Positions 1 through 64,000 of a stretch of DNA of 64,000 nt are shown here, piece after piece; position 1 is the first letter of the stretch, and every line of letters starts with the position of its first letter. Source of the stretch: Diplonema japonicum. Lineage: Eukaryota > Protista > Euglenozoa: Diplonemea. A model generated the notes under the pieces. The model had not been told where the DNA came from. It saw nothing but the letters and a program-made list of their open reading frames with translations, and ran no database searches. The position numbers and the translations under genes are program-made. The stretch lies in the NCBI GenBank assembly GCA_964019335.1, contig OZ025699.1, positions 372,001 to 436,000 of the forward strand, read 5' to 3'.

Positions 1-99
1 AAGTGTTCAGTCAAATGCTTCGCATGTCTGTTTCGCTTTTCAATTTCTTCTCTTTTCTTCTCACGTTCCCGTTCTTTCCTCTCCTTTTCTTTGTATTCT

Positions 100-1340
100 T
101 CAAATTCGACTCTTATGTCCTCTTCGCTGCTGTCTTCCTCTTCTCCGATAGCATGAATGGCATCCGCTAGCGCTGCATGTCGTTGAAATGAAGATGGAGT
201 GGGTGGCAGGAAGTGGCTGTCTGACTTCGGAGTGGCTGGTGCCACTGTTTCCGTTGTCTCGTTTGTTGTTGTTTGTTTTGATGATGTTTTTCCGTCTGCG
301 CTGAACGCTGCATGACGTGGGAATGATGTTGCAAGTAGAGGATGTGGGGTTGTTGTTGGGGATGCGTTCGTGGCTTGGGAGGGTGTCTTGGGTGCGGTTG
401 TCGTCTCGTTTCATATCCCCTTCTGTGGGGTGTGGTCCAGGACGTGGACTTCTACGGGCGGCTGCCGGTTCGGTGACTGCGACCTTCTCTCTTTTCGGAG
501 CTGCGCGAGTTTGCCCTCCGTCGCTTTCTTCACCATCTCCCTTCTCCCCTCCGCCTGCCTTTCATGGTCTACCCCCTCCTTGGGGTTCTTCATTTTTTCG
601 CTCGACCTTGCCCGTCCTTTCCGTTCCCCATCAGCTGACACTGTCCTCCTCCTCACTTCTGCTTTCGTCGTCTTTTTGTTGGTAGTTTTGTCACTTGCTT
701 TGGTTGTTCCGTGCTCGTTTCAAGGTCGATCTGTGGTGTCGCTGGAGAGTTTGGCTGAGGCTTCTCGACTTCTAGCCTTGTCAACAGCTTGATCATTCGC
801 TCTTCCAACTCTTGTTGACGTAGCTGCTGTGTTTTCATTTGATCGTTCTGCTGGTTCCATTGCTCCTTTTGTAGTCTTTGCCAGTTTTGTTGAATTCCCT
901 CTTGTTGTTCTTGCCAGCTGCGTTGTTGCTGTTCTTGCCACTGTGTCTGCCAGCCTTGTTGTTGTTGTTCCTGCCATTTTTCCAGTTGATTTTGCCAGAG
1001 CTGTTGCTGAACTCCTTGTCTTCGTTCTTGTTCTTGTTGCCACGCCTCTGCTTGCCTTTCTGTTTCTGTTGCCACTCCAGTAGGTTTTGTTGCTCCCATT
1101 CGAGGTCTTCTAGCACTACGGTCAGGTGTAGCGGGGTAGTGTTGTAGGGGAGTGGGTGGATGATCCACATCTTCGGGAGTGGTGCCTCTGTAGTCGTTGT
1201 CGTTGTCGTTGTCGTTTACGCAACCCAGGGGGACTTTCGTTTTCACCCATCGGGTGATCCGGCTGGGACCCCGTGGAGGTATCCCCGGGACACGTCTGCG
1301 CTGTTGCCGTTGCCATCTCTTGTGCCTGTTGCCCGCTCAT
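100..1340 (-). pseudogene. Frameshifted SL-headed ORF with Gln/Trp-rich coiled coil; retrocopy or retroelement ORF1-like
   Basis: First ATG (1340) lies 27 nt after the SL. Chained ORFs 1122-1340, 653-1246, 411-656 and 100-414 are in different frames. Contains WQEQQQ repeats. Confidence 0.5.
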
Positions 1341-1367
1341 TTTCTTGTCGTTTGTGTCCCACCCAGC

Positions 1368-1405
1368 CAATAAAGTACAGAAACTGTAGCTTTAGAATCG
1401 TTGGT
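1368..1405 (-). other. Genomic copy of euglenozoan (diplonemid-type) spliced-leader exon, 38 nt
   Basis: Minus strand reads ACCAACGATTCTAAAGCTACAGTTTCTGTACTTTATTG. The CAGTTTCTGTACTTTATTG 3' half is the conserved kinetoplastid/diplonemid SL end. It is followed by GCTGGG, not the SL-intron GT. Confidence 0.9.
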
Positions 1406-1479
1406 AGAATCTTAGGTTCGCAGCCAACCTTTTGGACGACTTGCTCTGAATCTCGCCGCTTCTACAATAAATGGGTTGA

Positions 1480-2854
1480 TTTCAAAAAAAAAAAAAAAAA
1501 ACCCCAAAATGAGGCCAATTGACACTTTCGTTGCATCTTTGGGCATGCCACTCCTCAAAAAAAGATATTTCTCCATATTTCAGAGCTCATATTTTGACCT
1601 ATGAAAAATTTAGTTTTAGGGTTAAAAATCGGGTTTTAGTGGTTTTTTTTGGTAAAGTCAGAGAGTATGCTTTCAATAGCAAGAAATACCTTGCCTCTAT
1701 CATACGCTGCGCACCGGTCCCGCGTATCTATGCAGTAGGTACTGCTCTACGAGGTCCGCTATCTCCGAGAACGCTTCGGTGGGCTTCTGTGCTGTAATGA
1801 ACTCACGGTATCTCGACTTCTGCATCAGAGACTCCGCGACTCCGGTGGATGCGGGACGGTGCTATTTTGACCTATGAAAAATTCAGAAAAATTCAGTTTT
1901 AGGGTCAAAAATCAGGTTTTAGTGGTTTTTTTGGTAAAGTCAGAGAGTATGCTTTCAATAGCAAGTGGAAACCTTCTTTTCCTAGTCTTCTGCGGCTGAC
2001 TGCTAGGCGGGCGACCTCGTTTCTACAGCATTTTGGGGGGGTTTTAAGAGGCTCATTGTTCGTAGGTGTACTTGGTGCTTTGGGCTTGTGTCGAGTATTT
2101 TTGTAATTTGGTTACTATTCTTTCTCGTTTTTCAAGTCCGGGAAGGCTATCAGGAACGTCCTCATACTCATCACAAGATTCATAGACTGGGGGCCTAAAG
2201 CCAAACACGAGAGAGCATACCAAAGTGGCTGTCCCTGCTGTTTTTGCCGTGTTTCCCCCCCAGAAACCGCAGGGGAAACGTCTGACCATGACATCATATA
2301 TGATAGACATAACGAAGACCAAAGAACAAAATAGCAAAATTCCTTTGCACGAAAGTGACGCCCACCGTCGGTCCAGAGGATCCACCCCAAGTCTTTTCCA
2401 ACAGTGCCCTTATTTCGTCGTGTGTGATGTGGTCAAGCCTCATCTGACCAATTGGCGCCGTGTGGTGTCTTGTTGGCTAAACCAAGCAGAAAATGATAGC
2501 AGAAGTGCCGCTAAAAGTTCCCCTTTACACACTACGCCACAAACTAGTGCAGCACAGTCGTTGCCACTGAGGTTCTCAAGAACATCTGTGGCGGGTGTCC
2601 TGATCGCCGAGGTGTTCCCATTTACCCTTTCTCGGTCCGAATACCATTTTTTAAAACCCTAGCTTCTCAACTGCAAGTTTAAAAGCATCCATTTTTTGTC
2701 ACCCCACTTAACACTCACTTTCCAATTTCCAGCGGCGTTTTTTTCCTAACCTGGGCCGGGAAAGTTGTAGAAATCTTTTTTTGGGAAAATGTACTTATGA
2801 AGTTATTGAATGTGTCAATCGGCCTCATTTTTTTTGGGGGGGTTTTTTTTGAAA
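1480..2854 (-). mobile_element. Decayed TIR DNA transposon with DDD/E transposase remnants (Sola-like)
   Basis: Imperfect inverted ends: 1480-1529 (..CCCCAAAATGAGGCCAATTGACAC) and 2808-2854. Minus-strand frameshifted motifs ILWTDGGRHF and HGKNSRDSHFGMLSR at about 2200-2385. Confidence 0.6.
1590..1963. repeat. Direct repeat of about 100 bp (1590-1683 and 1863-1963)
   Basis: TATTTTGACCTATGAAAAATT...GCTTTCAATAGCAAG occurs twice. Confidence 0.85.
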
Positions 2855-2935
2855 ACGATGCCAAATGAAGAACTACGTTACTGAGAAACTAGAAAGAACA
2901 TCGATTCTTGTAAAAGAAATGAAAGTCTACCGGTT

Positions 2936-5068
2936 TTATGTGAAGAATGACAAAGAACTCTCAAAGTCCTCAACCATGCTCGTCCCGCCAACCTTGTAAA
3001 CACAGAAGGTGTCAGTGGGACCCTGATGCGTTCCCTGTTTCTCGCCAAGAACTTCGTTGTCTTTGAGGTGGCCCTTTCCTGCCATCGTTCCGTAGTAACA
3101 GAACACGACGTCTTCCTTCGCTTTGGAACACAACTCGAAACACACATCAACACACTCCCCCAGAACCGCCACGAACTTCTGCCTCACACTCCCCACAGTC
3201 CCATGCCGAACCTCGCTCGTCGCCACCCCAATGTGGAGGTCGCACTGCATCGCGCTTCCTTGAAGCATCTCAACAAAGGCAAGGGAGTTCTCCACATGTG
3301 TTGTGCAGGAACGTGATGTGTTCCACCCAACAGCGACCCTGCTCCCCTGCAGAGACACGATCACCCCATGCGACCTCTCCGTGCACATCGCGATCCGGGA
3401 AAGCACCTCGTTCACCACAACTGCAACACCCTCCTTCATATGCACACGCATGTCCACCACCCCCACTGTCGCTGACAAGGTGTGATGAAGAGAAGCGTCC
3501 GCCGCCATCGGAGTGCTTCCTGCAGAATGAATAGAATCAATAGAGCGGGTGCAACTACTTCTGCTGACAATTGTATCCGTGTTGAACTTGTCCTTTCTGT
3601 CAGTCAGAGAGAGTTGTGATTTGACAAAGGCTTGCCTCCCTTGAAGGCTTCTGGGAAGGAGCAGGGAAGGGTTGATATGAGAAGTGATCCCCTTCAGGAC
3701 TGTCTCCCCCATCGGAAGAACACAGACAGACTCCAAATCCGGTCGCACCTCCCCCAACACCTCAGGAGTCACAGCCACAGCTCCCCCGACACACACCCCT
3801 TCCATCCGAGCCGCCTTGTTCACTGTCCCCCCGAAGTAGTCGTACCTCCCTGTCAGTTTGTTCAACTGAACATCAACATCACCACAGTGTACCCCAACAC
3901 GGACACGAAGCCCACACCACGGACCATCGCTGTCCAAAGCAAGGTGTTCCAAAGCCAGCAGTGCAGAAGGCCACACAGCAGAGACAAGCCCCTCTTGAAC
4001 AGAGAGCCCAAAGGAAACAGCATCAGAAGAGCTCTCAAAGGCGATCATGAAGGCATCACCAATGGTCTTCACCTCGTAACCGTTGTGCTCGGAAATGCAC
4101 TCCCGCATCACTGTGTTGTGCACACGAAGACCCTCCTTCATCCCCTCAGGGCACGCCTCCCATGTTGCCGTCGAGCCTTGGATGTCGGTGAAGACGATGG
4201 CGGAGCGGTTTGACTCGCTGCCAGGTGCGGTGACTGTGTCGGACCTGTAGCGCTCGGAGGGGGTAACCTCAACGAAGAGGGCATCAGGGAGGTAAGGGCG
4301 GTAGATGTGGAGGTTGTTGAGGATGTCGGTGAAGGCGGCATGGAGGGGAGGGGGGAGAGGAGAGGTGCCGATGATGGACTCTGCCTCAGTGAGGTCGAAG
4401 CGTGCCAGGTTGCCTGCAATGTGCTCAGCTGCAGTGATCACAGACTTCATGACTTCCTGCTCCGCGTGGAGAGATTTGGCAAAGCCACGGGTGAAGTAGA
4501 AGTCCAGGAGGAAGACCGAAATATTCCCAAAAAACATAGAAGCAGCATCATCAACAGGAATAGAGCAAGGGAGGGTGTCGCAGCCACAGTACCTTTCTCG
4601 TCGGGTTGCTTGTGAAGGGAGCTCGGCGAGGAAGAAGTCAGTGTCGAAGAGGCCGAAGCGGGATGACTTCTCGACAGCAAGAAGCAAGAGCCACGAAGTC
4701 AGAGTCATGATGAGAACTGCAGAGACGCGTGAAGGGAGCCGGCATACGAGTGCCACGTCGATGAGAATAACGAATTGTGCCCAAGCCCTTCCAATACCTT
4801 CTACCGATACAGTCCAATCAGTGAAAATGAAGTAGAGTGAAAACGTGTAAACCACAACCTCCAGAGCCAGCATGTTTAACCGCTTGGTCACAACAAGTCG
4901 CACTACAACAAGCGAATACACTAACATCGGTCCCAGTGATTTGAACCTTCCATTCAGGGCTAAAATCAAAGCTAAAATGAAAGCGGTAATAAAGCCAACA
5001 ATCACAATCTTCTTTGCCATCACCATAGCCGGGCTGTCATCAGGCAGAATGACATGCTTGAATATCAT
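2936..5068 (-). CDS. Multi-TM receptor-type adenylate cyclase (active class III domain plus degenerate second domain), copy 1
   Basis: Hydrophobic N-terminus; YRPYLP linker; FTDIQGST, EVKTIGDAF, YDYFG and VNKAARME motifs. Start placed at MIFKHVILP (preceded by CAG, matches paralogs); the ORF extends to 5215. Confidence 0.9.
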   Translation of the reverse strand: MIFKHVILPDDSPAMVMAKKIVIVGFITAFILALILALNGRFKSLGPMLVYSLVVVRLVVTKRLNMLALEVVVYTFSLYFIFTDWTVSVEGIGRAWAQFVILIDVALVCRLPSRVSAVLIMTLTSWLLLLAVEKSSRFGLFDTDFFLAELPSQATRRERYCGCDTLPCSIPVDDAASMFFGNISVFLLDFYFTRGFAKSLHAEQEVMKSVITAAEHIAGNLARFDLTEAESIIGTSPLPPPLHAAFTDILNNLHIYRPYLPDALFVEVTPSERYRSDTVTAPGSESNRSAIVFTDIQGSTATWEACPEGMKEGLRVHNTVMRECISEHNGYEVKTIGDAFMIAFESSSDAVSFGLSVQEGLVSAVWPSALLALEHLALDSDGPWCGLRVRVGVHCGDVDVQLNKLTGRYDYFGGTVNKAARMEGVCVGGAVAVTPEVLGEVRPDLESVCVLPMGETVLKGITSHINPSLLLPRSLQGRQAFVKSQLSLTDRKDKFNTDTIVSRSSCTRSIDSIHSAGSTPMAADASLHHTLSATVGVVDMRVHMKEGVAVVVNEVLSRIAMCTERSHGVIVSLQGSRVAVGWNTSRSCTTHVENSLAFVEMLQGSAMQCDLHIGVATSEVRHGTVGSVRQKFVAVLGECVDVCFELCSKAKEDVVFCYYGTMAGKGHLKDNEVLGEKQGTHQGPTDTFCVYKVGGTSMVEDFESSLSFFT

Positions 5069-5849
5069 CTGTGTATGAAAGTGCTGTGTATGAATATGAC
5101 CATTTTGTTGGAAGAAAATCGACATCTGTGAAGAATAAATCAAGTGAGGGAGGCCGTCCTCCGCACAAGCGCGAAGCAACGTGCAGGCACAGCCAGGGCC
5201 CGGGAAAGACACCAAGAATCTCTTCTGGAAGTAGCAAGGGCGATTTCTAAAGACGATCTCATGAAGCCAAAGCCGAGGTATCTTCTTTTGCTTTTTCTTG
5301 TGTAGAAACTAAGGGAAAAATACCGATGGAGGAAGCAACGTGCAGGCACAACAATGTCGGAGGTTACCGTGGACGGTGGAAAAAAAGTTAGTGGCTGCAT
5401 AAGGGAAATTGTGGTGGTTACAGTAAAAAGTGGAAAAAAAAGTTGGAGGTTGAAGGTGACGGTGGAAAAAAAGTTATTTGTTACCGTGGACGTTGTTTTT
5501 CTCTTTCTTTTCTTTTTGTAAATTCCACTTCTTTTTCGACCGCACCGGCTTAATGCCGTACACACAGAACGTGCGCAGCAAAATCTAAATAAGAAAAGTG
5601 CGTTCAAACTACGCAGCAAAATCTGGGAAAATGCGTACAGCCCCTTACAGGTACAGGGAACGGATGAGAGGGGCGAATGGGAGTGCGGCACAAAAACGGA
5701 TGGAAGAGAGGGTGGAAGGGCACATGCGATCCAAGTCTCTATCAGACGTTACTCTTCGTCATTGGGATCTAGAAGAGAACCTCTGCTGACTGCGTGCAGG
5801 TGACATTCCGTTTGTTGACAAGAACAGAACCATCCGTATTGAGCCCCCT

Positions 5850-6471
5850 GGGGTCCCTGTCCCTTTTGTCAGTCAGAGAGAGTTGTGATTCGACAAAGGC
5901 TTGCCTCCCTTGAAGGCTTCTGGGAAGGAGCAGGGAAGGGTTGATATGAGAAGTGATCCCCTTCAGGACCGTCGCCCCCATCGGAAGAACACAGACAGAC
6001 GCCAGATCCAGTTCCACCCCCTCCAACACCTCAGGAGTCACAGCCACAGCTCCCCCAACACACACCCCTTCCATCCGAGCCGCCTTGTTCACTGTCCCCC
6101 CGAAGTAGTCGTACCTCCCAGTCAGTGTGTTCAACTGAACATCAACATCACCACAGTGTACCCCAACACGGACACGAAGCCCACACCACGGACCATCGCT
6201 GTCCAAAGCAAGGTGTTCCAAAGCCAGCAGTGCAGAAGGCCACACAGCAGAGACAAGCCCCTCTTGAACAGAGAGCCCAAAGGAAACAGCATCAGAAGAG
6301 CTCTCAAAGGCGACCATGAAGGCATCACGCCTGGTAGAATAACATGCTTGAACACCATCTCTGAGAATAATGTTATGGACAAAGGGGGGCTTGTCCTTTA
6401 CAGGGGAGGGGAGGTCAAAGGGAAAATCACGCGAAACTAGGCCAAAAGATTGCGTCTTGCACATATGTGAC
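5850..6471 (-). pseudogene. Internally deleted adenylate cyclase copy
   Basis: 6336-6471 matches the 5' flank and start of copy 2 (9096-9231). It is joined out of frame to the DAFMVAF...SQLSLTD core; the TM region and second domain are missing. Confidence 0.85.
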
Positions 6472-6759
6472 ACTAAGTCGCAAAATACCACCTTAACCAC
6501 CCAAAAAGATCGCCCAAAACCCATTTCCCGGTCTAGGGTATAAGGCACACTGTAAGTCGTGTCTACTTTCACTGTTTGAGCAACTGAAGCGACTTCCGCT
6601 CGGGGCCGGACACAAAAAGCTTTGAGCGGAAGAATACGCTGACGATGGACAAGCCCAAAAAGGTAGCCATGTTCAATGCCATCCTCTGCACAGGAGAAGA
6701 AGATAATGAAAACTACTGCGGATTCGTGCACACATTCATCCTTAAGGAAACGGTCTCCG

Positions 6760-6975
6760 TTGCGAGGAACGCAATTCGCGACTATTCTTACGAAACGGCA
6801 TGTGCTGTATGATGTGCAATGTGCTATGTTCACCCTTACGAAGTTCAAGGAGTACTGAGCTCGAGGACGTGCCAGTGACACAGGGATGGCAGCAATGTAT
6901 TGAAACACAAAAATGAAGAAACTAAGTTACTGATACACTAGAAAGAAAGAAAGAACATCGATTCTTGTAAAAGAA
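6760..6975. repeat. Cyclase 3'-flank repeat (also 11533-11760; partial 2864-2920)
   Basis: GCGAGGAACGCAATTCGCGACT...CATCGATTCTTGTAAAAGAA is shared downstream of copies 2 and 3, and its last part downstream of copy 1. Confidence 0.8.
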
Positions 6976-7009
6976 GGTCGAACTTGTTCTATGTTAACAC
7001 AAAGAACTC

Positions 7010-9118
7010 TCAAAAGCCCTCAACCATGCTCGTCCCGCCAACCTTGTAAACACAGAAGGTGTCAGTGGGACCCTGATGCGTTCCCTGTTTCTCGCCAAGA
7101 ACTTCATTGTCTTTGAGGTGGCCCTTTCCTGCCATCGTTCCGTAGTAACAGAACACGACGTCTTCCTTCGCTTTGGAACACAACTCGAAACACACATCAA
7201 CACACTCCCCCAGAACCGCCACGAACTTCTGCCTCGCACTCCCCACAGTCCCATGCCGAACCTCGCTCGTCGCCACCCCAATGTGGAGGTCGCACTGCAT
7301 CGCGTTTCCTTGAAGCATCTCAACAAAGGCAAGGGAGTTCTCCACATGTGTTGTGCAGGAACGTGATGTGTTCCACCCAACAGCGACCCTGCTCCCCTGC
7401 AGCGACACGATCACCCCGTGCGACCTCTCCGTGCACATCGCGATCCGGGAAAGCACCTCGTTCACCACAACTGCAACACCCTCCATCATATGCACACGCA
7501 TGTCCACCACCCCCACTGTCGCTGACAAGGTGTGATGAAGAGAAGTGCTTGCCGCCATCGGAATGCTTCCTGCAGAATGAACAGAACGAATAGAGCGGGG
7601 TGAATTTCTGCTGACCACTGTATCTGTGCTGAGCCTACTGTCCCTTCTGTCAGTCAGAGAGAGTTGTGATTTGATAAATGCTTGCCTCCCTTGAAGGCTT
7701 CTGGGAAGGAGCAGGGAAGGGTTGATGTGAGAAGTGATCCCCTTCAGGACTGTCTCCCCCATCGGAAGAACACAGACAGACTCCAAATCCGGTCGCACCT
7801 CCCCCAACACCTCAGGAGTCACAGCCACAGCTCCCCCGACACAAACCCCTTCCATCCGAGCCGCCTTGTTCACTGTCCCCCCGAAGTAGTCGTACCTCCC
7901 AGTCAGTGTGTTCAACTGAACATCAACATCACCACAGTGTACCCCAACACGGACACGAAGCCCACACCACGGACCATCGCTGTCCAAAGCAAGGTGTTCC
8001 AAAGCCAGCAGTGCAGAAGGCCACACAGCAGAGACAAGCCCCTCTTGAACAGAGAGCCCAAAGGAAACAGCATCAGAAGAGCTCTCAAAGGCGACCATGA
8101 AGGCATCACCAATGGTCTTCACCTCGTAACCGTTGTGCTCGGAAATGCACTCCCGCATCACTGTGTTGTGCACACGAAGACCCTCCTTCATCCCCTCAGG
8201 GCACGCCTCCCATGTTGCCGTCGAGCCTTGGATGTCGGTGAAGACGATGGCGGAGCGGTTTGACTCGCTGCCAGGTGCGGTGGCTGTGTCGCACTTGGAG
8301 TGCTTCGATGGGGTAACCTCAACGAAGAGGGCATCAGGGAGGTAAGGGCGGTAGATGTGGAGGTTGTTGAGGATGTCGGTGAAGGCGGCATGGAGGGGAG
8401 GGGGGAGAGGAGAGGTGCCGATGATGGACTCTGCCTCAGTGAGGTCGAAACGTGCCAGGCTGCCTGCAATTTGCTCAGCTGCAGTGATCACAGACTTCAT
8501 CGCCTCCTGCTCAGTGAGGAGAGATTTGGCAAAGCCATGGGTGAAGTAGAAGTCCAGGAGGAAGACAGCAGTATTCCCAAAAAACACAGCAACAGAATCT
8601 TCAACAGGAATAGAGCAAGGGAGGGTGTCGCAGCCACAGAACCTTTCTCTTCGAGTTGCTTGTGAAGGGAGCTCGAAAAAGAAGAACTCGATGTCGAAGA
8701 GGCCGAAGCGGGATGACTTCTCAACAGCAAGAAACACGAACCACGAAGTCAGGAACATGATGAGAACTGCAGAGACGCGTGAAGGGAGCCGGCATACGAG
8801 TGCCACATCAATGAGAACAACGAACTGTGCCCAAATCCGCCCAATACCTTCTACCGTTGCAGTCAAATCAGCGAGTATGAAGTAGAGTGAATATATGTAA
8901 AGTACAGCTTCCAGAGCCAGCATGTTTAACCGCTTGGTCACAACAAGTCGCAACACAACAAGCGAATACGCTAATAACGGGGCCAGTATTCTGAACCTTC
9001 CTTTCGCATATAGCGCCAAAGCTAAAAGAAAAGAAGTCACAAACCCAAGTATTAAAAGCTTCTTTGTCATCACCATAGCCGGGCTGTCGTCCGGCAGAAT
9101 AACATGCTTGAACACCAT
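7010..9118 (-). CDS. Receptor-type adenylate cyclase, copy 2
   Basis: Same architecture and catalytic motifs. Start placed at MVFKHVILP; the ORF extends to 9142. Confidence 0.9.
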   Translation of the reverse strand: MVFKHVILPDDSPAMVMTKKLLILGFVTSFLLALALYAKGRFRILAPLLAYSLVVLRLVVTKRLNMLALEAVLYIYSLYFILADLTATVEGIGRIWAQFVVLIDVALVCRLPSRVSAVLIMFLTSWFVFLAVEKSSRFGLFDIEFFFFELPSQATRRERFCGCDTLPCSIPVEDSVAVFFGNTAVFLLDFYFTHGFAKSLLTEQEAMKSVITAAEQIAGSLARFDLTEAESIIGTSPLPPPLHAAFTDILNNLHIYRPYLPDALFVEVTPSKHSKCDTATAPGSESNRSAIVFTDIQGSTATWEACPEGMKEGLRVHNTVMRECISEHNGYEVKTIGDAFMVAFESSSDAVSFGLSVQEGLVSAVWPSALLALEHLALDSDGPWCGLRVRVGVHCGDVDVQLNTLTGRYDYFGGTVNKAARMEGVCVGGAVAVTPEVLGEVRPDLESVCVLPMGETVLKGITSHINPSLLLPRSLQGRQAFIKSQLSLTDRRDSRLSTDTVVSRNSPRSIRSVHSAGSIPMAASTSLHHTLSATVGVVDMRVHMMEGVAVVVNEVLSRIAMCTERSHGVIVSLQGSRVAVGWNTSRSCTTHVENSLAFVEMLQGNAMQCDLHIGVATSEVRHGTVGSARQKFVAVLGECVDVCFELCSKAKEDVVFCYYGTMAGKGHLKDNEVLGEKQGTHQGPTDTFCVYKVGGTSMVEGF

Positions 9119-9244
9119 CTCTGAGAATAATGTTATGGACAAAGGGGGGCTTGTCCTTTACAGGGGAGGGGGGGTCAAAGGGAAAATCACGCGAAACTAG
9201 GCCAAAAGATTGCGTCTTGCATATATGTGACAACCACCCAAAAA

Positions 9245-10227
9245 TATATATGACCCTCTTTTGCAACGGAAAATCCTCAGAAAATTTCTAAGTACAAAAG
9301 TAGTCCGACACCACTTTGTGTCCAGAATTGCGGTCTAAGTGTGTTCACCATATAGGTCACAATGCACGCCGTTTGTTTCATTTCTAAAACGCGCGTGCAA
9401 AAAAAATGCTTTTTAGAATGGTTTTTTTAGATTTTGGCATTCGGAAATTGTAAATGACCCAGGCTCTATATTTCTTTTTGTTTTCTTCAAATAGAAAGCG
9501 AGAAGAAATGGACGCAGATGGGAAATCTGTGAAACTTAAGGGGCCATTTTGGGTGGTTTGGTCTCTTTATCACAAATACTGCCATTTTGGCCTATTTTAG
9601 GCTACAATGCCCATTATAGGCTAAAATCCCTTAAGGCCCTTTAAAAGCAAACTTCTCAATTTTTAATTTGTCATGAGTAAGAAAAAAAATGACAAACCTC
9701 AGCAGATGGGTAGAGAATGCATGTTTGGCCCCAAAGATACCGATGTTGAGCAGGCAAGTGTTAAGAATTGGGTTTTCAGGAAATGGGCCTTTTAGGCCGA
9801 TTCCCTTAGGAACCCCTCGAAAAAGCAAAAAATAGGGCTAAAAAACCGGTTTTTTGAGGGCTATGCAACGCCATATATTTTTCGCTAGTAACCCGACCCT
9901 GGGTTGTACCCAGGGGTCACAAAGGTGTGTGTTCACCACTTTTATGCCACCCTAGGTGCTGCATTTCAAGCCTTTAAACTGCATTTTAAACATTTTTCGT
10001 CGTTTTTCTGACCTCTGTTTTCGCTTCCCGGGGGCAGCCGGTTGCAAAGCCTGCCACCTTCATGGCAAAACAAGCATCGCAATTGAAAGAACGGCAACAG
10101 GTACACCATATATGACATCTTCCTATGGTTGCATGCTGCCCTTTTTTTGCTCAAATAATCAAAACGAGAAATTTTCGGAGGTGCCCAAAAAAGTGTTGAC
10201 ATTCTTTTTTCGGACGAGCTCATATAT
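9245..10227. mobile_element. Non-autonomous TIR element, long version of the 52045-52288 MITE
   Basis: 9260-9366 and 10074-10225 match the two halves of 52095-52288. Right end is TCGGACGAGCTCATAT. Confidence 0.65.
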
Positions 10228-10570
10228 GAGTTAAAGGAAGTCTTTGTGAGACGCCCCCTTGTTCTCTTATTCTACCTGCACCTATCACCTTTCAGCAGCG
10301 GCTTCTCCCGTTGTTGCACTTCTTTGGCCTTTTCACTCCCACAGTGCGTGCTCCAGCATGTTAGGCAGTTGTTGCTCTTGACGCAGATGTCGCAGTGTGC
10401 CGTTGTGGGTTCGGCTTGCTTTAGCCTTAAGCCTCTTGCTTCCTCGCCTCTGTCATCGGCCATTTTTCGGTGTCCTGTCCCTCCTCTTCTTCTTCTTCTT
10501 GATCATCTTAGCCTCGTCTTCATCCTCGTCTTCTTCTCCATGGACTCCTCGATGTTGAGCAGAGTAGAAA
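10222..10570 (-). mobile_element. Internally deleted LINE-like 3' fragment
   Basis: Acidic patch, frameshifted CDIC..NMLEHALWE zinc knuckle, EKPLLKGDRCR* and a 3' UTR nearly identical to 41178-41260. Confidence 0.75.
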
Positions 10571-11520
10571 CCAACTTCACAAGCGCAATGTGCACACCAG
10601 CTGAGCAGCATTGGTCTATGGAGCACCCACCTGGCGGGCATCGCTTTGCTCTAGCATTGATGACAAGCATCTTGCATGAGCAGAGTTCAGCATCCACATT
10701 GAGGCACGTGTCGCAGCACGTGTTCCCGTCGCGCACACCGAAGGGACACTGTGTTTCATTCGCATTCGGGGAATAGCGCAAACAGCCGGAGAGGCGTCGG
10801 GGCGTAGCACCATTGGCGCATGTTGCCTTCACGCCTGCACACACCCCACTCTGCACTGGTCTTGGACAGTTGCCACTTCTTCGTCGTTGCAGACCGTACC
10901 GTTAGGCTGTTGACTTCGACACAGCTACCACCGTTGCAAGTGACCTGTATGCATGGACCTGTATGCATGGGGTCTTTGGCGGGTTGCAGTTGATATCACC
11001 GCAGCTCACCCTCCCGTAACAGACTCCAGCCGTACAAGTATCGTCGATGCTCTGCACCTGGCCATCGTTGCATGGAATTCCGTAGTTTGCACGCGGATCC
11101 CTGCACTGCCCAGGGTGTTGCACACCTTGCACATGGCAGTCGTCGGAAGTCCCACATATAACTCAGTTGCACTTATCTTTGCCAACACACGCCCCTGCCA
11201 CACACTGGCCGTCAATTGTACTAGGGTTCCCATCGTCGCAATACGCTCCGTCGTCCTTTATTAGATTATTTATTTACCGTGCACTCGCTAGTGATGCACA
11301 CAGCCACAGAGCATTGGTTGAGTGTCATGCATTTGTATCCGCCGCAATCAGCAATGCCGACACACTGGCCGCAGCAGCGGTCCGTGGTAGTGTCCTCACC
11401 GTCGCAGACGTTGTTGTCCAGGCATCTGTTCAACGCATCGCAGCCAATGGATGGAGACTCCAGCTCAGGGCATGCGGAGGTTTCGCATTGCGGCACGCCT
11501 CTGCACCTCAAACCCCTAAC
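10570..11520 (-). pseudogene. Cys-rich repeat extracellular protein relic (CDDGNPxTID-type repeats)
   Basis: YCDDGNPSTIDGQCVAGAC and PCNDGQVQSIDDTCTAGVC, interrupted by stops and frameshifts. Confidence 0.65.
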
Positions 11521-11796
11521 GACGCCAGAAGATGCGAGGAACGCAATTCGCGACTCTTACGAAACGGCAATGTGCTGCATGATGTGCAATGTGCTGCACA
11601 AGAAGCCAAACAAAACTGCCATGTTCACCCTTACGAAGTTCAAGGAGTACTGAGCTCGAGGACGTGCCAGTGACACAGGGATGGCAGCAATGTATTGAAA
11701 TACAAAATGAAGTACTGATACACTAGAAAGAAAGAAAGAACATCGATTCTTGTAAAAGAACGCCGAACTTGTCTATGCTAAGAACACAAAGAGCTC

Positions 11797-13920
11797 TCAA
11801 AAGTCCTCCACCATGCATGTCCCGCCAACCTTGTAAACACAGAAGGTGTCAGTGGGACCCTGATGCGTTCCCTGTTTCTCGCCAAAAACGTTACCTTCGA
11901 TGTGGCTACTTTCGTTCACAGTTCCGTAGTAACAGAACACACGGTCTTCCTTCGCTTTGGAACACAACTCGAAACACACATCAACACACTCCCCCAGAAC
12001 CGCCACGAACTTCTGCCTCGCACTCCCCACAGTCCCATGCCGAACCTCGCTCGTCGCCACCCCAATGTGGAGGTCGCACTGCATCGCGTTTTTTTGAAGC
12101 ATCTTAACAAAGGCAAGGGAGTTCTCCACATGTGTTGTGCAGGAACGTGATGTGTTCCACCCAACAGCGACCCTGCTCCCCTGCAGCGACACGATCACCC
12201 CGTGCGACCTCTCCGTGCACATCGCGATACGGGAAAGCACCTCGTTCACCACAACTGCAACACCCTCCTTCATATGCACACGCATGTCCACCACCCCCAC
12301 TGTCGCTGACAGGATGTGATGAAGGGACAAACTACTCTCTGCTGCCATTCGGTTACTTAGTTCAGCCGAGTCGTGGTGCGAGTTCTGTACCGAGAAGGCT
12401 GAAGTCAATGTTGAATTGTCGATGCTGTGCTTTCTTTGATCGAGTTGTGATTCGACAAATGCTTGCCTCCCTTGAAGGCTTCTGGGAAGGAGCAGGGAAG
12501 GGTTGATGTGAGAAGTGATCCCCTTCAGGACTGTCTCCCCCATCGGAAGAACACAGACAGACTCCCAATCCGGTCGCACCTCCTCCAACACCTCAGGAGT
12601 CACAGCCACAGCTCCCCCGACACACGCCCCTTCCATCCGAGCCGCCTTGTTCACTGTCCCCCCGAAGTAGTCGTACCTCCCTGTCAGTGTGTTCAACTGA
12701 ACATCAACATCACCACAGTGTACCCCAACACGGACACGAAGCCCACACCACGGACCATCGCTGTCCAAAGCAAGGTGTTCCAAAGCCAGCAGTTCAGAAG
12801 GCCACACAGCAGAGACAAGCCCCTCTTGAACAGAGAGCCCAAAGGAAACAGCATCAGAAGATCTATCAAAGGCGATCATGAAGGCATCACCAATGGTCTT
12901 CACCTCGTAACCGTTGTGCTTGGAAATGCAGTCTCGCAACACTGTGTTGTGCACACGAAGACCCTCCTTCATCCCCTCAGGGCACGCCTCCCATGTTGCC
13001 GTCGAGCCTTGGACGTCGGTGAAGACGATGGTGGCATAGTTGAAACTTTTTCCAGGCGCGTTGGCTCTTCTTCGAAAGAGTGGTGAGCAAGAAGTGGGTG
13101 TGCAGGGGTGGAGTTCGTCGAAAAGGGCATCAGGGAGGTAAGGGCGGTAGATGTGGAGGTTGTTGAGGATGTCGGTGAAGGCGGCATGGAGGGGAGGGGG
13201 GAGAGGAGAGGTGCCGATGATGGACTCTGCCTCAGTGAGGTCGAAGCGAGCAAAGCTGTCTGCAATGTGCTCAGCTGCAGTGATCACAGACTTCATGACC
13301 TCCTGCTCACGGCGGAGATCGTAAGCGAACCCGCGAGTGAAGAAGAAATCCATCAAGAAAACCCCGGACTGGCTGAGGAAGACAAATGTTGCCTCCAAAG
13401 AAGTAATCGGGCACGGCAGGCTGTCGCAAGCACATGTACTCGCACGTAAAGTAGCTTGTGAAGGGAGCTCGGCGAGGAAGAAGTCGGTGTCGAAAAGACC
13501 GAAGCGCGACGATCGCTCAACAGCAAGCAGCAAAAGCCACGACACAACAGTTGCAATGAGAAAAGTGGAAACACGTGAGGGAAGCCGGCAAACTAAGGCG
13601 ATATCAGTGAGGATTATAAAGCTGGACCACATGCGGCCAAGTCCCTCAACAACACTGCTCCAGTCAGCCACGATGAAGTAAACCGCATGGACATACAGAA
13701 GAGATTCAAACACATACATGTTTAGACGCTGTGTCACAGCTACATACACACAGGTTACCAGGAGTGGGGTGGTCGTGAGCAGTATCCTGAACCTGCCGTC
13801 GATCATCAAGAGCACAGAAGAAAGCAAGGAGCTCAGCGTTGACAGTACAAGGATCTTCTTTGCCATCACTGTGACCTGATCGTCACAAGGTCGGAGCAGA
13901 TGTTTAAACAGCATATCCAT
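11797..13920 (-). CDS. Receptor-type adenylate cyclase, copy 3
   Basis: 707 aa. Same motifs (FTDVQGST, EVKTIGD, NKAARME); TM region diverged from copies 1 and 2. Confidence 0.9.
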   Translation of the reverse strand: MDMLFKHLLRPCDDQVTVMAKKILVLSTLSSLLSSVLLMIDGRFRILLTTTPLLVTCVYVAVTQRLNMYVFESLLYVHAVYFIVADWSSVVEGLGRMWSSFIILTDIALVCRLPSRVSTFLIATVVSWLLLLAVERSSRFGLFDTDFFLAELPSQATLRASTCACDSLPCPITSLEATFVFLSQSGVFLMDFFFTRGFAYDLRREQEVMKSVITAAEHIADSFARFDLTEAESIIGTSPLPPPLHAAFTDILNNLHIYRPYLPDALFDELHPCTPTSCSPLFRRRANAPGKSFNYATIVFTDVQGSTATWEACPEGMKEGLRVHNTVLRDCISKHNGYEVKTIGDAFMIAFDRSSDAVSFGLSVQEGLVSAVWPSELLALEHLALDSDGPWCGLRVRVGVHCGDVDVQLNTLTGRYDYFGGTVNKAARMEGACVGGAVAVTPEVLEEVRPDWESVCVLPMGETVLKGITSHINPSLLLPRSLQGRQAFVESQLDQRKHSIDNSTLTSAFSVQNSHHDSAELSNRMAAESSLSLHHILSATVGVVDMRVHMKEGVAVVVNEVLSRIAMCTERSHGVIVSLQGSRVAVGWNTSRSCTTHVENSLAFVKMLQKNAMQCDLHIGVATSEVRHGTVGSARQKFVAVLGECVDVCFELCSKAKEDRVFCYYGTVNESSHIEGNVFGEKQGTHQGPTDTFCVYKVGGTCMVEDF

Positions 13921-14148
13921 CCCCCCTCTGTTTTACGGAAATTAACATCTGCGAAAAGAAAAGTAAAGCAGCAATATGGTAAGGTACGGGAAGTTGGCAA
14001 ACTAAGGCCTCCTCTAAAAAAAACGGTGAAACGGGAGTTTGTAAGAAAGGTCACAACGAGGCGCCAACCATCAGCACACCTCGCATAACCAAAACAAACC
14101 AAAAAGTCTTCGCTGACCCCTTAGAAAGAATCTTTCTTAGACGAAGCA

Positions 14149-15225
14149 CTAGATATCTAGCGTGGCGTCTAGTAGATGTGCAAGGAAAAGACAGGGGTGC
14201 TGTCTCAGTTTCTGGAGGTCCTTCTTCGTCTGTTCCGAGACGTGCAGCGGTCTTCTGTCCCAGCCCAAAGGGTCCAAGAACCAAGCATCAGTGCCCAATG
14301 CTCCGTTGATAATCTGCTTAGCTGCCAGGTCCCACAATCGCATGATGCCCTTCTCGTAGTCAGGATGCTTCTTCGTTGTGTCGGCCAGCACCTGAGTAAT
14401 AAGCGTCTTTGCTGATGCAGCGGCAACGAACCTTGACGCGTCCCAAGAGGTGATCACGTACTCCAACTGACTCATACACATGTTTACAGCCTTCTGACCC
14501 CAGCCATGCCCTGGGGCGACGGGAGCAGAGCTTCTTCTATACTCTTGGTAATCAGCATTCTTTTGCCAGTTGCTTACCTTATCACCACGCCTCTCCATGG
14601 TGATAACGAACGTTTGGTCCCCGTGTCTGTCGTAGTGCCTCCTGCCCCTCGACTGCGGGTGAGTCACCACTACCCTGAAAGACAGCACCGACCCAGTGTA
14701 CTTTATTTCGCTCACGTTGCCACTCAGCAGTGGATGTGTCATCATGATGCGATAGCCCGAGATGGTGAAAGCATTCGAGTAAGTAAGCCCATTGTACCCA
14801 CCCAGCCAGTCCCAGGTCCCGTCAAATTCTTGCTGCTCGTTAAACATCACCTGAATAATACCCACTGGGTCACCTCTGCGGTGTTCCGCGTGGGCGATGC
14901 GCTTCAGAGAGGTTATCCTGCCTGCGTACCATCTTAGGCTTTTCAGCCACCTGAGGACGCTCTTCATGTAGAACATTAGGACCTTTCCCGACGCTCCGTT
15001 CGATTTCAACAGCTCCACTGTGGGCACAGTGTGCTGCTTCCCCGTTGTGATCTCATCCCACGGGTTGGTGGTGAGGATTCTGGTGCTCCGTTCAGCCGCT
15101 CTGGCGTCTCGTCTTGACACGACATCCAACAGGTATCGTTGCACGACTGCCGCCTGTTGCTTCGCAGCCCCCGTTGCGCCCCTTGGAATGATCCCGTGGA
15201 GGGCGGTCACTGCAGGTAGGTCACT
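14149..15225 (-). mobile_element. LINE-like C-terminal fragment with an unrelated in-frame middle segment
   Basis: LHGIIPRG, YLLDVV, PWDEITTG, WLKSLRWY and LGWDRRP..TKKDLQKL match the 26374 and 50386 ORFs. Confidence 0.7.
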
Positions 15226-15304
15226 TCGTGTTGTAAAAAAAAAAAGAAGGCATTGTTAAGTACGACACACACGCCATACCCTTGTACAGAATAACGTAGT
15301 TCTG

Positions 15305-15336
<32 letters not shown>

Positions 15337-15402
15337 CCATTTAGAAAATTAAAAAAGTCGAAAGTGCCCCCCCCCCCCCCCCCCCCCCTTTTTTTTTCCC
15401 CC

Positions 15403-18126
15403 TCAGTTTTCTATCTGTTGACGATCTCCTCCTGTTTCATCAGAAATGGCAGCCCTTACCGTTGTTGCCATGGTCAGGAACTGCAGACGGGTCTCCGGCT
15501 GCCTCACAGCAGCAGAGGTGAACACTTGTAACAATGAGGTGAACCACGTGGTCAGAAACGAAAACAGAACCGCCCCTGCCAATGGCCACACAAGCTCTGC
15601 AACAGGCACGTAGCGTCGATTTTCTATCGATCTGGGGAAGTGAACCACAAAGGGGATAGGTATGCTGCTGAAGCAGATGACATTAAAGGATATCGGCGCG
15701 AATCGCAGGTAGACACACAGAGCGTCGTCGTCCTCTCCCTCATCTTCCTCTTCCTCCTCCTGTACAGACATCCTGCTTGTCACCTCAACAAACAATTTCG
15801 ACAGTATTGTTTTTGCATGGTTGTGAATGAAGAACCGGGGGCATATCAGTCCTATTTTGAGCCGAGACGCGGATTTTCTTTTGAAGTTGATCAGGAAATT
15901 CTGTTCGACCTCGTGATATTTTCCCAACAGAGTGCTCGCATCCTCAGAGTGGGACGGGGACGGGGACGGGGACGGGGACGAGTTCATCTGCGACAGCCTG
16001 ATGTCGGAGAACGTCACGGACCCATCCCCAGTGCCGCCGACCGCCGCTGTTATGTTCGGCACCGTTAAGAAGAGATTCAGATCACCAGGGAAGCGAACAT
16101 CGAGACACTCGCAAGAAAGGATGGTCATAGCGGGCTTAAGTATAGCTTTCCATGGGTGCGGCTTTTTCACGACACGTGCACGGGCGGCATTAGCCTCGAT
16201 CCAGTTGTAGAACGCTTGTTCGTGGAGATCGATCGCAAGGCAGCCGATGCTCAATCTGGTAGCCTCGTTCGGTTTCATTGTCATGTGAATTGTCTCAGAC
16301 GGGAGAGAGACTGATCCGGACCCAGCAAGGGACAGGTCAGTTCCAGGGAAATTAACGGTGATATAGGACACTTCGGTATTGTGCGGTGGCCCCACCGGAC
16401 CGAGCGCTTCCCCCAAAGCCATTGCGAATCGTGTCGCCGCGACGCAACTAGCCACTGACCCGCCCTGAATATCCACGGTGGTGAGGTCCTTCTCGGGAAA
16501 CTTCATGACGGTACACATTTCGGTTTTCAACACGATGTCCCCCTCGCTGTTTGTTGCCTCAACGCTCTCGCATGTAAAGCTTACCGCATCTCCCTTCACA
16601 GCTTTCACCGAGCATCTCACACCAACATCCTCTGAAGCGTATCCCTCGATTCTGTCTACATATATCGATGACGAAACCGAACTGTTGCTCGGTGGGGAGT
16701 TTTCCACAAGGTACGAAAGGTCTTCAAGGAACCGGGAAATGATGGCCCTGGACACCCACACAGACGTTGCGTCGGTCAAGTCGATGGAAATACCGCCGTT
16801 GATGTGAAGCTCGCGCCGTTCAGACGACTGTCTGAAGCACACATCATCGATGTCGATTATTTGAAGGGTTTCCTGCTCGACACCATCCCTCGCAACACGG
16901 AGGTTGGACATTGTTGTTGACAATAATGAAGACTCCGAGACTCCGAGGGACAGATCGGTAACGGTGGTGTGAAATCTTTCATGCTCGTGGTGCAAAGTTA
17001 GGGTCAGGTTTGCCAGCGTCATCTTTATGTCCCCGAGACCCGGCTCTGGTGGTTGCAGGTACCTCTCTCCTATGACTGAACCGGTCATGAGTATGGTATC
17101 GTCCTCCCCGAGCCGCGGGGGCGTCACGTCCTCGAAGGAGAAGAACGGATCGTCTTCCAGCAAATCCGCCTCGCTGCTTTGATCAGAATCAGAACCGCAT
17201 CCTTCACGAGAATTGTACGCATTTCTCCTGTCTAGTTCTTCCTGCGACACTGCAATGATACTGGCCTCCTTGAAGATACTCTTCACAACCCCAACAGGGA
17301 AGCTCATATGAACCGTGTCTAGAATTTCAATTTCAACTCCAGGTCCTGAAGACCCGACGTGGATACCGATGGACGGCAGAGGGCGTTCGTTGCCAAGAAT
17401 ATGGTGTATTTCCCCGTGAGAATGTAGTTCCGCAGATATACCTTCAATATCGGTGGAAGAACCGGTGTGGACAACCCGGTGGACCGCTGCAGACATGCAG
17501 AGAATATCGCTTGAGAATGATGGGATCCTATCCAGGTCCATGGTTGGTACCGAAGGGGCAAGTTTGTTTAAAACGAGTAACATTTTCTTCACAAGCGGGA
17601 CGTCTGTCTTTGCGAAGGACGCGCCGCAGATTTCCATGCTTTTCTCCTTGTGCAGCGTGACGCGGGAGGCGGTGAAACAGAACTCCGGGTGGTCGTTGTG
17701 GACGATAGTTGCATTTTCCATGGTGAGAAAAACGTCGTGTTGCTTAACAGACATAGTAGTGATGATTTTGAAGCCCTCGGTTTCTAGGGTCAGGAACATC
17801 TCGCCTTGGGTCAGCCCTGTCACATCTATCGCACGAAGGGTGGCTTTGACAGTGATGTGGGTTTCCTTGTTGGACAGAAACATGGTGATTTTCTCCGCAG
17901 ATTTGGAGGCCAGCTCTACCCCCTTCACAGTGGTCTCTGAGCACACCCACCCTTTGGGTCCGAGTACTGTGTTCAGTAGACGAGGGAGCTGCTTGTAGTG
18001 GACCTCCTTCCCTTTGCTGCCCAGGCAGTCGAGGATGTCTTTCAGCAACGTGCCTTCGATCTTCTTCTCGGACCACTTCTTTGCGGCGTTCTTCAATTTC
18101 TTGCCAGCTTTCACGAGATTCATCAT
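15403..18126 (-). CDS. 907-aa hypothetical beta-rich protein (possibly ATG2/VPS13-like bridge lipid-transfer fold)
   Basis: Long uninterrupted ORF with alternating-hydrophobic beta patterns. Family guess is weak. Confidence 0.6.
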   Translation of the reverse strand: MMNLVKAGKKLKNAAKKWSEKKIEGTLLKDILDCLGSKGKEVHYKQLPRLLNTVLGPKGWVCSETTVKGVELASKSAEKITMFLSNKETHITVKATLRAIDVTGLTQGEMFLTLETEGFKIITTMSVKQHDVFLTMENATIVHNDHPEFCFTASRVTLHKEKSMEICGASFAKTDVPLVKKMLLVLNKLAPSVPTMDLDRIPSFSSDILCMSAAVHRVVHTGSSTDIEGISAELHSHGEIHHILGNERPLPSIGIHVGSSGPGVEIEILDTVHMSFPVGVVKSIFKEASIIAVSQEELDRRNAYNSREGCGSDSDQSSEADLLEDDPFFSFEDVTPPRLGEDDTILMTGSVIGERYLQPPEPGLGDIKMTLANLTLTLHHEHERFHTTVTDLSLGVSESSLLSTTMSNLRVARDGVEQETLQIIDIDDVCFRQSSERRELHINGGISIDLTDATSVWVSRAIISRFLEDLSYLVENSPPSNSSVSSSIYVDRIEGYASEDVGVRCSVKAVKGDAVSFTCESVEATNSEGDIVLKTEMCTVMKFPEKDLTTVDIQGGSVASCVAATRFAMALGEALGPVGPPHNTEVSYITVNFPGTDLSLAGSGSVSLPSETIHMTMKPNEATRLSIGCLAIDLHEQAFYNWIEANAARARVVKKPHPWKAILKPAMTILSCECLDVRFPGDLNLFLTVPNITAAVGGTGDGSVTFSDIRLSQMNSSPSPSPSPSHSEDASTLLGKYHEVEQNFLINFKRKSASRLKIGLICPRFFIHNHAKTILSKLFVEVTSRMSVQEEEEEDEGEDDDALCVYLRFAPISFNVICFSSIPIPFVVHFPRSIENRRYVPVAELVWPLAGAVLFSFLTTWFTSLLQVFTSAAVRQPETRLQFLTMATTVRAAISDETGGDRQQIEN

Positions 18127-18232
18127 TTTTTTTTTCTTTTTTTTTTTTTGTTTCCCCCTTTTCGAAAAAAAAAAAAAAAAAAAAAAAAAGGTTTTTTTTT
18201 TGATTTGTAATCTTAAGCGAAAACGGTAGAGA

Positions 18233-18279
<47 letters not shown>

Positions 18280-18741
18280 AGAGAGAGAGAGAGAGAAACC
18301 ACAAAACGGGGTAACTTAAGTTGTACATTTCTTTTGACGTGTTGCTTAGAAGGGTACCAAAGGATACATCACAAATACTAGCCTGGACGAAGGAATAGTT
18401 CCAAAGGTTGGGTCAATATGGTAAACTAAAAGGTTACCCCCCCTGTTCCTACCCAGCTACAATTAACCGACAACCAAAGTTGTTTCAGTTTCGTCACAAT
18501 TAAAGTTAAAAAAAGGGTTTTTCGCTCGCGGGGGGGGAGGGAGGGGGGAGTTTTGTTTGTGTTGCGCGTTAGCTGGGTTCACTCTGCGTTCCAGCAGTGC
18601 TGAGGCTACTTGCTGGATGGGAATGAATTATAATACAGAAGAGGGGGGGGGAGGGGAAGGAAGACCAGGGTAAAAACCTGTTCGTTTGGTTTTTCGCTCT
18701 GGGGGGGGGAGGGGTACAACACCTACCAATAGTTCAAGAAC

Positions 18742-18905
18742 CCGTTACTTTCCGTTACGTTTCCGAAATCTTTTACTATTTGGTACCTTCTCCCCTCTAT
18801 TTTTACTTGCGCCTTTTTCTTTATAGTTTTTAACGTTATTTTTCCAAATGTCATTTCTTGTAAAGCAAATGTATATAGGTAATAAAAATATAACGAATCT
18901 TAATA
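18742..18905. repeat. Dispersed AT-rich repeat of about 165 bp (second copy 57985-58145)
   Basis: CCGTTACTTTCCGTTACGTTT...AATCTTAAT is present at both sites. Confidence 0.8.
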
Positions 18906-18989
18906 CCACCCCCCCCCCCCCCCAGCCAACGAAAAGCCCCTACAGGATCAACACAGCAAGGGGAGGGAAGGGTCACTCGTAATTTCTTT

Positions 18990-19892
18990 TCAACGATGCA
19001 CTTGAAGGTAGTGCGTGACACCTAGTTCACAAGACGGGCATTCCGTAATGCCTTTACAACATTTTTCACAAGCCACAAGGTGCCTGCAGGGCATGAGCAC
19101 CGTGTCCGCAGCAGTGAAGCACGTAACACACACACCACCCTGCGGACTGGATAAAACCCCAACCCCACCACCGTCCTCCGATTCCGGGGACTTTGGCAGC
19201 GTGGGGCGGGGCACCCCACATAACTTACAACCTTTTCTAACACGTACCCTCTCGGTGTTCTGGAAGGTACAAGCTGGGCAGACCCATTTCGAAACGACAC
19301 TAGTGTCGTGGGTAGGCAACCCCTCACCTAACGAAGCAGCAACAGCTGCACCAGGAGGCAAGGTTGTCGCAGCACCCCATGGAGAACTCTCGCCTGTAGT
19401 GATGGTGTCCGTGCAGCTGGGGTAGTCACGCGGGGCGTGGATCCGTTTCACAACGTTACACCGTGTGGCCACACCGTACTCATTACGGGTCATATTGCAG
19501 TGCTTGCATCGGACCGCTGGCTGTGGGATCGACAGATCATGTGGGATAGACCCTTTAACACACATTCTTGTCAGTGAAACAAGTGTTCTTTCAATCGCAA
19601 AACTTGACACCCTCATGACGGGTACGTCTTGCTCATATAGATCTACGTGAGCCCCGCAATCCGTCTCGAAGGCTTGTAGGGAGCGTAGGCCTGTTAGCCA
19701 ACAGCCTTCTTTGAAAACGTCTAGTACTTCGTTTCTGTTTAAGTTGAAAGACACTTTTTGACCGTTTGCACAGTGTGTTTCGAAATGGTCGCCTCGTTCT
19801 ATAGCTGCTTCGATGTTAAGGGGTGATGGGGACGAGAGGCGTTTCCGTTTGGTGCTGTCCGGCGCGCGTTGTTTAGTCGTTCCGGAGCCCAT
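18990..19892 (-). CDS. Putative myristoylated RING-HC E3 ligase with RanBP2-type zinc finger
   Basis: MGSGTTK N-terminus; WVCPACTFQN..CKLCG; C-terminal CVTC..PCRHLVACEKC..CPSC. Confidence 0.85.
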   Translation of the reverse strand: MGSGTTKQRAPDSTKRKRLSSPSPLNIEAAIERGDHFETHCANGQKVSFNLNRNEVLDVFKEGCWLTGLRSLQAFETDCGAHVDLYEQDVPVMRVSSFAIERTLVSLTRMCVKGSIPHDLSIPQPAVRCKHCNMTRNEYGVATRCNVVKRIHAPRDYPSCTDTITTGESSPWGAATTLPPGAAVAASLGEGLPTHDTSVVSKWVCPACTFQNTERVRVRKGCKLCGVPRPTLPKSPESEDGGGVGVLSSPQGGVCVTCFTAADTVLMPCRHLVACEKCCKGITECPSCELGVTHYLQVHR

Positions 19893-19969
19893 TTGTGTGA
19901 TTCCCTGATGACGATGATGATGTGTGGTGCTTGGTAGTGTGTAAAATAAAAAAAAAAAAAAAAAAAAAA

Positions 19970-20205
19970 AGAGACATTTAAGGGTACCTGCGGTATGTGG
20001 CAGGACGCCTGAAGAGTCTCAATCTATCTCTTGATCGAACCTTTCTGCTGTGGTGTGGCCTTCGGCCCCTCGTTCGCCCTCCTCGGTACCTTAGGTATAA
20101 AACCCTCAACCGAGTTGGTAAGGACACAATAGTTGTACAGTTGTTCTCAAGGATATGGCGGGTCGCCGGGGAGGCGAATACCGGCCTAGAGGAGTAGCCC
20201 CTTTA
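19970..20205 (-). mobile_element. LINE-like 3' fragment (second subfamily; relatives at 25425-25467, 53152-53248 and 63030-63273 on +)
   Basis: Encodes GYSSRPVFASPATRHIL..EGPKATPQQKGSIKR*. Shares the AAGGGWACCTGCRGTATGTGRCAGGA UTR. Flanked by A-runs on +. Confidence 0.65.
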
Positions 20206-20968
20206 AAAAAAAAGAAGAAAAAAAAAAACTACTTTTATTTTCTTTTTTTTTTATTTTTTTCCCCCCCTCTTTTTTTTTTTTTTCCTTTTTTTTTCCCTCT
20301 TTCTTTTTTTTTTTTCTTTTTTCCCGTTGACGAGTCGTTCGTCTCCTGTTCGCAGGCAGTAAATTACAAAAAATAAAAATATAAAGTAAAGTAAAGTAAA
20401 AATAAGTGATAAAGGAGATCAGGGTGATGCCCCGCACAAGCACCTCGGCCGAGCTGTAGCTCCTTCAAGCACTGTCTACTTGACTACAGAATGCATAAAA
20501 AGACAAAAAAGAGAAAAAAAAAGAAAAAAAAAAAACCGTCTTTTCTTCTTTTCGATTCGTAGGTTGGGTTTTTTTTTTCTTTTTTTTTTTTTTTTCTTTT
20601 CTTTTTTTTTCCTTCGGCCTGGGGCCATGCTGTCAAGAAACGCGTTTCCAAGCATTTTTTTTTTTTTTTTTTTTGAAAATAAAGAAACGGAAGCGTTTCC
20701 CCGTTTCTTGTCAGTATAGCCCTGGGGGGGGGCTGTTGCCAGCAAGTGGATAAAACTCGACTCATGGAGAATAACGGTCTCCAGTGGAAGAAGAAGAAGA
20801 AAGAAGAAGAGAAAAAAAAAGAGCAAGAAAGGGGAAGAAAGAAAGAAAAGAAAAAAAAAATAAGAAAAAACTCGAACTGTTTTAACTGTGTGCACACTGA
20901 GATGGGAGAATGAAAAAAAGAAATTTTTATGAGGATGTCTTTGTGAGACGCCCCCTTGTTCTCATCTT

Positions 20969-21030
<62 letters not shown>

Positions 21031-21046
21031 AAAAACACACTTTTAC

Positions 21047-21304
21047 TTAAACACCTTCGCCATATGGTGCTGCCTGGGCAGGGGGTGCACTTGGCTGAGG
21101 TTGCTGAGGTGCACTGGCTGGTGGAGGTCCAGTTGGTGCGGGCGCACAAGCTGGTGGAGGTGCAGAATAGCCAGTAGGTTGCGGCCCGTGTTGGGGAGGG
21201 GGTGCCTGGTGGTGAGGCTGCGGCCCACCATGTTGAGGCTGTTGCTGGTGCACTGGTACCCCCGTGGCTGGACGCTGGTGCTGAGGTTGATAGTACGCCT
21301 ACGA

Positions 21305-21341
<37 letters not shown>

Positions 21342-21645
21342 TAAGACATACCGGCTGCACAATAGTTGCCGGCTGCTGTCTTGGAACAGGTTCAATGCAT
21401 AAGTTGATGAAGCCATTGATCGGCCAGATAGTAAAGCATCCAACCCAGCACAAGCAAGCCTGTGGTGTGATATTTCTCTTAAGAGGAACCAAAAAAAAAA
21501 AGAGAAAAAAAAAAAGCCGTACCAAGACACTGCATCCCTCCACTTCCATCACAGAACAGGGTGGGCAGCAACACTTGTAGCAAGGGTTTTGCTGTTGATG
21601 TTGCACAACTATCGTTGTGGTCTGTGGGTGCTGGGGCTGGGCCAT
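21047..21645 (-). CDS. Small Cys-rich membrane-associated protein with Pro/Gln tail; 3 exons
   Basis: GT-AG introns at 21460-21522 (63 nt) and 21299-21351 (53 nt). The spliced frame joins CYKCCCPPC..VL/ACLCW..VQP/AYYQP..APYGEGV*. Confidence 0.8.
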
Positions 21646-21687
21646 TTTTTTTTTCTTTTTTTTTTTTTTCTTTTTTTTTTATTGGAA

Positions 21688-22463
21688 CAGCAGCGCGTCG
21701 AACTGCGGGCAGTACCCAAGCTCCCTCTTCGCCTCCGCAGCGTCCGTCACTACGTCGTGGCCCTTGATCGAGGCCGTCCCCGCCGTCGGGGCGTAGTCCC
21801 CCGCCAGAACGGAGATGGTGCTCGTCTTCCCCGCCCCGTTCGTCCCCAAGAAGGCGAAGATCTCGTCCGTCTTCACACCGAACGTCACCTCGCGCACCGC
21901 GACCTTCGGAGGCTGGTTCCCGCGGGCCGGGTACACCTTTCGCACCCCGCGCACCTCCACCACGTCCCCGTCCCGCTTCGCCATCACCGCTGCCTTCTCC
22001 GCTGCGACGTCGTCGTCCATGATGGCGGCCCTTTCGTCCGCCACCCCGTCCGTGTTGGGAGGCGTCCGCAGCCCGAGCTTGTACCAGATCTCCGGGAAGT
22101 CGTGCGACATCGCCCCAAACGCGTACAGGGGGAACATGATGCACATGAACACGATGTCCCACCCCACCACGTCCATCGACAGCGGCGTGTCGGAGGTCGC
22201 TCCCATTCTGCGGTTCGCCGGCAGCTGTGCCAAGGCCAGGACCCCGTCCCCGAGGCAGAAGGCCGGGACCACGCGGAAGATGAACCGCAGCACCTTCGCC
22301 ACGTCCTTCGTTGAGCTGAGTAGCTGCAGAATCGCGATTGTGATGGTCAGCGCGAACCCCGAGAAGTAGTTCCCGAGCAGCACCGTGTTCTGCCCCGTCG
22401 TGGCGCTCTCGAAGTAGAAGGATGCAAAGTACGAGGCGAAGATCGCGGTCACCCCGTAGAAGA
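21688..22463 (-). pseudogene. Partial ABCA paralog fragment
   Basis: Near-identical to 33388-34179 except for two variant patches; has no start or end of the gene. Confidence 0.85.
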
Positions 22464-22567
22464 ACTTTTAAAAATGCCATAAAACTTCGTCTTACTTTTT
22501 TTCCTCCCCTGGCACGTAACAAAAAAAAAAAAAAAGAAGAAGAAGAAGAAAGAAGAGCGAAAATATT

Positions 22568-22815
22568 AAAACACACGTTCATAAAAAAACCATCACACAG
22601 TTTTCGGCGGAAGAAGAGGCTGCACTTCCTTCGACTGTTCTATTTCATCACGTTGCCACCGCCTGCTCCTGCTCGTAGATAAGACGCTTATAGTCAGGTG
22701 CACGGCATCCCCCAACTAACGAACGCAGCCAACCCACAAGCGGATATAACATTTCAGCGCCAAGCCCCATCGACAACTAATAAAAAGCCCGAAGCACCCC
22801 GAACAAAAGGCCTTT
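22568..22815 (-). repeat. Degraded tandem duplicate of the MFS gene 3' end
   Basis: Copies 22818-22972 plus pieces of 23119-23200, with indels. Confidence 0.8.
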
Positions 22816-22833
22816 TTAAAACACACGTTCACA

Positions 22834-24237
22834 TCACACGGTTTTCGGCGGAAGAAGAGGCTGCACTTCCTTCGACTGTTCTATTTCATCACGTTGCACC
22901 ACCTGCTCCTGCTCGTAGATAAGACGCTTATAGTCAGGTGCACGGCATCCCCCAACTAACGCAGCCAACCCACACGCCACATAAAGCACCATCGATATAA
23001 TGAACACAGTGAGCTTATACTCCTTTTCGTCAAGAAGATATTGGAAGAAAGAGATGAATGCAATGCCAAAAACCTGACCGGATGAGACAAGCAACCCAAC
23101 AGGAAGCGCTTCATCCAGCGGGTATAACATTTCAGCGCCAAGTTCCATGGACAGCGGGATGACAGGCATGATAAAAAGCCCGAAGCACCCCGAGCAAAGG
23201 CACAGCAGAACAAGCCTGTCGTTCCCTAAACAGAGGTAAAAAGCGAACAATGCAGTCGAACCGATACCCATCCACAGCAACAAAACAGATTTGTACCAGT
23301 GTGTCTTGTCGATTATGACACCAGTGACACCTGAACCGATGAATCCTGCCACGATGCTCACAGCGCTACAGATAGATGTTTCGGTATTGTCGTACCCATA
23401 AGGCGTAAGGATCTGGTTCATGACGGTGGCAAGGGTGTTGAAAGCGCCAAGAGCAAGGCCGAATGATAGACAAAGCAGCATGAAATACCCGTTTTTAAAA
23501 GCGATTTTTAATGTTGTTGCGTAAGTGGCTGCTTGGGATTCATTGCCTGTTGACGCGGATGGAGGTGTCAACGGGGCAGCGGTTACAACAACATATGAAA
23601 GAACACACGCGGCAAAAGCAATACACGCGAAAATCACGTTCACGATAAGCACGCCATCTGCATCGGAAGGAGTGGCATCGGTGTTAGAGGAATCGATGGA
23701 TTCAACGAATATAGGTGGGACGACAAACCCAAGCGCAGACCCGATCAGCTGCGCTGAAGAACCTATCACGGTTGCCAACGCCCTCTCATCATCCGGGAAC
23801 CACATCGCCGACACCTTTGCCGGAGCGTTTAACAGAAACGGTTGACCGATCGCCACCAACGACTGCCCTATAACAACAGCGGGAAACGTTGCTTTCGACA
23901 TTCCCACTATACGAAGCCCCGCTCCTATAAACCCGAGCCCACTTCCAAATAATACACCAGTTCTCAGGCCGTACTTCTCGAGGACCCAGCACGCGGGGAA
24001 ATTCACGGGGAGGTACCAAAACATGAAAAGCATGGACAGAATGTCGATCCATGTGGTGGAGACCTCATAGTAGAGCGAGGCCTCGTGGGTGATCTGAGAG
24101 TACGTGATCCAACAAGCGCTGTTTACCATAAGGCAGAGGCTGAAAACTCCTAGAACCAACCACCTTTTGGGGTAGGCCGTGTATTCGGCTGCTTGGGACT
24201 CGTCCATGATGTTTCCTCTCTCCCCCCCTACCCCCAT
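22834..24237 (-). CDS. MFS transporter, FLVCR/SLC49-like
   Basis: YPKRWLVL N-terminal motif, GQPFLLNAPAKVSAMWFPDDERALAT, ELGAEMLYP, about 12 TM segments. Confidence 0.85.
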   Translation of the reverse strand: MGVGGERGNIMDESQAAEYTAYPKRWLVLGVFSLCLMVNSACWITYSQITHEASLYYEVSTTWIDILSMLFMFWYLPVNFPACWVLEKYGLRTGVLFGSGLGFIGAGLRIVGMSKATFPAVVIGQSLVAIGQPFLLNAPAKVSAMWFPDDERALATVIGSSAQLIGSALGFVVPPIFVESIDSSNTDATPSDADGVLIVNVIFACIAFAACVLSYVVVTAAPLTPPSASTGNESQAATYATTLKIAFKNGYFMLLCLSFGLALGAFNTLATVMNQILTPYGYDNTETSICSAVSIVAGFIGSGVTGVIIDKTHWYKSVLLLWMGIGSTALFAFYLCLGNDRLVLLCLCSGCFGLFIMPVIPLSMELGAEMLYPLDEALPVGLLVSSGQVFGIAFISFFQYLLDEKEYKLTVFIISMVLYVACGLAALVGGCRAPDYKRLIYEQEQVVQRDEIEQSKEVQPLLPPKTV

Positions 24238-24885
24238 CTGAGATTTTCCTTTTTTTTTTTTTTTTTTTGAGCAGTGGTTTAATTTTCACAAGCGAAGTGG
24301 AGACGCTTCCAATCCAAACAGGCCGAGCATCGACACCTACTTCAACTCGAAAAATAGCAAAGCTCTACATTTAGGTGGGCAGAAATTCTCTCATGCAACT
24401 TTTTACAGAATTAAGTATAAAAAAGAAAAATATAAAAAAGAGAGAATAAGAAGAAGAAGAAAAAGAAAGAGGGGGAGAAAGGAGTACGAAAGAAAAGGAA
24501 GAAAGTTGTTCAAGAAGAAGGAATGGGGGGGATGGGGTGGTGTTTTTCACAATAAAACAAGTCAAAAAACTGTGGGGTTGTGAACAACCCTAGTTGTCGT
24601 TTACCCATTGTACTGTTAACATAAATTCTTCTTGGCATCCATGCCCCCCCCCCCCCCCCCCATCCATGAAGGGGGAAAAAGAAAGAAAAAAAAAAGAAGA
24701 ATAAAAAAAAAAAAGAGAGAGAGAGAGAGAGAGAAGATATTCCACATTCCCCGTACAAACTTTTTTTTTTTTTTTTAAAGAATTGCTCAGGTTCTTTAAG
24801 AAAGAGATTATTCATAACATGTAACACTGCCAAAGCATTCTTTTTTTTTTTTTCTTTCTTTTTTTTTCTAGTAATATTAGTTACT

Positions 24886-24926
<41 letters not shown>

Positions 24927-25870
24927 GGAGTGTTTGAGTTTTCCCCTTTTGTTTAGACTAGCCAAAGACTAGTGGGCGGAGGAGGAGGGGGGGGGGACTA
25001 CAATCTCGTTAGAGGGGGAAAAGCTTTTTTTTCGTTTACATATAGCAAAAGATCAGGGGAGGGAGGGGCAATTTTTCAAAAACGGCATATCGACTACACA
25101 AAGAGGTTTCACCAGTCCGTAGCCCCCATGTCCCTATTTAGCTTTTCTTTAATTCTTCACCAATGTACACCCAAATCCAGTATTTGAAAAAAAAAGGGGG
25201 GGGAAAAAAAGAGTCGGTTGATTGTTGTTGTTGACGAGCCCAACAAGATGCCCAGTATTCTTTTTTTCTTTTTTTTTTTTCTTTTTTAGCGCTAACTATT
25301 GTCAGCAATTTGTTTGTACATGCGGAATAATAATAAAAAAAAAAAAAAAAAAAAAGAAGAAGAAGAAGAAGAGAAGAAAAAAAATAAAAAAGAAAAAAAA
25401 GAGAGAGAGAAAAAAAAAAAAAAAGATGTCTTTGAGGGAACCTGCAGTATGTGACAGGATCGCCTAAAAAAAAAAACTCAAAGTGCAAAAAAAAAAAAAA
25501 AAAAAACAACTTTGATTGCTTCACAACTTCTTTTTCCGCGCTGAAGGATGCATGGCTGCGGGAGGTGGGTTTGAGCAAAAAAAAAAAAAAAAAAAAAAAA
25601 AGAGTCGGTTGGTTGTTGTTTGTGCACAGCCAACCGGGATTGACAAACACTGTTTTGGGATAAGCCCAACAATGCCACCACTACTCTTTTTAACAATAAC
25701 AATTCATTATCAATATATTGCTTTTCTTGTTCATGCGGAAGAAAAAAAAAAAAAAAAAAAAAAAAAAACAGCAACGAGGGTTAATAGATAATGGCTCATT
25801 TGGCGGGGTAACTATTTCGCCGTGGCATTCTAAAGGGGAAAGGCCACAGATGGCAAAAAATCAAGATACT

Positions 25871-25923
<53 letters not shown>

Positions 25924-26322
25924 CCCACTGAAGCGCAATAATGGGCGAGCAGCGTTAAATAAGTGAGCGAAATGTTTCATAGTCCCCACAGCTGCTCTGG
26001 GGGAGTTTGTGGTCTAACATGTGCGACCAAAATGCGACCCATGTTACCCCTGTGTGCCTCTGGGTGAAAGTTGTTCGCTTGGCAGTGCCTTTATTCTTGT
26101 CTCTCCGCCGAGCAGCACCCCGGCACAGACCTCCCTGAAATGATTCGCTTTTTTTTTTTTTTTTTTTTTGCCTCCAAAGAAAAGGAGGGACGACTGTTGT
26201 GCTCCTTTTAACCAAAATCTATTTTTCTTTTTTTTTTTTTTTTAAAAAATAAATTCTTCTTCTTCTTTTTTTTTGTTTTTTTTTTTGTTTTTCTTTTTTG
26301 GAAAAAAAAGAGAAAAAAAAAA

Positions 26323-27337
26323 AGAGATGAGATAAAGGAGGTTCCTGTTTTGGAACGTCCCCCTTGTCTCTACTTATCTACCCCTTTCTCCCTTCTGGGG
26401 CCTCGGCCTTTCTTTCTTTTTTGGCTGTGTTGCCTTCCTCAAAGTATCCTCCCTTTCTTCTTGCCACTTTCTGCCCAGTTTCTTAAGGTCCTTCTTGGTT
26501 TTCTCTGATGCAAAAACTGGCCTTCTGTTCCATCCCAGACTCTTCTTCGCACCTATGGTTCTAAGCCCGTGGTTCTTCTTGCTCTCCGCTGGGAAGATCC
26601 GCTTGCCTCTGACCTTCTTCTGTATGCGTGCTGTGTCCCACCCTTCTTGGATTCTTTCCAGGAGGCCGTGGAAACTCCGCGCTTTCTTCTGTATCATGTC
26701 TAGATCACCCTTCTTCCCCGTGATCGGCTCGACGCCCAGCGTGTTCTCGAAGTCTAGTACGAGTTCCATTGTGGTGACTGTCGTCTTCCTCGGTCCATCG
26801 TACCACTTCAGCTTTTTGAGCCACTTGACGATGTCTTCACCGTGCTTCATCATCAGGCTCCCGCTCACATGCTTCCTCAGCTCCTTCCATTCAGGTGGCG
26901 CATGAGCGTTTCCTTCCGTTATCTGTTCCCAGGGGTGCGTCGTGTACGTTTCTAGCTTTCTCTTGTCCTGGAGAAGCTGGTCCCGTTTTGCCACCACTTC
27001 CAGCAGGTAGTATTGCGTCTTCCTCAGCCGGTGTTGGTGTGTTCGGTGACCACGCGGGAGCGTTCCATGTAGCTGCATGCAGATTGGCATTTCCGTCTTG
27101 CTGGCCACTACTTCTGCATGTACTTCCTTCTGTTGCACCTCCTTCGCCACACTGCATTCCCATAATGCGTGTCGCAGCATGTTGCTCTCGTCCTCCTCTG
27201 CACCGCACGCGTCGCATGTGACTTCGTCTGTTGTTGGTCTCTTGTTCACACGCTCGTGTGTCTCGTCCCCTTCCTCTTCCGAGCTGTCCTCGCTTTCGCT
27301 CTGCTCGCCCTCTGGGGGTGGTACCCGTCTGGTGATT
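26323..27337 (-). mobile_element. 5'-truncated LINE-like element (zinc knuckle plus C-terminal domain)
   Basis: CDAC..HALWEC CCHC motif. Nearly identical to 50335-51348. A-runs on both sides on +. Confidence 0.8.
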
Positions 27338-27392
27338 AAAAAAAACTTTCAAAACTTTTACAAAGACCCCGGCCCACAGTCAAGCCAGGGGT

Positions 27393-27424
<32 letters not shown>

Positions 27425-27428
<4 letters not shown>

Positions 27429-27482
27429 TAAGTAGAGACAAGGGGGACGTTCCAAGACAGGAACCTCCTTTATCTCATCTCT
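27425..27482 (+). mobile_element. Inverted copy of the LINE-like 3' terminus, embedded in poly-T
   Basis: Reverse complement of about 26323-26379 with one mismatch. Confidence 0.8.
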
Positions 27483-27503
27483 TTTTTTTTTTTTTTTTTT
27501 TTT

Positions 27504-29006
27504 TCAGAACGGCAGAGAAGGGAACGACTTCCTCGGGCTGCTTGGGGGTTGCACATCAAAGTCAATAGTTAACGTCCTCAAGGTGCGGTCGAAGTGAAGG
27601 CTCTTGGGCCCGTTCAGCACAGAAAAAGGCAACCGAGAATGAAAGAGGTTCACGATCCCTACCGAATTAGGCAGCATCTCCAAGTGCGCAAAGTTCATTT
27701 CGTAAGTAATCGGCAGGCTAACATTAACCGTAAGCCCCAAAGGGATGCCATCAGCGGTCTTGTCCCCCCCGTACTGCTTGAAGGTGACCATCGGCTCCTC
27801 AGTAGAAACAAAAACGGTTTCGGACACCTTCAGATCCATAAGGAGGAGGTTCGTGCTTTTGTTAAAGTGGAAGCAAAGAGGGTTTCTATCAACAGGCATC
27901 GGCAGGTAAAACTCAAACAGTTTCGGGACGAAAACACGGTTGCCTATAATCTGTAGGGCTGCCAGGGACACACCGTAAACGTGCGGCAAGTCCACCTCCA
28001 CGAGGAACCCTTCAGGAACGGACCCCCGACCGTACTTTCGAACCACAACTGTTTGTTTTGCAGCCTCTGTGAAGACGGTTCCCTTTGACGAAGTGTCGAA
28101 TTGAACCCTTTCACTGGAACCTCTTCTCGACATATCGCTCCAGTATTCCAGTACTTCATCGCTCGGCCGGCTCCAGTTTCTTGCTGCCCAGCTGTCATCC
28201 GTCATTTCTGATGAGTCCTCCGGCGCTATTTTAAATTCTATCGTTAGAACCTGCCCGGTCTGGTCATACCCGAAGCTGACAGGTGTAGTTTCTACAGCGA
28301 TAGGAAGGGGTATATCGAAGAGCAAAGGTACACGTACGTTCGTAGGAGTGACCTCCAACGACGATACACGCAAGTCGCGGATCGCCTGTGTCGTTACATG
28401 CACTTCTACGACAAGTGAATCCGCTGCTCTGTTCTGCCTTCGCATCTTCATATGGGTCGCCTCGCAACTGGCCTCCGAGGACTCGCTCGACAAGTGTGCT
28501 CGGTACAAATTGAAGGAAAGCTGCGGCATTACCTCGCTCCCGCGATATATACGCCAGCAAGCAATCGAGGCAACAACAGCGAAAACGCGTCTCAGATCGA
28601 TGTTGGCAATCAAATTGAAAGAGTTTTTGCTACAAAGGGAGTTGCGATTTAGGCTGCGAGAATTGACCGCTGTAGTGCTTGTCGTGAGCTTCGGGCTGGC
28701 GACTGAATGAAGGTCTACATTTTCAATATTATCGTCTGTGACAAAGAGCGACTTCCACATTGAGAAATAAGGACTCCCAACGGTGTTTGAAATGGAAGCA
28801 ACAATAATTGCCGACACCACAGCTGTTGATCTGCACGTGGCAACCAGGAGGCACGCCCTTGAAGCGATGGCGCCGGACACGATCAGTACCCCTTCCACCA
28901 TGTTATAGATGTCCGCGCTTCTTTGGAACGAGAAACGCTTTCTGATCTTGGGCGGTGGCTTTACTAAAACTATCATGTTGTCCAAGCTGTTCGTTCGCAC
29001 TTTCAT
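27504..29006 (-). CDS. Protein with three tandem PIH1-CS/HSP20-like domains
   Basis: Three repeats of L.V.V.(LP)...LF...LP..V......(F/Y)....L.(I/M)...; start placed at MKVRTNS because the upstream part of the ORF is translated homopolymer. Confidence 0.65.
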   Translation of the reverse strand: MKVRTNSLDNMIVLVKPPPKIRKRFSFQRSADIYNMVEGVLIVSGAIASRACLLVATCRSTAVVSAIIVASISNTVGSPYFSMWKSLFVTDDNIENVDLHSVASPKLTTSTTAVNSRSLNRNSLCSKNSFNLIANIDLRRVFAVVASIACWRIYRGSEVMPQLSFNLYRAHLSSESSEASCEATHMKMRRQNRAADSLVVEVHVTTQAIRDLRVSSLEVTPTNVRVPLLFDIPLPIAVETTPVSFGYDQTGQVLTIEFKIAPEDSSEMTDDSWAARNWSRPSDEVLEYWSDMSRRGSSERVQFDTSSKGTVFTEAAKQTVVVRKYGRGSVPEGFLVEVDLPHVYGVSLAALQIIGNRVFVPKLFEFYLPMPVDRNPLCFHFNKSTNLLLMDLKVSETVFVSTEEPMVTFKQYGGDKTADGIPLGLTVNVSLPITYEMNFAHLEMLPNSVGIVNLFHSRLPFSVLNGPKSLHFDRTLRTLTIDFDVQPPSSPRKSFPSLPF

Positions 29007-29396
29007 CTCTCCCCCCCCCCCCCCCCCCACTCCCAGAAATTCTAAACAGTTTTTTTTTTTTTTTTTTCCGGATGCCGGTGAAAAAAAGTATGGGGGGGGG
29101 GGGGAGGGAGAAAGAAAAAAAAGGAGGAAACAAAAGGGGAACGTTGGCAACGTGTTCGGGTTGACAAACTTCTCCAGGGTTTTACCCGGCACGTACAAAC
29201 AAAAAGATGACGGTACTAGACTGGGGTGATCTGGTCCAATACGCGGACCTGGACTACCCCTCGGGAAGTACCGGCACGTACAAACAACGGCCAGTTCCTC
29301 TTTTTTTTTTTTTTTTTTTGTTACAAAGCATTTATCTTTCAAAAAAAGAAATTGATTTTTATAACTAAGTGCAACTTGTGCTGAGCAGCTTTTTAA

Positions 29397-29427
<31 letters not shown>

Positions 29428-29602
29428 GCTCGTGCGAAAAAAACGCTACCCGAAGGACCCTTTTGTTTTGATGTCCCCCCCCCCCCCCCCCCCTCCCCCC
29501 CAAAAAAAAAACTCCATGCACCTGAAATATATTTTCGCATCAACTACTATGCCTGGGGGGAGAGGGAGGTGAAAATAACCCTTTCTTGTAAAAGACGGGA
29601 AT

Positions 29603-31276
29603 TCACAACGAGACCCTGGAACGGCCAAGAATGCAGTCCCGAAGCCTGGTCCCTTGCGGCGAAGCAGGTATGTGCTTGGAGGAGCGGCTTCTTCCAGCGT
29701 CAGTTGGTGGGGACTTCATGCGCACCGTCATGTTCATGATGTCTACATATCTTCGTTCTGTCTCGGCTTCGAATACTTTTCGCAGATCGGCAGAATTCGA
29801 CAAAACATCAGTGAATCGTTCTTTTGTTAAACGGTACAGCACGCATGAGGTGAGGGAGCGTACCGATGCCACGCGAACCGTCTCGTGGAGCAAGGCTATC
29901 TCACCAAACCAAGACCCTTCTGTCAGATTCGCCGCCCAAATCTCATCTTCTGTGTCGTTGTCTTCCGACGGAACGAGCACCTCCACCACCCCATTTGACA
30001 AGAAGTACATCTCCTTTCCGATATCACCGGCGTGAATAATCTTCACCCTCGGGGCGTAGTAGACATCCTCTAATTCCCAAGATAGCATTTTTACCGTTTC
30101 GTCGGAAAGATGACTGTACATCGGGACGCGTCTGAGGAGGTTACACTTCATGTGTAGCCCTATTTTCTCTTGAATGAAATCGGGTAGTTCTGCGAGTACG
30201 CCTTGATAGTCTCGAAGCGAGGCTTCGAGGATGACAGGGTAGACAGTGAAGGCTTCTCGTTGTAGAGCCCACGGGATGTGATTGCGTTCTAATAGAGATT
30301 CGAGTCTACGGCGCCGTTGAAGCGTCATAAGTTTGAACGGATCGGTGGTGATGAAGAACGCACCGGCACGGCCTCCGACAAACATCGCAAACAGCAAACC
30401 GAGGATTTGTATGATGCAAGAGAACATTCTTGTACCAGAGTCGCTTGGGATGGCGTCTCCATACCCCGTGCTTGTAATGGTAGTTACGACAAAGTAAACA
30501 GCGTCGATATACACTAAAACGAGGTCTTCTTCTCCATTTTGCGTTTTTCTCCCCGTCAATGCCATCCAAATGCACGCACTTAAATGCAGAACGAGAATGG
30601 AATAGAACGCGGCGAAGCTTAGCTCCACCCACCATTGGATAGACCGGCTCGGCGTCGATCTATTGAATAGTTTTTTGTTCAGTTTCACCAAACGAACAAC
30701 CCGTAAAGCAGCGAAGTGCATCCCCCATGTCCCACCCATCGAAAAATGCACCATTACATCTATTGGAAAGCTAGCAGTCAGGTCGAAACAAAGCGAGTTT
30801 TTCAAGTACTCAGCGCGCAGGACATTTATGTCATCGGTCACGTCATAGCAGCGCAGCTGGCAAGTACTCGACTGCACGTATATATCCGCCATCCAAAAAA
30901 AACTCAAAAATATCCTAACTATGGCGTAATACACAGAAACGCCCACTGTGTGCTCCCCGTCTCGTACGGTAAAGACAGCCAGCAACCAAATCACCGTTTC
31001 GCATAAAGTGAAAAACATGTACACAGCATCCCAAGCCACGCGAAATTGTGAATCGGGAAGGAACACATCCGACGGAGCGGGGGGGATGACTAAGGACCTC
31101 CGTTCGCCCCTTTTGTATTTCTGCTTGCTTTGCTGCTGGATCGATGCTTTTTCCGGGTCTTGCGCCGTGATCGCACTCGACCTGCGGGACTCGAGATCGG
31201 TAACTGCTTTTTCCAGATTATGGAGTAGATCGGTGATCCCCTCTTTCTTCTTCCGGTTCGGTTTTGGGGACAGCAT
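29603..31276 (-). CDS. Cyclic-nucleotide-binding-domain potassium channel (KCNH/HCN-like)
   Basis: S4 ALRVVRLVKL; filter TTITSTGYGD; C-linker; CNBD FGEIALLHETVRVASVRS. Confidence 0.9.
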   Translation of the reverse strand: MLSPKPNRKKKEGITDLLHNLEKAVTDLESRRSSAITAQDPEKASIQQQSKQKYKRGERRSLVIPPAPSDVFLPDSQFRVAWDAVYMFFTLCETVIWLLAVFTVRDGEHTVGVSVYYAIVRIFLSFFWMADIYVQSSTCQLRCYDVTDDINVLRAEYLKNSLCFDLTASFPIDVMVHFSMGGTWGMHFAALRVVRLVKLNKKLFNRSTPSRSIQWWVELSFAAFYSILVLHLSACIWMALTGRKTQNGEEDLVLVYIDAVYFVVTTITSTGYGDAIPSDSGTRMFSCIIQILGLLFAMFVGGRAGAFFITTDPFKLMTLQRRRRLESLLERNHIPWALQREAFTVYPVILEASLRDYQGVLAELPDFIQEKIGLHMKCNLLRRVPMYSHLSDETVKMLSWELEDVYYAPRVKIIHAGDIGKEMYFLSNGVVEVLVPSEDNDTEDEIWAANLTEGSWFGEIALLHETVRVASVRSLTSCVLYRLTKERFTDVLSNSADLRKVFEAETERRYVDIMNMTVRMKSPPTDAGRSRSSKHIPASPQGTRLRDCILGRSRVSL

Positions 31277-31783
31277 TTTTTTTTTCTTTTTCCGCCTTAA
31301 AAAAAAATGTGTGTTGGGATTAAAAAGAGGGGGGGAACAAAAAAACAAAAGTGGGGGGGGGGGGGTAACACAGTGGAGTATGTATATAATTAGAGAGGAA
31401 GAGAAAAGTGTTGGGGAAGGGGGGGGAAGGGTTTCCTCTTTTTTTTTTTTTTTTTCAATAAATGAAAAAAAAAAAACCTATTGGAGGAAATCATTGTCAG
31501 AGGGTAAGAATCATGATCTAACCCCCTGGCAAAAAAAAAACAAAAAAAAGTTAAAAGAAGAGAATAAATAGGGAAAGGGATTTTCAGTTTTTTTTCTCTT
31601 TTTTTTTTTTTTTTCTATATCTGCGGAGAGTAGAAAAAAAAGAAGAAAGAAAACAAGCTAGAGATGTGGTTAGAGGGAAAGGATGGGAGGGACATTGTAT
31701 CAGTCAGCAGAGCTCAGTTGGGCCTGCCATGTAAAAAAGGTAAAAAAAGGGGGGGGGGAAGTTTAAGCTAGTTCCTTTTTTTC

Positions 31784-31815
<32 letters not shown>

Positions 31816-31962
31816 CTTTTGGTCAGTTAAAAAAAAAAAACGCCAAAAAAAAAAAAGAAAAAGAAAAGAAAAAGAAAAGAAAAAAGAGAATTTCCATAGT
31901 GTAAAACATTGAATAATGAAGCATTGTGAAATAGTTTCCTCTTTTCTTCCCCCCACCCCCCT

Positions 31963-31995
<33 letters not shown>

Positions 31996-32706
31996 CTCCC
32001 CTCATTCTTTCATTTTTCTTGCTTTCTCTATGTTTGCTTTTTTTTTTCCTCTCCATTGCCTTTTCTTCTTTTCTTTTTGTTGTGGGGAAATAAAAACATG
32101 AGAAAGTAGAAAAAGAAAGAAACAAAAAAGTAAGGGAGAAAAATTTAAACAGGGTGGCATTTTCAAGGATACTATGGTGAACAAAAAAAAAAAAAAAAAA
32201 AGAGAACAAGGCAGCTGTTTGTCAGATGAGTAGGCAAAACTGGAGAAGTTTATAACCAGAATCACGCCAACGTTCCACTTTTTTGTAGAGAGTCAAAAAG
32301 AAGAAGAAAATGCAAAACGACAAAGTAGGTAGGTTTCAGGGCAGAATGATAACCCTCAAACAAACAAACAAAAAAAAAAACAAAAAAAAATTAAAATAAA
32401 CGGGGAAATCACAAAGTCCCCTTTTTTGCCTCGTAGTTGAAAGAAGAAAAAAAAAAAAAAAAAAAAAAAAAGGAAAAAGGAAAAGCATCACTATGGTTTT
32501 GGTAAAAGGGGGAAATTTTAAATATATTTAAAAGAGGAAAGTAGGAGGAAAGCGGTGTTTTTATTTCTTTTAGTTCCTTTTTTTTTCTTTTTTTTTCTTT
32601 TTTTTTTTTTTTTTTCTGATCGTACATTATTATAAAAAAAAAACCCCCCACCACCATTTTCCCTCCCTCTCTATAACCCCTCTTCTATGTCTCTCTTCTA
32701 TGCCTT

Positions 32707-35700
32707 TCATGACTCAGAAACATACTTCTTGCAAATAGCAATGAAGACCTGTTCGAGGGAGGTCTCGCTGATGGAGTAGTCCACGATGCCTAGCTTGTCC
32801 CTGGAGGACTGGATGATGGAGAACATCTCTGAGAGCCTCTGCCCTGCGGGGAGCTGGTAGGTGAGCCTGTGGTTGGTCTGCTCCACAAGGTCGGAGGAGG
32901 GGAAGGTGGTCTTGAAGAAGTCCTGGAACGCTTCCTCGCCTTCGGGGGCCACCTTCACCTGCACCTCGTAGGCCCCGCCGAACTTGTTCTTCAAATGCGA
33001 CAGCGTCCCCAAGCACTGCAGGCCACCGTCCACCATGATCGCCGTGCGGTGGGCCAGGGCCTCCACCTCCTCCAAGTGGTGGGTCGTGAGGACCACGCAC
33101 CTCCCCTTCCCGATGGCTTGCAGGGCGGACCACATCCCCCTCCTCGCCACAGGGTCCATCCCCGCGGTCGGCTCGTCCAGCAGGATGCACGACGGGCCCC
33201 CGATCAGGGAGATCGCGATGCTCGTCTTCCTCTTGTTCCCTCCCGACAGCTTCTTGCAGACCGTGTTCTCGTGCTCCTGCAGCCCCAGCACTTGGATCAG
33301 GCTGTTCGCCATCTCGCCCCTTATGCTTGTCGGGACCCCGCGAAGCGAGGCGTACAGCTCGATGTGCTCCCTCGGCGTCAGCATGTCCAGCAGCGCGTCG
33401 AACTGCGGGCAGTACCCAAGCTCCCTCTTCGCCTCCGCAGCGTCCGTCACTACGTCGTGGCCCTTGATCGAGGCCGTCCCCGCCGTCGGGGCGTAGTCCC
33501 CCGCCAGAACGGAGATGGTGCTCGTCTTCCCCGCCCCGTTCGTCCCCAAGAAGGCGAAGATCTCGTCCGTCTTCACACCGAACGTCACCTCGCGCACCGC
33601 GACCTTCGGAGGCTGGTTCCCGCGGGCCGGGTACACCTTTCGCACCCCGCGCACCTCCACCACGTCCCCGTCCCGCTTCGCCATCACCGCTGCCTTCTCC
33701 GCTGCGACGTCGTCGTCCATGATGGCGGCCTTCCCGTCCTCCCCCTCCGTCGTGTCCTCCACGTCCGTGTTGGGAGGCGTCTGCAGCCCGAGCTTGTACC
33801 AGATCTCCGGGAAGTCGTGCGAAATCGCCCCAAACGCGTACAGGGGGAACATGATGCACATGAACACGATGTCCCACCCCACCACGTCCATCGACAGTGG
33901 CGTGTCGGAGGTCGCTCCCATTCTGCGGTTCGCCGGCAGCTGTGCCAAGGCCAGGACCCCGTCCCCGAGGCAGAAGGCCGGGACCACGCGGAAGATGAAC
34001 CGCAGCACCTTCGCCACGTCCTCCGTCGACTCGATCCCCTGCAGAATCGCGATTGTGATGGTCAGCGCGAACCCCGAGAAGTAGTTCCCGAGCAGCACCG
34101 TGTTCTGCCCCGTCGTGGCGCTCTCGAAGTAGAAGGATGCAAAGTACGAGGCGAAGATCGCGGTCACCCCGTAGAAGAAGAACAGCAACAAGACGGCGAT
34201 GAAGGCCTCCGAGCTCCCGACGAACTCTTCCCTGTCGAAGATGAGGAAGACCAAGACGGAGAGGAAGGTGGAGACGATGAAGGAAACCAGGTCCCAGCAG
34301 AAGTTGGACAGCCAGTAGGCGCTGAGGCGCACCCCCGAGACGATCTGCACGTGCTTCGACTTGCTGACGCGCTCCCTCACAAGGAAGGCGACGTAGTTGG
34401 CGGGGATGAAGCAGAAGGGGAGGATGATGTTGATCGCGATCACCGTGGCGGTGTTGCTGTCCTCCTGGTCCTTGAAGTAGTCGCTGTAGGGAAGCGGGTG
34501 GTTCGTCACGCTGATCCCTGTCGCGTTGTCGTTCTGCTGCTGTCTGTACAGGAGGGACGCGTACCCGTTCAACATGATGGGAAGGCTGTGCAGGCTGCTC
34601 GAGTTGAAGAAGGCGCTCCGAGGCGTGAGGAGCCCCGCCGTTTCTTGGAACAGGGCCTGCCAACACTTCACGTTTCTCCCGTCCCTGTGCAACAAATAAT
34701 TGCTCATGTTCGCCGCCGTCCCGTACAGGTCGGGCCTCGGTGACACCCCCTCGATCATCCCTTCCGCCGCGTACGGGCTGCTCACAGGCGACACGGGGTA
34801 GATGGAGTCTTCGTCGTACTGCACCAGGTTGATGGCCGAGAGGTCGGACGTGGAGGTCGACACGAGGGCGAGCGTATACAGCACCACCACCACAGGCAAC
34901 ACGAGTTGGAAGCATATGGTGCACTTGTCGCGCTTGCTGTAGATGAACCTCTTGTAGAAGAGGCCCGTCCACTGCGAGCTGTAGAGCTCCGCTCCCTGCA
35001 TCCTGTCGGCCGGGTCGATGTCGATTCCTTCCAAGAGGTGCTTCTCGTTGCCCCCGTCTGCTCCCTTCGTCACCCCGGACGGCGAGGGCTCCGCGTCGGG
35101 TTCCGTCTTCGCGTTGTCGTGTGCGATCTTGATGAAGATCTCCTCCAAGGTCGTCACGCTTATCCCGAAGGTGTTGACCCCCAGCTCCTTGCCCCTCACC
35201 TCAAGCTGTTCGAACAGGCTCGCGAAGTTCGGAAGCCCCCACATGGGAACCCTGTATGCAAGCTCCGACCCGGCCGACGACAGCAGCTCGATGTTTTGCT
35301 CGTCGCCCTCTCCCTTCAGCGGGCCCACCTCCTCCTTGATGGTGTTGGTGATGGTCGAGACGTCGGTTCCCGGAGCCAGCTCCATGGTGAGGTTGTAGCC
35401 CACCCCCAGCTTCTGCTTCAGGAAGAACGACGACCCCCAGCAGTTCACGCGCCCGTCGTGCAGGATGGCGATCGAGTCCCCCAAGAGGTCCGCCTCGTCC
35501 ATGAAGTGCGTCGTCAGCAGGATGGTGCGCCCCGCCCGCACCGTCTTCAGCAGATCCCACACCGCCCTCCTTGCCTGCACGTCCATCCCGGCAGTCGGCT
35601 CGTCGAGGATCAGGAACTTCGGGCCCCCCATCAAGGAGATCCCCACGCTGAGCTTCCGCTTCATCCCGCCAGACAGCGCCATCGAGTACACGTCCTTCTT

Positions 35701-37812
35701 GTCGTCCAGCTCCACCTTCCTCAGGATGTCGTCCACGTGCTCTTCCAGCTGCGTCCCGGGAACCCCCTTCACCCGTCCGTAGTAGCGGAGGTGCTCCGCG
35801 CACGTCATGTTGTCCCACAAGATGTTGTGCTGCGGACACAGCCCGATGTCCTTCCTCACCGCCTCCATGTTGTACCGCACCGAGTTGTTGAACACAGAGG
35901 CATCCCCCGAGGTCACAGGCAGCATCCCCGTCAGCATGTTGATGAGGGTCGTCTTCCCCGCTCCGTTGTGCCCCAGCAGCGCCAGGATCTGCCCCTCGTA
36001 CAGCGACAGGTTCACGTTGTTCACCGCCACGTTCGTGTGCCCGTCCCGCTTGAACTCCTTCCGAAGGTTCTTCACCTTGATCCTCTCCTTTTGGAGGAGG
36101 TCCTGGTCCGTGATCTCTTCCAGGTTGTCCCGGTTCATCATCCCGTCTTCAGCCTCGTTCACCTCGTCCTCCGTCCCCTCCGACTTGAACCACAAGGGCG
36201 GCCAGCAGAAGTAGTAGAAGGGCTTCTTCGCCCCCCACTCGCTGGGCAGCACCTGGTCCAGCCACGCCGCGAGCAGGAGGTAGACCACCGTGTCGCCCCA
36301 CATGAACCCCAGGGCCGTCAGCAGGGAGTACGAACCGTCCCCGATGCTGCTCCAGGTGATGGAGTCCCCCTTCCCAGCGGCGTCAAAGAGCAGGTCCAAG
36401 GCCTGCGAGAAGGCGTAGGTGTTGAAGATGGAGAGGCCGCGCTGGGTCGAGGTGGACGAGCTCCCCAGGATAAAGGAGGGGATCGCGGTCAACAGGTACA
36501 CCATCGGGCTCACAAGACTCGCGAGCGACGCCTTCGAGAAGAACACAGACATCAGCATCCCAGCCGCAACCAGCGACAGGCAGTAGCTCTGGCACACAAC
36601 AAGGATGAGGAAGTAGTCCGTGTCGTCCAGGAAGGAGGTCACCACCACGATGGACAGCAGGAGACCCGTGATCGCCATCTGCACCATCGCGGTGAAGAGC
36701 CAGGAGAGCTTGAAGGCGGCGGAGGGCAGCCCCATGATGAGCATCGCCTCTCGGATGCGCGACTCCTTCTCCTTCACGATGGCGGACACGATCTGCGAGA
36801 GGGGGAAGAGGAAGGCGAGCGTCATGATCATCGGGAGGAAGTCTCCAGCACTCTTCAGGAAGCTGTTGGAGCGGTACCCCTGCACGGGCATGGGGACCAG
36901 GAGAGGCTCGTCTGCAACGGTTGACCCTGTGATGTTGCGGTTGTAGAGGGCTTGGATCGTGAGGAAGCCGCCGCCGAGGTAGGTGCGGAACCCGTCGTTC
37001 AGGCCGTTGTCCGACGTGGTGTACGACTCGGTGTCCGGGGTAGACGTTCGGTTCATCCGGATAGTGTAGTCGGTGGCCCCGTTCAGAACCACGACAGCCC
37101 AGATCTTGCTGGACCCGGCGCGCGTCGACGCGTAGTCGGTCGCATCCTTCTCCGTTGCAAACCGGTTCGTCCTCACGAACTGGTACGTGTACGTGTTCTG
37201 CGTGAACCAGTCGTCGAACTGCCCCAGCAACGCTCCGTCCCCGCTGTGCACGCTGATCTCCTCCCCCGTCCGGAGCGCGTTCGCCATGTTCACCCCCTCG
37301 TCGCTCTCCCCGGGCAGCTCAATCGTCTGCGCGAAGTGCCTCCACAGCGCCACCACGTCGAAGCTCGGGATCGTCGTGGAGTTCGTCACATCGAACCAGG
37401 GGTTCAACACCCGGCCCAGCGTGTCGCCGTCGCTGATCGAGGAGTTCAAACAGAGGTTCCCGAGGCAGTGGTGCTCGGGCGGACTGTCCGTGCAGAGGGA
37501 GTACCCCGAGGGGACCGTCTGCCCGTTCCGCGTGCACATCCAGGGACGGAAGTAGTCATCCACGTTCATGTGGTTGTCCAGGAACTCCCGGTTCCCGTAG
37601 CTGTCGAAACCGGCCGCGACGTAGGCGGGAACAAGCATCGTCATGAACAGGGCGGGAAGCAGGATCTCCACCAGCGTCCCCACCCACGACCGCATCTTCA
37701 GCCGCGCGTTCTTCACCATCACGAAGCACACCGCAGCCATGAGGTTCGGCTTCTCGAACTCCCCCACTTTCACACCCTCCCCCCTTTTCACTCCGTCATC
37801 GCTTCCGAGCAT
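32707..37812 (-). CDS. ABCA-subfamily full transporter
   Basis: Two TMD-NBD halves: GHNGAGKT/LSGGMKRKL/ILDEPT and GTNGAGKT/LSGGNKRK/LLDEPT; EKESRIRE and TLEEIF ABCA motifs. ATG at 37812; GTG alternative at 37833. Confidence 0.95.
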   Translation of the reverse strand: MLGSDDGVKRGEGVKVGEFEKPNLMAAVCFVMVKNARLKMRSWVGTLVEILLPALFMTMLVPAYVAAGFDSYGNREFLDNHMNVDDYFRPWMCTRNGQTVPSGYSLCTDSPPEHHCLGNLCLNSSISDGDTLGRVLNPWFDVTNSTTIPSFDVVALWRHFAQTIELPGESDEGVNMANALRTGEEISVHSGDGALLGQFDDWFTQNTYTYQFVRTNRFATEKDATDYASTRAGSSKIWAVVVLNGATDYTIRMNRTSTPDTESYTTSDNGLNDGFRTYLGGGFLTIQALYNRNITGSTVADEPLLVPMPVQGYRSNSFLKSAGDFLPMIMTLAFLFPLSQIVSAIVKEKESRIREAMLIMGLPSAAFKLSWLFTAMVQMAITGLLLSIVVVTSFLDDTDYFLILVVCQSYCLSLVAAGMLMSVFFSKASLASLVSPMVYLLTAIPSFILGSSSTSTQRGLSIFNTYAFSQALDLLFDAAGKGDSITWSSIGDGSYSLLTALGFMWGDTVVYLLLAAWLDQVLPSEWGAKKPFYYFCWPPLWFKSEGTEDEVNEAEDGMMNRDNLEEITDQDLLQKERIKVKNLRKEFKRDGHTNVAVNNVNLSLYEGQILALLGHNGAGKTTLINMLTGMLPVTSGDASVFNNSVRYNMEAVRKDIGLCPQHNILWDNMTCAEHLRYYGRVKGVPGTQLEEHVDDILRKVELDDKKDVYSMALSGGMKRKLSVGISLMGGPKFLILDEPTAGMDVQARRAVWDLLKTVRAGRTILLTTHFMDEADLLGDSIAILHDGRVNCWGSSFFLKQKLGVGYNLTMELAPGTDVSTITNTIKEEVGPLKGEGDEQNIELLSSAGSELAYRVPMWGLPNFASLFEQLEVRGKELGVNTFGISVTTLEEIFIKIAHDNAKTEPDAEPSPSGVTKGADGGNEKHLLEGIDIDPADRMQGAELYSSQWTGLFYKRFIYSKRDKCTICFQLVLPVVVVLYTLALVSTSTSDLSAINLVQYDEDSIYPVSPVSSPYAAEGMIEGVSPRPDLYGTAANMSNYLLHRDGRNVKCWQALFQETAGLLTPRSAFFNSSSLHSLPIMLNGYASLLYRQQQNDNATGISVTNHPLPYSDYFKDQEDSNTATVIAINIILPFCFIPANYVAFLVRERVSKSKHVQIVSGVRLSAYWLSNFCWDLVSFIVSTFLSVLVFLIFDREEFVGSSEAFIAVLLLFFFYGVTAIFASYFASFYFESATTGQNTVLLGNYFSGFALTITIAILQGIESTEDVAKVLRFIFRVVPAFCLGDGVLALAQLPANRRMGATSDTPLSMDVVGWDIVFMCIMFPLYAFGAISHDFPEIWYKLGLQTPPNTDVEDTTEGEDGKAAIMDDDVAAEKAAVMAKRDGDVVEVRGVRKVYPARGNQPPKVAVREVTFGVKTDEIFAFLGTNGAGKTSTISVLAGDYAPTAGTASIKGHDVVTDAAEAKRELGYCPQFDALLDMLTPREHIELYASLRGVPTSIRGEMANSLIQVLGLQEHENTVCKKLSGGNKRKTSIAISLIGGPSCILLDEPTAGMDPVARRGMWSALQAIGKGRCVVLTTHHLEEVEALAHRTAIMVDGGLQCLGTLSHLKNKFGGAYEVQVKVAPEGEEAFQDFFKTTFPSSDLVEQTNHRLTYQLPAGQRLSEMFSIIQSSRDKLGIVDYSISETSLEQVFIAICKKYVSES

Positions 37813-37934
37813 CGTCGTGGCCCGTGGGGGCACGCTGGTCTCCGAGTGGCTAATTTTGACAAAAAAAAAAAGAAAACCTGTGAGGGGGGGTTGTGTTCAG
37901 TGGAGAGCAAAACCATAAAACAAAAAAGGGCGAC

Positions 37935-38040
37935 GGGGGAGGGGTGAGAGGAGAGGTTCTGATGATGGACCATTCTTCAGTGAGGTCGAAGTGGGAGAGG
38001 GCGGAGGCGATCCGCTCTGATGACGGAGCACATCTTCTGG
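37935..38040 (-). pseudogene. Short decayed cyclase fragment upstream of ABCA
   Basis: Matches about 49320-49431, with deletions. Confidence 0.7.
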
Positions 38041-38082
38041 ACTTCTAGAAGGTCATGTCGAAATGAATCAAAAACAGCTAAA

Positions 38083-39720
38083 TTATCCCTTTGGAAAAAG
38101 GGGTAAGGTAAGTCTAGCGGGGGGCATGGCTTCTTTCACTAGTGTCAAAAGCACCGTCTTGTGATCCCTCACCTCATCAGGAGCATCAGCCTTTAACAAG
38201 CGGAGCGCCTGTTGCCCGTCACCCAACAAATAATACCTCCCTGCCTCATTGTAGGCTTCCCACACATTGCTTCCAAGCTCGTACATCCACTCACCAGCTT
38301 CGGTCTTCCCGCCCTGTGCGGAAAGGACCTCATAAGCAACAGTATCGTCAAGAGATAAAAGGATAACGCGTATATCGAAAGCATAGGACACTTCTTTGTA
38401 GATGGATGTGCTGCAGACGATGTTGAACTTCTCATGCCCGCAGAGTCGTTCCAGTTGCGAGGCTTGAACGGCGACCTTTCCGATGACGGCGATCGACATC
38501 AGCTCGGCACACCCGAACGACCCGCAGTGCGCTGACCCTGTTGCGATGCCTGTTGATATTTCCACCGATTCGGCTTTGGTAAGAGGTTGCAAGAGCAACG
38601 CAGCTTCTACCGCTGATTTGGCGTGCGTTGTACACTTCCTGGAACTGTTGAACGCGGTGTGGATGTGGTCCCCAACGACCCCGCTGACCACCCCGTTGTG
38701 CATCGTTACGGCTTTCAACACCGCAGAGACAAACCGTGTAAATCGTTCAGCGTACGCCCCCGGGTTCTCTTCTATACCGTCGTGAGTCCCGCAGAGGTTG
38801 AACACCGAACACGACACCTTCCGCTTCTCAACAAGCATTATCAAATTGCTTTCCGCCAGATCCGATACACTGGCTTTGAATTCGTCCTCCATCGCCTCAG
38901 AACCGGAGTCCACATCGAAATTGGTCATTTGAAGGCACGACTGCGGGAGGTACGGGCGGTAAATATGCAGATTGTTGAGAATGCCGGATAGCGCGTCGAA
39001 TAGCTGCGGGGGCAAACCCGATTCCCCGATGGCTTGCTCGGCGGACTCGAGGTCGAAGCGGGACAGGCAGCTTGCAATGTGCTCGGCGGCGGCGATCACA
39101 GACTTCATCGTCTCTCGCTCTGCGTGGAGATCGCGTGCAAAGCTTCTCGTGAAGTAAAAATCAAGAAGAAAGATAAGCAGCGTCGCCAAAAGCTCTGTAA
39201 GCTGCAGTTTGATGGATTTCTTGCAAGGCAGAGTGGCACACTGATATACTTCCCTTCGCTGACCTTGCGTGGAAAACTGGATAAAATTCGACTCCACGTC
39301 ATATAAGCCAAACCTGGTAGTGTCCTCAATCGTAACAATAACCAGCCACGCCATCAGTGTTGAGACAAGACATTTCGTGACACGACCCGGGAGCCTGAAG
39401 ACTAAGGCCACATCGGTTAGTACTACAAAGAAGGACCACATTCTCATTGAGGGCTCGGCAATGTTCTTCCAGTCCGCCAGCAGCAGCGAGACACCACTTC
39501 CGTAAAGCATCAACTCAACTAGCTTGTCGTTTACGCTTTTCGTCACGAAGAGATGCCCGAAGAAAATAGTGTGTGTTATAAGAAGGAACGTGTAGTGGTA
39601 GCTCGCCTCAGTGAACATCGCGACAATGCAAGTGAGCGGGGCCGGCAGCATCAGCAGCAGCACCTTCTTCCTGGAGATCTCCAAGCTGCTGTCCCCGGGC
39701 TTCGTCACGAATCGTAACAT
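38083..39720 (-). CDS. Multi-TM receptor with only a degenerate cyclase-like domain
   Basis: Same TM region, DFYFTR and NNLHIYRPYLP linker as the cyclases. Lacks FTDI, EVKT and NxAAR. C-terminal EWMYEL. Confidence 0.8.
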   Translation of the reverse strand: MLRFVTKPGDSSLEISRKKVLLLMLPAPLTCIVAMFTEASYHYTFLLITHTIFFGHLFVTKSVNDKLVELMLYGSGVSLLLADWKNIAEPSMRMWSFFVVLTDVALVFRLPGRVTKCLVSTLMAWLVIVTIEDTTRFGLYDVESNFIQFSTQGQRREVYQCATLPCKKSIKLQLTELLATLLIFLLDFYFTRSFARDLHAERETMKSVIAAAEHIASCLSRFDLESAEQAIGESGLPPQLFDALSGILNNLHIYRPYLPQSCLQMTNFDVDSGSEAMEDEFKASVSDLAESNLIMLVEKRKVSCSVFNLCGTHDGIEENPGAYAERFTRFVSAVLKAVTMHNGVVSGVVGDHIHTAFNSSRKCTTHAKSAVEAALLLQPLTKAESVEISTGIATGSAHCGSFGCAELMSIAVIGKVAVQASQLERLCGHEKFNIVCSTSIYKEVSYAFDIRVILLSLDDTVAYEVLSAQGGKTEAGEWMYELGSNVWEAYNEAGRYYLLGDGQQALRLLKADAPDEVRDHKTVLLTLVKEAMPPARLTLPLFPKG

Positions 39721-40022
39721 GAGTACCCCCCCTATATCCCGCCTTTTTTTCCCACAGAAAGAAGAAAAAGAAATAAGGAAATTAGAAAAAAAACAATATG
39801 CAATCTGGGATTAAAAACTGCATGCCACACCCACTACTCTTCCCCCCCCCCCCCTTGCTCTTACAAGAAACTGAGCGGTACTTGTTAAAATAAAAATAAA
39901 AGAAGGAAAAAAAAAAAGAAAAAGTAGGACACCTTCGAATATTTCCTGAGTGCCCCCATAACGTATGTAGTTAAAAAGAAAAACACACCCCTCCCTTTTT
40001 TTTTTTTTGTTCCCCTTCGTTT

Positions 40023-41069
40023 CTACAGCTTAGCAGCAGTCCCGTTCGAGAGCTTAGTGGCAACGACAACCTTAGTCAGCCCGTGGATGAGATCGAAGGC
40101 GGCATCGACCGTTTCAAAACCCGCCTCCTTGACAACACGCGAAACATTGCTGGGACACAATCCAAGCCCCTCGGTATTAACAGCAACATGCTGAAGCGCC
40201 CACAACGCTGCCGACTTAGGGCCCTGTAAGTCATCGTCCACCATGAAGTCATGCACAACAAGCCGACCGTTCGGCTTCAAAACACGATACGCCTGCTGGT
40301 ACATTGGAAGGAGCATGTCACAGGGGACGGAACCAGATAGGTACGACATAAGCACCAAGTCATGCGAAGATTCAGGAAGCCCCCACGCCGTGAGAGCTGT
40401 TCCTGATTCGTATGTCACGCGGGCCGCCACACTTGCCCCGTACTGAGAGACGATCTCGGCGCCTGTCTCCGCGACCTTAGGAAGCTCTAGAATAGTGGAC
40501 CTGAGGTTTTTGTACCTCATGGCCATTGCGATGCTGAACGCGCCTGAGCCGCCGCCAATGTCCGCAACACAACCAACATCACAGTTAACCTTCTTGAGAA
40601 GCTGCCGTGCAGTCGCCATAGACCCGTTGTGCTGTGCCAATGTGTACTGCCTGGCCTCTTTGGCATTGTTAAACCATGTCTCGTAGGTAGGCCCTGTTCC
40701 TGTAGACACTGTTTTACCGAGGTCTGCCATGTGGGTGTAGAACTGACGGCCGACCTGGAGGCGGAGATAGTCCCCGTAGAAATGCTTGCTGGACCTTACT
40801 AGGAAGGATGTGGTTGATGAGTGGAGGGTGTATCTACCGTTGTTGTCCCTGTGGATTAGCTTGGTGCTGGTCAGTGCTGTGAGGAGTGTCTGCAGCCTCG
40901 GGGCGTCGATTTTCAACGCCTTTTGAATATCCTTCACAGTGGGCTTTTCCTTGCTGTTGTGGATCGCATCGAACAGGCCGAGCTCTAATGCTGCAAAGAG
41001 TGCCTGCGAGGCCATGAAACCATAAGCAATATCCTCGATGCTGATTGGCACTTCATTGCTTGACGACAT
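40023..41069 (-). CDS. DSYB: DSYB-like MTHB S-methyltransferase (DMSP biosynthesis) with C-terminal PTS1 AKL
   Basis: IAYGFMASQALF, RLQTLLTAL, FYGDYLRLQVGRQFY, YTLAQHNGS, DIGGGSGAFS, VLMSYLSGSVP, HDFMV, ALWALQHVAVN..GLGLCP are recalled as characteristic of DsyB/DSYB. Confidence 0.8.
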   Translation of the reverse strand: MSSSNEVPISIEDIAYGFMASQALFAALELGLFDAIHNSKEKPTVKDIQKALKIDAPRLQTLLTALTSTKLIHRDNNGRYTLHSSTTSFLVRSSKHFYGDYLRLQVGRQFYTHMADLGKTVSTGTGPTYETWFNNAKEARQYTLAQHNGSMATARQLLKKVNCDVGCVADIGGGSGAFSIAMAMRYKNLRSTILELPKVAETGAEIVSQYGASVAARVTYESGTALTAWGLPESSHDLVLMSYLSGSVPCDMLLPMYQQAYRVLKPNGRLVVHDFMVDDDLQGPKSAALWALQHVAVNTEGLGLCPSNVSRVVKEAGFETVDAAFDLIHGLTKVVVATKLSNGTAAKL

Positions 41070-41177
41070 TATTATTTTTCCTTTCCCGCCCCCCCTTTTT
41101 TTTTTCTTTTTTGAGGAAACGCTGACAAATATATAAAAAGAAAAAAGAAAACTACAAAGTGCAGGACAAAGAAAAAT

Positions 41178-41800
41178 ATATATGAGTTAAAGGAAGTCTT
41201 TGTGAGACGCCCCCTTGTTCTCATCTTCTACCTGCACCTATCCCCTTTCAGCAGCGGTTTCTCCTCCTTTGGTGGTCTTGCCGGCCTTCTCCCCAGCCTG
41301 GCCGCTCTTTCTCTTCGTTCTCTCGCCCATTGTCCTTTCAACGCCTCTAGGTCTTGCTTGGTCTTCGGTGATGCAAATATCGCCCTCCTGTTCCATCCGA
41401 TCACCGCCTTTGTCCTCCCGATGGATCGTAGTGTGTGCACCCTTGTGCTCGGCTCAGCTGGGAAGGCCCTCCTTCCTTTCACCTTCTTCAGTACCCTCCC
41501 TAGCTCCCATGTGTGCCAGATCTTCTTCATCAGTCCATGCAATCTCCTCGCTTTCTGCTGTACTTCTGCGAGATCCCCCAGCTTCCCTCCAAGGGTCTTC
41601 CCGGTCACGTTCTCGAAATCCAGTGCCAGCTCCACCGTCGACACTGACGTGTTCCTGCTGCCTGCATACCAGCGCAGTTGCCGCATCCACCTCAGCACCT
41701 CCTTCGTGTACTCCCGTAGGACATCCCCTGCCGGTAGCTTGCCGAAGTCCTTGTCCGACGGTACTGGGTGTTCTTGACCTTGTGTGTTCTCCTGCCATAT
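41178..41800 (-). mobile_element. LINE-like 3' fragment
   Basis: WMRQLRWY..ELALDFEN..GWNRRAIFAS..KGDRCR* is homologous to the 26374 ORF. Confidence 0.8.
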
Positions 41801-42467
41801 ATTATGTGTAAGAAGTAAATGGGACCTCGGTTTGTAAATATGAAATGTCTTTTTCTTGCACGGAACAGGCAGAAGTAAAAAAAGAAGAAGAAGTGTCGTA
41901 CTTTTGTTTGTGCACAGCCGGGGGGGGTTAACCTGTAGAAGGATAAGCCCAACAATGCTACCGCTACTCTTTTTAGCCCTGCACACCCTTCGGACGACGT
42001 GTTCCTTCAGTTTTCTAAGCAACTGAAACTCACGGTGTGGGATGGACCAAAGAGAAACACCAAAGGGACTGTTAAGATGTAGTAGGACGTCGAAAGGCTT
42101 GCGTCGTTGTTCGGTCGCGGGTGGCCGGAACCTTTAACATGGTGCGTCTCCAGACAGACAGTGGTAGGTGAGGAAGACTTCGCTGGCGGTCACGATACTC
42201 AATCAGTGCGACGCATCCTTCCATGCCCGGAAGGAAGGCGGGTCATCTGCGGTAGTGTAATGACTTGACGTGCAAACAAACGCTATCTAACCAGAGGAGC
42301 TCCGTCGGATAATAGGGATGCTGCATTGTGTGGTTTTCATGATTGACATCTCAGCCATCCACCCCTAGGGGGTATTCGAAACTGCTAGGATGCCAGTGAA
42401 ATACTGATGCCCAGTGAAAAAAATACTTCACGGCATAGAAATGCCGAAGGAACGTAACCTTTTGGTT

Positions 42468-44552
42468 TCACTCTGACAGACCAAAAACATTTGTCATCGT
42501 AAAATCCGCCTTGCACACAGAATAGATACCCCACTCGTCCATTGTTCTTACTTTGGTGCATTGTACATCCTGCACACCCTTGCACTCCTCTGCAGTGGTC
42601 CCGTAAAGACAGAAGGCCCCCTCCGCCCTCGCAGCCGAGCACAGATCCGAGCACACCTCGACACACTCACCCAATACTGTCACAAACTTCTGCCGTGCCC
42701 CTCCGACCGTCCCGTACCTGACTTCGCTCGTCGCCAGCCCGATGTGGAGGTCATGTTCCTTGTCGCTGTTCTTCATTGCACCCCACAGCATCCCAACAAA
42801 GGCAAGGGAGTTCTCCACATGTGTTGTGCAGGAACGTGATGTGTTCCACCCAACAGCGACCCTGCTCCCCTGCAGAGACACGATCACCCCGTGCGACCTC
42901 CCCGTGCACATCGCGATCCGGGAAAGCATCTCGTTCACGAAGAGTGTCCCTTCCATAACCTGCTGCATTGCCACCTTGATGTTGACGATGCCCATCGTTG
43001 CTGACACGGAGTGCTGGAGCCTTGTGTTCTGAATAGGGCTGTTGCACATGTTCTCGCCGGCCACGCTGCTGTGTGCCGAAGCACTCCTGTCCTCCCTTTT
43101 CAGGCCCACCTGCGACTCGACAAACCTCCTCCTCCCCTCTAGAGCTTTTGGCAGAAGCAGATTTGATGTCACTGGTTCCGCCATCCCCTTCAGGACCGTC
43201 TCCCCCATCGGAAGAACACAGACAGATTCCCAATCAAATCCTACCTCCCCCAACACCTCAGGAGTCACAGCCACAGCTCCCCCGACACACACCCCTTCCA
43301 TCCGAGCCGCCTTGTTCACTGTCCCCCCGAAGTAGTCGTACCTCCCAGTCAGTGTGTTCAACTGAACATCAACATCACCACAGTGTACCCCAACACGGAC
43401 ACGAAGCCCACACCACGGACCATCGCTGTCCAAAGCAAGGTGTTCCAAAGCCAGCAGTGCAGAAGGCCACACAGCAGAGACAAGCCCCTCTTGAACAGAG
43501 AGCCCAAAGGAAACAGCATCAGAAGAGCTCTCAAAGGCGACCATGAAGGCATCACCAATGGTCTTCACCTCGTAACCGTTGTGCTCGGAAATACAACCCC
43601 GCATCACTGTGTTGTGCACACGAAGACCCTCCTTCATCCCCTCAGGGCACGCCTCCCATGTTGCCGTCGAGCCTTGGATGTCGGTGAAGACGATGGCGGC
43701 ATGGCCTGACTCCCTTCCAGGTGCGGGGACATCTTCCTTGACACCTCCTGGTTGGTCAACGAAGAGGGCATCAGGGAGGTAAGGGCGGTAGATGTGGAGG
43801 TTGTTGAGGATGTCGGTGAAGGCGGCATGGAGGGGAGGGGGGAGAGGAGAGGTACAGATGATGGACTCTGCCTCAGTAAGATCGAAGTGGGAGAGGGCGG
43901 AGGCGATCCGCTCTGTGGCGCTGATGACGGAGTGCATCTTCATGTGCTCATTGTGAAGGTCGTGGGAGAAGCCACGGGTGAAGTAGAAGTCCAAATAAAA
44001 GATGAGAAACTGAACGGTGAGGAGAGCAAAGGCGTCGAGGAAACTTCTAGAACAGGGGAGCTCTTTACAATCATAAAACTCACGACGCTCTGCTTGGGAA
44101 GGGAGGTAGGACAAGTCGAAGAGGCCGAAGCGAAAGATTGACTCAGACATGATCAGCAGAAGGTACAAAGTCAACAGAGCAAGTATAAGCACGACGAATC
44201 GCCTCCGCAATCTAAGGACAAGACAGAGATCAAGGAAGATGACGAACACGGGCCACTTCATCTGCTGACCGGTTGCTATGTTTTCTACATCTCCTATGAG
44301 AAACACAACGCATAGGAAGAAGATACAGCCCTCTGTGAAGGAGGCTCGTATCTTCTTCTCGACAGCCACCTGAATAACCATTGCAAACGAAACCAGAACG
44401 ATCCCTGCCCATTGCGCGGATCTGAACCAATGTATAGAATAACTAAAGTCGAGAACTGTGACTATCCCACCTAGGCTTCCACCGATAAAGATGATCTTCT
44501 TCCCGAAGGCAGCGGACCTGCTATCGTTGCCGAGCACCAGCCAATCAAGCAT
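42468..44552 (-). CDS. Receptor-type adenylate cyclase, copy 4
   Basis: Catalytic motifs intact. Start placed at MLDWLV; the ORF extends to 44642. Part of a 2.2-kb tandem unit with copy 5. Confidence 0.9.
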   Translation of the reverse strand: MLDWLVLGNDSRSAAFGKKIIFIGGSLGGIVTVLDFSYSIHWFRSAQWAGIVLVSFAMVIQVAVEKKIRASFTEGCIFFLCVVFLIGDVENIATGQQMKWPVFVIFLDLCLVLRLRRRFVVLILALLTLYLLLIMSESIFRFGLFDLSYLPSQAERREFYDCKELPCSRSFLDAFALLTVQFLIFYLDFYFTRGFSHDLHNEHMKMHSVISATERIASALSHFDLTEAESIICTSPLPPPLHAAFTDILNNLHIYRPYLPDALFVDQPGGVKEDVPAPGRESGHAAIVFTDIQGSTATWEACPEGMKEGLRVHNTVMRGCISEHNGYEVKTIGDAFMVAFESSSDAVSFGLSVQEGLVSAVWPSALLALEHLALDSDGPWCGLRVRVGVHCGDVDVQLNTLTGRYDYFGGTVNKAARMEGVCVGGAVAVTPEVLGEVGFDWESVCVLPMGETVLKGMAEPVTSNLLLPKALEGRRRFVESQVGLKREDRSASAHSSVAGENMCNSPIQNTRLQHSVSATMGIVNIKVAMQQVMEGTLFVNEMLSRIAMCTGRSHGVIVSLQGSRVAVGWNTSRSCTTHVENSLAFVGMLWGAMKNSDKEHDLHIGLATSEVRYGTVGGARQKFVTVLGECVEVCSDLCSAARAEGAFCLYGTTAEECKGVQDVQCTKVRTMDEWGIYSVCKADFTMTNVFGLSE

Positions 44553-44678
44553 CTTTCCGATTACCTGTAGGGTGGGGTAGGGGGTATTCGAAACTGCTAG
44601 GATACCAGTGAAATACTGATGCCCAGTTAAAAAATACTTCACGGCATAGAAATGCCGAAGGAACGTAACCTTTTGGTT

Positions 44679-46772
44679 TCACTCTGATAGACCAAAAACA
44701 ATGGTCATCGTAAAATCCTCCTTGCACACATAATAGATACCCCACTCGTCCATTGTTCTTAATTTGGTGCATGGAACACCCTGCACACCCTTGCACTCTT
44801 CTGCAGTGGTCCCGTAAAGACAGAAGGCCCCCTCCGCCCTCGCAGCCGAGCACAGATCCGAGCACACCTCGACACACTCACCCAATACTGTCACAAACTT
44901 CTGCCGTGCCCCTCCGACCGTCCCGTACCTGACTTCGCTCGTCGCCAGCCCGATGTGGAGGTCACGTTCCTTGTCGCTGTTCTTCATTGCACCCCACAGC
45001 ATCCCAACAAAGGCAAGGGAGTTCTCCACATGTGTTGTGCAGGAACGTGATGTGTTCCACCCAACAGCGACCCTGCTCCCCTGCAGAGACACGATCACCC
45101 CGTGAGACCTCCCCGTGCACATCGCGATCCGGGAAAGCATCTCGTTCACGAAGAGTGTCCCTTCTATCGCCTGCTGCATTGCCACTTTGATGTTGACGAT
45201 GCCCATCGTTGCTGACACGGAGTGCTGGAGGCCTTTCATTGAAGAGCTGTCCATGCTCCCATTCATGCTCATGCTGCCATGCATCGCAACGTTTTCAGCA
45301 TTTCTCCTATCCCCCTGCTTCAAACCAATCTGCGACTCGACAAACCTCCTCCTCCCCTCTAGACCTTTTGGCAGAAGCAGATTTGATGTCACTGGTTCCG
45401 CCATCCCCTTCAGGACCGTCTCCCCCATCGGAAGAACACAGACAGATTCCCAGTCCGGTTTTGCCTCCTCCAACACCTCAGGAGTCACAGCCACAGCTCC
45501 CCCGACACACACCCCTTCCATCCGAGCCGCCTTGTTCACTGTCCCCCCGAAGTAGTCGTACCTCCCAGTCAGTGTGTTCAACTGAACATCAACATCACCA
45601 CAGTGTACCCCAACACGGACACGAAGCCCACACCACGGACCATCGCTGTCCAAAGCAAGGTGTTCCAAAGCCAGCAGTTCAGAAGGCCACACAGCAGAGA
45701 CAAGCCCCTCTTGAACAGAGAGCCCAAAGGAAACAGCATCAGAAGAGCTCTCAAAGGCGACCATGAAGGCATCACCAATGGTCTTCACCTCGTAACCGTT
45801 GTGCTCGGAAATACAACCCCGCATCACTGTGTTGTGCACACGAAGACCCTCCTTCATCCCCTCAGGGCACGCCTCCCATGTTGCCGTCGAGCCTTGGATG
45901 TCGGTGAAGACGATGGCGGCATGGCCTGAGTTGCTACCGGGTGCGGTGTCGCACGTGGGATGCTTCGAGGTCACTTCAACGAAGAGGGCATCAGGGAGGT
46001 AAGGGCGGTAGATGTGGAGGTTGTTGAGGATGTCGGTGAAGGCGGCATGGAGGGGAGGGGGGAGAGGAGAGGTACTGATGACGGACGCCGCTTCGTTGAG
46101 GTCGAAGTGGGAGAGGGCGGAGGCGATCCGCTCTGTGGCGCTGATGACGGAGTGCATCTTCATGTGCTCATTGTGAAGGCCGTGGGAGAAGCCACGGGTG
46201 AAGTAGAAGTCCAAATAGAAAACGATAAGCTGAGAGACGAGAAGAGCAAAGGAGTCGAGGAAACTTCTAGAACAGGGGAGCTCTTTGCAATCATAAAACT
46301 CACGACGCTCTGCTTGGGAAGGGAGGTAGGACAAGTCGAAGAGGCCGAAGCGAAGGAACGACTCAGACATGATCAGCAGAAGGTACAAAGTCAACACAGC
46401 AAGTATAAGCACGACGAATCGCCCACGCAATCTAAGGACAAGACAGAGGTCTACAAGAAGCACAAACGTCGGCCACTCCGCCTGCGATCCGACCGCCATC
46501 TTCTCGAGGTCTCTGAGACAAAATAGAATGCTCAAGGAAAAGAGACAACCCTCTACAAAATAGGTACGGATCTTCCTCTCAACAGCCACTTGAACTGCTA
46601 TTGCAAACGAAATCAGGATGACCACTACCAATTGCAAGAACTTAAACCAGTGAACAAGAGGATCTAGCTCGAGGAACATGGAGGCCCCACCTAGGCTTCC
46701 GCCGACAAAGAGGATCTTCTTCCCGAAGGCGGTGACCCTGTCATCTTCGCTGAGCACCAGCCAATCAAGCAT
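44679..46772 (-). CDS. Receptor-type adenylate cyclase, copy 5
   Basis: 697 aa; same motifs. Confidence 0.9.
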   Translation of the reverse strand: MLDWLVLSEDDRVTAFGKKILFVGGSLGGASMFLELDPLVHWFKFLQLVVVILISFAIAVQVAVERKIRTYFVEGCLFSLSILFCLRDLEKMAVGSQAEWPTFVLLVDLCLVLRLRGRFVVLILAVLTLYLLLIMSESFLRFGLFDLSYLPSQAERREFYDCKELPCSRSFLDSFALLVSQLIVFYLDFYFTRGFSHGLHNEHMKMHSVISATERIASALSHFDLNEAASVISTSPLPPPLHAAFTDILNNLHIYRPYLPDALFVEVTSKHPTCDTAPGSNSGHAAIVFTDIQGSTATWEACPEGMKEGLRVHNTVMRGCISEHNGYEVKTIGDAFMVAFESSSDAVSFGLSVQEGLVSAVWPSELLALEHLALDSDGPWCGLRVRVGVHCGDVDVQLNTLTGRYDYFGGTVNKAARMEGVCVGGAVAVTPEVLEEAKPDWESVCVLPMGETVLKGMAEPVTSNLLLPKGLEGRRRFVESQIGLKQGDRRNAENVAMHGSMSMNGSMDSSSMKGLQHSVSATMGIVNIKVAMQQAIEGTLFVNEMLSRIAMCTGRSHGVIVSLQGSRVAVGWNTSRSCTTHVENSLAFVGMLWGAMKNSDKERDLHIGLATSEVRYGTVGGARQKFVTVLGECVEVCSDLCSAARAEGAFCLYGTTAEECKGVQGVPCTKLRTMDEWGIYYVCKEDFTMTIVFGLSE

Positions 46773-46832
46773 CTCCTAACTACACCTGGAAGGATATGTG
46801 GACATAATGAGAAAAGGCATGAAATCGAAGAA

Positions 46833-46845
<13 letters not shown>

Positions 46846-46891
<46 letters not shown>

Positions 46892-47520
46892 CCACCTCCT
46901 CTTGGTCTAGCCAGACCGACCCCACCCAGCTGGGCTGTGTGGAGCCAACGGAAGTGTGTTGAGACGTTCGTGCTTTCGTGTCGGCCTGTGTTATTGTTCT
47001 AGCACCTTTGTGACATGGGTATTCTCTTTCCACAGTTGGCTAATGGCTTTTTTTTTTTTTTTTCCTCCTTTGGTTGCCAGTCCTCGGGATTTTTTTTTTT
47101 TTTTTTTTTTTTTTATTATATTGATGCACATGGGGTAAGAGGGTTGTTTGGAATATAAGATAATAGGTTCTTGTAAAAGAGCCCAACACAAGATTTCCAC
47201 TATAGACTCCTTCCTTCACCAACACGGCTCGAAACACACATCTTCTTGTGCCCTGTTTAGCTCTTCAAACTTCTCGAAATTCCCTGCGAAAAGCTCTCGG
47301 TATGTCTCCTTGACACCCGTTTTTTTCCAGAAGAGGAGGTGGCTCGCCAGTACCTTTTTTCTCACCAGTGACTTCACGATGTCTATGCTGGTCTTCTGTT
47401 CGTGGGCAACTGCCCGGCAGGTCTCCTTCGCCTTCTTGTCCGCCATCTCGTTCCATTTGAAACCGCAGTGACTTGGTACGTACTGTATGACCACTTTGTG
47501 GCCCACCAGAACTCTCACCG
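46846..47520 (-). mobile_element. Decayed RNase H-bearing (ingi/I-like) non-LTR retrotransposon 3' fragment
   Basis: IQYVPSHCGFKWNEMADKKAK is the RNase H C-terminal motif. Sense-strand poly-A at 46846-46886. Confidence 0.65.
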
Positions 47521-47939
47521 TAACCATTCCGTACCTCGCTCGTCGCCGGCGATCGGATCAGAGTTCTTCCCATAGAACGCACAGAGACTAACGACGGTCT
47601 TCGGGAAAACACTTCGTTCATCATCCCATCGTCTCTGCCTACCATGGTGTCATGGCTGATGCGACATAATGCAGGGCCGTGGCTACAAGTTGTTAGAACA
47701 CCCCACCTATTGCCACCTGTAGTTATAGTAAGAAATTGAGAAGGGGGGCAAAAAGCGGGAAAAAAGAAAGGCCACAATGATTCAGTGTGTTGAGATCGCC
47801 CAGAGAACTAGGGAAGCCTACGGCATGTAAACGCCGATGGATCATGAAGAACTAAACCCCACTGGTGAGGCTTTCTTCCCGTTCCCCCTTTTCTTTTTTT
47901 TTTTTTTTTCTCCCTTTCTTTTTCCTTTTATTTTTGGTT

Positions 47940-50039
47940 TCATTTTGACAGATCAAAGACACTTGTCATCATAACATCCTCCTTGCACACAGAATAGATA
48001 CCCCACTCGTCCATTGTTCTTACTTTGGTGCATGGAACACCCTGCACACCCTTGCACTCCTCTGCAGTGGTCCCGTAAAGACAGAAGGCCCCCTCCGCCC
48101 TCGCAGCCGAGCACAGATCCGAGCACACCTCGACACACTCACCCAATACTGTCACAAACTTCTGCCGTGCCCCTCCGACCGTCCCGTACCTGACTTCGCT
48201 CGTCGCCAGCCCGATGTGGAGGTCATGTTCCTTGTCGCTGTTCTTCATTGCACCCCACAGCATCCCAACAAAGGCAAGGGAGTTCTCCACATGTGTTGTG
48301 CAGGAACGTGATGTGTTCCACCCAACAGCGACCCTGCTCCCCTGCAGAGACACGATCACCCCGTGAGACCTCTCCGTGCACATCACGATCCGGGAAAGCA
48401 ACGCATTGACGAAGAGTGTCACCTCCATAACCTGCTGCATTGCCTCTCCCATGTTGACGATGCCCATCGTTGCTGACACGGAGCGCTGGAGCCTTGTGCT
48501 TCGTGATGCCATGCTCTCGCTGCCTACGCTGCCGTGTATCGATGTATTGTAGTCGGTGTTGTCAGCTATCTTCCTGTCCTCCCTTTTCAGGCCCATTTGC
48601 GACTCGACAAACCTCCTCCTCCCCTCTAGAGCTTTTGGCAGAAGCAAGAACGCTGCCACCGGTTCCGCCACACCCTTCAGGACCGTCTCCCCCATCGGAA
48701 GAACACAGACAGACTCCAAATCCAGTTCCGCCTCCTCCAACACCTCAGGAGTCACAGCCACAGCTCCCCCGACACACACCCCTTCCATCCGAGCCGCCTT
48801 GTTCACTGTCCCCCCGAAGTAGTCGTACCTCCCAGTCAGTGTGTTCAACTGAACATCAACATCACCACAGTGTACCCCAACACGGACACGAAGCCCACAC
48901 CACGGACCATCGCTGTCCAAAGCAAGGTGTTCCAAAGCCAGCAGTTCAGAAGGCCACACAGCAGAGACAAGCCCCTCTTGAACAGAGAGCCCAAAGGAAA
49001 CAGCATCAGAAGAGCTCTCAAAGGCGACCATGAAGGCATCACCAATGGTCTTCACCTCGTAACCGTTGTGCTTGGAAATGCACTCCCGCATCACTGTGTT
49101 GTGCACACGAAGACCCTCCTTCATCCCCTCAGGGCACGCCTCCCATGTTGCCGTCGAGCCTTGGATGTCGGTGAAGACGATGGCGGAACGGCCTGATTCC
49201 CTTCCAGGTGCGGGGACATCTTCCTTGACACCTCCTGGTTGGTCAACGAAAAGGGCATCAGGGAGGTAAGGGCGGTAGATGTGGAGGTTGTTGAGGATGT
49301 CGGTGAAGGCGGCATGGAGGGGAGGGGGGAGAGGAGAGGTACAGATGACGGACTCTGCCTCAGTGAGGTCGAAGTGGGAGAGGGCGGAGGCGATCCGCTC
49401 TGTGGCGCTGATGACGGAGCGCATCTTCTGGTGCTCGGTCTGCACATCGCGCGCAAACCCACGGGTGAAGTAGAAGTCAAGGAATATTATGGCAAACTGC
49501 CACAGGAGATTCCTAATAAGATCACCTACATCTCTGCGGCAGGGAAGCTCGTTGCAGTTGCATGCTGACTCACGACGCTCATCTTGCGAAGGGAGGTAGG
49601 ACAAGTCGTAGAGCCCGAACCGAAAGGCGCTTTCAAATGTATGAAGCACCAACATAATTGAGAGGAGCATCAACACGTTCCGAGTGACGCGCCTGTCCAG
49701 CTTGAGCACTAAACAGACATCAACGACGAGGACGAAAGTAGGCCACATGGGGTCGTTGCCCTCTGCTATGTAATGTATGTCGTCAGCCAAGAAGAAAAAC
49801 GTAAAGCAGTAGATGCAGAATTCCACCAACAGAAGGCGGAGTTTTCGCTCCCAGCAGAGCAGCGCCAGGACGGACAAGTTGATGGTCGCACAAAGAGCCA
49901 CTGGTACCACCTCGACAGAATTTGAAGTGGGGATCCTAACCGAGTACAACACACCACCTATTAATCCGCAGAAGAAAACTATTTTTTTGCTGAAGGCCTC
50001 TATCCTGTCATCGCCGGCTTGCACTAACCATTCGAGCAT
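47940..50039 (-). CDS. Receptor-type adenylate cyclase, copy 6
   Basis: Same motifs. Start placed at MLEWLV. Confidence 0.9.
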   Translation of the reverse strand: MLEWLVQAGDDRIEAFSKKIVFFCGLIGGVLYSVRIPTSNSVEVVPVALCATINLSVLALLCWERKLRLLLVEFCIYCFTFFFLADDIHYIAEGNDPMWPTFVLVVDVCLVLKLDRRVTRNVLMLLSIMLVLHTFESAFRFGLYDLSYLPSQDERRESACNCNELPCRRDVGDLIRNLLWQFAIIFLDFYFTRGFARDVQTEHQKMRSVISATERIASALSHFDLTEAESVICTSPLPPPLHAAFTDILNNLHIYRPYLPDALFVDQPGGVKEDVPAPGRESGRSAIVFTDIQGSTATWEACPEGMKEGLRVHNTVMRECISKHNGYEVKTIGDAFMVAFESSSDAVSFGLSVQEGLVSAVWPSELLALEHLALDSDGPWCGLRVRVGVHCGDVDVQLNTLTGRYDYFGGTVNKAARMEGVCVGGAVAVTPEVLEEAELDLESVCVLPMGETVLKGVAEPVAAFLLLPKALEGRRRFVESQMGLKREDRKIADNTDYNTSIHGSVGSESMASRSTRLQRSVSATMGIVNMGEAMQQVMEVTLFVNALLSRIVMCTERSHGVIVSLQGSRVAVGWNTSRSCTTHVENSLAFVGMLWGAMKNSDKEHDLHIGLATSEVRYGTVGGARQKFVTVLGECVEVCSDLCSAARAEGAFCLYGTTAEECKGVQGVPCTKVRTMDEWGIYSVCKEDVMMTSVFDLSK

Positions 50040-50043
50040 TGTG

Positions 50044-50077
<34 letters not shown>

Positions 50078-50334
50078 CTTTTTTTTTTCCCCCTTTGCGC
50101 ACCCCTCCCCCTCTCCCACTTTTTGTATTTGCTGCAAAAAACGAAAAATCACCCCTTTTGTCACTCCGGCATTTTTTTCTCCCCCGGAATCTTTTTTTTT
50201 TTTTTTAACTGAGTGGCTTATGGGGGAGGAACACTGTCTTCAAGAATGTGTCCTTTTTTTTTTTTTTTTGCAATAACAATTCTTTTCAAAAATGTGTTTA
50301 CTTGTTCCAGCACAAAAAAAAAAAAAAAAAAAAA

Positions 50335-51600
50335 AGAGATGAGATAAAGGAGGTTCCTGTTTTGGAACGTCCCCCTTGTCTCTACTTATCTACCCCTTTC
50401 TCCCTTCTGGGGCCTCGGCCTTTCTTTCTTTTTTGGCTGTGTTGCCTTCCTCAAAGTATCCTCCCTTTCTTCTTGCCACTTTCTGCCCAGTTTCTTAAGG
50501 TCCTTCTTGGTTTTCTCTGATGCAAAAACTGGCCTTCTGTTCCATCCCAGACTCTTCTTCGCACCTATGGTTCTAAGCCCGTGGTTCTTCTTGCTCTCCG
50601 CTGGGAAGATCCGCTTGCCTCTGACCTTCTTCTGTATGCGTGCTGTGTCCCACCCTTCTTGGATTCTTTCCAGGAGGCCGTGGAAACTCCGCGCTTTCTT
50701 CTGTATCATGTCTAGATCACCCTTCTTCCCCGTGATCGGCTCGACGCCCAGCGTGTTCTCGAAGTCTAGTACGAGTTCCATTGTGGTGACTGTCGTCTTC
50801 CTCGGTCCATCGTACCACTTCAGCTTTTTGAGCCACTTGACGATGTCTTCACCGTGCTTCATCATCAGGCTCCCGCTCACATGCTTCCTCAGCTCCTTCC
50901 ATTCAGGTGGCGCACGAGCGTTTCCTTCCGTTATCTGTTCCCAGGGGTGCGTCGTGTACGTTTCTAGCTTTCTCTTGTCCTGGAGAAGCTGGTCCCGTTT
51001 TGCCACCACTTCCAGCAGGTAGTATTGCGTCTTCCTCAGCCGGTGTTGGTGTGTTCGGTGACCACGCGGGAGCGTTCCATGTAGCTGCATGCAGATTGGC
51101 ATTTCCGTCTTGCTGGCCACTACTTCTGCATGTACTTCCTTCTGTTGCACCTCCTTCGCCACACTGCATTCCCATAATGCGTGTCGCAGCATGTTGCTCT
51201 CGTCCTCCTCCGCACCGCACGCGTCGCATGTGACTTCGTCTGTTGTTGGTCTCTTGTTCACACGCTCGTGTGTCTCGTCCCCTTCCTCTTCCGAGCTGTC
51301 CTCGCTTTCGCTCTGCTCGCCCTCTGGGGGTGGTACCCGTCTGGTGATTTTGTCCTGGTACCACGCCTTTGGGTGGGTGTAGAAAACCCCTCCCGCCACG
51401 ATCCTCCGGAGGTCTCTCGCTGCCATTGCTCCTTGTGGTCCGAGTCTCATCAGCTCTCGCCACAGGTCGTTCGTGCGTGGGTCTGCGCCCCGGTCTAACC
51501 CCTCCATCGAGCGTCTTCTGTCCTGTATGTGTTCCGCACGTCCCGACCTTAGCTTTTCTCGCACTACATGTGCGAATTTGTCCTTGTTCTCAGCTAGCAT
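50335..51600 (-). mobile_element. 5'-truncated LINE-like element, longest copy
   Basis: 404-aa open frame with CCHC knuckle. A-runs on both sides on +. Confidence 0.8.
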
Positions 51601-51811
51601 AAAAAAAAAAAAGAAAACTTAAAGGGGGAAGAGAAAAAAAGAAAGGAGAGGAAGAGAAAGCGATTTCTTCTTCCTTTAACAAATGTATTAGAGATAAAAG
51701 GAGTGTTGGTGGTGCCCTACACAAAATTCTGTCATTGCTTACAGGGAGCGCATAGTTAAGTTGTGGCTTCTTCTGCATTTCACGTCGTGTCCTCAATGTG
51801 CGGTGTGCAGC

Positions 51812-51842
<31 letters not shown>

Positions 51843-51923
51843 CTTTTTTTTTTTTTTCTTTCGGCATGGTTTTGTACTGTTCCGTTTGTAAAAACTACGA
51901 CAATCATCATGCTTCTTTTTTTT

Positions 51924-51955
<32 letters not shown>

Positions 51956-52044
51956 TTTTTTCTTCTGATAATAGCTAATGACCTTTTGTATCAAAAAGTG
52001 ATTAATTCTTCGCCTTGAGTGGTAAAGTATCTCTAAAAAGGAAT

Positions 52045-52288
52045 ATATGAGTCTGTCCGGGAAAAAAAATGTCAACAAATACCTATACCCCTCGTTTGCA
52101 ACGGAAACCCCTCGGAAAATTTAGAAGTACAAAAGTAGTCCGTTGCGGTCTAAGTGTGTGCACCATATAGGTCATAATGCATCGCAATTGAAAGAACGGC
52201 AACAGGCACATCTTCCTATGGTTGCATGCTGCCCTTTTTCTTTTGCTCAAATAATCAAAAGACCTTTTTTTCCCGGACGAGCTCATAT
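52045..52288. mobile_element. MITE of about 245 bp
   Basis: Ends ATATGAGTCTGTCCGGGAAAAAAA and TTTTTTTCCCGGACGAGCTCATAT are imperfect inverted repeats. Possible TA target duplication. Confidence 0.7.
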
Positions 52289-53306
52289 CACCAATGGGCA
52301 AACAGATTCACTTTATTTTTGTCCAATAAAAAAAAGGGGGGGGGGGAAGAATATTCAATAGCTGTTTTGGGTTTCCCTTCATTTTAATTTTGGTCGCATG
52401 CCGATAACAACAAGCCCTCTCTCCGAGGCCGAAGCTAAGGTTAAGAAGAATTCCTTTTCTGCTTCTACAGAAGCAGTGGCCGCACAAAAGGTTACAAATT
52501 TCAAGTAGTAATTAAATCTACAAAAAAAAAAAGAAAAGTGACAAGAAAAATAAAAAAAGACCAGAAAAGAAAAACTACTGTCGGCTGCAGAGAACCGGAT
52601 GATTGTCCTTCCAGAGGTTGAGATTGTATATTGTCTCTCCCCCCCCCCCCCCCCTTTTTGTTGTTGTTATTTTACAGTTAATTAACCATGTATTTTATCA
52701 GAGCCCCCCGGTTCAAAATGAGTTTTTTTTTTTTCCCCGATAGACCTGCGATATTTTTGGTCGATTTTTTTGAACCCTTTTTTTCTAAAAGAATTGCTTA
52801 GACCGGCGATCGCCACCTTACCGGGGGCCCTGATTGTATGTATCCTTTTTTTTTAAAAAGATTCTTTTCTTAAACAAAAGTGGTAGAATTTCCTCAAGAA
52901 AGGGAACCCTTAACATCTTCACCCCAAATTCCACATCTGTTTCAACTTGCCAAAGCACCAGGTGGGCGGAAAGTGCTTCAAAAGATGCGTCGGGTTGCTC
53001 AAACATTGTGTCCAAAGGATTTCACAAGACTTTGTAATCCGACTAGCTTTTATTGTTTTCTCCTTTTCTTTCAAAAAGAAATTGAAAATAAGCCAGAAAG
53101 AAGAACGAAAAAAAAAAAGAGAGAAAAAATACGGAAGAAAAAAAAAAAAAAGATGTCTTTGAAGGGAACCTGCAGTATGTGACAGGATCGCCTAACGACA
53201 ATCAACTCATCTAGTGTTTGATCCCTTCTGTCGTGGTAGTGCCTTAAAAAAAAAAAAAAGCATTAGAAAGGGGAGGAATGAAAAATAGCAAAACGAAAGT
53301 GAAATA

Positions 53307-55742
53307 TTACTGACTAATGAGGCTGTCTTCTAAACGTTGCAGGTTGGCTCGCTCTGCTTCGGTGCACCTTGTCTTTACCTCCTCGACCATCGTTATTGCT
53401 TCTGCAGGACCCGTTCTTTCATAAGTTGCTAAAATCTTGCAAATGTCGGCCGACCTCGACTTGATCGCTTCCAGCTGGTACATCCACTCCTCGTTGGTGT
53501 CGTCCAGACGGCAAAGTACCTCGAACACCCACGAGACCTTGTGCCCAGCAGAGGGGGCGTTGTTTGGTGTGTACAGGTGCCCTGTCCCAGACACAGAGGA
53601 GTAAGACACCACTATGTCGAGAGGGACCATTGAGAAATTGTCGAAAAGCTTGTCGTGGGTGGTGACGACGCGAGCCTTCTTCGCCTGCCCAACGGAGAGA
53701 ATCGCATCAAGAACCCGCCTGTGCGGCCCAACCAGCGCAGGGACCCGCAGATGTGTTCCACCGAGGTTCCCCGCATAGCTGATGAACGACGTTACCCCAG
53801 CGTACACATCCAGAACAGACTGGCTCTTGCATCTGTCTACAATCTCGAGGCACGCGTCCACAGCCGTCTGTTCGCATGTGCTCTTCACGACAAGGAAGTT
53901 CCACGCCACGACGATCATCCCGTCCGCGAGCTGTGCGTGGAGCAGGGTCCCCTTGCGGGCCCCAGCGATGGTGTGCACGATGTCCGCGAACCCTCCGATC
54001 ACGCTGTGGACCTTTTCGGGGTTCCCCATACCGTTGGTTTCTACGAATCGCGAAAATTCAGCCATCTCAATGGACGCCGTCGCCACATTTCTCTTCGTGA
54101 GCCTCGTGACAAGCTCTGCTTGCATGTGAGCAGCGGCTATCACCTTGTGGTTCTGGTTCCTGCTCTTTATTGACGTCAATCTCGAGCGCAGCGTCCCGCT
54201 GTCTGACTGCTCTACGGCGTACTTGCTGTGCCTACTGGGCCTGCTTTGCTTGCTTCGCCCGTCTCCTTCACTGGACGCATCGTCTTCGCTTTCTTCTTTG
54301 TTCTGAACAGATTGCAAAACAGACTCAGGAAGGTACATTTTGTAAGTCTTCAGTGTTTTTATGATGAGGATGAAGGACTGCTGCACCTTCGACGGGTTCG
54401 TGAGCTCCACCAAGTAGTCCAGCCCGTCCAAGTCCATCGTCGCGATCTGCGCCGCCATCTCCTCCGCCAAGGTGTTCGTGTCGAAGAGCTTCCGGTACGC
54501 CCTTGACTTTGCAGTCGCTTTCCACGTCACCCCAGCAATGACAAGCAGTAAGATGAACCCGCCAACCGAGGCCCCTATGATCAGGGGTGTCAGGTCCACT
54601 TCGGTGGGGTCGGGGATCTCACACATCACCCCAGAGTGTCCGGCACACTCCATACAGTTCCCCATCACACACTTCCCCCTGTTGTTGCAATTCGAAGGGC
54701 ACACTGCAGGGTTGAAGACGTAGATGTCAGTGTTGATGGTCACCTCCGACCCAGTTGTGATCAGGCCCCCCATCAGTATGAGCTTCCCGTGGTAAGAGTT
54801 TGTCATGAAGTCTCCTATGTTGGGGACCCAGTCGCCAGGGTTGCCAGTGGTCCTGACGGTGGTCCAGTGCAGGGGCTTCGGTTGCGAGAGGTCCAGGAAC
54901 GCGATATTGTTACCTGTTGCAAGAACACCTTTACCCCCAGGGTCGCCCAGGAGGAACATGGTGTCGTTCAGGAGGTACTCCATTCTGAACTCCTCACCCG
55001 CCATGCCGTCAAGAACAAGGTCCTCCCACACTGGGTTCGGCTGCGACATGTTGAGGGAGTATGTTCGGTTGGGCAACGCGGCGCCTGCAAAGACACCGCC
55101 GGCGAAAACTGCAATATCCTTGTAGCCGAAGCCACCGGGGTCTTCCACACGGAGCCTGCTGTCGTAGCCTTTGGGGAGCCAGGTCTCCGTCCGCTTGTCG
55201 AATATGGCATAGTCAGAGAAGTCACCATTATCGGTACCGGCAAGGATGATGTGGTCTGTCGTTGACATTGGAATGAAATCGGTACTAAAGACGGCGGAGC
55301 TGAGCCCGTTGACCGTGTCACCCGGGAGGAGCCTCCATGTGTTGTTCACAGGGTGGTACGCCCAGAGATCTTCGTGTTTTTTACCCCCCACAAGGTACGC
55401 GACCCCTCTTGCCTTGTCACACACCAAGCGGGTCTTCTCCCTTGCTGATGGACGGGGACCCACTGTCGTGACCTCTGTGAACACCAATGTGGGGAAGTCC
55501 AGCTTCCAGAAGTCCCCCATCACCACCTCGTCGGGAAGCGACTCACCACCAAGAAAGTACGCCGTGTCATCCAGCACACAGGACCACGTCTTCGCCCGTG
55601 CTGTGGCACTTGCATTGACCACAGGGGTCACCTTCGTCCATTGGCTGTGATTCGCTGCAGAAGCCATCACAGCTTCATCAAAAAGATTGCCCTGAGCCGC
55701 GACAACGCTCGACAGAAGGCACAACAAGGTCATTTTTAACAT
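53307..55742 (-). CDS. Type I receptor: signal peptide, Kelch-like repeats, EGF-like module, single TM, degenerate cyclase-like domain
   Basis: MTLLCLLSSVVAA; GG..W kelch patterns; CPSNCNNRGKC..C.C..GHSG..C; TM; YKMYLP linker; EWMYQL. Confidence 0.75.
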   Translation of the reverse strand: MLKMTLLCLLSSVVAAQGNLFDEAVMASAANHSQWTKVTPVVNASATARAKTWSCVLDDTAYFLGGESLPDEVVMGDFWKLDFPTLVFTEVTTVGPRPSAREKTRLVCDKARGVAYLVGGKKHEDLWAYHPVNNTWRLLPGDTVNGLSSAVFSTDFIPMSTTDHIILAGTDNGDFSDYAIFDKRTETWLPKGYDSRLRVEDPGGFGYKDIAVFAGGVFAGAALPNRTYSLNMSQPNPVWEDLVLDGMAGEEFRMEYLLNDTMFLLGDPGGKGVLATGNNIAFLDLSQPKPLHWTTVRTTGNPGDWVPNIGDFMTNSYHGKLILMGGLITTGSEVTINTDIYVFNPAVCPSNCNNRGKCVMGNCMECAGHSGVMCEIPDPTEVDLTPLIIGASVGGFILLLVIAGVTWKATAKSRAYRKLFDTNTLAEEMAAQIATMDLDGLDYLVELTNPSKVQQSFILIIKTLKTYKMYLPESVLQSVQNKEESEDDASSEGDGRSKQSRPSRHSKYAVEQSDSGTLRSRLTSIKSRNQNHKVIAAAHMQAELVTRLTKRNVATASIEMAEFSRFVETNGMGNPEKVHSVIGGFADIVHTIAGARKGTLLHAQLADGMIVVAWNFLVVKSTCEQTAVDACLEIVDRCKSQSVLDVYAGVTSFISYAGNLGGTHLRVPALVGPHRRVLDAILSVGQAKKARVVTTHDKLFDNFSMVPLDIVVSYSSVSGTGHLYTPNNAPSAGHKVSWVFEVLCRLDDTNEEWMYQLEAIKSRSADICKILATYERTGPAEAITMVEEVKTRCTEAERANLQRLEDSLISQ

Positions 55743-55957
55743 TTACCATATGGTTGCTGTTCCCTGAGATAAAGGGTAGGAGCATAGTGGCAAACAAAGG
55801 GGGGTAAAAGAATATAAGAAGGCCAGTGTGGTGGCGTCTTGCAAAAAGAAAAAGAACTCTGAGAAGAAGGTGGAGGGGAAGCTCGAAAAAAAGCAAACTT
55901 GAGAGACAGACAGAACCATTCGATCCATAAGAAAACATGCACAAGCTGATGCCAAAA

Positions 55958-56157
55958 NNNNNNNNNNNNNNNNNNNNNNNNNNNNNNNNNNNNNNNNNNN
56001 NNNNNNNNNNNNNNNNNNNNNNNNNNNNNNNNNNNNNNNNNNNNNNNNNNNNNNNNNNNNNNNNNNNNNNNNNNNNNNNNNNNNNNNNNNNNNNNNNNNN
56101 NNNNNNNNNNNNNNNNNNNNNNNNNNNNNNNNNNNNNNNNNNNNNNNNNNNNNNNNN
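55958..56157. other. Assembly gap (200 N)
   Basis: Run of n. Confidence 1.
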
Positions 56158-56750
56158 GCTGGAGCCAAAACTAGGCGGTTTGTCTGCAGCCTTTTTTGGC
56201 CTGGGAGTAGAACTGGCAGCAACAACAAGAACACAGGAATTTGCTCGAAACCCCGTTCCATGCTTCCCCACAGCACCCTTAGTTAACACTTAGTGACTTG
56301 CAGGCACCAGGTGGTTGCAATTAAAGAACACCCCCACTCCATACCCCCCACAGCACGAAGGGGGGAGTAGCTGTACGGATGTCCTACGCCAAGACGTCAG
56401 ACAACGACGACGACCCTGGGGAGCTTGTTGTGTCTCGATTGCCGCCTTCTTTATATAGTATCTTACTTCACTACCACAGGTCCTTCTGAGACTCCGTCCT
56501 TTATAGCAACCAGTGGCTCTGAAGACTATAAGCCCAGCAGCGCCGCGCGACATCCGTTGCACCACCCCCTGAGACCAACGATGGGGTTCTCCTACCCGTC
56601 ACACGGTAGCTGAGACTGGCCAAGCCCTGCATAGCAGGGCTACTTCGCCTGAAGCTTGGCAGCATGGGGTTGGGGCCACGTGCTAACCCCCTGCTTAACT
56701 TGGGCCCTTTTCATGCTGATATCATACAGGAACAACAAAGAGTGGTAATG

Positions 56751-57345
56751 ATATCTTCACCCCCATTCCTGTCCAGGACCTCTCCCTCCCAAACCAGTTT
56801 GAACTTGCCTTCGAGTAAACCAGCAGCACACCCCGCCTTCTTGTACAGGATCCCCACCATCTCCTTCCCCGACACTTCCACATCGTAAACCCCGCCTCCC
56901 GTCTTCACGAACACTGTCATGTCGTTCAGCAACTTGGGCTTGTGGAGGGCTGCATGGTCCATGTGGAGGCGAGAGAACTGTTCAGCTGGAGGAGCTTGAG
57001 AGCTCAGAAGTGGTTTCGGAGCTTGAGGGTCTTGTGGCAGCTGACCCCAAGCTGGTTCTGGTGGTGGAGGTGGGGAACTCGCAAGCTGTCAAAGTCTTGT
57101 CCATGAAGAGGACAGGCCTTCCTTCTGGACTTCGGTTCCTCGTTGTCACCGACCCCACAGGCTGTGTTACAAGTATAGACGCTAGGTTTCTTCAAAAGTG
57201 CGACCACCTGACGTCTGTTGATCTCATCCTCCCCAATGTTTCCACCATTGATGACTATTTTTTATGTAAGTGAAATAACCTAGAAACCATCAACTTGAAT
57301 GCAATGACCAATCTTTCTTCCATTGGTAGTAACTTCTTGGATGCC
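56751..57345 (+). pseudogene. UBL-LRR pseudogene with inverted 5' segment
   Basis: 56751-56928 is the reverse complement of about 59094-59271. The rest matches 59271 onward, with a stop codon and a deletion. Confidence 0.85.
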
Positions 57346-57808
57346 TCCAGCCTTCCGCCAGCCAAACTGCGTCCGCCGACGCGTCTGAACCAGCACTTCC
57401 TGGCGACCAGGCCGTCTTTTCCCTTTTCCTACTTCACTTCGTTCCGTTATTTTCATTATTCTTTCCGGCGATAGACTGATACGGGCCATGGAAGCAACCT
57501 CTGCTTAATTCCTGGTACGTGGGAGGCTCCTCTTGAGGATGTCAGTCACCTTTTCACTTTTTTATTCGACTCTCTGTTTTCGTATGCAGTATTTATTCTT
57601 TTCCACCCCTTTTATCTATTTCTTCGCTTCTATATTCTAACTTAAAACCATTTCAGCAGCCTTCCGCCAGCACACCACGAAAGAATTTGTGAACATAGTT
57701 TTTTTCTTCTTTACGTTTCTTTCCACAGTTTCAAAAATGAGTTCCTTACAATCCGTTTTGGTTTTACCCCTTTGTTATGTTTCGCTAATATTTTCCAAAA
57801 GGAACTTT

Positions 57809-57844
<36 letters not shown>

Positions 57845-58337
57845 CCCTTTTTATTTTTTCAAACTGAATGCGCTTCTTCAAATGTAAAATAATAGTACAG
57901 GAATAAAAAATTAAGGAGTATTGATTCCACTAACAAATATTTATTCCACACAATCAGTTCCACACTATCATATGACGTTATTTTCCGTTACTTTCCGTTA
58001 CGTTTCTGAAATCTTTACTATTTGGTACTTTCTCCCCTCTATTTTTACTTGCGCCTTTTTTTATAGTATTTATTGTTACTTTCCAAGTGTCATGTCTTGA
58101 AAAGCAAATGTATATGGGTAATAAAAGTATAACAAATCTTAATTCCATTGGTGGGAAATCTTTAGAAAAAGAAAAAAACGAAGACTCGGAGTTGAAAAGA
58201 AGAAAAAAAAAAAAAAAAAAAAAAAAAAAGAAGAAGAATAAAGAGGAACATTTTGGAATCAAAACACCCTGGCGCTGAGAAACATCTTTGTGGAAAACCA
58301 ACGGAAAGCAATCCAATACCTCTTTAAAATAAAATAA

Positions 58338-58625
58338 AATATATGAGTTAAAGGAGGCCGGTGTTGGCGGCGCCCTGCACAAGAACTGTCTACTTGATTA
58401 CAGGGGGCGCGCCGCGGCCGAGTTGTAGCTTCTTCTGCGTTCCGCGTCGTGTCCTTAATGCGTGCGGTGTACAGCTCAACCCCAGCCGGTGCGTCCTGGG
58501 TAACCAAGATTCTGCGCTCGTGCAGTTTGCTGCCTGTTCGTCACCCTGAGCATCTGCATTATGTTCTTCCACTCGGGCGCTACCGGTGATGACCGACGAG
58601 GAGGTCAACAGTGAACAACACATCT
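58338..58625 (-). mobile_element. Retroelement-like 3' fragment (relatives at 20405-20490 and 51690-51812)
   Basis: Shares the ATATGAGTTAAAGGA terminus with 10222 and 41178. Internal similarity to 51690 and 20405. Confidence 0.55.
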
Positions 58626-58887
58626 GATGTTTTTCTTATATTTTCATGTTATCCCCACCTAAATAAAAAAAAAGGCGAAAACTGCTAACTTGACCCCCAA
58701 ATGTGACAACTTGATCTGAAAAGCTGCAAAGGCCTCCCGTGAGAACTTCGCCGCTGTTATGGATGAGGTATGCCCTCGTTGCTTGGCGACGCAGCCCTCT
58801 AAGAAGTAGCCTTGGTTACCCAGGCTGTCTTTTTTTTTTCATTTCAAGTTGCCTATTGTTATGTGAACAACCTTGTTGAGCATTTAT

Positions 58888-59000
58888 GAGCATTTTGAAA
58901 ACTAAGGCGGACTTTGAACACATCGGAAACTTAGGGGGCGGGATTTGAGCGTTTTGAAGACTTAGGGGGTGGACTTTGAGCATTTTGGAAACCTAGGGGT
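58888..59000. repeat. Minisatellite, unit about 30 bp, about 4 units
   Basis: GAGCATTTTGAAAACTTAGGGGGYGGACTTT-like units. Confidence 0.7.
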
Positions 59001-59074
59001 CAAGTTAGGACTCTACCCCCCAAAAAAAATTAAAAAAATTAAAATAAAAAGAAAAAGAACAAACCTAAAAGAAC

Positions 59075-59950
59075 ATGAATGGAAAGAGAGAGGTGAACGA
59101 TATGACAGTGTTCGTGAAGACGGGAGGCGGGGTTCACGATGTGGAAGTGTCGGGGAAGGAGACGGTGGAGATCTTGTACAAGAAGGCAGGGTGTGCTGCT
59201 GGTTTACTCGAAGGCAAGTTCAAACTGGTTTGGGAGGGAGAGGTCCTGGACAGGAATGGGGGTGAAGATATTCAGCAACTTGGGCTTGTGGAGGGCTGCA
59301 TGGTCCATGTGGAGGCAAGGGAGATGGGAACTGTTCAGCTGGAGGAGCTTGAGAGCTCAGCAGTGGTTTCGGAGCTTGAGGGTCTTGTGGCAGCTGACCC
59401 TGATCTGGTTCTGGTGGTGGAGGTGGGGAACTTGCAAGCTGTCGAAGTCTTGTCCATGAAGAGGACAGGCCTTCCTTCTGGACTTCGGTTCCTCGTTGTC
59501 ACCGACCCCACAGGCTGTGTTACAAGTATAGACGATGGGTTTCTTGAAGAGTGCAACCACCTGACGTCTGTTGATCTCATCCTCCCCAATGTTTCCACCA
59601 TTGATGACTCTTTTTTATGTAAGTGTAATAACCTAGAAACCATCAACTTGAATGCAATGACCAATCTTTCTTCCATTGGTGATTACTTCTTGTATAGGTG
59701 CGAAAAACTAAAAACCATCGACTTGAATGAGATGACCAATCTTTCTTCCATTGGTGAATGCTTCTTGTATAGGTGCGAAAAACTAGAAGCCATCAACTTT
59801 AATGCGATGACCAATGTTTCTTCCATTGGTGATCGCTTCTTGTTTAGGTGCAAAAAACTAAAAACCATCGACTTGAATGGGATGACCGATCTTTCTTCCA
59901 TTGGTGAATGCTTCTTGCTTAGGTGCAAAAAACTAGAACCATCAACTTGA
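59075..59950 (+). CDS. Ubiquitin-like domain plus BspA-type LRR protein (C-terminally truncated)
   Basis: MTVFVKT..KLVWEGEVL..LGLVEGCMVHV UBL; 25-aa L..IDL..MTNLSSIG..FL repeats. A 1-nt deletion near 59938 ends the frame. Confidence 0.75.
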   Translation: MNGKREVNDMTVFVKTGGGVHDVEVSGKETVEILYKKAGCAAGLLEGKFKLVWEGEVLDRNGGEDIQQLGLVEGCMVHVEAREMGTVQLEELESSAVVSELEGLVAADPDLVLVVEVGNLQAVEVLSMKRTGLPSGLRFLVVTDPTGCVTSIDDGFLEECNHLTSVDLILPNVSTIDDSFLCKCNNLETINLNAMTNLSSIGDYFLYRCEKLKTIDLNEMTNLSSIGECFLYRCEKLEAINFNAMTNVSSIGDRFLFRCKKLKTIDLNGMTDLSSIGECFLLRCKKLEPST

Positions 59951-60787
59951 ATGGGATGACCAATCTTTCTTCCGCATCACTAACCTGACTATTTATTCCA
60001 CAATAAACTGAATGTACTTCTTTAAATGTAAAATAATAGTACAGGGAATAAAAAAATTAACGAATATTGATTCCACATCACTAATAAATATTTATTCCAC
60101 ACAATCAGTTCCACACTATCATATGACGTTATAACATTTTGGAATCAAAACACCCTGGCGCTGAGAAACATCTTTGTGGAAAACCAACAGAAAGCAATCC
60201 AAAGCCTTTTTTTCCCTACCTCCCCATGGTTCCCAGTGAACTTGAAGGAAAAGAAAGTAAAGAAGAAAAGCCTTTCCCGTCCCTTGTTCGCTCCGCTGTG
60301 CACCCTGACATCCTCCTCCCTTTAGTTTCTTCCCCATAGCTTCACACAGGTGGGTCCACTTCTATTTGAATTTAAAAAAAAAAAAAAAAGAAAAAGAAAA
60401 AGAAAAAGAAAAAGGAAAAGAAAAAGAAAAAAGTGGGAGTTTTCCTCTTTTGTTGTTTTTTCGTAGATTTTTAGGTTTAACCAGAAGTTTTCCTTCTAAA
60501 GCTTGTTTGCTGTTGGTTTTACGTAGATTTTTGGACTTTTGGTTTTTTGGCAGGCTTCCATAGTTCAGGGGCGGTGGCAGCAGGGTGCCTCCACTGACAG
60601 TCCAATCCCTCTTTGGAGCTTCCCTGGCAAGGTAGCTAGCAAAGGCAAAGAGGGGGACGAGGAGGGACTGATGGAAGCCAAAACTCCGACCCCCCCCCAA
60701 AAAAAGGAAAGGAAAAGAAACGAAACTTTTTTGTTGTATTCATTCCTCCCTAGTTTTTTTTTATATTTTGCATCAGGTTCGCCAAAG

Positions 60788-60829
<42 letters not shown>

Positions 60830-61707
60830 AAAAGAAAGAAAGAGAACGGCAACCAATAAAATTTTATCATCAAAGGGAAGGGAGGTTTGAAAGAAATAAA
60901 GAGAAGAAAGAGACTTTCTTCTCCTCTAACGATAAGTGATTCGCGAACCTGAATCTTTATCACCACCGTTTTTTTTTTAGTGCAATCCAGTTTTTTCTTC
61001 CTGCCTTGTTAAAGAAGACAAAAAAAGAAGAAGAAGAGGGAAGTAGAAGACGATCCAAGGTTGCCTACCTTCTAAGTTCCTGAAGGACGCCCACTTCAGA
61101 ATCTTTTTTTTTTCCCAACATAGGGGTACAAAGACTTCCTTTAACTCATATATAAATATTCTTTTTTCTTTTTCTTCTTTGCATGAACAAGAAAAACAAC
61201 AAATTGATAATGAAAAAAAAAAAAAAAAATGAAAAAAAGAGAAGAAGTCGATAAGGATCGGCCACCCGATATGGGCATCATAATGCACTCGGATATTGCT
61301 GCTCTAAATAGAATAGGTGAGGTATGGTAGTTGACGGAAAGTTTAAAAAAAAAAACCCCCCTGCAGGGGAGTGGTATAAATCGTCAGCGAGCTGTGAAAA
61401 TAAGTGCATTATTTTAAATTCACTTGTGGTGGCGGACTTAACTCGAGATTATTACTACACTCGCTTCGCTTGTGAAGTAGGATCCCTCTCGCGTTGAACC
61501 CCCTGCCACCATGCGTGAAATAATCCATTTTCATTTAATAAATAGTTATTCGTCACTTTTTTCTTGAAGATGTTCGTTTCACAGTAGGTTTTTATTTTCT
61601 AGAGTGGGTTCTTCTTCTTCATTTGACTCCTGCAGCCTTTGAGACAAGCACACAGGGAAAATACATTTAAAACAAAACAAAAAAAAAAAGAACAGTACTA
61701 AAAGAAC

Positions 61708-62820
61708 ATGAATGGAAAGAGAGAGGGATCAGGTGAAGAGGTGAACGATATGACAGTGTTCGTGAAGACGGGAGGCGGGGTTCACGATGTGGAAGTGTCG
61801 GGGAAGGAGATGGTGGGGATCCTGTACAAGAAGGCGGGGTGTGCTGCTGGTTTACTCGAAGGCAAGTTCAAACTGGTTTGGGAGGGAGAGGTCCTGGACA
61901 GGAACGGGTGTCTGGAGCTTCAGCAACTTGGGCTCGTGGAGGGCTGCATGGTCCATGTGGAGGCGAGCGAGAGAAGAACTGTTCGCCTGGAAGAGCTGAA
62001 GGATGAGAACTCAGCAGTGGCTTCGGAGCTTGAGAGTCTTGTGGCAGCTGACCCTGATCTGGTTCTGGTGGTGGAAGTAGGGGACTCTCCAGCTGTCGAA
62101 GTCTTGTACATAGGCAGCAAGAACCTTCCTTCTGGACTTCGGTTCCTCGTTGTCACCGACCCCACAGGCTGTGTTACAAGTATAGACGCTGGGTTTCTTA
62201 GCTACTGCGACCACCTGACGTCTGTTGATCTCATCCTCCCCAATGTTACTTCAATTAATCATTCCTTTTTATCGGGGTGCAGTAACCTAGAAACCATCAA
62301 CTTCAATTCAATGGCCAATCTTTCTTCCATTGCTAATTACTTCTTGGGTAATTGCGACAAGCTAGAAACCATCGACTTGAGTTCAATGACCAATCTTTCT
62401 TCCATTGGTCATTACTTCTTGTTCAAGTGCAAGAAATTAGAAACCATCGACTTGAGTGCGATGACCAATATTTATTCCATTGGCTTTTGCTTCTTGGATG
62501 GGTGCAAAGAACTAGAAACCATCAACTGGAATGCGATGACCAATCTTTCTTCCATTGGTGATTACTTCTTGTATGAGTGCGATAAACTAGAAAACATCGT
62601 TCTGAGAAGAGGCGCTGCTACTTTTAACAGGCTCTTAAAGGCACAAATACCACCAGGGGTAAGAATAACACCTTCGGAAGGACAAAAACCGACTTTAGGA
62701 GGTACGGTTCAGGTCAAAAGTAAGAAAGGTTCTTTTTTATTACTAGTTTTAAAAATATTTTGTTTCGTGTCTCTTTTTCTTCTTCTTCTTCTTCTTGGTG
62801 GGGATAACATGGAAATATAA
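61708..62820 (+). CDS. UBL plus BspA-type LRR protein with C-terminal TM anchor
   Basis: Paralog of 59075; hydrophobic tail SFLLLVLKIFCFVSLFLLLLLLGG. Confidence 0.8.
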   Translation: MNGKREGSGEEVNDMTVFVKTGGGVHDVEVSGKEMVGILYKKAGCAAGLLEGKFKLVWEGEVLDRNGCLELQQLGLVEGCMVHVEASERRTVRLEELKDENSAVASELESLVAADPDLVLVVEVGDSPAVEVLYIGSKNLPSGLRFLVVTDPTGCVTSIDAGFLSYCDHLTSVDLILPNVTSINHSFLSGCSNLETINFNSMANLSSIANYFLGNCDKLETIDLSSMTNLSSIGHYFLFKCKKLETIDLSAMTNIYSIGFCFLDGCKELETINWNAMTNLSSIGDYFLYECDKLENIVLRRGAATFNRLLKAQIPPGVRITPSEGQKPTLGGTVQVKSKKGSFLLLVLKIFCFVSLFLLLLLLGGDNMEI

Positions 62821-62883
62821 GAAGTACATCAGATGTTTTTACTTGCTGTTGACCTCCTCCTTATTTTAATTTTATTTTTCAAT

Positions 62884-62996
62884 TACTGTAAAACGAATAA
62901 TGTCGGGCGGAAAAAACTCCCGGACACCAAAGAAAAAAAAAAAAAAAAAAAAAAAACCGAACATTTTTCCGTCCGGGAGTTTTTCGTTTTACAGTA
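62884..62996. mobile_element. Tiny TA-flanked hairpin element (MITE-like)
   Basis: TACTGTAAAACGAA..AAAAACTCCCGGAC pairs with GTCCGGGAGTTTTTCGTTTTACAGTA. Confidence 0.65.
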
Positions 62997-63727
62997 TTTC
63001 TTTTACTCCTCACAGGTTTTTATTTCACTCGAAGAAAACCGGCTGTGTAGACGAGGGCCACGTGGCAACATTTCCCCCCATTTTTTCCCGATCCTAGAGG
63101 AGCAACTGCGAACTCATTGCATCCTCAACAGCTCGCTAGTTGGTTTCACGCCCAAGCTGCTGATGAGAAACTACGACGGGCCTAAGGCACTACCACGACA
63201 GAAAGGATCAAACACTAGATGAGTTGATTGTCGTTAGGCGATCCTGTCACATAGGTTCCCTTCAAAGACATCTTTTTTTTTTTTTTCTTTTTTCTCCCCA
63301 TAGGGCGGCCCTCTAGCGGGGGGCTTGTCCTGTACTTTGAGTTTTTTTTGTCGATTTTTGTAGTGTGCCTTCTTTCCTAAAAAGGTAAAGAGGGATAGAT
63401 GACGCAAACTTCGACACGTTTCTTTCTTTCTTCTACCCCTTGGTGTAGCTCCGGATGGGCATCTTTATCTTGATAGAAAGACAACTTTCTCCCTCTTCCT
63501 CCTCTCCTTGTTAGCAACGGTGATGACCGGTGATTCCATCAAGACTACCCGTTCTCCAGCGTGCTGCACAAGGTCATGGAGACAGAGGCATGCATCCTTC
63601 AGCGCAGAAGGGGAGCGACATCCGCTAGGGCAGATAGAAGTTACTCGTTACACAAATGCTCCCTTTTTTATTGTAGTTTTATCCCTTCTTATATTGCACC
63701 CTATCATATCACTCCAGGTTTCTGACC

Positions 63728-64000
63728 ATGCCTTTCGCAGGGTCCTTGCGCCCTAGGTACTGCCAGAAGAGCAAGCTGAAGGAATATGTTGCGGAGAAGC
63801 GCATCTTACTTCTCATCAACGAGCTAACAGACGAGCTGCTGAAAACCATGCCGAAGGACCCAAGGGCACACCTCACCGCGTACTTGCAACAAGGGACAAT
63901 CCCGAAAGAGCGGAAAGCACAGCGATGCACAGGTGACCTGCTGAAAGAAGAGCTCAGGAGCGCATGGTTGGGTTGCGGAGGGAATCTAGAACTATTCAAA
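63728..64000 (+). CDS. 5' part of a protein with an RIIa/DPY-30-like dimerization-docking domain (runs off the window)
   Basis: MPFAGSLRPRYCQKSKLKEYVAEKRILLLINELTDELLKTMPKDPRAHLTAYL, open to the window end. Pyrimidine tract and CAG just upstream. Absent from the ORF track. Confidence 0.65.
   Translation, partial: MPFAGSLRPRYCQKSKLKEYVAEKRILLLINELTDELLKTMPKDPRAHLTAYLQQGTIPKERKAQRCTGDLLKEELRSAWLGCGGNLELFK

What the first reader, a model, noticed from the sequence alone, without database searches (positions are those of the whole stretch)
40023..41069. DSYB-like DMSP-synthesis enzyme with a peroxisomal targeting signal in a probable diplonemid
Seen: an intronless 348-aa SAM methyltransferase ending NGTAAKL*. 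Known: its motifs (IAYGFMASQALF, YGDYLRLQVGRQFY, YTxAQHNGS, MSYLSGSVP, ALWALQHVxVN..GLGLCP) match my recall of algal DSYB and bacterial DsyB, which methylate MTHB in DMSP synthesis, far better than generic O-methyltransferases. AKL is a canonical PTS1, whereas algal DSYB is described from plastids and mitochondria. Inference: a plastid-lacking heterotrophic marine lineage may make DMSP in peroxisomes, possibly with a gene acquired from algal prey. I cannot confirm this is unreported.
Basis: partly seen in the sequence, partly recalled or inferred. Interest (0 to 1): 0.88.

Follow-up and report, generated by a model that had tools for sequence, protein, structure and literature searches.

The report
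Glycosome-tagged DMSP-synthesis enzyme in a diplonemid
A marine diplonemid (a plastid-free predator) carries an intact copy of DSYB, the key enzyme for making the climate-relevant sulfur compound DMSP, and this copy ends in a peroxisome/glycosome import tag. Algal DSYB is instead reported from plastids and mitochondria, so this tag and predicted location are not described for the enzyme in the papers I could search.

Summary
Window 40023-41069 (minus strand) is an intact, intronless 348-aa ORF ending in -AKL.

**Family.** It is a DsyB/DSYB-type MTHB S-methyltransferase:
- Solved DsyB scores E 1e-57, against 7e-18 for the next methyltransferase.
- The model superposes on DsyB at TM 0.89.
- It sits inside the eukaryotic DSYB clade (100/99 support).
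- All six experimentally defined MTHB-binding residues are kept.
- Strain variants show purifying selection (15 synonymous, 7 non-synonymous).

**Host.** The host is a diplonemid. A second, intron-containing paralogue has an N-terminal extension and no PTS1.

**Targeting.**
- -AKL sits on a 9-residue flexible extension that almost no other DSYB has, and there is no N-terminal signal.
- The genome tags TIM, PGK and acyl-CoA oxidase with -SKL.
- Only three of about 190 other family members end in a strict PTS1: Diplonema ambulator and two foraminifera.
- Sulcionema specki has a PTS2-like N-terminus.

**Weaker points.**
- "Acquired from algal prey" is not supported, because diplonemid sequences lie outside the algal crown.
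- Localisation, activity and expression are untested.
- SAM synthetase has no PTS1 form, so SAM supply is unexplained.

**Novelty.** DMSP in D. papillatum (2021) and DSYB in other heterotrophs (2025) are published. I found no paper on diplonemid DSYB or peroxisomal DSYB.

The parts
40026..41069 (-). Coding sequence of the 348-aa DSYB paralogue (stop codon at 40023-40025). It is intronless and has no N-terminal targeting extension.
   Evidence: ORF listing. Sequence read. 100% self-match with no stops. DsyB 7wdq/7wdw E 1e-57 over residues 10-337.
40800..41054 (-). N-terminal O-methyltransferase dimerisation domain (residues 6-90).
   Evidence: Pfam PF08100, E 3.7e-17. Helical N-domain in the model.
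40113..40700 (-). Class I SAM-dependent methyltransferase domain (residues 124-319). It holds Y129, Y142, Q146 and H294 (MTHB site) and S150, G172, E195, T224, A225 and S242 (SAM site). Y101 and Q105 lie just upstream, at the end of the N-domain.
   Evidence: Pfam PF00891, E 8.3e-16. Residue mapping to N. denitrificans DsyB.
40026..40052 (-). Nine-residue C-terminal extension LSNGTAAKL beyond the family's usual end (GxTK + 6-9 residues). Predicted flexible coil.
   Evidence: The tail from the GxTK motif is 19 residues here against 10-13 in 177 of 187 homologues. The last strand ends at residue 338, and residues 341-348 have mean pLDDT 58.
40026..40034 (-). PTS1 tripeptide -AKL (the last three codons).
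   Evidence: Fits [SAC][KRH][LM]$ and the diplonemid PTS1 rule of PMC8611851. AKL is listed as a PTS1 in D. papillatum's glycosome table. It is the only strict PTS1 among 90 window ORFs.
39989..40011 (.). Downstream copy of a 23-nt low-complexity direct repeat (an A-run followed by a G-run in the gene's orientation), starting 12 nt after the stop codon.
   Evidence: the repeat finder family D4, 87% identity to 41089-41111. This is only a weak hint of retroposition.
41089..41111 (.). Upstream copy of the same direct repeat, ending 20 nt before the ATG.
   Evidence: Low-complexity tracts are common in this genome's intergenic DNA.

Best explanation
The ORF encodes a working DSYB, the SAM-dependent S-methyltransferase that converts 4-methylthio-2-hydroxybutyrate (MTHB) to DMSHB. 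This is the committed step of the methionine-transamination route to DMSP. It is one of two DSYB paralogues in a diplonemid genome. This copy has no N-terminal signal and carries -AKL on a flexible 9-residue tail. It is therefore most likely imported by the PEX5/PTS1 route into the glycosome, the diplonemid peroxisome. The other copy (contig C1) has introns, a basic N-terminal extension and no PTS1, and probably goes elsewhere (mitochondrion, or possibly PTS2). Shown here: family membership, conserved substrate-binding residues, purifying selection, the derived PTS1 tail, and use of PTS1 by this genome's glycosomal enzymes. Inferred: MTHB methylation, glycosomal location, and DMSP (and then gonyol) as the end product. 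My separate odds are about 0.85 that it is an active MTHB S-methyltransferase and about 0.6 that it is really glycosomal.
For: Family: phmmer against the PDB gives DsyB/DSYB at E 1e-57, with ASMT next at 7e-18. The AF2 model (pLDDT 94, pTM 0.89) matches DsyB 7wdq_A best, at TM 0.89/0.92 and rmsd 1.7 A. In the trees it lies inside eukaryotic DSYB (99* quick, 100/99* careful), within a DsyB/DSYB clade separate from generic OMT-like proteins. Residues: Tyr97, Gln101, Tyr129, Tyr142, Gln146 and His291, defined by mutagenesis in PMC10989797, are all conserved. At the Tyr142, Gln146 and His291 positions the 61 outgroup proteins mostly have F, M and M. Working gene: 15 synonymous against 7 non-synonymous codon differences to related strains. 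Product exists in the group: DMSP (MS/MS-confirmed), gonyol and DMSeP in axenic D. papillatum. Targeting: the -AKL tail is an extension that is coil with low pLDDT, and there is no upstream start. The same genome has TIM ending -MSKL, PGK -ASKL, ACOX -GSKL and two Pex14 loci. Only 3 of about 190 other family members with intact C-termini end in a strict PTS1: D. ambulator -SKL, Nonionella stella -SKL and Bolivina argentea -AKL. The complete ones have minimal N-termini (13-14 residues against a family median of 47). Sulcionema specki DSYB starts MSRRLDVIASHI, which is close to a canonical PTS2.
Against: No RNA run was available, so expression and the 5' end are unverified. No enzymatic or localisation data exist. 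Neither annotated D. papillatum DSYB has a PTS1, and no true orthologue of this paralogue is known, so conservation of -AKL cannot be shown. The strain contigs listed start 18 nt inside the 3' end and do not cover the tripeptide. SAM-site Asp223 is Thr here; S/T/N occur in 13 of 31 eukaryotic DSYBs, but as far as I know none of those variants has been assayed. SAM synthetase (4 loci) and SAH hydrolase (4 loci) have no PTS1 isoform, so SAM would have to enter and SAH leave the glycosome by an unknown route. The other three pathway enzymes are unidentified in eukaryotes, so a complete glycosomal pathway cannot be checked.
Confidence: 0.58

Rival explanations
1. It is an active DSYB, but the -AKL ending has no function. 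The enzyme works in the cytosol, where SAM is made, and the tail is a neutral extension.
For: SAM synthetase and SAH hydrolase have no PTS1 forms. The D. papillatum copies lack a PTS1. Many environmental DSYBs have short N-termini and no PTS1, so cytosolic DSYBs probably exist. No orthologue shows conservation of -AKL.
Against: Composition predicts a strict PTS1 ending in about 0.3% of proteins. Here it sits on a rare 9-residue flexible extension. Strict PTS1s recur in D. ambulator and in two foraminifera, and are absent from every homologue with a long N-terminal presequence. The gene is under purifying selection.
Confidence: 0.22
2. It is a DSYB-family enzyme that has shifted substrate after duplication, for example to a seleno-analogue or another thioether hydroxy-acid feeding gonyol or DMSeP. 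The C1 copy would then be the true MTHB methyltransferase.
For: It is the more divergent paralogue (57% to D. papillatum A, 50-71% to the C1 exon pieces). It has Asp223Thr in the SAM site. D. papillatum also contains DMSeP and gonyol.
Against: All six MTHB-contacting residues are identical to DsyB. The Asp223 position is also S/T in other diplonemid DSYBs and many environmental ones. The branch length (0.7) is ordinary for the clade.
Confidence: 0.1
3. On origin only: the gene was captured recently from algal prey (haptophyte or dinoflagellate).
For: Identity to algal DSYB is about 48-52%. Diplonemids are phagotrophs. The eukaryotic DSYB clade as a whole nests within bacterial DsyB-like sequences, so transfers have occurred in this family.
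Against: Diplonemid sequences fall outside the algal crown clade (92/92) as a basal grade. Four diplonemid species in two genera plus this genome carry the gene. Monophyly of all diplonemid copies is not rejected (delta lnL 0.66, p-AU 0.47). The paralogue has host-type short introns.
Confidence: 0.12
4. It is not a working host gene, but either a decaying retrocopy or a contaminant contig.
For: It is intronless while the paralogue has four introns. Low-complexity direct repeats flank the CDS. Retroelements are abundant in this genome (unchecked notes).
Against: The ORF is intact, with 15 synonymous against 7 non-synonymous differences and all catalytic residues kept. It is embedded in a same-strand array of euglenozoan genes. 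An independent DNA run holds identical contigs at single-copy depth. Retroposition may still explain how the gene arose without making it a pseudogene.
Confidence: 0.03

Closest known systems
Algal DSYB (Curson et al. 2018; e.g. Prymnesium parvum, Fragilariopsis cylindrus, Symbiodinium)
   Same: Same clade (100/99), 47-52% identity, same two-domain architecture, and all MTHB-binding residues. Asp196 is Glu here, as in all eukaryotic DSYBs.
   Different: Algal proteins carry N-terminal extensions of 40-70 residues and are reported in chloroplasts and mitochondria (citing Curson 2018). This one has none and ends in PTS1 -AKL on an extra tail. It branches outside the algal crown. Its host is a plastid-free heterotroph.
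Bacterial DsyB (Nisaea denitrificans, PDB 7wdq/7wdw; Labrenzia aggregata)
   Same: Fold (TM 0.89, rmsd 1.7 A), 37% identity, MTHB site 6/6, SAM site 4/6 identical.
   Different: Asp196 is Glu and Asp223 is Thr. It has a C-terminal PTS1 extension and a eukaryotic genomic context.
Diplonema papillatum proteins annotated '3-hydroxy-5-methyl-1-naphthoate 3-O-methyltransferase' (P0001, P0034)
   Same: Closest named relatives (57% and 53%). Same residues, including Thr or Ser at the Asp223 position.
   Different: Neither has a PTS1. P0001 has a basic 38-residue N-terminal extension. Their database name appears to be a misannotation of DSYB.
'Eukaryote Clade II' DSYB of heterotrophic protists (Incisomonas/MAST, Picozoa, choanoflagellates; Microb Genom 2025)
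   Same: DSYB in plastid-free marine heterotrophs with the key residues conserved.
   Different: Those are reported as sister to the bacterial clade, with a mitochondrial transit peptide in Incisomonas. Diplonemid sequences here sit next to the algal clade and use peroxisomal signals. I had no Clade II sequences in hand, so their relation to the foraminiferal clade in my tree is not established.
PTS1-targeted glycosomal enzymes of Glycomonada (e.g. TIM, PGK)
   Same: C-terminal [SA]KL on a short extension, with paralogue pairs in which only one copy carries the tag.
   Different: Those are glycolytic or beta-oxidation enzymes. I found no report of an osmolyte or sulfonium-synthesis methyltransferase in glycosomes or peroxisomes.

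Membership tests
DsyB/DSYB MTHB S-methyltransferase | Two-domain architecture: O-methyltransferase dimerisation domain plus class I SAM methyltransferase domain, with the DsyB fold | tested here: met
   PF08100 (E 3.7e-17) and PF00891 (E 8.3e-16). Model pLDDT 94, with best PDB match 7wdq_A at TM 0.89/0.92.
DsyB/DSYB MTHB S-methyltransferase | Sequence far closer to validated DsyB/DSYB than to other OMT-type methyltransferases | tested here: met
   E 1e-57 to 7wdq/7wdw against 7e-18 for the next entry. Among 50%-identity representatives, 61 proteins reach E<=1e-30, and generic OMT-like hits sit around 1e-22.
DsyB/DSYB MTHB S-methyltransferase | Phylogenetic placement inside the DsyB/DSYB clade, apart from non-DsyB methyltransferases | tested here: met
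   Quick tree of 117 rows: family clade 98*, eukaryotic DSYB 99*. Careful tree of 48 rows: 100/98* and 100/99*. Caveat: the validated anchors were P. parvum genome protein P0106 and clusters annotated as MTHB S-methyltransferase. The exact assayed sequences and the Streptomyces varsoviensis negative control were not available as tool sequences.
DsyB/DSYB MTHB S-methyltransferase | MTHB-binding residues Tyr97, Gln101, Tyr129, Tyr142, Gln146, His291 (N. denitrificans numbering) | tested here: met
   Window Y101, Q105, Y129, Y142, Q146 and H294 match 6 of 6. The outgroup has mostly F, M and M at the last three discriminating sites.
DsyB/DSYB MTHB S-methyltransferase | SAM-binding residues Ser150, Gly173, Asp196, Asp223, Ala224, Ser239 | tested here: inconclusive
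   S150, G172, A225 and S242 are identical. Asp196 is Glu, as in 30 of 31 eukaryotic DSYBs. Asp223 is Thr; the clade has D18, S8, T3 and N2 at this site, and bacterial DsyB-like proteins have N11 and D7. No S/T variant is known to me to have been assayed.
DsyB/DSYB MTHB S-methyltransferase | MTHB-dependent S-methylation in vitro or in a dsyB-null host | not testable with these tools
   Needs heterologous expression and LC-MS/GC assay.
DsyB/DSYB MTHB S-methyltransferase | The host organism contains DMSP | not tested
   Not measurable here for this species. Published for the relative D. papillatum: DMSP at m/z 135.047 with MS/MS, plus gonyol and DMSeP.
PTS1-imported peroxisomal/glycosomal matrix protein | C-terminal tripeptide of the [SAC][KRH][LM] type at the very end | tested here: met
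   -AKL followed by the stop codon. AKL is listed as a PTS1 for D. papillatum.
PTS1-imported peroxisomal/glycosomal matrix protein | The tripeptide is exposed on a flexible tail, with no acidic residues nearby | tested here: met
   Residues 339-348 are coil, and 341-348 have mean pLDDT 58. The last 12 residues, ATKLSNGTAAKL, hold no D or E. This is a prediction, not a structure.
PTS1-imported peroxisomal/glycosomal matrix protein | No competing N-terminal targeting signal | tested here: met
   14 residues precede the conserved core, with 0 K+R and 3 D+E. No PTS2 match. No upstream in-frame start. The 5' end of the mRNA is not verified.
PTS1-imported peroxisomal/glycosomal matrix protein | The host has and uses the PTS1 import system | tested here: met
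   Two Pex14_N loci. TIM ends -MSKL, PGK -ASKL and ACOX -GSKL, each with untagged paralogues where these exist. PEX5 itself was not searched for.
PTS1-imported peroxisomal/glycosomal matrix protein | The signal is conserved in orthologues | tested here: inconclusive
   No orthologue of this paralogue was found. The signal recurs in other DSYBs: D. ambulator -SKL, N. stella -SKL, B. argentea -AKL, and S. specki with a PTS2-like start. It is absent from both D. papillatum copies and from the C1 copy.
PTS1-imported peroxisomal/glycosomal matrix protein | Experimental localisation in the organelle | not testable with these tools
   Needs tagging or fractionation.

The most novel reading that the evidence does not exclude
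Moving the committed DMSP-synthesis step into peroxisomes may be a recurrent solution in plastid-free marine heterotrophs. Diplonemids show it by PTS1 in two different paralogue lineages (this genome, D. ambulator) and perhaps by PTS2 in Sulcionema. Benthic foraminifera show it by PTS1 in two genera. If so, diplonemids, among the most abundant heterotrophic eukaryotes of the dark ocean, would make DMSP and gonyol partly inside glycosomes, alongside a second isoform located elsewhere.
Probability: 0.35. Interest if true: 0.75.

Novelty: new variant of a known kind. Interest (0 to 1): 0.56.

Why it matters
DMSP is a major marine osmolyte, nutrient and precursor of the climate-active gas DMS, and its production is usually credited to phytoplankton and some bacteria. 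[quoted passage not shown]

- A bona fide DSYB gene would give the DMSP and gonyol already measured in D. papillatum a genetic basis.
- It would provide a marker for counting diplonemid DMSP potential in meta-omic data.
- It would correct a database misannotation ("3-hydroxy-5-methyl-1-naphthoate 3-O-methyltransferase").
- The predicted glycosomal or peroxisomal location, seen independently in foraminifera, would be a new compartment for this pathway. It raises testable questions about SAM transport into peroxisomes and about why the step is compartmentalised.
- D. papillatum can be transformed, so the localisation test is feasible.

Tried and rejected
1. I first read the common contig end at 41074 in runs X1 and X2, with 40 extra letters, as a spliced-leader junction. 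The tool states that it skips the low-complexity stretch 41075-41116, so this is an artefact and I dropped it.
2. No RNA run was on record, so expression could not be tested.
3. Rosetta-stone idea: the DSYB fusion proteins might reveal a pathway partner that I could then check for a PTS1. The fused domain is a generic alpha/beta-hydrolase, which is not informative.
4. I looked for PTS1-tagged SAM synthetase or SAH hydrolase to support a glycosomal methyl cycle and found none.
5. I searched for more diplonemid orthologues using D. ambulator and D. papillatum B as queries. No close relative appeared beyond those already known.
6. Retrogene origin: the gene is intronless where the paralogue has four introns, and A-run/G-run direct repeats flank it. 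However, the neighbouring genes are also intronless, the repeats are low-complexity, and no spliced-leader remnant lies upstream. I kept this only as a weak side note.
7. A PTS2 on the A-type N-termini: they match only the permissive regex, which also hits 23 of 103 algal presequences, so this is not meaningful.
9. The C1 paralogue's exons were compared piece by piece. I deliberately did not build or search a joined spliced protein.
Full report
**1. Observation**

One search lists an ATG-initiated ORF at 40023-41069 on the minus strand. The frame is open for 39 further codons upstream, but that stretch holds no ATG, GTG or TTG. The protein therefore begins 14 residues before the conserved core.

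An independent DNA run (X5) holds contigs identical to the window at even depth of about 14 across the gene. Two other runs hold copies that are 95-97% alike, from related strains.

**2. What the protein is**

- Pfam finds the O-methyltransferase dimerisation domain and the O-methyltransferase domain. NCBIfam finds nothing above its cut-offs.
- Against all PDB sequences the best hits are the two DsyB/DSYB entries 7wdw and 7wdq, at E 1e-57 over residues 10-337. The next entry, human ASMT, scores 7e-18.
- An AlphaFold2 model built on a 36-sequence alignment is confident (pLDDT 94.1, pTM 0.89). Its best structural match is DsyB 7wdq_A, with TM 0.89/0.92 and rmsd 1.7 A.
- An exhaustive phmmer search of 1.84 billion representatives gave 61 proteins at E<=1e-30, followed by a long tail of generic OMT-like proteins near 1e-22.
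- In a 117-row tree the window protein lies in a starred eukaryotic DSYB clade (99). That clade sits inside a starred DsyB/DSYB clade (98), apart from the OMT-like rows.
- In a careful 48-row tree rooted on OMT-like rows, the family has 100/98 support and eukaryotic DSYB has 100/99.

The DsyB structure paper defines six residues for MTHB binding by mutagenesis: Tyr97, Gln101, Tyr129, Tyr142, Gln146 and His291. It defines six more for SAM binding: Ser150, Gly173, Asp196, Asp223, Ala224 and Ser239 (PMC10989797). Mapping through the HMMER alignment and a MAFFT alignment gives these results:

- All six MTHB residues are present, as Y101, Q105, Y129, Y142, Q146 and H294.
- At the Tyr142, Gln146 and His291 positions the 61 outgroup proteins mostly have F, M and M, so these sites are diagnostic.
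- Four of the SAM residues are identical.
- Asp196 is Glu, as in 30 of 31 eukaryotic DSYBs.
- Asp223 is Thr. That site is D18/S8/T3/N2 in eukaryotic DSYB and N11/D7 in bacterial DsyB-like proteins.

Codon differences to the related strains are 15 synonymous and 7 non-synonymous. That indicates purifying selection.

**3. Host and paralogues**

The closest named proteins are two D. papillatum proteins (57% and 53% identity), both annotated as a naphthoate O-methyltransferase. Next are a partial D. ambulator protein (60%) and a Sulcionema specki protein (47%).

Several features fit a diplonemid:
- The window holds a genomic copy of a euglenozoan-type spliced leader at 1368-1406(-). My identification of the leader type rests on memory of the published sequence.
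- All long ORFs from 27.5 to 55.7 kb are on one strand.
- One TIM paralogue, one PGK paralogue and acyl-CoA oxidase end in -SKL, and Pex14 is present. That combination is the glycosome signature of diplonemids and kinetoplastids.
- Earlier notes of this scan also call the genome a diplonemid (unchecked).

The genome (62.5 Mb, 132 contigs) has a second DSYB gene on contig C1:
- Read by eye, it has four short GT-AG introns of about 33-45 nt.
- It has a basic N-terminal extension (MFSKIIRNGVRAAPRQVRQCSGRK...).
- It ends ...ATKA, with no PTS1.
- Compared exon by exon, its last exon is 87% identical to D. ambulator, 76% to D. papillatum A and 71% to the window copy.

On this evidence C1 is the orthologue of the 'A-type' gene, and the window gene is a more divergent, intronless paralogue.

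**4. The targeting signal**

Typical DSYBs stop 10-13 residues after the G of the GxTK motif (177 of 187). The window protein runs for 19 residues. The extra LSNGTAAKL is predicted to be coil with low confidence, lying after the last strand. It has no acidic residue.

-AKL fits the strict PTS1 rule and the rule used for D. papillatum. It also appears as a PTS1 in that paper's glycosome table. By composition such an ending is expected in 0.32% of ORFs, and it is the only one among 90 window ORFs.

Among about 190 other family members with intact C-termini, only three end in a strict PTS1:
- D. ambulator (-SSKL, also on an extension)
- Nonionella stella (-QSKL)
- Bolivina argentea (-IAKL)

An environmental cluster ends -AGKL, which fits only the loose rule.

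All complete strict-PTS1 forms have minimal N-termini of 13-14 residues before the core, against a family median of 47. The foraminiferal clade-mate P0173 has a 48-residue presequence and no PTS1. S. specki DSYB begins MSRRLDVIASHI, an RLx5HI motif close to canonical PTS2 and to the PTS2 listed for a D. papillatum hexose kinase.

The N-termini of the A-type copies match only a permissive PTS2 regex. That regex also hits 22% of algal presequences, so their destination is open.

**5. Mechanism and its gaps**

The most likely reading has three parts:
- This paralogue methylates MTHB with SAM to give DMSHB.
- It is imported into glycosomes through its PTS1.
- DMSP, and gonyol derived from it, are the end products.

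DMSP (MS/MS-confirmed), gonyol and DMSeP are listed as osmolytes of axenic D. papillatum (PMC8611851). That paper names no biosynthetic gene.

The gaps are these:
- No expression data are available.
- No activity or localisation data exist.
- SAM synthetase and SAH hydrolase (four loci each) have no PTS1 isoform, so cofactor traffic is unexplained.
- The other pathway enzymes are unknown in eukaryotes.

**6. Origin**

In the rooted careful tree the branching order is as follows:
- Foraminifera branch first.
- Next comes a clade of alpha/beta-hydrolase-DSYB fusions.
- Then comes a 98/82 clade in which the diplonemid sequences form an unresolved basal grade, with the haptophyte/dinoflagellate sequences as a crown (92/92).

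Holding all five diplonemid sequences together costs 0.66 log-likelihood units (p-AU 0.47). One ancestral diplonemid gene followed by duplications therefore fits the data. Recent capture from algal prey is not indicated. The direction of any ancient transfer cannot be read from this tree.

**7. Novelty**

Full-text searches found no paper combining any of these terms:
- DSYB with diplonemid, Diplonema or Euglenozoa
- DSYB with a relevant peroxisome context
- DSYB with foraminiferal genes

The D. papillatum genome paper mentions neither DSYB nor gonyol. A 2025 paper reports DSYB in MAST, Picozoa, choanoflagellates and new Oomycota, with a mitochondrial transit peptide, and states that algal DSYB is chloroplastic and mitochondrial (PMC12614181).

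The gene is therefore a new, currently misannotated member of a known family. It sits in an ecologically important group already known to contain DMSP. Its predicted compartment is new for this pathway. Subscription-only papers, including Curson 2018 itself, were not searchable.

**8. Limits**

Noticed in passing
G000:C1:27688-28760 (L002:1498-2718, minus strand): Second DSYB paralogue. Read by eye it has four very short GT-AG introns (about 34, 45, 35 and 33 nt), a basic N-terminal extension and no PTS1. It is the orthologue of the D. ambulator and D. papillatum A genes. The exons were compared separately and never joined.
   Followed up: partly
P0143 (Nonionella stella), P0130 (Bolivina argentea), P0173: Foraminiferal DSYB-like proteins end in -QSKL and -IAKL and have no N-terminal extension. 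Their clade-mate P0173 has a 48-residue presequence and no PTS1. No paper linking DSYB genes with foraminifera was found. The transcriptomes come from field material, so contamination is not excluded.
   Followed up: partly
P0125 (Sulcionema specki): This DSYB starts MSRRLDVIASHI, an RLx5HI motif close to a canonical PTS2 and similar to the PTS2 listed for a D. papillatum sugar kinase.
   Followed up: partly
P0124, P0128, P0368, P0369 (one from MMETSP): A well-supported clade of 620-725-aa proteins in which an N-terminal alpha/beta-hydrolase domain is fused to a DSYB domain. The function of the fusion is unknown.
   Followed up: partly
window 41100-41800: The stretch just upstream of the gene is a very high-copy dispersed repeat. 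Summed contig depth runs from about 1,900 to 42,000 per bin in the same-organism DNA run, against about 14 over the gene. An ORF at 41228-42022(-) overlaps it.
   Followed up: no
window 39989-40011 and 41089-41111: A 23-nt direct repeat (an A-run then a G-run in the gene's orientation, 87% identical) brackets the intronless CDS, with a 13-A run soon after the stop codon. It is compatible with an old retroposition, but it is low-complexity sequence and no spliced-leader remnant is present.
   Followed up: partly
window 1368-1406 (minus strand): A genomic copy of a euglenozoan-type spliced-leader exon (...ACCAACGATTCTAAAGCTACAGTTTCTGTACTTTATTG) followed by GG rather than GT. This is the subject of another first-stage note.
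   Followed up: no
window 38083-39720(-) and 42468-44642(-): The flanking ORFs look by eye like paralogous multi-pass membrane proteins with class III adenylate/guanylate cyclase motifs (e.g. FTDIQGST, KTIGDAFM). The downstream one seems to lack some of them. They were not run through Pfam.
   Followed up: no
G000: L018-L025: The methyl-cycle genes are multi-copy. There are four SAH hydrolase loci with identical termini and four SAM synthetase C-domain loci, two of which (contig C111) sit in short open frames. None ends in a PTS1.
   Followed up: partly
P0001, P0034 (NCBI Diplonema papillatum): Both D. papillatum DSYB homologues are named '3-hydroxy-5-methyl-1-naphthoate 3-O-methyltransferase' in the public annotation, which hides them from DMSP gene surveys.
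   Followed up: yes
P0356 cluster (12 marine metatranscriptome members): An environmental DSYB cluster with a short N-terminus ends -KPAGKL, a loose PTS1-like tail. Its taxon is unknown.
   Followed up: no
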